In this document: piece after piece, positions 1 through 32,000 of the stretch | Position numbering within the stretch: position 1 is the first letter of the stretch | How the letters are laid out: each line of letters starts with the position of its first letter | Made by a program: the position numbers and the translations under genes | From: Candidatus Saccharimonadota bacterium | GTDB lineage: Bacteria > Pseudomonadota > Gammaproteobacteria > Enterobacterales > Enterobacteriaceae | Length of the DNA: 32,000 bases | Reading direction: 5' to 3' | Assembly (NCBI GenBank): GCA_041941795.1 | Contig: CP145872.1 | Coordinates: 300,001 to 332,000, forward strand | Notes under the pieces: model-generated | Told to the model about the DNA's origin: nothing | What the model saw: only the letters and a program-made list of their open reading frames with translations | Database searches by the model: none

Positions 1-364
1 TAGCAAACAAGCCTGAGGTATTAAAATTTAATATAATTGTATTATGGAGTTCTTTCAAAGATTTACATAATAAAAATATTCCTCCCAGTAAAAAAATTAA
101 TTCCCGAAATGAAAAATTATGAAAGAATATAGTAAATATTGGGTTAGTAAATTTCAACATCCAACTGGCAATACTTAATAAGATAATACGTATTACCAGT
201 GATACTCCTAACCCAAACATTAAAGCCGGATTTTGTTGATGACTAGGAAGATGAGAGATTTGCAAAGATATTAAAAGAATATTGTCCATACCTAGGATCA
301 CTTCTACACTCATTAAAGTGAGTAATGATATCCATGTACTTGGAACTAGTATCCATGTAAACAT
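1..364 (-). CDS. ygdQ: TerC-family (UPF0053) inner-membrane protein, YgdQ-like; 5' part only, runs off the window edge
   Basis: Not in the ORF track. The minus strand from the ATG at 364..362 reads MFTWILVPSTWISLLTLMSVEVILGMDNILLISLQISHLPSHQQNPALMFGLGVSLVIRIILLSIASWMLKFTNPIFTIFFHNFSFRELIFLLGGIFLLCKSLKELHNTI... with no stop down to position 1. It has a transmembrane-helix pattern and the LG(I/M)DNI motif. It is collinear with my recollection of E. coli YgdQ, which also lies directly downstream of mutH. Confidence 0.75.
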   Translation of the reverse strand, partial: MFTWILVPSTWISLLTLMSVEVILGMDNILLISLQISHLPSHQQNPALMFGLGVSLVIRIILLSIASWMLKFTNPIFTIFFHNFSFRELIFLLGGIFLLCKSLKELHNTIILNFNTSGLFA

Positions 365-411
365 ATTTATGGGAAATTTATATCTAAAAATTAGAGGAAA
401 TTATTGGAATT

Positions 412-1092
412 TTAATCAAAAAATTGACTCTTTAATATAAGATGAGTAAAGCGTTTTTTTAAATAAAATCCTCGCTGTCGGGTACGAATATAGTGCCCAT
501 ATTTATCATATGCGGCAGTAAAATATTGACTGGAAGAGGATTTAGTTTTGATTTGCAGACACTCCCCATTACGAGCACTAATATCTTCTATTTCACCAAA
601 TGTAATTGAATCCATAAAATCTTCCCAGTCTCGACGTAAATATAATTCTTGCTGTGTACTGGGACTCCATAAAAAAGGGTTCCCTATTCTTCTCTTAGAG
701 AGGGGTATTTTACGACTTCCTTCTATAGGAATCCATAATACTCGTAGAAGTTTTTTACGTACCGAAGACTGCTCCCAGGTCAGACCAATAGTATTGATTA
801 ATGATACTCCACAAATAAATGTATTTTCTAATGGTGTTCCATCTGAATTTACAGGAATAGTCTTTAATTCTACCCCTATTCGGGTAAAGTCTGGCTTGGA
901 TTTATTACCGGCATCGGCTCCGAGATATTTTTCCATTAGCATTCCCACCCATCCCTTATGATATTGTAATTTTATAGGAATCTTGGATTCTAATTCACTT
1001 AAAGTAGATCCGGATAGTAAATATGCTCTCTCTATTAGAGTTTGTTCATCTTCTGGAGGAGAAATTACCTGTAAATAATCTTTTTTAATCAT
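412..1092 (-). CDS. mutH: DNA mismatch repair endonuclease MutH
   Basis: 226 aa versus 229 aa in E. coli. Collinear matches include LSPPE..., KGWVG, GVELKTIPV, RVLWIPIEG, RRIGNPFLWSP and RGFYLKK. The D-(X)n-E-X-K catalytic core (PDF...GVELK) is intact. ATG start confirmed at 1092. Confidence 0.93.
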   Translation of the reverse strand: MIKKDYLQVISPPEDEQTLIERAYLLSGSTLSELESKIPIKLQYHKGWVGMLMEKYLGADAGNKSKPDFTRIGVELKTIPVNSDGTPLENTFICGVSLINTIGLTWEQSSVRKKLLRVLWIPIEGSRKIPLSKRRIGNPFLWSPSTQQELYLRRDWEDFMDSITFGEIEDISARNGECLQIKTKSSSSQYFTAAYDKYGHYIRTRQRGFYLKKRFTHLILKSQFFD

Positions 1093-1171
1093 AAAATTAT
1101 CCTGTAATATTCTTCATTGAGATTAAAAATTTTTATTTGCTATGTTATTTTTAAATTGGATATAATAAGAT

Positions 1172-1193
1172 CTCTAATCTTTCTAGATTAGAG
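1172..1193. repeat. Perfect 9-bp inverted repeat with a 4-nt spacer (CTCTAATCT ttct AGATTAGAG) in the mutH/sppA divergent spacer; function unknown
   Basis: Read directly from the sequence. It lies about 80 nt upstream of the mutH start and about 290 nt upstream of sppA. About one such repeat per window is expected by chance at this base composition. Confidence 0.4.
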
Positions 1194-1482
1194 TCAAAAT
1201 ATTTCTTCTTTAAGTATAGATAACATTCTAACTATTAAGAGTCTTAGGATATGTAGTTAATTATTTATAACGATCAATGGTACATTAATAGGATTAAACA
1301 GATGAAGATCTTCTTGGTCCCAAAAAAAATCTGAAAATTTTATTAATATAAATATACCTGCACAAAAATTTTATATAAAATAACTATCATTTATTTTTAT
1401 AAATGACCGTAGTATTGATACTACAGTAAAAATAGAAAACAAAAACCTTTTTTAGATTTATTATATATAATTCGGAGATATT

Positions 1483-3378
1483 ATGCATCACATAGTGCGG
1501 TGGATAAAAAAAATTTTGATCTTTTTATGTAACTCACTCAATTGGATTCGAGTTAATTTTATTAAAAGTCTTTTTTTGATCCTCTCTCTTCTAGTACTAA
1601 AGTTTATCCATCCTACAATTGAAACGAGTGCTCCACCACATGCTTTAGTTTTAGATATTCAAGGAAAAATAAATGATCAACCTATTATGGTAAGTACTTC
1701 CATGGGAAATAAAGTTTTGCGTTTTTTAAAACTACAGAATAACTCTTTTTTGCAAAACTCTTTATTCAAAATAGTGGAAATTATTCGACAAGCTAAAAAT
1801 GATAGTAATATAAATTATCTAATTTTAGATCTAAAAAATTTTAGTGGTGCTAGTCAACCATCTTTGCATTATATAGGAAAAGCTCTAGAGGAATTTCGGA
1901 GAAGTGGAAAATGCATTTTATCAATGGCTGAACATTATACTCAAGAACAGTATTATCTAGCATCTTTTGCAAATCAAATTTATTTATCTCCTCATGGAGA
2001 GGTAGATTTACATGGATTCGCTATTAATAACTTGTATTTTAAAAAATTAATAGATAATTTACATATTACTTCTCATATATTTAGAGTGGGTAATTATAAA
2101 GCAGCGGTAGAGCCTCTGATGCGTACTAATATGTCTCCCACAGTACGCAAACTAAACGCTAATTTAATAGATGAGTTATGGAATGAATATATTAATCAAA
2201 TAGCTCAGAACCGCAAAGTATCTAGAAATCAAATTTTTCCGGCAGTAACAACAATTATAAAGAAGTTAAGACAAGAAGGGGGGGATAGCGCACAATATGC
2301 CTATAATAATAAATTAGTAGATAAATTAATTTGTCTCTCCTGTTTTGAGAAAAACATGATTTTAAAACTAGGATTTAATAAAACTAAAAATAGTTATAAT
2401 GCCATAAGCATGTATGATTATCCTTTAAAAAATCATTCATCGTTTCACAAGAACAAAATAGCGGTGATTAGTATGACTGGAATAATTGGCTCCGGAAATT
2501 ATGATTATCCAGGCTATATGATTAGTAGCAGTAAAATACAAAAACAGTTACGTGCTGCCCGTTTAAATCCTCATATTAAAGCTATTATTTTATATATTAA
2601 TAGTCCAGGAGGAAGTGCGGATGCTTCAGAATCTATAAGAGAAGAAATAGTAACTACTCGTAATTCTGGTAAACCAATTGTAGTCGTTATGGGACAATAT
2701 GCGGCTTCGGGAGGATATATGATAGCTACTCCTGCGAACTATCTTATAGCGGCACCCAGCACTATAACGGGATCTATAGGGATTTTTGGTGCGACGCTCA
2801 CTTTTGAAAATACCCTGTCTACTTTGGGAGTATATTCTGATGGAGTATTTACATCTCCATTAGCAGATGTGTCATTCTCTAAAGCCCTTCCTAAGGAAGT
2901 GCAAGAAATAATACAACTAAGAATCCAGAATGGTTATAGAAAATTTATTAATTTTGTTGCTCAAGATCGAAATAGATCCTATAATCAAATAGATCAAATT
3001 GCACAAGGACGTATTTGGTCTGGTCTAGATGCTAAAAAAATAGGATTGATTGATAAGTTAGGGGATTTTGATGATGCTGTATCAAAGGCAGCGGAATTAG
3101 CCGGCTTAAAACACTGGAACTTAATGTGGTTCAGCAATTCTAATATTGGATTTAAATCACAATTAATAAATTCTATTATATTTTCTGCGTTAGAACCGGA
3201 AATTAGACGTCAGTTCATCTCCACATTATTGCCTTCTTGGTCAGGAAACACTGTTCTTCACCAAATTAACTATAGTTTCAACTATGATAGTTTTCTACCA
3301 AATATGATTTTAATGAATAATGATTCATATAATATTTATGCACAATGTCTTGCATCCATAATGATTGAAAATAAATAG
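1483..3378 (+). CDS. sppA: Signal peptide peptidase A (protease IV)
   Basis: 631 aa versus 618 aa in E. coli. Collinear blocks include QENSLF.IV..IRQAK.D.NI, YYLASFAN.I.LSP.G.VDLHGF, FRVG.YK.AVEP, NSPGGS, GSIGIFG and LGDFDDAV.KAAELA. A GGAGA Shine-Dalgarno sequence lies 5 nt upstream of the ATG. Confidence 0.93.
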   Translation: MHHIVRWIKKILIFLCNSLNWIRVNFIKSLFLILSLLVLKFIHPTIETSAPPHALVLDIQGKINDQPIMVSTSMGNKVLRFLKLQNNSFLQNSLFKIVEIIRQAKNDSNINYLILDLKNFSGASQPSLHYIGKALEEFRRSGKCILSMAEHYTQEQYYLASFANQIYLSPHGEVDLHGFAINNLYFKKLIDNLHITSHIFRVGNYKAAVEPLMRTNMSPTVRKLNANLIDELWNEYINQIAQNRKVSRNQIFPAVTTIIKKLRQEGGDSAQYAYNNKLVDKLICLSCFEKNMILKLGFNKTKNSYNAISMYDYPLKNHSSFHKNKIAVISMTGIIGSGNYDYPGYMISSSKIQKQLRAARLNPHIKAIILYINSPGGSADASESIREEIVTTRNSGKPIVVVMGQYAASGGYMIATPANYLIAAPSTITGSIGIFGATLTFENTLSTLGVYSDGVFTSPLADVSFSKALPKEVQEIIQLRIQNGYRKFINFVAQDRNRSYNQIDQIAQGRIWSGLDAKKIGLIDKLGDFDDAVSKAAELAGLKHWNLMWFSNSNIGFKSQLINSIIFSALEPEIRRQFISTLLPSWSGNTVLHQINYSFNYDSFLPNMILMNNDSYNIYAQCLASIMIENK

Positions 3379-3426
3379 TATTTATACATACCCTTTTTAA
3401 CAGTGATTAATTCATAATTTTATTAG

Positions 3427-4464
<1,038 letters not shown>

Positions 4465-4505
4465 ATCAGCTCTAATTGAGATAATTTCTGCCTAATGTAA
4501 GTTTA

Positions 4506-7373
4506 TTAACTCAAAGAGTGAGTTTTAAACATACTATGTTTAATTAGTAGTATTTTCTTTTTGTCTTGTAATATTCTGAGCTGTTCATCCATTTTTAATA
4601 CTACTTCTTTCGGAGCATGAGATAAAAAATTTTTATTAGATAAACGGCTTTCCAAGATCTTGATTCTTTCTCCTAATTTAGTAATGAGGTTATCCAATGT
4701 CTTATATTCCATATTCGGAGTTTTCACATTGGATAATGGAATATGAATTTCTATGTCTGCAATTAATGTGGAGGTTCGAATCATCGGGAGAGAATCATTA
4801 CTGACTGTAGTCATATTTTGGACTTTTGCAAGACTTTGTAATAATTCGAAATTTTCGTGGATAATATTATAATTTACTCTAGTGCTATTACAGGGTCGTA
4901 TCAATAAATCAATTTTATGATTAACGCTAATATTCATTTGAGTACGAATATTACGTATATATCCAATAACTTCTTTCATTAATTTCATATCATTTATGGC
5001 GGACTCATCTTCAGAAGAAGATTGATACCATGGAATTTCCTGGCTCATAATAGATTCATTATTTTCTCTTAATTTATTAAGCCGTAACCAAATATATTCA
5101 GTAATAAAAGGTATAATAGGATGAGCGAGGCGTAATAATGATTCAAAAACTTTTCTTAAAGTGCAACGGGCTATATATTGTTTTGATTTAGAATTACTTT
5201 TGAATGCTATTTTAGTAATTTCTAAATACCAATCACAAAATTTATTCCAAGTAAATTCATAAAGAACGTTAGATGCTAAATCTAACCGATAATTATCAAG
5301 AGCCTTCCGGTATATTTTAACTGTCCGATTAAATTCCGCTAAAATCCACCGATCTGCTAATGTTCTTGTGTTCTGATCAACATCAGAGATGAAAACAGAT
5401 GGTTCCGTATTCTGCAAAACAAACCTACCTGCATTCCATAATTTATTACAAAACTTTCGATATCCTTCTAACCGTTTTAGATCAAAATTAATATTGCGAG
5501 AAGGATAAGATAAGGAAGTTAAAGTAAAACGTAGCGCATCGGCACCATGAGATTTAATTCCGTGTGGAAATTGTTTTTTCGTCCGGAGTTTAATATTATT
5601 AGCAAGTTTGGGTTGCAGCATGTGATCAGTACGTTTCTTCAATAATTCTTCTAATGATATTCCATCTATTATATCTAGAGGATCAATTACATTACCTTTA
5701 GATTTAGACATTTTATTGCCTTGTTCATCCTTAATTAAACCTGTAATATAAACTGTTTTAAATGGAACCTGACCCTTGCCATTTTCATCTTTAATAAAAT
5801 ACATAGAAAGCATGATCATGCGAGCTATCCAAAAAAAAATAATATCGAAACCACTCACTAGAACACTAGTCGGATGATACAGTCGTAATAAATCCGTTTT
5901 TTCCGGCCATCCTAAAGTACCAAAAGTCCATAACCCAGATGAAAACCATGTATCTAAAACATCATCATCTTGTGTTAAGAAGATCTTAGAATGGAGATTA
6001 TTCGCTCTTCGCACTTCTTGTTCATTTCTTCCTACGTAAATTTTACCTGTTTCATCATACCAGGCCGGTATTCGATGTCCCCACCATAACTGACGGGATA
6101 AACACCAATCCTGAATATTGGACATCCAGGAAAAATACATATTTTCATATTTGTCGGGAACAAAATTAATTTTTTTTTGTCTTACAGCCTTTATAGCTGT
6201 TTGAGCCAGATCTCGAGTACGTAGATACCATTGATCAGTTAACATGGGTTCAATTATTGATCGACTTTTTTCTCCAGAAGGCAGAACTAATTCACATAAT
6301 TCTTGTTTTTCCAATAGACCTCTATTTTTCAGATAGAAGATAATTTTTTCTCTAGCGTCTTTGCTGGATAAACCATGAAATTCGTTGGGTATTTGGGTAC
6401 TTAAAGTATTAGTCATGGTACCTTGATAATTAAAGACTTGAGCAGATGTACGAATCGTACCATCTAAATTTAAAATATTTATTAGTGGTAATTTATATTT
6501 TTGTGCTATTTCATAATCTTTAAAGTCATGAGCCGGAGTAAGTTTCATACATCCCGTCCCCTTAGACATATCAATGGTTTTATCAGCGACTATGGGAAGT
6601 CGACGATTCAAAAAAGGTAAAATAACAAATTTTCCTATTAATTTGTGATATCTTTCATCCCGAGGATTAATTGCTATTCCGGTATCACCTAATAAGGTTT
6701 CTGGTCTTGTAGTAGCTATTACCACATACTGTTTTTCTTCCCAAGTTTTCACTCCATCTGCTAATGGATATCGTATATACCATATAAATCCTTGAGATTT
6801 TATGTGTTCTACTTCCAGATCCGAAATTGCTGTTCCTAATATTGGATCCCAGTTAACTAATCTCTTACCCCGATAAATTAAACCATCTTTATATAATTTT
6901 ACAAAACCTTCGTTAACAGCTCTAGTAAAACCTTCATCCATCGTAAAACGGGATCGAGACCAATCAGCGGAACATCCTAGTCGCTGCATCTGATGAAAGA
7001 TTTGTTTATTTAACGCATTTTTCCATGGCAAAACCTGCTCAATTAATTCTCTTCGTTTAAAATCTTTTTTATTTTTCCCAGTGGATAAGAAGAGATTTTG
7101 TTCTATAATAATTTGGGTAGCAATACCGGCATGGTCAGTACCTACTTGCCATAAAGTATTTTTTCCTTGCATTCGATGATAACGAATAAGAGTATCTATA
7201 AGAGAATGTTGAAAAGCATGTCCCATATGCAAATGACCAGTAATATTTGGAGGAGGTAACATAATGCAAAAACTTTCCTGATTATCTCTCTCCTGTTTTT
7301 TAAAACAAGCGAGTTTTTCCCATCTTTCATATATAGGACCTTCTATATCAGAGGGACAATATTTGTTCTTCAT
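4506..7373 (-). CDS. valS: Valine--tRNA ligase
   Basis: 955 aa versus 951 aa in E. coli. The HIGH-type motif (PPNITGHLHMGHA) and KMSKS are both present. There are long collinear blocks (GKNTLWQVGTDHAGIATQ, TRPETLLGDTG, WCLSRQLWWGHRIPAWY). Confidence 0.97.
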   Translation of the reverse strand: MKNKYCPSDIEGPIYERWEKLACFKKQERDNQESFCIMLPPPNITGHLHMGHAFQHSLIDTLIRYHRMQGKNTLWQVGTDHAGIATQIIIEQNLFLSTGKNKKDFKRRELIEQVLPWKNALNKQIFHQMQRLGCSADWSRSRFTMDEGFTRAVNEGFVKLYKDGLIYRGKRLVNWDPILGTAISDLEVEHIKSQGFIWYIRYPLADGVKTWEEKQYVVIATTRPETLLGDTGIAINPRDERYHKLIGKFVILPFLNRRLPIVADKTIDMSKGTGCMKLTPAHDFKDYEIAQKYKLPLINILNLDGTIRTSAQVFNYQGTMTNTLSTQIPNEFHGLSSKDAREKIIFYLKNRGLLEKQELCELVLPSGEKSRSIIEPMLTDQWYLRTRDLAQTAIKAVRQKKINFVPDKYENMYFSWMSNIQDWCLSRQLWWGHRIPAWYDETGKIYVGRNEQEVRRANNLHSKIFLTQDDDVLDTWFSSGLWTFGTLGWPEKTDLLRLYHPTSVLVSGFDIIFFWIARMIMLSMYFIKDENGKGQVPFKTVYITGLIKDEQGNKMSKSKGNVIDPLDIIDGISLEELLKKRTDHMLQPKLANNIKLRTKKQFPHGIKSHGADALRFTLTSLSYPSRNINFDLKRLEGYRKFCNKLWNAGRFVLQNTEPSVFISDVDQNTRTLADRWILAEFNRTVKIYRKALDNYRLDLASNVLYEFTWNKFCDWYLEITKIAFKSNSKSKQYIARCTLRKVFESLLRLAHPIIPFITEYIWLRLNKLRENNESIMSQEIPWYQSSSEDESAINDMKLMKEVIGYIRNIRTQMNISVNHKIDLLIRPCNSTRVNYNIIHENFELLQSLAKVQNMTTVSNDSLPMIRTSTLIADIEIHIPLSNVKTPNMEYKTLDNLITKLGERIKILESRLSNKNFLSHAPKEVVLKMDEQLRILQDKKKILLIKHSMFKTHSLS

Positions 7374-7606
7374 GCTGATGATTTTAAGTTATTCAAATGT
7401 TTCCAAAAAGATTGATCTAAATTAGAGGTAATGGATTTTAATGAACCGAATTCTCTATTATTGAGAGATATATAACTAATAAAAACGTTTTTTTTCTAAT
7501 ACTGTGGAAAATAAACCATTGATAAATATATAACCAATTTTTCTAATTCATTTCTATTAAAGTTATTCAGTATTTTTATTTAAAATAATATTAATTGTTT
7601 TTGTCC
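7374..7606 (-). pseudogene. holC: Probable degraded relic of holC (DNA polymerase III chi subunit)
   Basis: E. coli has valS-holC-pepA in this order and orientation. Here the slot is only 233 bp with no intact ORF. One minus-strand frame reads MN*KNWLYIYQWFIFHSIRKKTFLLVIYLSIIENSVH* (compare recalled HolC MKNATFYLL...GKRVLIACED). Just before valS another frame reads SNLDQSFWKH (compare the HolC C-terminus FNLNTATWK). The similarity is weak and judged by eye only. Confidence 0.35.
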
Positions 7607-9127
7607 TTATATTTTTAGGACGTAATTTAATAAGTACTGGACAAGCAGCTCTACTGGTCTTCCTGTAGCAGTAAGACCTCTTATATTAGAGGAGTCGGCG
7701 CCAATATTATCATTTTTCCAGGCGGTACCTGCAATATCAAGATGAGCCCACGAATAATTCTGAGTAAATTTAGATAAAAAACAAGCAGCTGTAATAGCTC
7801 CGGCACTAGAGCCTCCTACATTTGATAGGTCTGCACAATTAGAAATTAGTTGATTTTTATATTCCTCTCTTAGAGGAAGTTGCCATACCAGATCACCGGA
7901 TTGTTCTGATGCAGATAATAAATCTTTTGCTAATACATTATTATTGGATATTAAACCTGTTATATGAGTTCCAAGTGCCACAACACAAGCTCCGGTTAAA
8001 GTAGCAATGTCAATAACTACTTTAGGTTTAAATTTTTCTACATATGTTAAGACATCACATAATATTAATCTACCTTCAGCATCAGTATTTAAAATTTCTA
8101 CTGTTATTCCTGACATAGTAGTTATTACGTCTCCAGGACGAAAAGCTTGTCCTCCAGGCATATTTTCGCATCCCGCAATAATCCCAATTATATTGATAGG
8201 AAGCTCTAAAGATGCTACTGCCTGAAGAACACCGTATACCGCAGCTGCTCCACACATATCATATTTCATATCTTCCATTGAACTCGCGGGTTTAAGAGAT
8301 AATCCCCCGGAGTCAAAAGTTACTCCCTTCCCTACTAAGACAATAGGAGATGAGTTAGTTGCACAACCTTTATATTCGATTATTGACATTATAGATTCAT
8401 TTTTTGAAGCTTGACCTACTGCTAGATAAGCATTCATGCCTAATTTTTTCATTTCTAATTCATTAATAAATTTTACATTAATGTTATTATAGCTCTTAGC
8501 TAAAGATTGAATTTGTTTAGCTAGATATGATGGATTGCATACATTAGGAGGAAGATTACTAAGATCTTTAGTTATTTTTACTGCGCTAGATATAGATTGC
8601 GCGTGTTTGATTGCTAGTTTCGCCATCTCATTATGTTCTGGGTGAACATTCAAGATTATCTTGTTAAGAGAAAACATTTTTTTGTTGATATGACATTTGA
8701 AATGATCAAAATTATATAAACTTTTTTCTGTTTCTTCAATTAGACGTCGTATTTTCCAATATACACTTCTATGTTTTACATTAATTTCGGAAAGATAACA
8801 TAAAACTTCCTTACAATTACTTTCCTTAATAATTCCAATATAATTTTTAATTATTTGTTGATACTGACAGTCATCAAGATCATATTCTTTTCCACCTCCA
8901 ATAAGCAATAATCTATCAGCTCTCACGTGAGGAACATGGTATAATAACAAATATTGTCCCATTTTTCCTTGGATATCTCTCATTTTCAGTAAAGAGCTAA
9001 TATATCCTTTACTAATTCTATCAAGATCTTCGGCACTAGAAGATAATTGACAATTTTCGAATACTGCGCTAATAATACAATCAGTATGATCGAGTTCAAA
9101 ATTGTTATTTTTGAGTCTAAATTCCAT
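7607..9127 (-). CDS. pepA: Leucyl (cytosol) aminopeptidase A
   Basis: 506 aa versus 503 aa in E. coli. It starts MEF... and carries the M17 signature blocks VGKG.TFDSGG.S.KP, MKYDMCGAAAVYG, NTDAEGRL.LCD and TLTGACV.ALG. Confidence 0.96.
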   Translation of the reverse strand: MEFRLKNNNFELDHTDCIISAVFENCQLSSSAEDLDRISKGYISSLLKMRDIQGKMGQYLLLYHVPHVRADRLLLIGGGKEYDLDDCQYQQIIKNYIGIIKESNCKEVLCYLSEINVKHRSVYWKIRRLIEETEKSLYNFDHFKCHINKKMFSLNKIILNVHPEHNEMAKLAIKHAQSISSAVKITKDLSNLPPNVCNPSYLAKQIQSLAKSYNNINVKFINELEMKKLGMNAYLAVGQASKNESIMSIIEYKGCATNSSPIVLVGKGVTFDSGGLSLKPASSMEDMKYDMCGAAAVYGVLQAVASLELPINIIGIIAGCENMPGGQAFRPGDVITTMSGITVEILNTDAEGRLILCDVLTYVEKFKPKVVIDIATLTGACVVALGTHITGLISNNNVLAKDLLSASEQSGDLVWQLPLREEYKNQLISNCADLSNVGGSSAGAITAACFLSKFTQNYSWAHLDIAGTAWKNDNIGADSSNIRGLTATGRPVELLVQYLLNYVLKI

Positions 9128-9265
9128 GTATTGTATTAATTTCTCCTAATAATTAGACATTCAATATGATAATATTATCGTTTCCTAATAATATTAGAAA
9201 TTAGATTCCTAACATTAACTAAAAAATGAGAAAAAATTTTCTAGAATTTAATTTTCTTAATATAG

Positions 9266-9353
9266 GCCGAAGTGGCGAAACAGGTAGCCGCAGTTGACTC
9301 AAAATCAACCGCTGATAATAAGCGTGCCGGTTCAAATCCGGCCTTCGGTACCA
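9266..9353 (+). tRNA. leuX: tRNA-Leu (anticodon CAA), long variable arm, 3' CCA encoded
   Basis: Cloverleaf read by eye. The acceptor GCCGAAG pairs with CTTCGGT, and the anticodon stem GTTGA/TCAAC carries the loop CTCAAAA. The T-arm is GCCGG-TTCAAAT-CCGGC, followed by the discriminator A and CCA. Very close to recalled E. coli leuX. Confidence 0.93.
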
Positions 9354-9394
9354 GAAACAGAAAACGACGAAATTCTATCCCTCTTTTAATTTAA

Positions 9395-9418
9395 TGTCGT
9401 ATACAACAGTATACGATA
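9395..9418. terminator. Hairpin (10-bp stem including one G-U pair, loop AACA) between the convergent leuX and ileX; possible bidirectional terminator or processing structure
   Basis: TGTCGTATAC aaca GTATACGATA is seen directly. No U-run follows on either strand, so it is not a canonical intrinsic terminator. Confidence 0.25.
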
Positions 9419-9485
9419 GCTAAAATTAGCTTATCTCTGAGAAAAAAGAAAACTAAAATAAACATATCATATTTATCATCTATAA

Positions 9486-9558
9486 TGGCCCTTGCAGGAT
9501 TTGAACCTGCGACCAAGCGATTATGAGTCGCCTGCTCTTACCTCTGAGCTAAAGGGCC
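9486..9558 (-). tRNA. ileX: tRNA-Ile2 (anticodon CAU, presumably lysidine-modified), CCA not encoded
   Basis: The reverse complement is GGCCCTTTAGCTCAGAGGTAAGAGCAGGCGACTCATAATCGCTTGGTCGCAGGTTCAAATCCTGCAAGGGCCA. It is nearly identical to recalled E. coli ileX and unlike elongator or initiator tRNA-Met. It sits downstream of rpoD as in E. coli. The discriminator A is followed by TTA, not CCA. Confidence 0.85.
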
Positions 9559-9594
9559 TGAGGATTATAAATATTATCTCTCTTTTTAGAGACA

Positions 9595-11418
9595 TTAATC
9601 ATCATCCAGAAAACTTCGTAAAATATCTGCTCTACTGGGATGACGCAATTTGCGTAATGCTTTGGCCTCTATTTGGCGAATACGTTCTCGTGTAACAGAA
9701 AACTCTTTACCTACTTCTTCTAAAGTATGGTCTGTATTCATATTAATTCCAAAACGCATCCGTAATACTTTAGCTTCTCGAAATTTTAAATCAGTTAAAA
9801 TGTGAGCAGTAGCATCTCGTAAGTTGTCGTACGTAACACTCTCTAAAGGCATTTGAATATTAGTGTCTTCAATAAAATCTCCTAAATGAGAATCATCCTC
9901 ATCCCCAATGGGAGTTTCCATTGAAATAGGTTCTTTTGCAATTTTTAAAACCTTACGAATTTTATCTTGGGAAATTAACATTCGATCTGATAATTCTTCA
10001 GATGTCGGGTCTCGACCTATTTCCTGTAAAATCTTCCGCGACATTCTATTTAATTTATTGATAGTCTCAATCATATGTACTGGAATCCGTATAGTACGCG
10101 CTTGATCGGCTATAGATCTTGTTATAGCTTGTCGAATCCACCATGTAGCATAAGTTGAAAATTTATATCCCCGTCGATACTCAAATTTATCTACCGCTTT
10201 CATTAAACCAATATTGCCTTCCTGAATAAGATCCAAAAATTGGAGGCCTCTATTGGTATATTTCTTAGCTATTGAAATTACTAGACGCAAATTAGCTTCT
10301 ATCATTTCTTTCTTTGCTCTTCGGGCTTTTGCTTCCCCAATAGTCATCCTTCGATTGATCTCTTTTATCTTTTCAATACTTAAACCTGTTTCTTCTTCAA
10401 TTGTTACTAAAATTCTTAGACTTCTTACTATTTCACCCGCTACTTTATGTAAATTTTTTGACCATGGATCTTTTCTTAATAAGGCATTTTTTAACCAATT
10501 TTCATTACTTTCATTACCAGTAAATAAGGAAAGAAAAATTTTCTTAGGCATGTGACATTGATCTACACAAAGTTTCATAATTTTTCGTTCTTGCAAACGT
10601 ACTCGTTCTATCATGGAGCGCAGATTTTCTACTAATTGATTAAATACTTTAGGCATGAACCTAAATTGCCTAAACATTTGTGAAAGATATTTTATTTCTT
10701 GACCAGTATCACGATGATCTCGCCCCTTACTATTAATAATAGCGCAAGTTTTTTCATACTGATTCCTTAAGGAGTTAAATTTTTTACATGCCAATACGGG
10801 GTCAATATGATTTTCATTATCGGAATCTTCTTTTCTAACTTTGTCTTCAGAGGATAAGACCTCCGTAGTAATCCGAATATTTGCATGATATTTCACTATT
10901 TCACCAGCTTTCGGATTGCCAAAACCTATAATGAAATCACTAAGACGAATACCACTCCTGTTAAGATCCTGGTATTGGTCAAGAATGTATGAACTAGATC
11001 CAGGGTAGTCAGCAACTGAAGATTGTACTTGATTGAGACCGTCTTCAATGCGTTTAGCGAGATCTACTTCTCCTTGCCGTGTTAATAATTCTACACTACC
11101 CATTTCTCGCATATACATGCGAACGGGATCGGTAATACGACCTTCCCCTACACCCGATATTATTAAGTCGTTAGGTTGGTTATCTTCTGCATCTTCTTGC
11201 CTGGATGTACCCGAATTAAGTATTGGATCATCTATAACAGGTCTTTCTTCCATAACCGGAATACCCATATCATTAATTATTTTAACTGCCTCTATAACCT
11301 GATCTACATTGATAATTTCCGGCACAAGATAGTCATTGACTTCAGCATATGTTAAATATCCTTGTTCTCTACCTAGATTCACAAGAATCTTTATCTGCGA
11401 CTGCGAATTTTGATCCAT
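9595..11418 (-). CDS. rpoD: RNA polymerase sigma-70 factor RpoD
   Basis: 607 aa versus 613 aa in E. coli. Regions 2-4 are essentially identical ([79 protein letters not shown]...). The acidic non-conserved region is shortened. Confidence 0.97.
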
Positions 11419-11589
11419 AAGACGATACCCATCCTAAAGTTACTTGAAATGTTACTACAAAAAAAGATCTCATTGAGAAATGATTACTAATTATAAATAA
11501 AAAATATTTTTTGCACTTGTTCCTACCGATAATAATATCTCATCTTATCCTCTCTCCCCAAAAAATAACAGCCGGCAATTTTTTCATAT

Positions 11590-11985
11590 TTATTTTTTTG
11601 CTAATGCTTGGTTTAAATACCACAACTCATGTTTGTCTTCACTACTCAAACCTTGAGTTCGTTCTAACGCAATAAGTTTTTCTTGACGTTGTTCTAAAAC
11701 TAATTCATATATACTAGTAAGTAAATCCTGAAATGTTTTTTCTAAATGGGCATCATCAATCATGTGGTTCCAATGTGCTAATATTTCAAGAGTTTTTATT
11801 AAATTTGTATCTCTATATTGTTCTAGTAAATATCCCGTATTGATTTTCGGCTCAGCTTGACATTTTACTACTAGTTCTAAAAAAATATTCCATCCCTTCA
11901 GTTTTAACTGCTTTAAAAAAGTTAACTCCGGTACTAATAATGAAAAATGTGGATTTTGCACTAATAAACTGAGTAACACTCTCAT
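11590..11985 (-). CDS. dnaG: DNA primase, C-terminal DnaB-interacting domain, as a separate 131-aa ORF (split or frameshifted dnaG)
   Basis: MRVLLSLLVQNPHF...TQGLSSEDKHELWYLNQALAKK aligns with the last ~148 aa of recalled E. coli DnaG (...MRILIGLLVQNPEL...THGLSNEERLELWTLNQELAKK). Its ATG overlaps the upstream ORF's stop as ATGA. Confidence 0.85.
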   Translation of the reverse strand: MRVLLSLLVQNPHFSLLVPELTFLKQLKLKGWNIFLELVVKCQAEPKINTGYLLEQYRDTNLIKTLEILAHWNHMIDDAHLEKTFQDLLTSIYELVLEQRQEKLIALERTQGLSSEDKHELWYLNQALAKK

Positions 11986-13358
11986 TTTACTTCTTTTTTT
12001 TTGACATATAATTCGCGAGGATAGGGCATAACTGGTCCTCTCTGAAGAGATAATAATTTCAAGATTCTATAATCTAATAGACCTAATTTTTGAAATAATC
12101 TATATCGTATAGAAAGACGGATTATTTGACTAGGAATCTTATCAATTAAGGGTCTTATGAGAGTAAGAAGTTTAGCTTTTCCTTCCGGACTAGAAATATC
12201 TACCTGTTTTAAGAAAGTTTTAAACATAAATTCGGAGAGAGATAGAGCACATAATATTCTTTTTTCAAAAAGAATTTTTCCTTCTTTACGGATTAAACTA
12301 TCCGGATCTTCTCCTTCCGGTAAAAACATAAAACTTATTTGTCTTCCGTCTAACATATATGTTAAGGATTTATTAAGTACTTTCCAAGCAGCTTGCCGAC
12401 CCGCATTATCTCCATCATAACAATAAATAACATTATCAGTATTACGGAATAAAAGTTGAATGTGATCTATTGATGTACTCGTTCCTAAGGAAGAAACCGT
12501 ATAATAAATTCCATTCTGTACTAAAGAAATTACATCCATATAACCTTCTACCACTAACACTTTAAAAGGTCTAGGACATTTTTTCTGTAGTTCATAGAGA
12601 CCATATAGTTGATGGCCTTTATTAAAAATATTTGTAGTAGGCGAATTTAAATACTTAGGATTAGAGTATTTTAGGCTTCGACCTCCAAAACCCATAACTC
12701 TACCTCTTTTATCCCGAATTGGAAACATGATACGATTTCTAAAAAAATCATTTATTTCTTTCTGATAAAATCCTAAAATGCCTATTTCTTTTAATAACTT
12801 ATGATCCTGAGGATAATAATGATCAAAATATTCTTTCAGTGTACTTCCACTACCGGGAGCAAAACCTAAAGCAAATTCTTTAATTATTTTATAATTTATT
12901 CCTCTATTAGCTAAATATTCTCTAGCCTGTAAGGCATTGATAGTTTTATCCCATAAATATTTTTGATATAAATCACATATTATTTTCAGTATGTTAAATA
13001 AATATTCTCTCCGCTGAATTGTAAGAATAGATAAATTACTAGATTCGTATGGAATTTTAAAACCATAAATAGTTGCTAATTCTTCAATGCTTTCAACAAA
13101 ATTTAAATTTTCCCAATTCATTATAAAATCAATGACATTTCCATGCTTGCCACATCCAAAACAATAAAATAATTGTTTTTCTCTACTCACTGTGAAAGAA
13201 GGATGTTGATCATTGTGAAAAGGACAACACGAACGATAATTTTTTCCTATTTTTTTTAAAGGTAAATTAGAGTGGATTAGTTCTACTATATCTATATGAG
13301 TTATTAAATTTTTAATGAATGTATATGGAATATATCTACCCATTGACTGACTCTTCAT
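11982..13358 (-). CDS. dnaG: DNA primase, N-terminal part (zinc-binding and TOPRIM/RNA polymerase domains), terminating prematurely after the A9 run
   Basis: Collinear blocks with E. coli DnaG include CCPFHN...PSFTV, CFGCG.HGN.IDF, FR.R.MFPIRDKRGRV.GFGGR, KYLNSP.T.IF.KG.QLYGLYE, VVEGYMDV and CYDGD.AGR.AAW. It ends ...LYVKKKEVK*, about 130 aa short of full length. The ATG at 13343 (MGRYIPYTF versus E. coli MAGRIPRVF) is an alternative start. Confidence 0.9.
   Translation of the reverse strand: MKSQSMGRYIPYTFIKNLITHIDIVELIHSNLPLKKIGKNYRSCCPFHNDQHPSFTVSREKQLFYCFGCGKHGNVIDFIMNWENLNFVESIEELATIYGFKIPYESSNLSILTIQRREYLFNILKIICDLYQKYLWDKTINALQAREYLANRGINYKIIKEFALGFAPGSGSTLKEYFDHYYPQDHKLLKEIGILGFYQKEINDFFRNRIMFPIRDKRGRVMGFGGRSLKYSNPKYLNSPTTNIFNKGHQLYGLYELQKKCPRPFKVLVVEGYMDVISLVQNGIYYTVSSLGTSTSIDHIQLLFRNTDNVIYCYDGDNAGRQAAWKVLNKSLTYMLDGRQISFMFLPEGEDPDSLIRKEGKILFEKRILCALSLSEFMFKTFLKQVDISSPEGKAKLLTLIRPLIDKIPSQIIRLSIRYRLFQKLGLLDYRILKLLSLQRGPVMPYPRELYVKKKEVK
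11994..12002 (-). other. A9 homopolymer (slippery run A AAA AAA AAG) at the dnaG frame break
   Basis: The plus strand shows T9 at 11994..12002. On the coding strand this reads GTC AAA AAA AAA GAA GTA AAA TGA. Confidence 0.9.
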
Positions 13359-13433
13359 GCAGAATTAATCTGCTCTCATAAAAATATGATGATTCAATTT
13401 TTATTGATAAACTTTATATAAATAATTATAATT

Positions 13434-13646
13434 TTATTTATGTATACGTCGTGATTGTTGCCGAGCTAATTTCTTAGCCAGTCGTTTAATGGCAGATGCT
13501 TTTTCACGTTTCCGTTGAGTAGTAGGTTTTTCATAAAACTCTCTCCGTCGGACTTCTGCCAAAATTCCGGCTTTCTCGCAGGAACGTTTGAAACGTCTAA
13601 GCGATACATCGAATGGTTCATTATCGCGAACTATTATAATGGGCAT
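13434..13646 (-). CDS. rpsU: 30S ribosomal protein S21
   Basis: [52 protein letters not shown]... is near-identical to E. coli S21. I prefer the ATG at 13646 (AGGGAG 5 nt upstream) over the GTG at 13652 used by the track. Confidence 0.95.
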
Positions 13647-13679
13647 AATCACTCCCTAAATCATAGAACTGTAATCGTT

Positions 13680-13708
13680 ATTTTACTTAAAAAATCCTGA
13701 CATGTAAA
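13680..13708 (-). promoter_or_regulatory. Candidate sigma-70 promoter of the rpsU-dnaG-rpoD operon
   Basis: The minus strand reads TTTACA, a 17-nt spacer, then TAAAAT, each element 5/6 to consensus. It lies about 35 nt upstream of the rpsU start. Confidence 0.4.
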
Positions 13709-13742
13709 GTGTAAAGTTAAGCTTGGTGGAGTAAATATTGTT

Positions 13743-14747
13743 GTGAGGGTCCTAGGAATTGAAACATCCTGTGATGAAACAGGAGTAGCCATTTATGATG
13801 AAAAAGACGGTTTATTAATTAATAAAGTTTATAGCCAAATGTTACTGCATGCCACTTATGGCGGTGTAGTTCCTGAATTAGCGGCTAGGAATCATATTAA
13901 AAAAATTGTTCCATTAATTAAGTCTCTCTTAAAAGAGACCACATTAAGTATACGAGACATTAATGGTATTGCTTACACTGTAGGACCTGGTTTATCCGGA
14001 TCCTTATTAGTAGGATCCAGTTTTGGACGTTCATTAGCATTTGCTTTAGATATTCCCGCTTTACCCATAAATCATCTGGAAGGACATATATTTACGCCCT
14101 TTATTGACAATAATCATCCTATTTTTCCTTTTGTATCATTACTAATTTCCGGAAGCCATACATTATTAGTTAATGTTCTAAAATTAGGAAGCTATCAATT
14201 ATTAGGACAAACAATTGATGATGCAGTAGGAGAAGCCTTTGATAAAATCGCTCACTTATTAGGATTAGAATATCCGGGAGGATCTAAATTATCTCATTTA
14301 GCCCATCAGGGTAGAAAGGATCGTTTTACTCTTCCGCGACCTTTGATTAATCGTCCTGGTTTAGATTTTAGTTTTTCAGGATTAAAAACTTATACTGCTA
14401 ATTTAGTTCAAAAAGAAAACAATGATATTCAAACACAAGCCGATATAGCTCGTGCTTTTGAAGATGCGGTTATAGATTCATTGTTAATTAAAAGTCAAAG
14501 AGCACTAGAGTTCACTAAAATAAATCAATTAGTAATTGTAGGGGGTGTGAGTGCCAATAGTCATTTGAGATCCAGTTTTAATAAGTTATTTGATTCTAAA
14601 AATATTCTTTATGCTCATCCGGAATTATGTACCGATAATGGCGCTATGATAGCTTATGCAGGATTTCTCAGATTAAAAAATGGTGAACAATATCAAGAAT
14701 TAACAATTAATGTTAATCCACGGTGGTCAATAAATAACTTATTTTAA
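13743..14747 (+). CDS. tsaD: tRNA N6-threonylcarbamoyladenosine (t6A) synthesis protein TsaD (YgjD/Gcp)
   Basis: MRVLGIETSCDETGVAIYD..., GGVVPELA, GPGL.G.LLVG, GEAFDK.A.LLGL.YPGG and CTDNGAMIAYAG are collinear with E. coli TsaD. The start codon is GTG. It is divergent from rpsU as in E. coli. Confidence 0.95.
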   Translation: MRVLGIETSCDETGVAIYDEKDGLLINKVYSQMLLHATYGGVVPELAARNHIKKIVPLIKSLLKETTLSIRDINGIAYTVGPGLSGSLLVGSSFGRSLAFALDIPALPINHLEGHIFTPFIDNNHPIFPFVSLLISGSHTLLVNVLKLGSYQLLGQTIDDAVGEAFDKIAHLLGLEYPGGSKLSHLAHQGRKDRFTLPRPLINRPGLDFSFSGLKTYTANLVQKENNDIQTQADIARAFEDAVIDSLLIKSQRALEFTKINQLVIVGGVSANSHLRSSFNKLFDSKNILYAHPELCTDNGAMIAYAGFLRLKNGEQYQELTINVNPRWSINNLF

Positions 14748-14772
14748 TAAAATTTTTTGATAAAGATCCGGG

Positions 14773-16035
14773 TTATATATCTTTTTTCCAAAATTTTATA
14801 GCTTCACACCGTCGTCGATCTAATTCTTTATGAATCTCAGATCCTTCATATCCATCTTGAATCACTTGTTTTACAGATACCTGACTCGCTAAAAGAAAGA
14901 TCTTGCGGAGATAATTGATCTGTGGATAGTCTTCTAAAATCAAAGGACATTGCCGATCGTAATTTACCGCTTGACTTACCGCCGCAATCTGACTAAGACG
15001 TTGAGGTTTACGCCATGCATCAATTTTATTAAATAATGTAATTATAGAATTAGATTCTACTCCCTCTATTTGATGTACTAAAAAATTCCATTTATTGGCT
15101 AGTAAAGCAAAATTTCGTAAACATTTTGGTACTCGTAAACGCTGACAGAATTGTTCTACTAATTGCAGTTTTTCTAGTGTGGATATGTGTTGCAACTGTA
15201 AGTCAGTACTTCTCTTATTAGAAATAAGATAATTTTTTGCGCTCACCAGTTGGCCTACATCATGACATAAAGAAGCAAAACGTACTTCCAAGTGGGTACT
15301 AATCCTGACTGCCAGGGACAATGACAACAGAGGATGACCAGTAATATTATTATTTAACAAATGTTTTTCCGGATTAGCATTGATATTAATTTGGTACAAA
15401 GTATCAATTTCAGGAAAAATAGAGGATAAAGCATGACATTCTCGAAGTATCTGAAAATATAAAATCGGATTACGAGAACGCAAAGAAATTTCTGTCTCTT
15501 TCCAAACTCTTTCAGCTGATAAGTAATTTAAATCCCCACTTGCGGACATAGAACGCATTAGAGTTAGTGTTTCCGGCGCTATCTGAAAATTAAGATAGTC
15601 ATAACAGGCTGCAAAACGTGCTACTCGTAACACTCGTAATGGATCTTCACTAAAAGCATTTGAAATATGTCGAAGTCGGCGATGAAAAATATCATTACTT
15701 CCATTAAATGGATCATAATATTTGCCCTGTGCATCACATGCAATAGCATTAATAGTTAGATCTCTTCTGTAAAGATCTTGTTCTAATGTAATATCTGGCG
15801 ATGTATAACAGGTAAATCCTCTATATCCCCTTCCAGATTTTTTTTCTGTACGAGCCAACGCATATTCTTCTCCGCTAATGGGATGTAAAAAAACCGGAAA
15901 ATCTTTTCCTACTGGTTTAAATCCTTGTTTTATCAATTCTTCGGGTGTCGATCCAATAATTATCCAATCTTTATCTTTGAGAGGAAGATTTAGTAATCTA
16001 TCGCGTACAGCTCCTCCTACCAGGAAAATTTTCAT
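14773..16035 (-). CDS. cca: CCA-adding tRNA nucleotidyltransferase
   Basis: MKIFLVGGAVRDRLLNLPLKDKDWIIIG, VGKDFPVFLHP, EYALARTE.KSG.GY.GF, RRDLTINA, EDPLRVLRVARFAA and IDAWRKPQR are collinear with E. coli Cca. I prefer the ATG at 16035 (matching E. coli MKIYLVGG) over the upstream GTG at 16059. Confidence 0.92.
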   Translation of the reverse strand: MKIFLVGGAVRDRLLNLPLKDKDWIIIGSTPEELIKQGFKPVGKDFPVFLHPISGEEYALARTEKKSGRGYRGFTCYTSPDITLEQDLYRRDLTINAIACDAQGKYYDPFNGSNDIFHRRLRHISNAFSEDPLRVLRVARFAACYDYLNFQIAPETLTLMRSMSASGDLNYLSAERVWKETEISLRSRNPILYFQILRECHALSSIFPEIDTLYQININANPEKHLLNNNITGHPLLSLSLAVRISTHLEVRFASLCHDVGQLVSAKNYLISNKRSTDLQLQHISTLEKLQLVEQFCQRLRVPKCLRNFALLANKWNFLVHQIEGVESNSIITLFNKIDAWRKPQRLSQIAAVSQAVNYDRQCPLILEDYPQINYLRKIFLLASQVSVKQVIQDGYEGSEIHKELDRRRCEAIKFWKKDI

Positions 16036-16277
16036 TAATACACGTCCTTTTTTTTTCACGCATATTATATATAATATGTATTATACATCAAAAGTAATGT
16101 TGTAGTATGGTAGTTATTTCGAAGTTGTAAGAAATCACAGAACTAGGATAAAAAAATATCCTTGTGATTATTTAAAGTACTTAAATTGACTGTAGTATGA
16201 AAAATACGTATCGCTGCAAGCTAAAAATATGAAAAAATTAAAAAACATAATATTTCTCTGAATGTAAAAGGATAACT

Positions 16278-16931
16278 ATGAATTATACACCAATCACCAA
16301 TAAATTAGGACTAGTACAATCTAAAGAACGAGTGGAGAGTGTTATAACTGCGTTACGCTCGGGACATGGCGTAATTGTGTTAGATGATGAAGATCGCGAA
16401 AATGAAGCGGACATGATTTTTGTAGCCGCTACCATGACGGTTCAACAAATGGCATTAGCTATTCGTCATGGTAGCGGAATAGTCTGTTTATGCATTACCG
16501 AGCAACGACGACAAGAATTATGTTTACCAATGATGGTAGAAAAAAATACTAGTATTTATGGTAACAGTTTTACTGTTTCTATAGAAGCTGCGCAAGGAGT
16601 AACAACTGGTGTTTCAGCACAAGATAGAATTACTACTATACGCACAGCAATAGCGGAAAATACTACTCCTGAAGATTTACGACGTCCCGGACATATCTTT
16701 CCATTGCGCGCCGTTGAGGGGGGTATTATAGAACGTCAAGGACATACAGAAGCTACTATAGAACTAGTAACTTTAGCTGGATTTAAACCAGCGGGTGTTT
16801 TATGCGAACTTACTAATGATGATGGAACTATGGCACAAACTACGGATATAATTTCTTTTTCAAAGAAACATCACATGCCAGTTGTGACCATTAACGATAT
16901 ATTAAATTTTTGCTATTTGAATAAAAATTAA
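16278..16931 (+). CDS. ribB: 3,4-dihydroxy-2-butanone 4-phosphate synthase
   Basis: 217 aa, the same length as in E. coli. Collinear blocks include [47 protein letters not shown] and [29 protein letters not shown]. Confidence 0.95.
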
Positions 16932-16995
16932 AATTGTTATTTTAAAAATATCTTTCTTACTACTTATTAGTAAAACAGATATTTGTCTACTAATA

Positions 16996-17424
16996 TTATT
17001 TTTTACGACGCATAAACTCTATAACTCGTAGTTTAGCAATTTCTTTAGCTAATTTAACTGCGATTAAATTATTTAAATTACGTGGCTGTATAGTCTTCTC
17101 TATACATTGTTCAGCTTCTGCCTTTGCCGCTAAAGCTCTGGATTCATCGAGCTCATCTCCTCGTATGGCTGTATCAGCTAATACAGTAATTATCTTCGGA
17201 TATACTTCGAGAATCCCACCAGAAATATAAATAATTTCCTCCGTAAGAGGAGGATTATTACAATAAATTTGTAGCATTCCTGGTTTAATAGTAGTCAGCA
17301 GAGGTAAGTGACCAGGGTAAATTCCTAATAATCCTTCACTTCCAGTTACCAGTAGTTTTTGTATTGATCCCAAAAATAGTTTTTGTTCTGGAGTAACCAC
17401 TACTAATTGACATTGAGTTATCAT
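16996..17424 (-). CDS. atpC: ATP synthase F1 epsilon subunit
   Basis: VTGSEG.LGIYPGH.PLLT.IKPGM, SGGILEV.P and VLADTAIRG match E. coli AtpC. It is the last gene of a canonical atpBEFHAGDC operon. Confidence 0.95.
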
Positions 17425-17433
17425 AAATTTATT

Positions 17434-18840
<1,407 letters not shown>

Positions 18841-19704
18841 CTATACAGCTGCTGCTCCTGCCACAATTTCAGTCAATTCCTGAGTAATAGTATTCTGACG
18901 TATATTATTATATACTAATTGTATTTCTTTAATCATACGTCCTATATTATCAGTAGCTGTTTTCATAGCTATCATCCGAGCTACTTGTTCACTCATCAAG
19001 TTTTCTAATACTTTTTGATATATTTGTGATTCAATATAACGTTGTAATAATATATTTATTAATAATTTAGCTTCAGGTTCATATATATAATCCCCTCTTT
19101 TTTTTACGTTTTGTTCTATAATGGGGACAGGTAGAATGCGCATAATATGAGGCACTTGAGATATAACATTTATAAACTTATTATACACTAGATAAACTCG
19201 GTCTAATCTTTTTTCTTCGTAGGCCTGTAAGAGTATCTTTAGAGGTCCAATAATCTCTGTCAATAATGGCGAGGTTCCTAACTTAGGTAATTGTGCTAGA
19301 ATTCGAGCTTCGGGTACCGATCTGAAAAATGTTACTCCTTTGGTACCAATGATTACTAAATCACAACTTATTTCCTGATCACGCCATTTTTTAATATCTT
19401 TTAGTAATTTTCGAAATAAGTTATTATTCATTCCTCCACAAAGTCCACGATCAGTAGAAATCAATAAGTATCCAATTGCTTTTTTAGGTTGTCGTTTTTC
19501 TAAATACAAATGTTTATACTCTAAACTGCTTAGGTGCAGATGATTAATTACTTTCTGGATACTATCTACATACGGAACACTTTTATTCATGCGTTCTTGC
19601 ATTTTTCGTTTCTTAGAAGCTGCAATCATTTCCATAGCTTTAGTAATTTTTTGCATGTTTTTTATGGCCAAAATTTTAGTACGTATGTTTATTAAACTAG
19701 GCAT
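18841..19704 (-). CDS. atpG: ATP synthase F1 gamma subunit
   Basis: 287 aa, as in E. coli. Matching blocks include [25 protein letters not shown] and [14 protein letters not shown]. Confidence 0.96.
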
Positions 19705-19729
19705 CTAATGTTCCCATGAAAATTTTTTC

Positions 19730-21283
19730 TTATCCAAAATACAAAGATTGAAATTCTTTAATGATAAATTTCAGTTTCTTTATAAGAAGCTCATTATAAC
19801 TTCCAGTGTCATTTATTTCCTGTATCAAATTTTGATTATTTTGATCTACATAATCTAATAATGCATCTTCAAAATTTTTGATTTTAGAAGTTTCTATGTT
19901 ATCCATATAACCATTTTCTACCGCAAATAATACTATCGCTTGTTTAGCTATACTCATGGGATGAAACTGTGGTTGTTTTAAGAGTTCTGTTAACTTCTTC
20001 CCATAGTTAATTCTCTTACGTGTTTCTTCATCAAGATCGGAACTAAATTGTGAAAATGCCGCAAGTTCATGGTATTGAGCTAATGAAGTTCTGATTCCTC
20101 GGCCTAAATACTTTAAAATGGGAGTCTGTGCCGCACTTCCCACACGAGAGACAGATATTCCTGGATTTACGGCGGGTCGAATACCTATATGAAATAAATT
20201 AGATTCCAAAAATATTTGTCCATCAGTAATGGAAATAACATTTGTGGGAACAAAAGAGGAGACATCTCCGGCTTGAGTTTCAATAATAGGTAAAGCCGTC
20301 AGAGAACCCGTTTTATTTTTTACTTGACCCTTAGTAAAAGCTTTAACATAATCAGCATTTACACGGGCGGATCTTTCTAATAAGCGAGCATGTAAGTAAA
20401 AAATATCACCTGGAAAAGCTTCTCTTCCCGGTGGACGTCGCAATAATAATGAAATCTGACGATATGCTATAGCTTGCTTAGACAAATCATCATAAATGAT
20501 TAATGCATCTTCACCTCGATTGCGAAAAAATTCCCCCATGGTACATCCTGCATAAGGGGCCAGATATTGTAATACAGCGGAATCAGAAGCAAAGGATGCT
20601 ACTACTATCGTATAATCTAACGCGTTATTTTCTTCTAACTTTTGTACTACGTTTACTACTGTAGAAGCCTTTTGACCTACTGCAACATATACACATTTAA
20701 TTCCGGAATCTCGTTGATTAATAATCGTATCAAGTGCAAGAGACGTTTTACCAGTTTGACGATCACCAATAATTAATTCTCGTTGTCCTCTTCCGATAGG
20801 AATCATAGTATCAATTATCTTATAACCTGTTTGAATAGGTTCTGTGATCGCTTGTCGTTCAATTACTCCAGGAGCTTCTGTTTCTATAGCAGCAAACATT
20901 TCAGATTGGAGAGATCCTTTACCATCTACTGGTTCTCCTAAGGGATTGATTATTCGTCCTAAGAGAGCTCTTCCAATGGGTACTTCTAATAATCGTCCAG
21001 TACTCTGGACTTTCATGCCTTCTCGCAGATCCGTGTATGGTCCTAGGACCACTGCTCCCACACAATCTCGTTCCAAATTTAAAGTAATTGCATAACGTTT
21101 ATTATTATGTGCTCCTGGTATCGCAATCATTTCACCTTGCATAACATTACTTAAACCGTATATTTTTATAATTCCATCACTGACTGTTAAAATTGTTCCT
21201 TCATTATAAATATCACTTACAATATTAAAATTAGATATACGTTTTTTAATAAGTTCACTTATTTCTGTAGAATGTATTTTCAT
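19730..21283 (-). CDS. atpA: ATP synthase F1 alpha subunit
   Basis: GDRQTGKT (Walker A) is present. There are long identical blocks with E. coli AtpA ([50 protein letters not shown]). Confidence 0.97.
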
Positions 21284-21296
21284 ATTGCTCGCTTTC

Positions 21297-21839
21297 TTAT
21301 AAATGTAAAAATTCTTCTAACCGACTAAGACGACTGCGCAAACTACCATCTATAACTGTATTACCCATGCGTATTATAATACCTGCTAATATAAATTTAT
21401 TTATTCTTAAATTTATTTTAACTTTTTGAACGAGTTTTTCTTCAAGTATTTTCTTTATAACTGTTAATTGCTCCGAATTAAGGGGAGTAGCTGTAATAAC
21501 TTCAAGGTATGTAATTTGTTGATATTCCAAACGTAACTGTTTAAAGATTTTCAGTACTACTGGTAGTAATTGTATTCTGTTGTTTTCGGCCATAATTTTT
21601 ATAAAATTTTTAAATTCTTTTTCAAGATTATTTCCACAAAGAGTTATAAATATCTTATATAAGATTTGAGGTGCTAGTAATCCATAAAAAAGCTGAGTAA
21701 TATTAGGATTACGAGATATCTCTGCACTTAATGATAACATCTGTTGCCATTTATTAATTTTATCGTGAATAACCGCAAATTCAAAAGCTGCAATTGCATA
21801 GGGACGTGCTATAGTTTGTAACTCGGTTATTTGTTTCAT
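21297..21839 (-). CDS. atpH: ATP synthase F1 delta subunit
   Basis: ARPYA.AAF.FAV, MAEN.R, G.IIR.G..VIDGS.R.RL.RL and its position between atpF and atpA support the call. The track's first codon (21842) is TTG; the ATG at 21839 is the more likely start. Confidence 0.92.
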
Positions 21840-21843
21840 CAAA

Positions 21844-22314
21844 TTATAACTGGGATATTATTTTATTAATAATGTTCTTATTAATTTTTTCATTGACTGA
21901 ACTTTCCATTAACTTCTCAGCGACTGCTATAGTCATAACTACAACTTCTTTTCTTAATTTTTCTCGTACCTTCTGCTGCGCTGATTCTATTTCTGTTTGA
22001 GCTCTAGAGAGAATTTTTTTGCGTTCCTTTTCTGCTTCGTAGCTTACTTTTTCTAAAATTTTACTACTTTGTTGTTTTGCTTGATCTAAAATATTTAATG
22101 CTTTTTTATGAGCCTCATTTAACTGTTGTTGAGCTTTTGTTTGAGCATCCTGTAAAGTAATTTTCGCTTGTTGGGCAGCAGCTAATCCATCTGCTATTTC
22201 TTTCTGTCTTTTTTCTATGGCATTCAAAATAGGGGGCCAGATGTATCTCATACAAAATATAACAAAAATTATAAAAGATACTGATTGTCCTAGGATAGTG
22301 GCATTAATATTCAT
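21844..22314 (-). CDS. atpF: ATP synthase F0 b subunit
   Basis: MNINATILGQ...FC.YIWPP...AIEKRQKEIADGLA matches E. coli AtpF. It is 156 aa, as in E. coli. Confidence 0.94.
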   Translation of the reverse strand: MNINATILGQSVSFIIFVIFCMRYIWPPILNAIEKRQKEIADGLAAAQQAKITLQDAQTKAQQQLNEAHKKALNILDQAKQQSSKILEKVSYEAEKERKKILSRAQTEIESAQQKVREKLRKEVVVMTIAVAEKLMESSVNEKINKNIINKIISQL

Positions 22315-22425
22315 CTTATATCCTCTAACAGCAGAAAGTAAGTTGCATTAAGTAAATTTTACTTAACCATAATAGGTCGTAATATTTAATGTTCTCATAA
22401 AGCAATCTCTCATGAAATTTTAATG

Positions 22426-22665
<240 letters not shown>

Positions 22666-22695
22666 TCAAATCTCCATTAAATTTATATAAAATAA

Positions 22696-23538
<843 letters not shown>

Positions 23539-23602
23539 TTAGTGAGATTTGATATTAAATTTAAGTAATCAACAATCATCAACATTCTTCTTTGCTCGGC
23601 CC

Positions 23603-23631
23603 ATTTTACTAATCTTTCTTACTGAAGTCAA
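23603..23631 (-). promoter_or_regulatory. Candidate sigma-70 promoter of the atp operon
   Basis: The minus strand reads TTGACT, a 17-nt spacer (tcagtaagaaagattag), then TAAAAT, about 70 nt upstream of the atpB ATG. Both hexamers are 5/6 to consensus with optimal spacing. Confidence 0.45.
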
Positions 23632-23717
23632 CGACTTATAACTTTATTCAGTATTCTATCCATTATAGAGACACATTTCTAAAAGCACTCAATTTTCACA
23701 ATTTGATGATAATCTTA

Positions 23718-25607
23718 TTAACTTATCTCCGATAAGTAAGTATTTTTTTTGAGCCAAATGCATAAAATAGATATAGCAGCAGGTGTAACTCCGGGGATAC
23801 GAGATGCTTGACCTACCGAAATTGGATGCACTTCATTAAGAAGATCACTCACTTCATTAGAAAGAGAATGAATTTGCTTATAGTTTAAATTCACCGGTAA
23901 CGGAATCTTATTAAGACGTTCTTGGTTTAAACATTCCTCTTGCTGACGAATTAGATATCCTTGATATTTTATTTGAATCTCTAATGATTTATAAACTAAA
24001 GGATTAGTAATTCCTTCCGTTGCAAAAGATGGTAGCTTAAGCAAAGATTCATATGTAATTTCTGGACGTCGTAAGAGTTCTTCGGCATTGATTTTCTCTC
24101 TGGTAATATTATTTTTCAGTAAATTCCTAATTGGATGTAAACAACTGTTTGGTAACCAGAGGTTACGTAACCGTTGGAGTTCTTTTTCACTCTGTTCTTT
24201 TTTATTCTGAAAAATTCTCCACCGTTTATCATTGACTATTCCTAAATTACGTCCAATTTCTGTTAATCTTATGTCTGCATTATCTTCCCGTAGAAATAAA
24301 CGATATTCTGCTCGAGAAGTCAACATTCTGTATGGTTCGTTAGTACCTCTAGTACATAGGTCATCTATCAAGACTCCAATATATGCCTGATTTCGTTTTG
24401 GAATCCACCCTTCTTTATTTAAAGATAAACAACCGGCATTTATTCCAGCTAATAATCCCTGTATTGCTGCTTCTTCATAACCAGTAGTCCCATTTATTTG
24501 TCCGGCTAAAAAAAGACCATTAATATATTTACTTTCCAGAGTGGGTTTGAGATCTCTGGGATCTAAATAATCATATTCTATTGCGTATCCTGGACGTACC
24601 ATATGACAATTTTCCAATCCTTTAATAGAACGTAAAATTTGCAGTTGCACATCACAGGGTAAGCTAGTGGAAATACCGTTCGGATACATTTCTTTGCTAG
24701 TTATTCCTTCCGGTTCTAGAAAAATTTGATGTGCAGTACGATCTTTAAACCGAATAATTTTATCTTCAATGGAAGGACAGTATCGTGGTCCCGGACTTTC
24801 AATTAATCCGGACTTCATTGGAGTTAAATGAAGATTATTTTTAATAATATCATGAGTCAGTTCATTAGTGTGAGTAATATAACAAGGTACCTGCTGCGGA
24901 TGTTGAGATATATTACCTATAAAGGAAAAGATTGGTAAAGGATAGTCACTTTCTTGACGGTTTAAAACATTATAATTAATAGAACGCGCATCAATTCTAG
25001 GAGGAGTCCCAGTTTTGAGTCTTTTGACGCGTAAAGATATCTCTTTTAAGAAATCTGCTAATGTTCTTGAGGCGGGTTCACCATCTCGACCACCCGGATA
25101 ACTATTAAGACCTATATGAATTTGTCCATTTAAAAAAGTTCCTACACTAATTACAACTGATTTAGAGTAAAATTTAACTCCTATATTTGTATGAACTCCT
25201 AATACCTGATGATTCTTAATAATTAATCTATTAACTATTTGCTGAAAAATCGTTAAATTTGGTTGATTTTCCAAAGTACTCCGTATTATATGTCGATAAA
25301 GGACGCGATCGGCTTGGGCCCGAGTAGCACGTACGGCTGGTCCTTTACGAGAATTGAGGATTCTAAATTGAATTCCAGACTGATCAATAGCTTGAGCCAT
25401 TAATCCTCCTAGAGCATCAATTTCTTTTACTAAATGTCCTTTACCAATTCCTCCAATAGAAGGATTGCATGACATCTGTCCAAGAGTCTCAATATTATGC
25501 GAGATTAATAGAGTTTGACATCCCATTCTCGACGATGCTAAAGCTGCTTCGGTTCCTGCATGACCTCCTCCTATAACGATAACATCATATAAATTTTGTT
25601 TAAACAT
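23718..25607 (-). CDS. mnmG: tRNA uridine 5-carboxymethylaminomethyl modification enzyme MnmG (GidA)
   Basis: 629 aa, as in E. coli. The FAD motif [15 protein letters not shown] is present, with long identical blocks ([55 protein letters not shown]). An AGAGGAGG Shine-Dalgarno sequence lies upstream. Confidence 0.97.
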
Positions 25608-25798
25608 AAAAATTTAATCCTCCTCTGTTATGAGGATAAAAGTTTGAGAAAATTACTAAAATTTATTTACCGAATGAGTATAATTGATATGACCAACAAC
25701 ATAATTATAATTATATTTACGATAGATAAAAATATCAGAAGATATTACCATATTTTAGATGAATGCAAAATTTTCTTATTTTATAGAGAGAGGATCTA

Positions 25799-26863
25799 AT
25801 GAAGAAGGTTGTTTATCCTTACCCACAGCAGAGATTAATCTCATTTAATACTTTTGGTATTGATGTTCATGCTGTCAAAGTCATGGTGATACAAAATATT
25901 TCTGAATTACTTCAAGCATGGAAATCCTCTCAACAAGATAATTTACCAATTTTGATCTTAGGGTCTGGAAGTAATGTTTTATTTCTAGATGATTTCATTG
26001 GCACTGTCATTATTAATCGTTTAAAAGGAATAAAAATACGAGAAACAATGGAATATTGGCATTTACATGTTAATTCAGGTGAGAATTGGCATACGTTAGT
26101 GGAATATACTATTAAAAATAAAATTTTTGGTCTAGAAAATTTAGCTTTCATCCCGGGATGTGTAGGTGCAGCTGTTATTCAAAATATCGGTGCTTATGGT
26201 ATGGAGTTTAATACCTTTTGTGAATATGTAGAAATTCTTGATTTATTGAATCAAAATATCTTCTGTATTTCAGCCGATAAATGTGAGTTTCAGTATCGAA
26301 ATAGTATATTTCTTCATAATTATAAAAATAATTATATTATTACTGCTGTTGGTTTATTAATTAAAAAAAATTGGAAGCCTCATTTAATTCATCCCAGCTT
26401 ATTATTTCTCGATTCTTCTCTAATTACTCCAAAAAAAATTTTTGATACTATTTGTTCTCTTCGCTCCAGAAAATTACCCAATCCTCAAATTCTTGGAAAT
26501 GCTGGAAGTTTTTTTAAAAACCCCATCATTGAAGCTAAACAAGTTGTGCGCATCTTATGTAATTTTCCAAACCTTCCCAATATTGTTCAGAGTAATGGAT
26601 TAGTAAAAATTTCTGCAGGTTGGCTTATTGAGCAATGTAATCTCAAAGGGTATCGATATGGAGGAGCTGTAGTACATAATCAACATGCGCTCATTTTAAT
26701 AAATGAAAAACATGCCACTGGGTGGGATATTGCCCGTTTAGCAAATATAGTTCGACAATCCGTGGGTGAAAAATTTAATATTTGGCTTGAACCAGAAGTG
26801 CATTTCATAGGTGCACATGGAAAACTAACGTCTAGTGAAGTTATAGGTGATAATTTAACTTAA
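25799..26863 (+). CDS. murB: UDP-N-acetylenolpyruvoylglucosamine reductase
   Basis: NTFGID, ILG.GSNVLFL.D..GTVIINR.KGI, GENWH.LV.YT, GLENLA.IPGCVG...IQNIGAYG, LP.P...GNAGSFFKNP and VGEKFN.WLEPEV.FIGA are collinear with E. coli MurB. Confidence 0.94.
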   Translation: MKKVVYPYPQQRLISFNTFGIDVHAVKVMVIQNISELLQAWKSSQQDNLPILILGSGSNVLFLDDFIGTVIINRLKGIKIRETMEYWHLHVNSGENWHTLVEYTIKNKIFGLENLAFIPGCVGAAVIQNIGAYGMEFNTFCEYVEILDLLNQNIFCISADKCEFQYRNSIFLHNYKNNYIITAVGLLIKKNWKPHLIHPSLLFLDSSLITPKKIFDTICSLRSRKLPNPQILGNAGSFFKNPIIEAKQVVRILCNFPNLPNIVQSNGLVKISAGWLIEQCNLKGYRYGGAVVHNQHALILINEKHATGWDIARLANIVRQSVGEKFNIWLEPEVHFIGAHGKLTSSEVIGDNLT

Positions 26864-27037
26864 CAAAAATATTGTTTCATCCTCCCAATAAGAGCAAAAA
26901 TTTTTTTTTTGAAAAAATTTTCGTGTGAAGCCAGATCCGGCTACAATTAAAAAAATGAGAAAATATGATAAAGACTTTCCAATAAGTTCTTCTATATTAG
27001 AAATAATTTTTATGTTAAAATGACAGAATATTGACAT
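26855..27037 (-). pseudogene. Possible highly degraded relic of pantothenate kinase coaA (otherwise a spurious ORF)
   Basis: This 60-aa ORF sits on the strand and in the slot where E. coli has coaA (between murB-birA and thrU, divergent from thrU). It starts MSI as CoaA does (MSIKEQ). It has ..NIEEL.. (compare LSLEEV), and an unusually GC-rich patch encoding IVAGSGFTRK (compare the CoaA P-loop region SIAGSVAVGKSTTAR). An A10 run lies inside it. The resemblance is weak and judged by eye only. Confidence 0.25.
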
Positions 27038-27071
27038 ATAATAATATTATTATCGACGGCACCTATTTTAG

Positions 27072-27147
<76 letters not shown>

Positions 27148-27170
27148 CAAGTGGGAGAAGAAATTTGATG

Positions 27171-27252
27171 GGTGGGGTTCCCGAGTGGTTAAAGGGAGCA
27201 GACTGTAAATCTGCCGTCAGAGACTTCGAAGGTTCGAATCCTTCCCCCACCA
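27171..27252 (+). tRNA. tyrU: tRNA-Tyr (anticodon GUA), long variable arm, CCA not encoded
   Basis: GGTGGGGTTCCCGAGTGGTTAAAGGGAGCAGACTGTAAATCTGCCGTCAGAGACTTCGAAGGTTCGAATCCTTCCCCCACCA is near-identical to E. coli tRNA-Tyr. The discriminator A is followed by ATA. Confidence 0.93.
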
Positions 27253-27362
27253 ATATGACATAGGATTACTATAAATTTAAATAAATTTAAAAATTTTTAT
27301 ATATAAATGCTTCTCTCTAATAGAGAAACGTAAAATAAAGTGATAAGGCATTATTATTGTAT

Positions 27363-27433
27363 GCGGATATCGTATAATGGCATTACCTCAGCCTTCCAAG
27401 CTGATGAAGCGGGTTCAATTCCCGCTATCCGCT
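27363..27433 (+). tRNA. glyT: tRNA-Gly (anticodon UCC), CCA not encoded
   Basis: GCGGATATCGTATAATGGCATTACCTCAGCCTTCCAAGCTGATGAAGCGGGTTCAATTCCCGCTATCCGCT is close to E. coli glyT. The discriminator T is followed by TAA. Confidence 0.93.
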
Positions 27434-27441
27434 TAAAATTC

Positions 27442-27514
27442 GCTGATATAGCTCAGGTGGGAGAGCACACCCTTGGTAAGGGTGAGGTCGGCGGTTCGAA
27501 TCTGCCTATCAGCA
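27442..27514 (+). tRNA. thrT: tRNA-Thr (anticodon GGU), CCA not encoded
   Basis: GCTGATATAGCTCAGGTGGGAGAGCACACCCTTGGTAAGGGTGAGGTCGGCGGTTCGAATCTGCCTATCAGCA is close to E. coli thrT. The discriminator A is followed by ATC. Confidence 0.93.
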
Positions 27515-27704
27515 ATCAAAAATGTAATTTATTTTTTTATTACAAGATAACACAAAGTTATTCAGGGCTCTTAAAGTAGAGATGTATGCTATTGATCATC
27601 ATAGGGTCACAAAGAAGAGAGCAGATTTATTTAGGATATAATCACTTTAAATACGAACTAGAGGTAGTTAAAGTAATTTAAAGTATCAAAGGAGATATAG
27701 AGGA

Positions 27705-28046
27705 GTGGAGATTTTAAAGTGGATACTAGCTGTTATTTTATTGATGATAGCTATCATGAGTAATCATTACCCAAATCTCAGATTAGTGATACGTATCTTC
27801 ACAGTAATTATTACCATTTTAACGGCAGTCTTTATAGTATCCTTAACAAAACACGGAAAAGTACTGTTAAATTTTTTTCTCGAATCTCAACAGGAGATTC
27901 GAAGAATCATATGGCCCAGTAAACAGGAAACACTCCATACTACCTTAATTGTAGTTACAGCAACAGCAATAATATCTCTGATATTATGGGGATTAGATAA
28001 AATATTATTTTTGATAATATCATTTCTCACTAACCTGAGGTTCTGA
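27705..28046 (+). CDS. secE: Preprotein translocase subunit SecE
   Basis: ...[45 protein letters not shown] matches the E. coli SecE C-terminus ([16 protein letters not shown]...LILWGLDGIL...LRF). Three hydrophobic helices are present. The N-terminus is about 14 aa shorter than in E. coli. The start is GTG, with GGAGA 9 nt upstream. Confidence 0.9.
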
Positions 28047-28047
28047 A

Positions 28048-28596
28048 ATGGGTGAAGGATCACAACAGATACGGTGGTATGTAATACATGCTAGTTCTGG
28101 TATTGAAAATCGTGTGGCACAAACATTACGGAAACATATAAAATTACATAATTTAGCGGATTTTTTTGGAAAAGTGATGGTTCCGACAGAAGAAGTGTTA
28201 GAAATGAGAGCAGGACATCATCGTAGAAGTGAACGTAAATTTTTTCCGGGTTATGTTTTAGTTCAGATGGAGATGAACGAGACCACTTGGAATTTAGTAC
28301 GTAGTATTCCTGGGGTGATGGGTTTTATTGGTGGCACTCCCGACATTCCTACCCCGATTAACGATCAAGAAATACATAAGATTCAATTAATTATGCAAAA
28401 AGTGCTCCATAAACCAAAACCAAAAATGTTCTTTTCTCCTGGTGAAATAGTGCGTGTTACTGATGGTCCATTTGCAGATTTTCATGCAGTAGTGGAAGAA
28501 GTAGATTATGAAAAGAAGCGGGTCAAAGTGTCAGTATCTATATTTGGTCGTAGTACCCCGGTAGAATTAAACTTTCGTCAAGTTGAAAAAAATTAA
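28048..28596 (+). CDS. nusG: Transcription termination/antitermination factor NusG
   Basis: 182 aa. [51 protein letters not shown] and [31 protein letters not shown] are collinear with E. coli NusG. Confidence 0.96.
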
Positions 28597-28654
28597 TTTT
28601 TGACAAGGTGTAATTCTAACTATTTTGACAATCTATCTGAAGAGATAATTAATA

Positions 28655-29089
28655 ATGGCTAAAAAAAAAGTACAAGCTTCTGTAAAATTACAAGTTGCTG
28701 CGGGTATGGCTAATCCTAGTCCTCCAGTCGGTCCTGCTTTGGGCCAAAGAGGAGTAAATATTATGGAATTCTGTAAAAATTTTAATGCTAAAACAGAATC
28801 TTTTGAAAAGGGATTACCACTCCCAGTAATAATAACCGTTTATTCAGATAAATCTTTTACATTTATAATTAAAAGTCCTCCCGCTGTTGCATTACTAAAA
28901 AAAGCGGCTGGTATTAAGGCGGGATCGAGTAAACCTAATAAGGAAAAAGTAGGTTCTATAACATATAACCAATTACGGGAAATAGCAGCAACGAAAGTTT
29001 CCGATTTGACCGGTGCAAATCTTGCAGCTATGACTCGATGTATTCAAGGAACAGCTCGTTCCATGGGATTAACGATAGTAGAGGATTAA
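28655..29089 (+). CDS. rplK: 50S ribosomal protein L11
   Basis: [46 protein letters not shown]... is near-identical to E. coli L11. It has one extra Lys, encoded within an A9 run (28661..28669). Confidence 0.97.
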
Positions 29090-29100
29090 AATTACATTAC

Positions 29101-29808
29101 ATGACTAGATTATCTAAACGTCAACGTATATCAAGAGAAAAATTTGAATCAGCGCAGCAATATTCTTTTAGAGAAGCTTTTAATCTTTTAAAAGAACAGT
29201 TACCAAGTGCTAAATTTATTGAAAGCATAGATATAGCAATTAATCTGGGCATTGATGCTCGCAAGGCTGATCAAATAGTTCGAGGAACAGTAGTATTACC
29301 ACATGGCACGGGTAGATCTCCTCGGATTGCTGTATTTACTCAAGGTAAAAATATCGAATTAGCCAAACAAGCCGGAGCCGAATTAGTAGGAATGAAAGAT
29401 TTAGCGGATAAAATCAAGAATGGGGAGAGAAATTTTAATATTGTATTAGCCACGCCAGATGCCATGCCAATAGTTAGTAAATTAGGGCCAATCTTAGGAC
29501 CACGAGGACTTATGCCCAATTCTCAAACGGGAACAGTTACGAATAATATTAAGGAGGCGATAAAAACGGCGCACTCGGGCCAAATTCGTTATCGAAACGA
29601 TAAAAATGGTATTATTCATGCAGCTATTGGAAAAATAAATTTTTCTTATCTTGATTTAAAAGAAAATGTAGAGTATCTATTAGAGACTTTGAGAAAAAGT
29701 AAACCCTCTCACACAAAAGGAGTATTTTTTCACAAAATTACTCTTTCTACTACTATGGGAGTAGGTATCATAATAGATATGACTTCCCTTAAATTTAGTT
29801 TTAATTAA
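29101..29808 (+). CDS. rplA: 50S ribosomal protein L1
   Basis: From the ATG at 29101 the sequence [14 protein letters not shown]...[23 protein letters not shown]...MPN...GTVT.N...A...[18 protein letters not shown] is collinear with E. coli L1 (234 aa; here 235 aa). The track ORF starting at 29038 overlaps the rplK 3' end and is an artefactual extension. Confidence 0.96.
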
Positions 29809-29815
29809 ACGGTAG

Positions 29816-29844
29816 TTTACAGGAAAACAAAAAATTATTAGAAT
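29816..29844 (+). promoter_or_regulatory. Candidate sigma-70 promoter upstream of rplJ (PL10-like)
   Basis: TTTACA, a 17-nt spacer (ggaaaacaaaaaattat), then TAGAAT, in the rplA-rplJ spacer. E. coli has the rplJL-rpoBC promoter in this position. Both hexamers are 5/6 to consensus. Confidence 0.4.
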
Positions 29845-29923
29845 AGGTTATCAATTAACCAGCTCCGAGTTTTGACTGTGAAATACTCAGAAGTATATTT
29901 TGCCATAAAAAGGATTAATTAGA

Positions 29924-30421
29924 ATGGCAATAAATTTAGAAAAAAAACAAGCCATAGTAAGTAAAATTAGTAAAATAGCAAAAAATTCCTTGTCGGTAGT
30001 AATTGCCGATAGCAGTGGAATCCCAGCTAATAAAATGACTGAGCTGAGAAAATTAACACGTGAAAGTAACGTATATATGTATGTAGCACGTAATACACTA
30101 TTACGTATTATAGTTCGTGAGACTAAATTTAAATGTATAATGGAATATTTAAGAGGACCTTGTTTAATTGCTTTTTCAAAGGTTCATCCGGGCACTGCGG
30201 CTCGGATATTTAATAATTTTGCTAAAACGAATAGTAAATTTATTGTTAAAGCCGCGTCTTATGAAGGGAAACAACTTATTGATGAACAAATAGAAGTTTT
30301 AGCTTCGCTACCTACTTATGAAGAAGCAGTAAGACGATTAATCATAACTATGCAAGAAATATCTAGTGGGAGATTAGTTCGTAGTCTAGCCAATTACTGC
30401 AAGAGTAAACATCCCAGGTAG
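29924..30421 (+). CDS. rplJ: 50S ribosomal protein L10
   Basis: 165 aa, as in E. coli. MAINLEKKQAIV..., KMTELRK..RE..VYM.V.RNTLLR and LPTYEEA..RL are collinear with E. coli L10. An AGGA Shine-Dalgarno sequence lies upstream. Confidence 0.96.
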   Translation: MAINLEKKQAIVSKISKIAKNSLSVVIADSSGIPANKMTELRKLTRESNVYMYVARNTLLRIIVRETKFKCIMEYLRGPCLIAFSKVHPGTAARIFNNFAKTNSKFIVKAASYEGKQLIDEQIEVLASLPTYEEAVRRLIITMQEISSGRLVRSLANYCKSKHPR

Positions 30422-30509
30422 ATTCTAATCATCTTAGAAAAAATTTAGTGTCTTTCTTAGAAAGAAAAAGATTCAAAAATAACTAATTGTTTTTGGGGAG
30501 AGAAGTATT

Positions 30510-30884
30510 ATGTCTATAAGTAAAGAGCAAATACTTGCAGCCGTAGCAGCGATGTCCGTTATGGAGGTAACCGAATTAGTTGAGGCTATGGAAAAAAAAT
30601 TTGGAGTTTCTGCCGCTGCTAATATAGGTTCGGTAGGAGGAACACAGCCAATTTCAGAGGAAGTAGAAGAAAAAACAGAATTTTCGGTATTTTTAACTGC
30701 TATTGGTAACAATAAAATCGCTGTTATTAAAGCAGTAAGAGGGATCACAGGATTAGGACTAAAAGATGCTAAAGATCTAGTAGAATCTACGCCTACTGTT
30801 ATCAAGGATAGTATTAGTAAAGAAGCCGCGGAAAATTTAAAAAAATCTTTAGAAGAAACAGGAGCATCTATAGAAATAAAATAA
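30510..30884 (+). CDS. rplL: 50S ribosomal protein L7/L12
   Basis: [36 protein letters not shown]...EEKTEF.V.L...[25 protein letters not shown] is near-identical to E. coli L7/L12. Confidence 0.97.
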
Positions 30885-30941
30885 AAATACTTAATATTCG
30901 GTATTCCACATTAACATTTGGTATATTATTCAAATAAATAT

Positions 30942-30980
30942 GAGGATAGTGTTCCGATATTTTTCATCCTTTTTATTTTC
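30942..30980 (+). terminator. Weak hairpin plus T-rich tail; possible rplL-rpoB attenuator
   Basis: GAGGAT, an 18-nt loop, then ATCCTT, followed by TTTTATTTT. E. coli has a partial terminator in the rplL-rpoB spacer. The stem is only 6 bp (one G-U pair) and the loop is large. Confidence 0.25.
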
Positions 30981-31126
30981 TAAAATTAGAATAAGAAAAT
31001 TTTATCAAAACTTATTATTTTTTATAAGTGAAATTCACTCTTACTAAGAGTAATTAGTAAGCTCTATATTACAATATACTAAAGATATTGGTTATATTAT
31101 CCTACATACTGAGGAAGCCTCACCCT

Positions 31127-32000
31127 ATGGTTGTTTATTCCCATACAGAAAAGAAACGCATCCGGAAGGATTTTGGTAAACGTACCCAAGTATTGGATTT
31201 TCCATATCTACTTTCCATCCAACTTGATTCATTTCAAAAATTTATTGCAAAAGAGGAAGGACAGTCGGGTTTAGAAGCAGCGTTACGTTCCGTATTTCCT
31301 ATAAAAAGTCCAAATAATGATTCGGAAATTCAATATATTGATTTTCGTCTAGGTAGTACACTTTTCAATGTTAAAGAATGTCAGACTCGTAGTTTAACAT
31401 ACTCCGTTCCTTTACGAGTTCAACTGCGTCTTATTGTATATGATAATGAAGGATCAGAGCGATCCATAAAATTTATAAAAGAACAGGAAGTGTATATGGG
31501 GGATATACCCCTAATGACCGAACATGGGACCTTTATAATTAATGGTACGGAGAGAGTAGTAGTATCTCAACTGCATCGTAGTCCTGGAGTCTTCTTTGAT
31601 AGTGATAAGGGAAAGTCTCATTCTTCCGGAAAAGTATTATATAATGCACGCATTATACCTTACCGGGGATCATGGTTAGATTTTGAATTTGATCCTAAAG
31701 ATCATTTATTTGTCCGGATTGATAGACGTCGTAAATTACCTGCAACAATTATTTTACGTGCTCTTAATTATACTACTCAAGAGATTCTCGGACTGTTTTT
31801 TGAAAAAATGATTTTTGAAATAAAGAATAATAAAAAATTTAAATTAGAATTGATAGCAAATCGGTTACGTGGAGAAATGCTGTCATTTAATATTGAAGCA
31901 CATGGAAAAGTTTATATTGAAAAAGGACGTCGGATTACTCCTCGACATATCAGACTTCTAGAACAAGCACAGATCAAAGATATTGAAGTTCCAATTGAAT
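31127..32000 (+). CDS. rpoB: DNA-directed RNA polymerase beta subunit, 5' part (runs off the window edge)
   Basis: Not in the ORF track. From the ATG at 31127 it reads [40 protein letters not shown]...[102 protein letters not shown]... It is near-identical to the E. coli RpoB N-terminus and open to position 32000. GAGGAA lies 10 nt upstream. Confidence 0.97.

Follow-up and report, generated by a model that had tools for sequence, protein, structure and literature searches.

The dnaG locus occupies positions 11590..13358 on the minus strand of the window, which is the whole 32-kb stretch of DNA that was analysed, and forms part of an rpsU-dnaG-rpoD operon. The operon gene upstream, rpsU (13434..13652, minus strand), encodes ribosomal protein S21 and was matched by TIGR00030 with 79 bits, and the downstream gene, rpoD (9595..11418, minus strand), encodes sigma-70 and was matched by NF004208 with 806 bits. 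The primase gene itself is divided between two open reading frames. ORF1, in the zero frame (11982..13358, minus strand), codes for 458 aa and carries the zinc ribbon, the primase catalytic core, Toprim and most of the inter-domain linker; the Pfam families detected in it were Zn_ribbon_DnaG, DNAG_N, Toprim and PF10410, and its C-terminus is an out-of-frame tail of three residues, EVK. ORF2, in the -1 frame (11590..11985, minus strand), codes for 131 aa starting with MRVLLSLLVQNP and represents the DnaB/SSB-binding C-terminal domain, with PF08278 (DnaG_DnaB_bind) matched over profile positions 1-124 of 124 (E 3e-30).

The two frames part at a run of nine A residues in the mRNA sense (11994..12002, minus strand; T9 on the plus strand), which encodes Lys453-455 and is the site of a one-base deficit. 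Across this site, the minus strand reads ...TTA TAT GTC AAA AAA AAA GAA GTA AAA TGA GAG TG..., and the ORF1 stop and the ORF2 start share ATGA in the window. The run and the ATG are separated by eight bases, GAAGTAAA (11986..11993, minus strand), which bridge ORF1 and ORF2 in the fused product; in the -1 frame, beginning with the final A of the run, the sequence reads AGA AGT AAA (Arg-Ser-Lys).

When one A was added to the run, or the frame was shifted by -1 at its end, a stop-free product of 589 aa was obtained (...LYVKKKRSKMRVLLSLLVQNP), in which the sequence spanning the fused junction is ...YVKKKRSKMRVLL. The repaired product scored 429 bits against TIGR01391 dnaG (cutoff 283.6). Its PDB matches followed one another along the query as 1D0Q, 1DD9 (query 114-434, RNA-polymerase domain) and 1T3W (query 454-589, C-terminal domain), and the zinc ribbon, the catalytic core with Toprim and the C-terminal DnaB-binding domain were collinear, as in the bacterial DnaG layout. 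A sequence-only reading of this DNA had described a dnaG split at the A9 run into ORFs of 458 and 131 aa, and re-reading the same coordinates on the minus strand reproduced this arrangement. The collinear DnaG of about 589 aa that it had predicted for the -1 frame was likewise recovered, at 589 aa, stop-free and gap-free at the junction against intact homologues.

Conservation of the frameshift in the Listrus-beetle clade

The source of the window is 'Candidatus Dasytiphilus stammeri' of the Listrus-beetle clade (Erwiniaceae). The closest genomes are those of 'Ca. Dasytiphilus stammeri' of Listrus spp., which measure 440-518 kb (PMC11191362), and the GC content of the window is 29-35%. In the other Dasytiphilus clades, dnaG is intact (579-582 aa) and the A run is absent at the corresponding site. 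The junction of the fused product aligned gap-free with these intact proteins (...FKHTTMRILISLLVQNP) and was also collinear with the E. coli C-terminal domain structure 1T3W (LKRTTMRILIGLLVQNP). Since the fused product is collinear with intact homologues, the one-base deficit can be placed in the run, a homopolymer of at least nine A in the mRNA sense.

The alignment further located the individual residues of the junction. The final Lys of the run, which lies upstream of the ORF2 Met, aligned to K447, a residue of the SSB-binding pocket (PMC6163395) that was invariant in 20 intact Erwiniaceae DnaG sequences. The RSK of the fused product aligned to RTT in E. coli and to HTT in the intact Dasytiphilus proteins. 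T449 and T450, which are invariant in the intact relatives, are replaced here by Ser and Lys, and this replacement hints at an altered constraint near the junction.

The Logan assemblies of SRR27829358, SRR27829360, SRR27829361 and SRR27829362 matched the window at 100% identity along stretches of up to 5155 bp, A9 included. The sequence-only reading had called for a comparison of the same site in sister lineages, and the same frameshift at the same run was found in five of them (Lsp06, Lsp00, Lsp04, Lsp01 and SRR27811466), in GenBank as well as in Logan assemblies. Every consensus assembly, in all lineages, presented the frameshifted run length, and no repaired full-length DnaG of this clade was detected in a collection of 15 billion sequences. 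ORF1 protein identity among the six frameshifted lineages ranged from 72 to 100%, with dS reaching ~0.5, and the run was kept in all six as either A9 (after GTC) or A10 (after GTA or ATA). As far as assembled sequences can establish it, the frameshift was shown to be real, old and located at the run.

Between the run and the ATG, the lineages differ only by AAA/AAG, which leaves the residue unchanged in the -1 frame but exchanges K and R in the zero frame. The tail of ORF1 comprises 3, 11 or 7 residues depending on the lineage; therefore, neither the tail nor the stop codon is conserved. The ATGA overlap, to which the sequence-only reading had drawn attention, is real in the window but its significance is not supported, as it is confined to this one lineage, where a substitution silent in the -1 frame, CGA->AGA, gave rise to it. 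In the five other lineages the TGA is a TGC, and ORF1 and ORF2 overlap by 25 nt and 16 nt.

Both halves of the gene were then compared for their substitution patterns. ORF2 comprised 131 codons in every lineage with 0 indels. Its dN/dS was about 0.14-0.29 in most pairs, with a value of 0.57 in one close pair; against Lsp01 it was 0.22-0.29, at or below the 0.33-0.36 of ORF1. The counts of non-synonymous and synonymous changes in ORF2 gave a Fisher p of 1.8e-7, and in a neutral simulation ORF2 stayed open in 0.5% of the trials. These substitution patterns show that ORF1 and ORF2 are each maintained by purifying selection in their own frame. Incipient pseudogenisation, which had been listed among the alternatives, is contradicted by purifying selection on both halves at a dS of ~0.5. 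The uninterrupted AAA AAA AAA was considered as a further sign of selection and was rejected: AAA makes up 83% of the Lys codons, and the preservation of the run is not itself evidence of selection because codon usage alone predicts AAA AAA AAA.

Possible routes to a full-length primase

Because the frameshift is shared by at least six lineages and both halves are under selection, full-length primase is most likely obtained by slippage of the polymerase or the ribosome. Slippage on the run, mainly transcriptional, probably rescues full-length DnaG from the frameshifted allele, and the A9 run at 12002..11994 is proposed as the candidate slippage site. In the Listrus clade, the linker before the helicase-binding domain would have become a Lys-Lys-Lys A run through AT-biased substitutions, one A would next have been lost from it, and the frameshifted allele would have passed to all sampled descendants. 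As a consequence of the lost A, standard decoding would yield a truncated primase (ORF1), and slippage on the A9/A10 run in a fraction of expression events would give a full-length, helicase-tethered DnaG. The probable main route is that RNA polymerase adds one A, or drops two, while transcribing; tandem -1 ribosomal slippage on A_AAA_AAA may contribute, and the two routes would share one junction, ...YVKKK-RSK-MRVLL....

The run length of A9/A10 fits transcriptional slippage, as bacterial slippage occurs on runs of 9 A/T (PMC5009743). In the AlphaFold model, the site lies at the end of a low-confidence linker, with pLDDT <50 for residues 51-73, and helix 1 of the domain begins three residues after it. 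The linker at the site is predicted to be disordered; products that gain or lose a single Lys should therefore remain functional. Of the lead given by the sequence-only reading, the genomic frameshift proved genuine; the slippage, which the comparative evidence favours, its agent (polymerase or ribosome) and its yield are what we infer.

Slippage could also be mainly a matter of translation, with two Lys-tRNAs slipping back on A_AAA_AAA in programmed -1 ribosomal frameshifting and little part played by RNA polymerase. In the frame of ORF1, the slippery heptamer A_AAA_AAA, followed by GAA, fits the X_XXY_YYZ pattern; it is in phase, permits perfect -1 re-pairing and was kept in 6/6 lineages, and in some IS elements this heptamer has been proven to direct -1 ribosomal frameshifting (PMC4066793). 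The dnaX-type heptamer claimed earlier did not hold, as 'A AAA AAA AAG' is read in the +1 frame and the in-phase A_AAA_AAA is not accompanied by dnaX-like stimulators. Downstream of the run, no stimulatory structure was found (MFE -10.3 vs shuffles -8.4 ± 2.4 kcal/mol, z = -0.79), and the consensus fold of -6.6 kcal/mol contained no compensatory or covarying pair. Direct reading of the aligned 35 nt upstream revealed no conserved GGAG or AGGA-like element that could serve as an SD-like stimulator. Given that the A-site codon is AAA and not the especially shifty AAG, and that 9-10 A suffices for RNA polymerase slippage anyway (PMC5009743), we consider the ribosome unlikely to be the main agent. 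It is similarly doubtful that the primase is truly split, with ORF1 and ORF2 acting as separate polypeptides, the latter made by reinitiation, and functioning without covalent linkage. Both frames have stayed intact in every lineage and evolve under purifying selection, ORF1 stops 0-25 nt from the ORF2 ATG, and ORF2 starts at the first PF08278 position, one residue past the predicted start of helix 1; because PF08278 and the predicted helix begin at or near its Met, ORF2, if made on its own, would yield an almost complete domain. However, ATGA occurs in the window's lineage only, and elsewhere ORF1 stops 16-25 nt downstream of the ATG. This ATG is the ancestral internal Met451 and not a newly evolved start, and it is not preceded by a Shine-Dalgarno sequence: the anti-SD pairing before ORF2 was -1.3 kcal/mol, compared to window medians of -5.4 for gene starts and -2.2 for internal ATGs, and was weaker than in 84% of the window's gene starts. 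Translational coupling is not indicated, as the stop/start overlap is not conserved and ORF2 has no ribosome-binding site; as for an internal promoter before ORF2, no coding-strand consensus match was found nearby, and the total matches were below the shuffle expectation. ORF2 on its own would also lose the invariant K447 and the conserved Arg. Because the C-terminal domain recruits primase to DnaB (PMC6163395), E. coli biochemistry leads one to expect inefficient priming at the fork by a catalytic fragment that lacks this tether. A query with ORF2 only against a collection of 5.8 billion proteins returned two close relatives.

The frameshift might instead be a selected recoding device that sets the ratio of full-length, helicase-tethered primase to an untethered zinc/RNA-polymerase fragment in the manner of tau/gamma, with two separate polypeptides as its extreme form, and this we regard as improbable. 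Under such a device, a third product, the free helicase/SSB-binding domain, would perhaps be made as well. A single inserted base would restore the frame, which should be mutationally easy in an A9 run, and other homopolymers of these lineages do differ in length, yet the frameshift has been undone in 0/6 lineages. Correction could also take place at the DNA level if the symbionts are polyploid and replication slippage has produced a minority of genome copies whose run is in frame (A10 for the lineage of the window); such copies would supply the primase. Unconstrained homopolymers do vary in this clade: the 5' run of cca, whose A9 form sits upstream of the conserved protein, has lengths of A9, A6, A5 and A5 in four lineages and is interrupted in a fifth, and T runs between genes also differ. 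We give this explanation very little credence; the consensus assemblies are all frameshifted and the 15 billion sequences held no repaired protein of the clade, although this is weak evidence because assemblies hide minor alleles. The least credible explanation attributes the split to an artefact of assembly or sequencing, or to a recent mutation that inactivated a gene already in decay. A9 homopolymers are error-prone, and Nanopore reads with Illumina correction were used for one Listrus symbiont genome (PMC11191362), but the assemblies of four independent Illumina runs gave identical DNA, five diverged lineages share the frameshift and the downstream frame is under purifying selection. To the extent that sequence comparison allows, the artefact and recent-inactivation explanations are already refuted, and the sequencing or assembly error that the sequence-only reading had allowed for is effectively excluded.

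Comparison with known systems

Slippage rescue of dnaG in this clade resembles the poly(A) frameshifts of Buchnera and Blochmannia (Tamas et al. 2008, PNAS; Wernegreen et al. 2010, MBE; as cited in PMC5009743, PMC3017870 and PMC4389277). As described there, the bacterium is likewise an obligate insect endosymbiont with an AT-rich, reduced genome, the lesion is a single-base indel in an mRNA-sense run of at least nine A in an otherwise intact gene, and the frameshift is kept across diverged lineages with the downstream part under purifying selection. The lineage and host differ, since the present case concerns an Erwiniaceae symbiont, 'Ca. Dasytiphilus', in Listrus beetles. In Buchnera and Blochmannia, the cited accounts report demonstrated cDNA heterogeneity, with the corrected frame in 12-50% of transcripts (PMC5009743), whereas the dnaG frameshift here is known from comparative evidence.

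The likeness extends to the gene level. A homopolymer frameshift in dnaG was reported for Blochmannia vafer (Williams & Wernegreen 2010, PMC3017870), so the novelty implied by the sequence-only reading does not stand. The B. vafer frameshift also lies in a poly(A)/poly(T) tract of an otherwise intact gene, with transcriptional slippage proposed, but it occurred in 1/3 species compared, whereas the frameshift described here is common to at least six lineages of a clade. The clade-wide dnaG frameshift has not been reported before; the kind of rescue is already known in endosymbionts.

The E. coli dnaX gene (tau/gamma) likewise functions in replication; its slippery heptamer is A-rich, and its two products, of different length, have the N-terminus in common. 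There, an SD-like element upstream and a stem-loop downstream assist the in-phase A_AAA_AAG, and frameshifting yields the shorter of the two proteins. In contrast, the heptamer in the present dnaG is A_AAA_AAA, stimulators were not found, and the shifted product would be the full-length ancestral protein. Thermus dnaX, Shigella mxiE and Citrobacter tssM each combine a run of ~9 A with mixed RNA polymerase transcripts and two length variants per gene (PMC5009743, PMC4256274). These organisms are free-living or pathogenic and their slippage has been shown by experiment, whereas that of the primase is proposed from comparative evidence.

The locus presents an essential replication gene that is not decodable by standard rules yet is maintained clade-wide. 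Neither ORF1 nor ORF2 had an NCBI protein record in the collection searched, and the genome paper simply scored dnaG as present; the split gene is therefore relevant to annotation. Slippage-dependent expression of core genes, known from the symbionts of aphids and ants, would also extend to the symbiont of a beetle and to another bacterial family. The six natural A9/A10 alleles provide a testable system for asking if frameshifts of this type are simply tolerated or serve to reduce or diversify the expression of primase. No other gene in the 32-kb window was broken at an A/T run, and the other mRNA-sense A9 runs, in valS (6170..6178) and rplK (28661..28669), are in frame.

Split of dnaG in the Listrus-beetle symbionts

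The primase gene dnaG (13358..11590, minus strand) lies between rpsU (13652..13434, minus) and rpoD (11418..9595, minus), and tsaD (13743..14747) is divergent to it. The coding strand at the split site reads ...TTA TAT GTC AAA AAA AAA GAA GTA AAA TGA GAG TG..., where the A9 run (12002..11994, minus) precedes the stop of ORF1 (458 aa; TGA, 11984..11982, minus) and the start of ORF2 (131 aa; ATG, 11985..11983, minus, -1 frame). Pfam placed the zinc ribbon, DNAG_N, Toprim and PF10410 domains in ORF1 and a complete PF08278, the DnaB-binding domain, in ORF2. Adding one A to the run gave a 589-aa protein that matched TIGR01391 (429 bits) and aligned in order with solved zinc-binding, RNA-polymerase and C-terminal domains of bacterial primases (PDB matches); the split at the A9 run, with ORF2 in the -1 frame, as described in the sequence-only reading, is therefore confirmed. 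At the dnaG start (13344..13358), the clade carries a five-residue N-terminal extension (MKSQS; E. coli, MAGRIP). Residue six is Ile rather than Met in Lsp06, a Listrus-clade lineage; translation in at least this lineage must therefore begin at the upstream ATG (13358).

A protein search with ORF1 returned a perfect match of 458 aa and three further truncated proteins with 91%, 90% and 72% identity; none of the four had the C-terminal domain, while every other match was a DnaG of ∼581 aa. The nearest genomes were those of 'Candidatus Dasytiphilus stammeri' isolates Lsp06, Lsp00, Lsp04 and Lsp01, whose hosts are Listrus sp. beetles; they are tyrosine-supplementing bacteriome symbionts with genomes of 440–518 kb and 28–33% GC (PMC11191362). 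Four sequencing runs, each assembled independently, gave contigs that matched the window without a difference (100% identity, up to 5155 bp), A9 included, and published and independent Logan assemblies agreed for Lsp06, Lsp00 and Lsp01. Judged from these concordant assemblies, the split is not an artefact, and the suggested homopolymer sequencing or assembly error can be set aside.

The frame relationship of ORF1 and ORF2 was identical in all six Listrus-clade lineages. The site is GTC + A9 + GAAGTAAAATGAGA in the window strain and GTC + A9 + GAAGTAAGATGCGA in Lsp06, Lsp04 and SRR27811466, each with a run of A9; it is GTA + A9 + GAAGTAAGATGCGA in Lsp00 and ATA + A9 + GAAGTAAAATGCGA in Lsp01, where the run is effectively A10. 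The out-of-frame tail of ORF1 is 3, 11 or 7 residues long, depending on the lineage. The ATGA overlap of the two ORFs is present in the window as first described but is peculiar to its lineage: the TGA, which came from a CGA to AGA change that is silent in ORF2, is TGC in all others. In three other Dasytiphilus clades dnaG is intact (579–582 aa), with TTC (or TTA) AAA CAT ACA ACT (or ACG) ATG CGT at the homologous place, encoding F/L-K-H-T-T-M-R without an A run. Since six lineages share the frame and the other clades are intact without a run, AT-biased substitution in the linker would have formed the run, and one A would then have been lost in the Listrus-clade ancestor, the descendants inheriting the frameshifted allele.

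Constraint on the C-terminal half

Pairwise Nei-Gojobori comparison with the most distant lineage (dS ∼0.5) gave dN/dS values of 0.33–0.36 for ORF1 and 0.22–0.29 for ORF2. Between the window and Lsp01, ORF2 showed 35.2 changes at 315.8 non-synonymous sites and 28.8 changes at 77.2 synonymous sites (Fisher p = 1.8e-7), with no indel across 396 nt. The two alternative frames of the ORF2 DNA contain 10 and 23 stops, and the ORF2 frame stayed open in only 0.5% of trials when the 64 observed differences were randomly placed. This constraint therefore excludes the incipient pseudogenisation that had been proposed as an alternative. Going by these comparisons, translation has to reach the C-terminal domain in the -1 frame.

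Route to a complete primase

A primase made as two separate polypeptides has a low probability. A stand-alone ORF2 is structurally feasible according to the models: the Pfam domain model begins exactly at the ORF2 Met, and AlphaFold, run on the fused C-terminal 207 residues, places the start of helix 1 one residue before that Met, with the linker, KKK included, at pLDDT < 50. However, intact homologues and E. coli 1T3W are exactly collinear with the fused sequence across the junction (KKRSKMRVLL vs LKRTTMRILI). The final Lys codon of the run aligns with K447, four residues before the ORF2 Met; K447, T449, T450, M451 and R452 do not vary across 20 intact Erwiniaceae DnaG proteins. Between the run and the ATG, the lineages differ by one substitution only, AAA/AAG, which causes no amino-acid change in the -1 frame. 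The ATG is an ancestral internal Met and no new start, it has no Shine-Dalgarno before it (pairing, -1.3 kcal/mol; window medians, -5.4 for gene starts and -2.2 kcal/mol for internal ATGs), and the stop/start geometry varies between lineages. By analogy with E. coli, a catalytic fragment alone should also be poorly recruited, since the C-terminal domain couples primase to DnaB (PMC6163395).

For a fused DnaG, the ribosomal and transcriptional routes lead to the same protein. A contribution of ribosomal -1 frameshifting is possible: A_AAA_AAA is in phase with ORF1 and is a proven frameshift motif in some IS elements (PMC4066793). It is followed by GAA; the dnaX-type A_AAA_AAG heptamer of the sequence-only reading corresponds to the +1 frame and does not hold. 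Against the ribosomal route, the fold of the 83 nt from the run onward was no better than shuffles (z = -0.79), and the five-lineage consensus fold contained no compensatory pair. Bacterial RNA polymerase slips on A runs of this length, 9–10 A (PMC5009743); 12–50% of transcripts of poly(A)-frameshifted genes are corrected in Buchnera and Blochmannia, according to the same paper, and a figure of ∼30% full-length transcripts is quoted in PMC3017870. Given the run length, these precedents and the lack of a stimulatory fold, we favour transcriptional slippage, by which RNA polymerase on the A9/A10 run would restore the frame and yield fused DnaG. Because the run sits in a disordered linker, function should be retained by every in-frame product with one Lys more or fewer (+4, +1 or -2 A).

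In E. coli, the SSB-tail pocket consists of K447, T450, M451, R452 and I455 (PMC6163395). All Listrus-clade lineages have Ser and Lys at the T449 and T450 positions of the fused junction (window 11986..11993), and the primase-SSB contact may be changed in this clade.

Precedents, annotation and other homopolymers

This class of mechanism already has established examples in insect endosymbionts. A homopolymer-tract frameshift in dnaG itself is reported from Blochmannia vafer (PMC3017870), and Wernegreen et al. 2010, cited in PMC4389277, deals with 'ancient' conserved frameshifts. What is new is the lineage, a beetle symbiont of the Erwiniaceae, and the clade-wide conservation across six lineages. 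The Listrus-clade frameshift is so far unnoticed; the genome paper says nothing in its text about frameshifts, pseudogenes or primase, and its table gives dnaG as present in all strains (PMC11191362). For every Listrus-clade strain, the proteins of ORF1 and ORF2 had records from Logan assemblies only, although the genomes are in GenBank, and no NCBI-derived record of ORF1, ORF2 or the repaired protein occurred in the protein collection searched, which suggests that GenBank annotates dnaG as a pseudogene or without a product. The neighbouring rpoD was called at 549 aa in Lsp01 (Listrus sp. 01, the most reduced strain, 440 kb; ∼5026..6675 of its contig), with no region 1.1 Pfam match listed; it has 607 aa in the window and 607–612 aa with region 1.1 in other Dasytiphilus clades. 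From its sequence, sigma-70 may be N-terminally truncated in Lsp01.

One-base insertion in the A9 run should be frequent; none of the six lineages showed reversion. The frameshifted state could be nearly neutral, with only very little primase required; selection in its favour, for instance to lower or diversify primase expression, is improbable. The uninterrupted AAA codons match expectation from codon usage and are uninformative on selection. Another A9 run (16048..16056, minus) lies at the 5' end of cca (16059..14773), after the first possible start, GTG, and probably in the 5' leader or start-codon region, since the NCBIfam CCA-enzyme match begins only at residue 9. Among five lineages, the window has A9 here, Lsp06 has A6, Lsp00 and Lsp04 have A5, and Lsp01 has an interrupted run, which shows that homopolymers in these genomes are volatile in length where unconstrained.

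Further mRNA-sense A9 runs lie in frame in the essential genes valS (6170..6178, minus) and rplK (codons 3–5, 28661..28669, plus). If RNA polymerase slips on A9 here, some valS and rplK transcripts should be frameshifted, and both runs are natural controls for tract-length measurement. The longest homopolymer of the window is an intergenic T10 (26901..26910, plus strand) between an ORF ending at 26863 and the tRNA-Thr/Tyr/Gly/Thr cluster.
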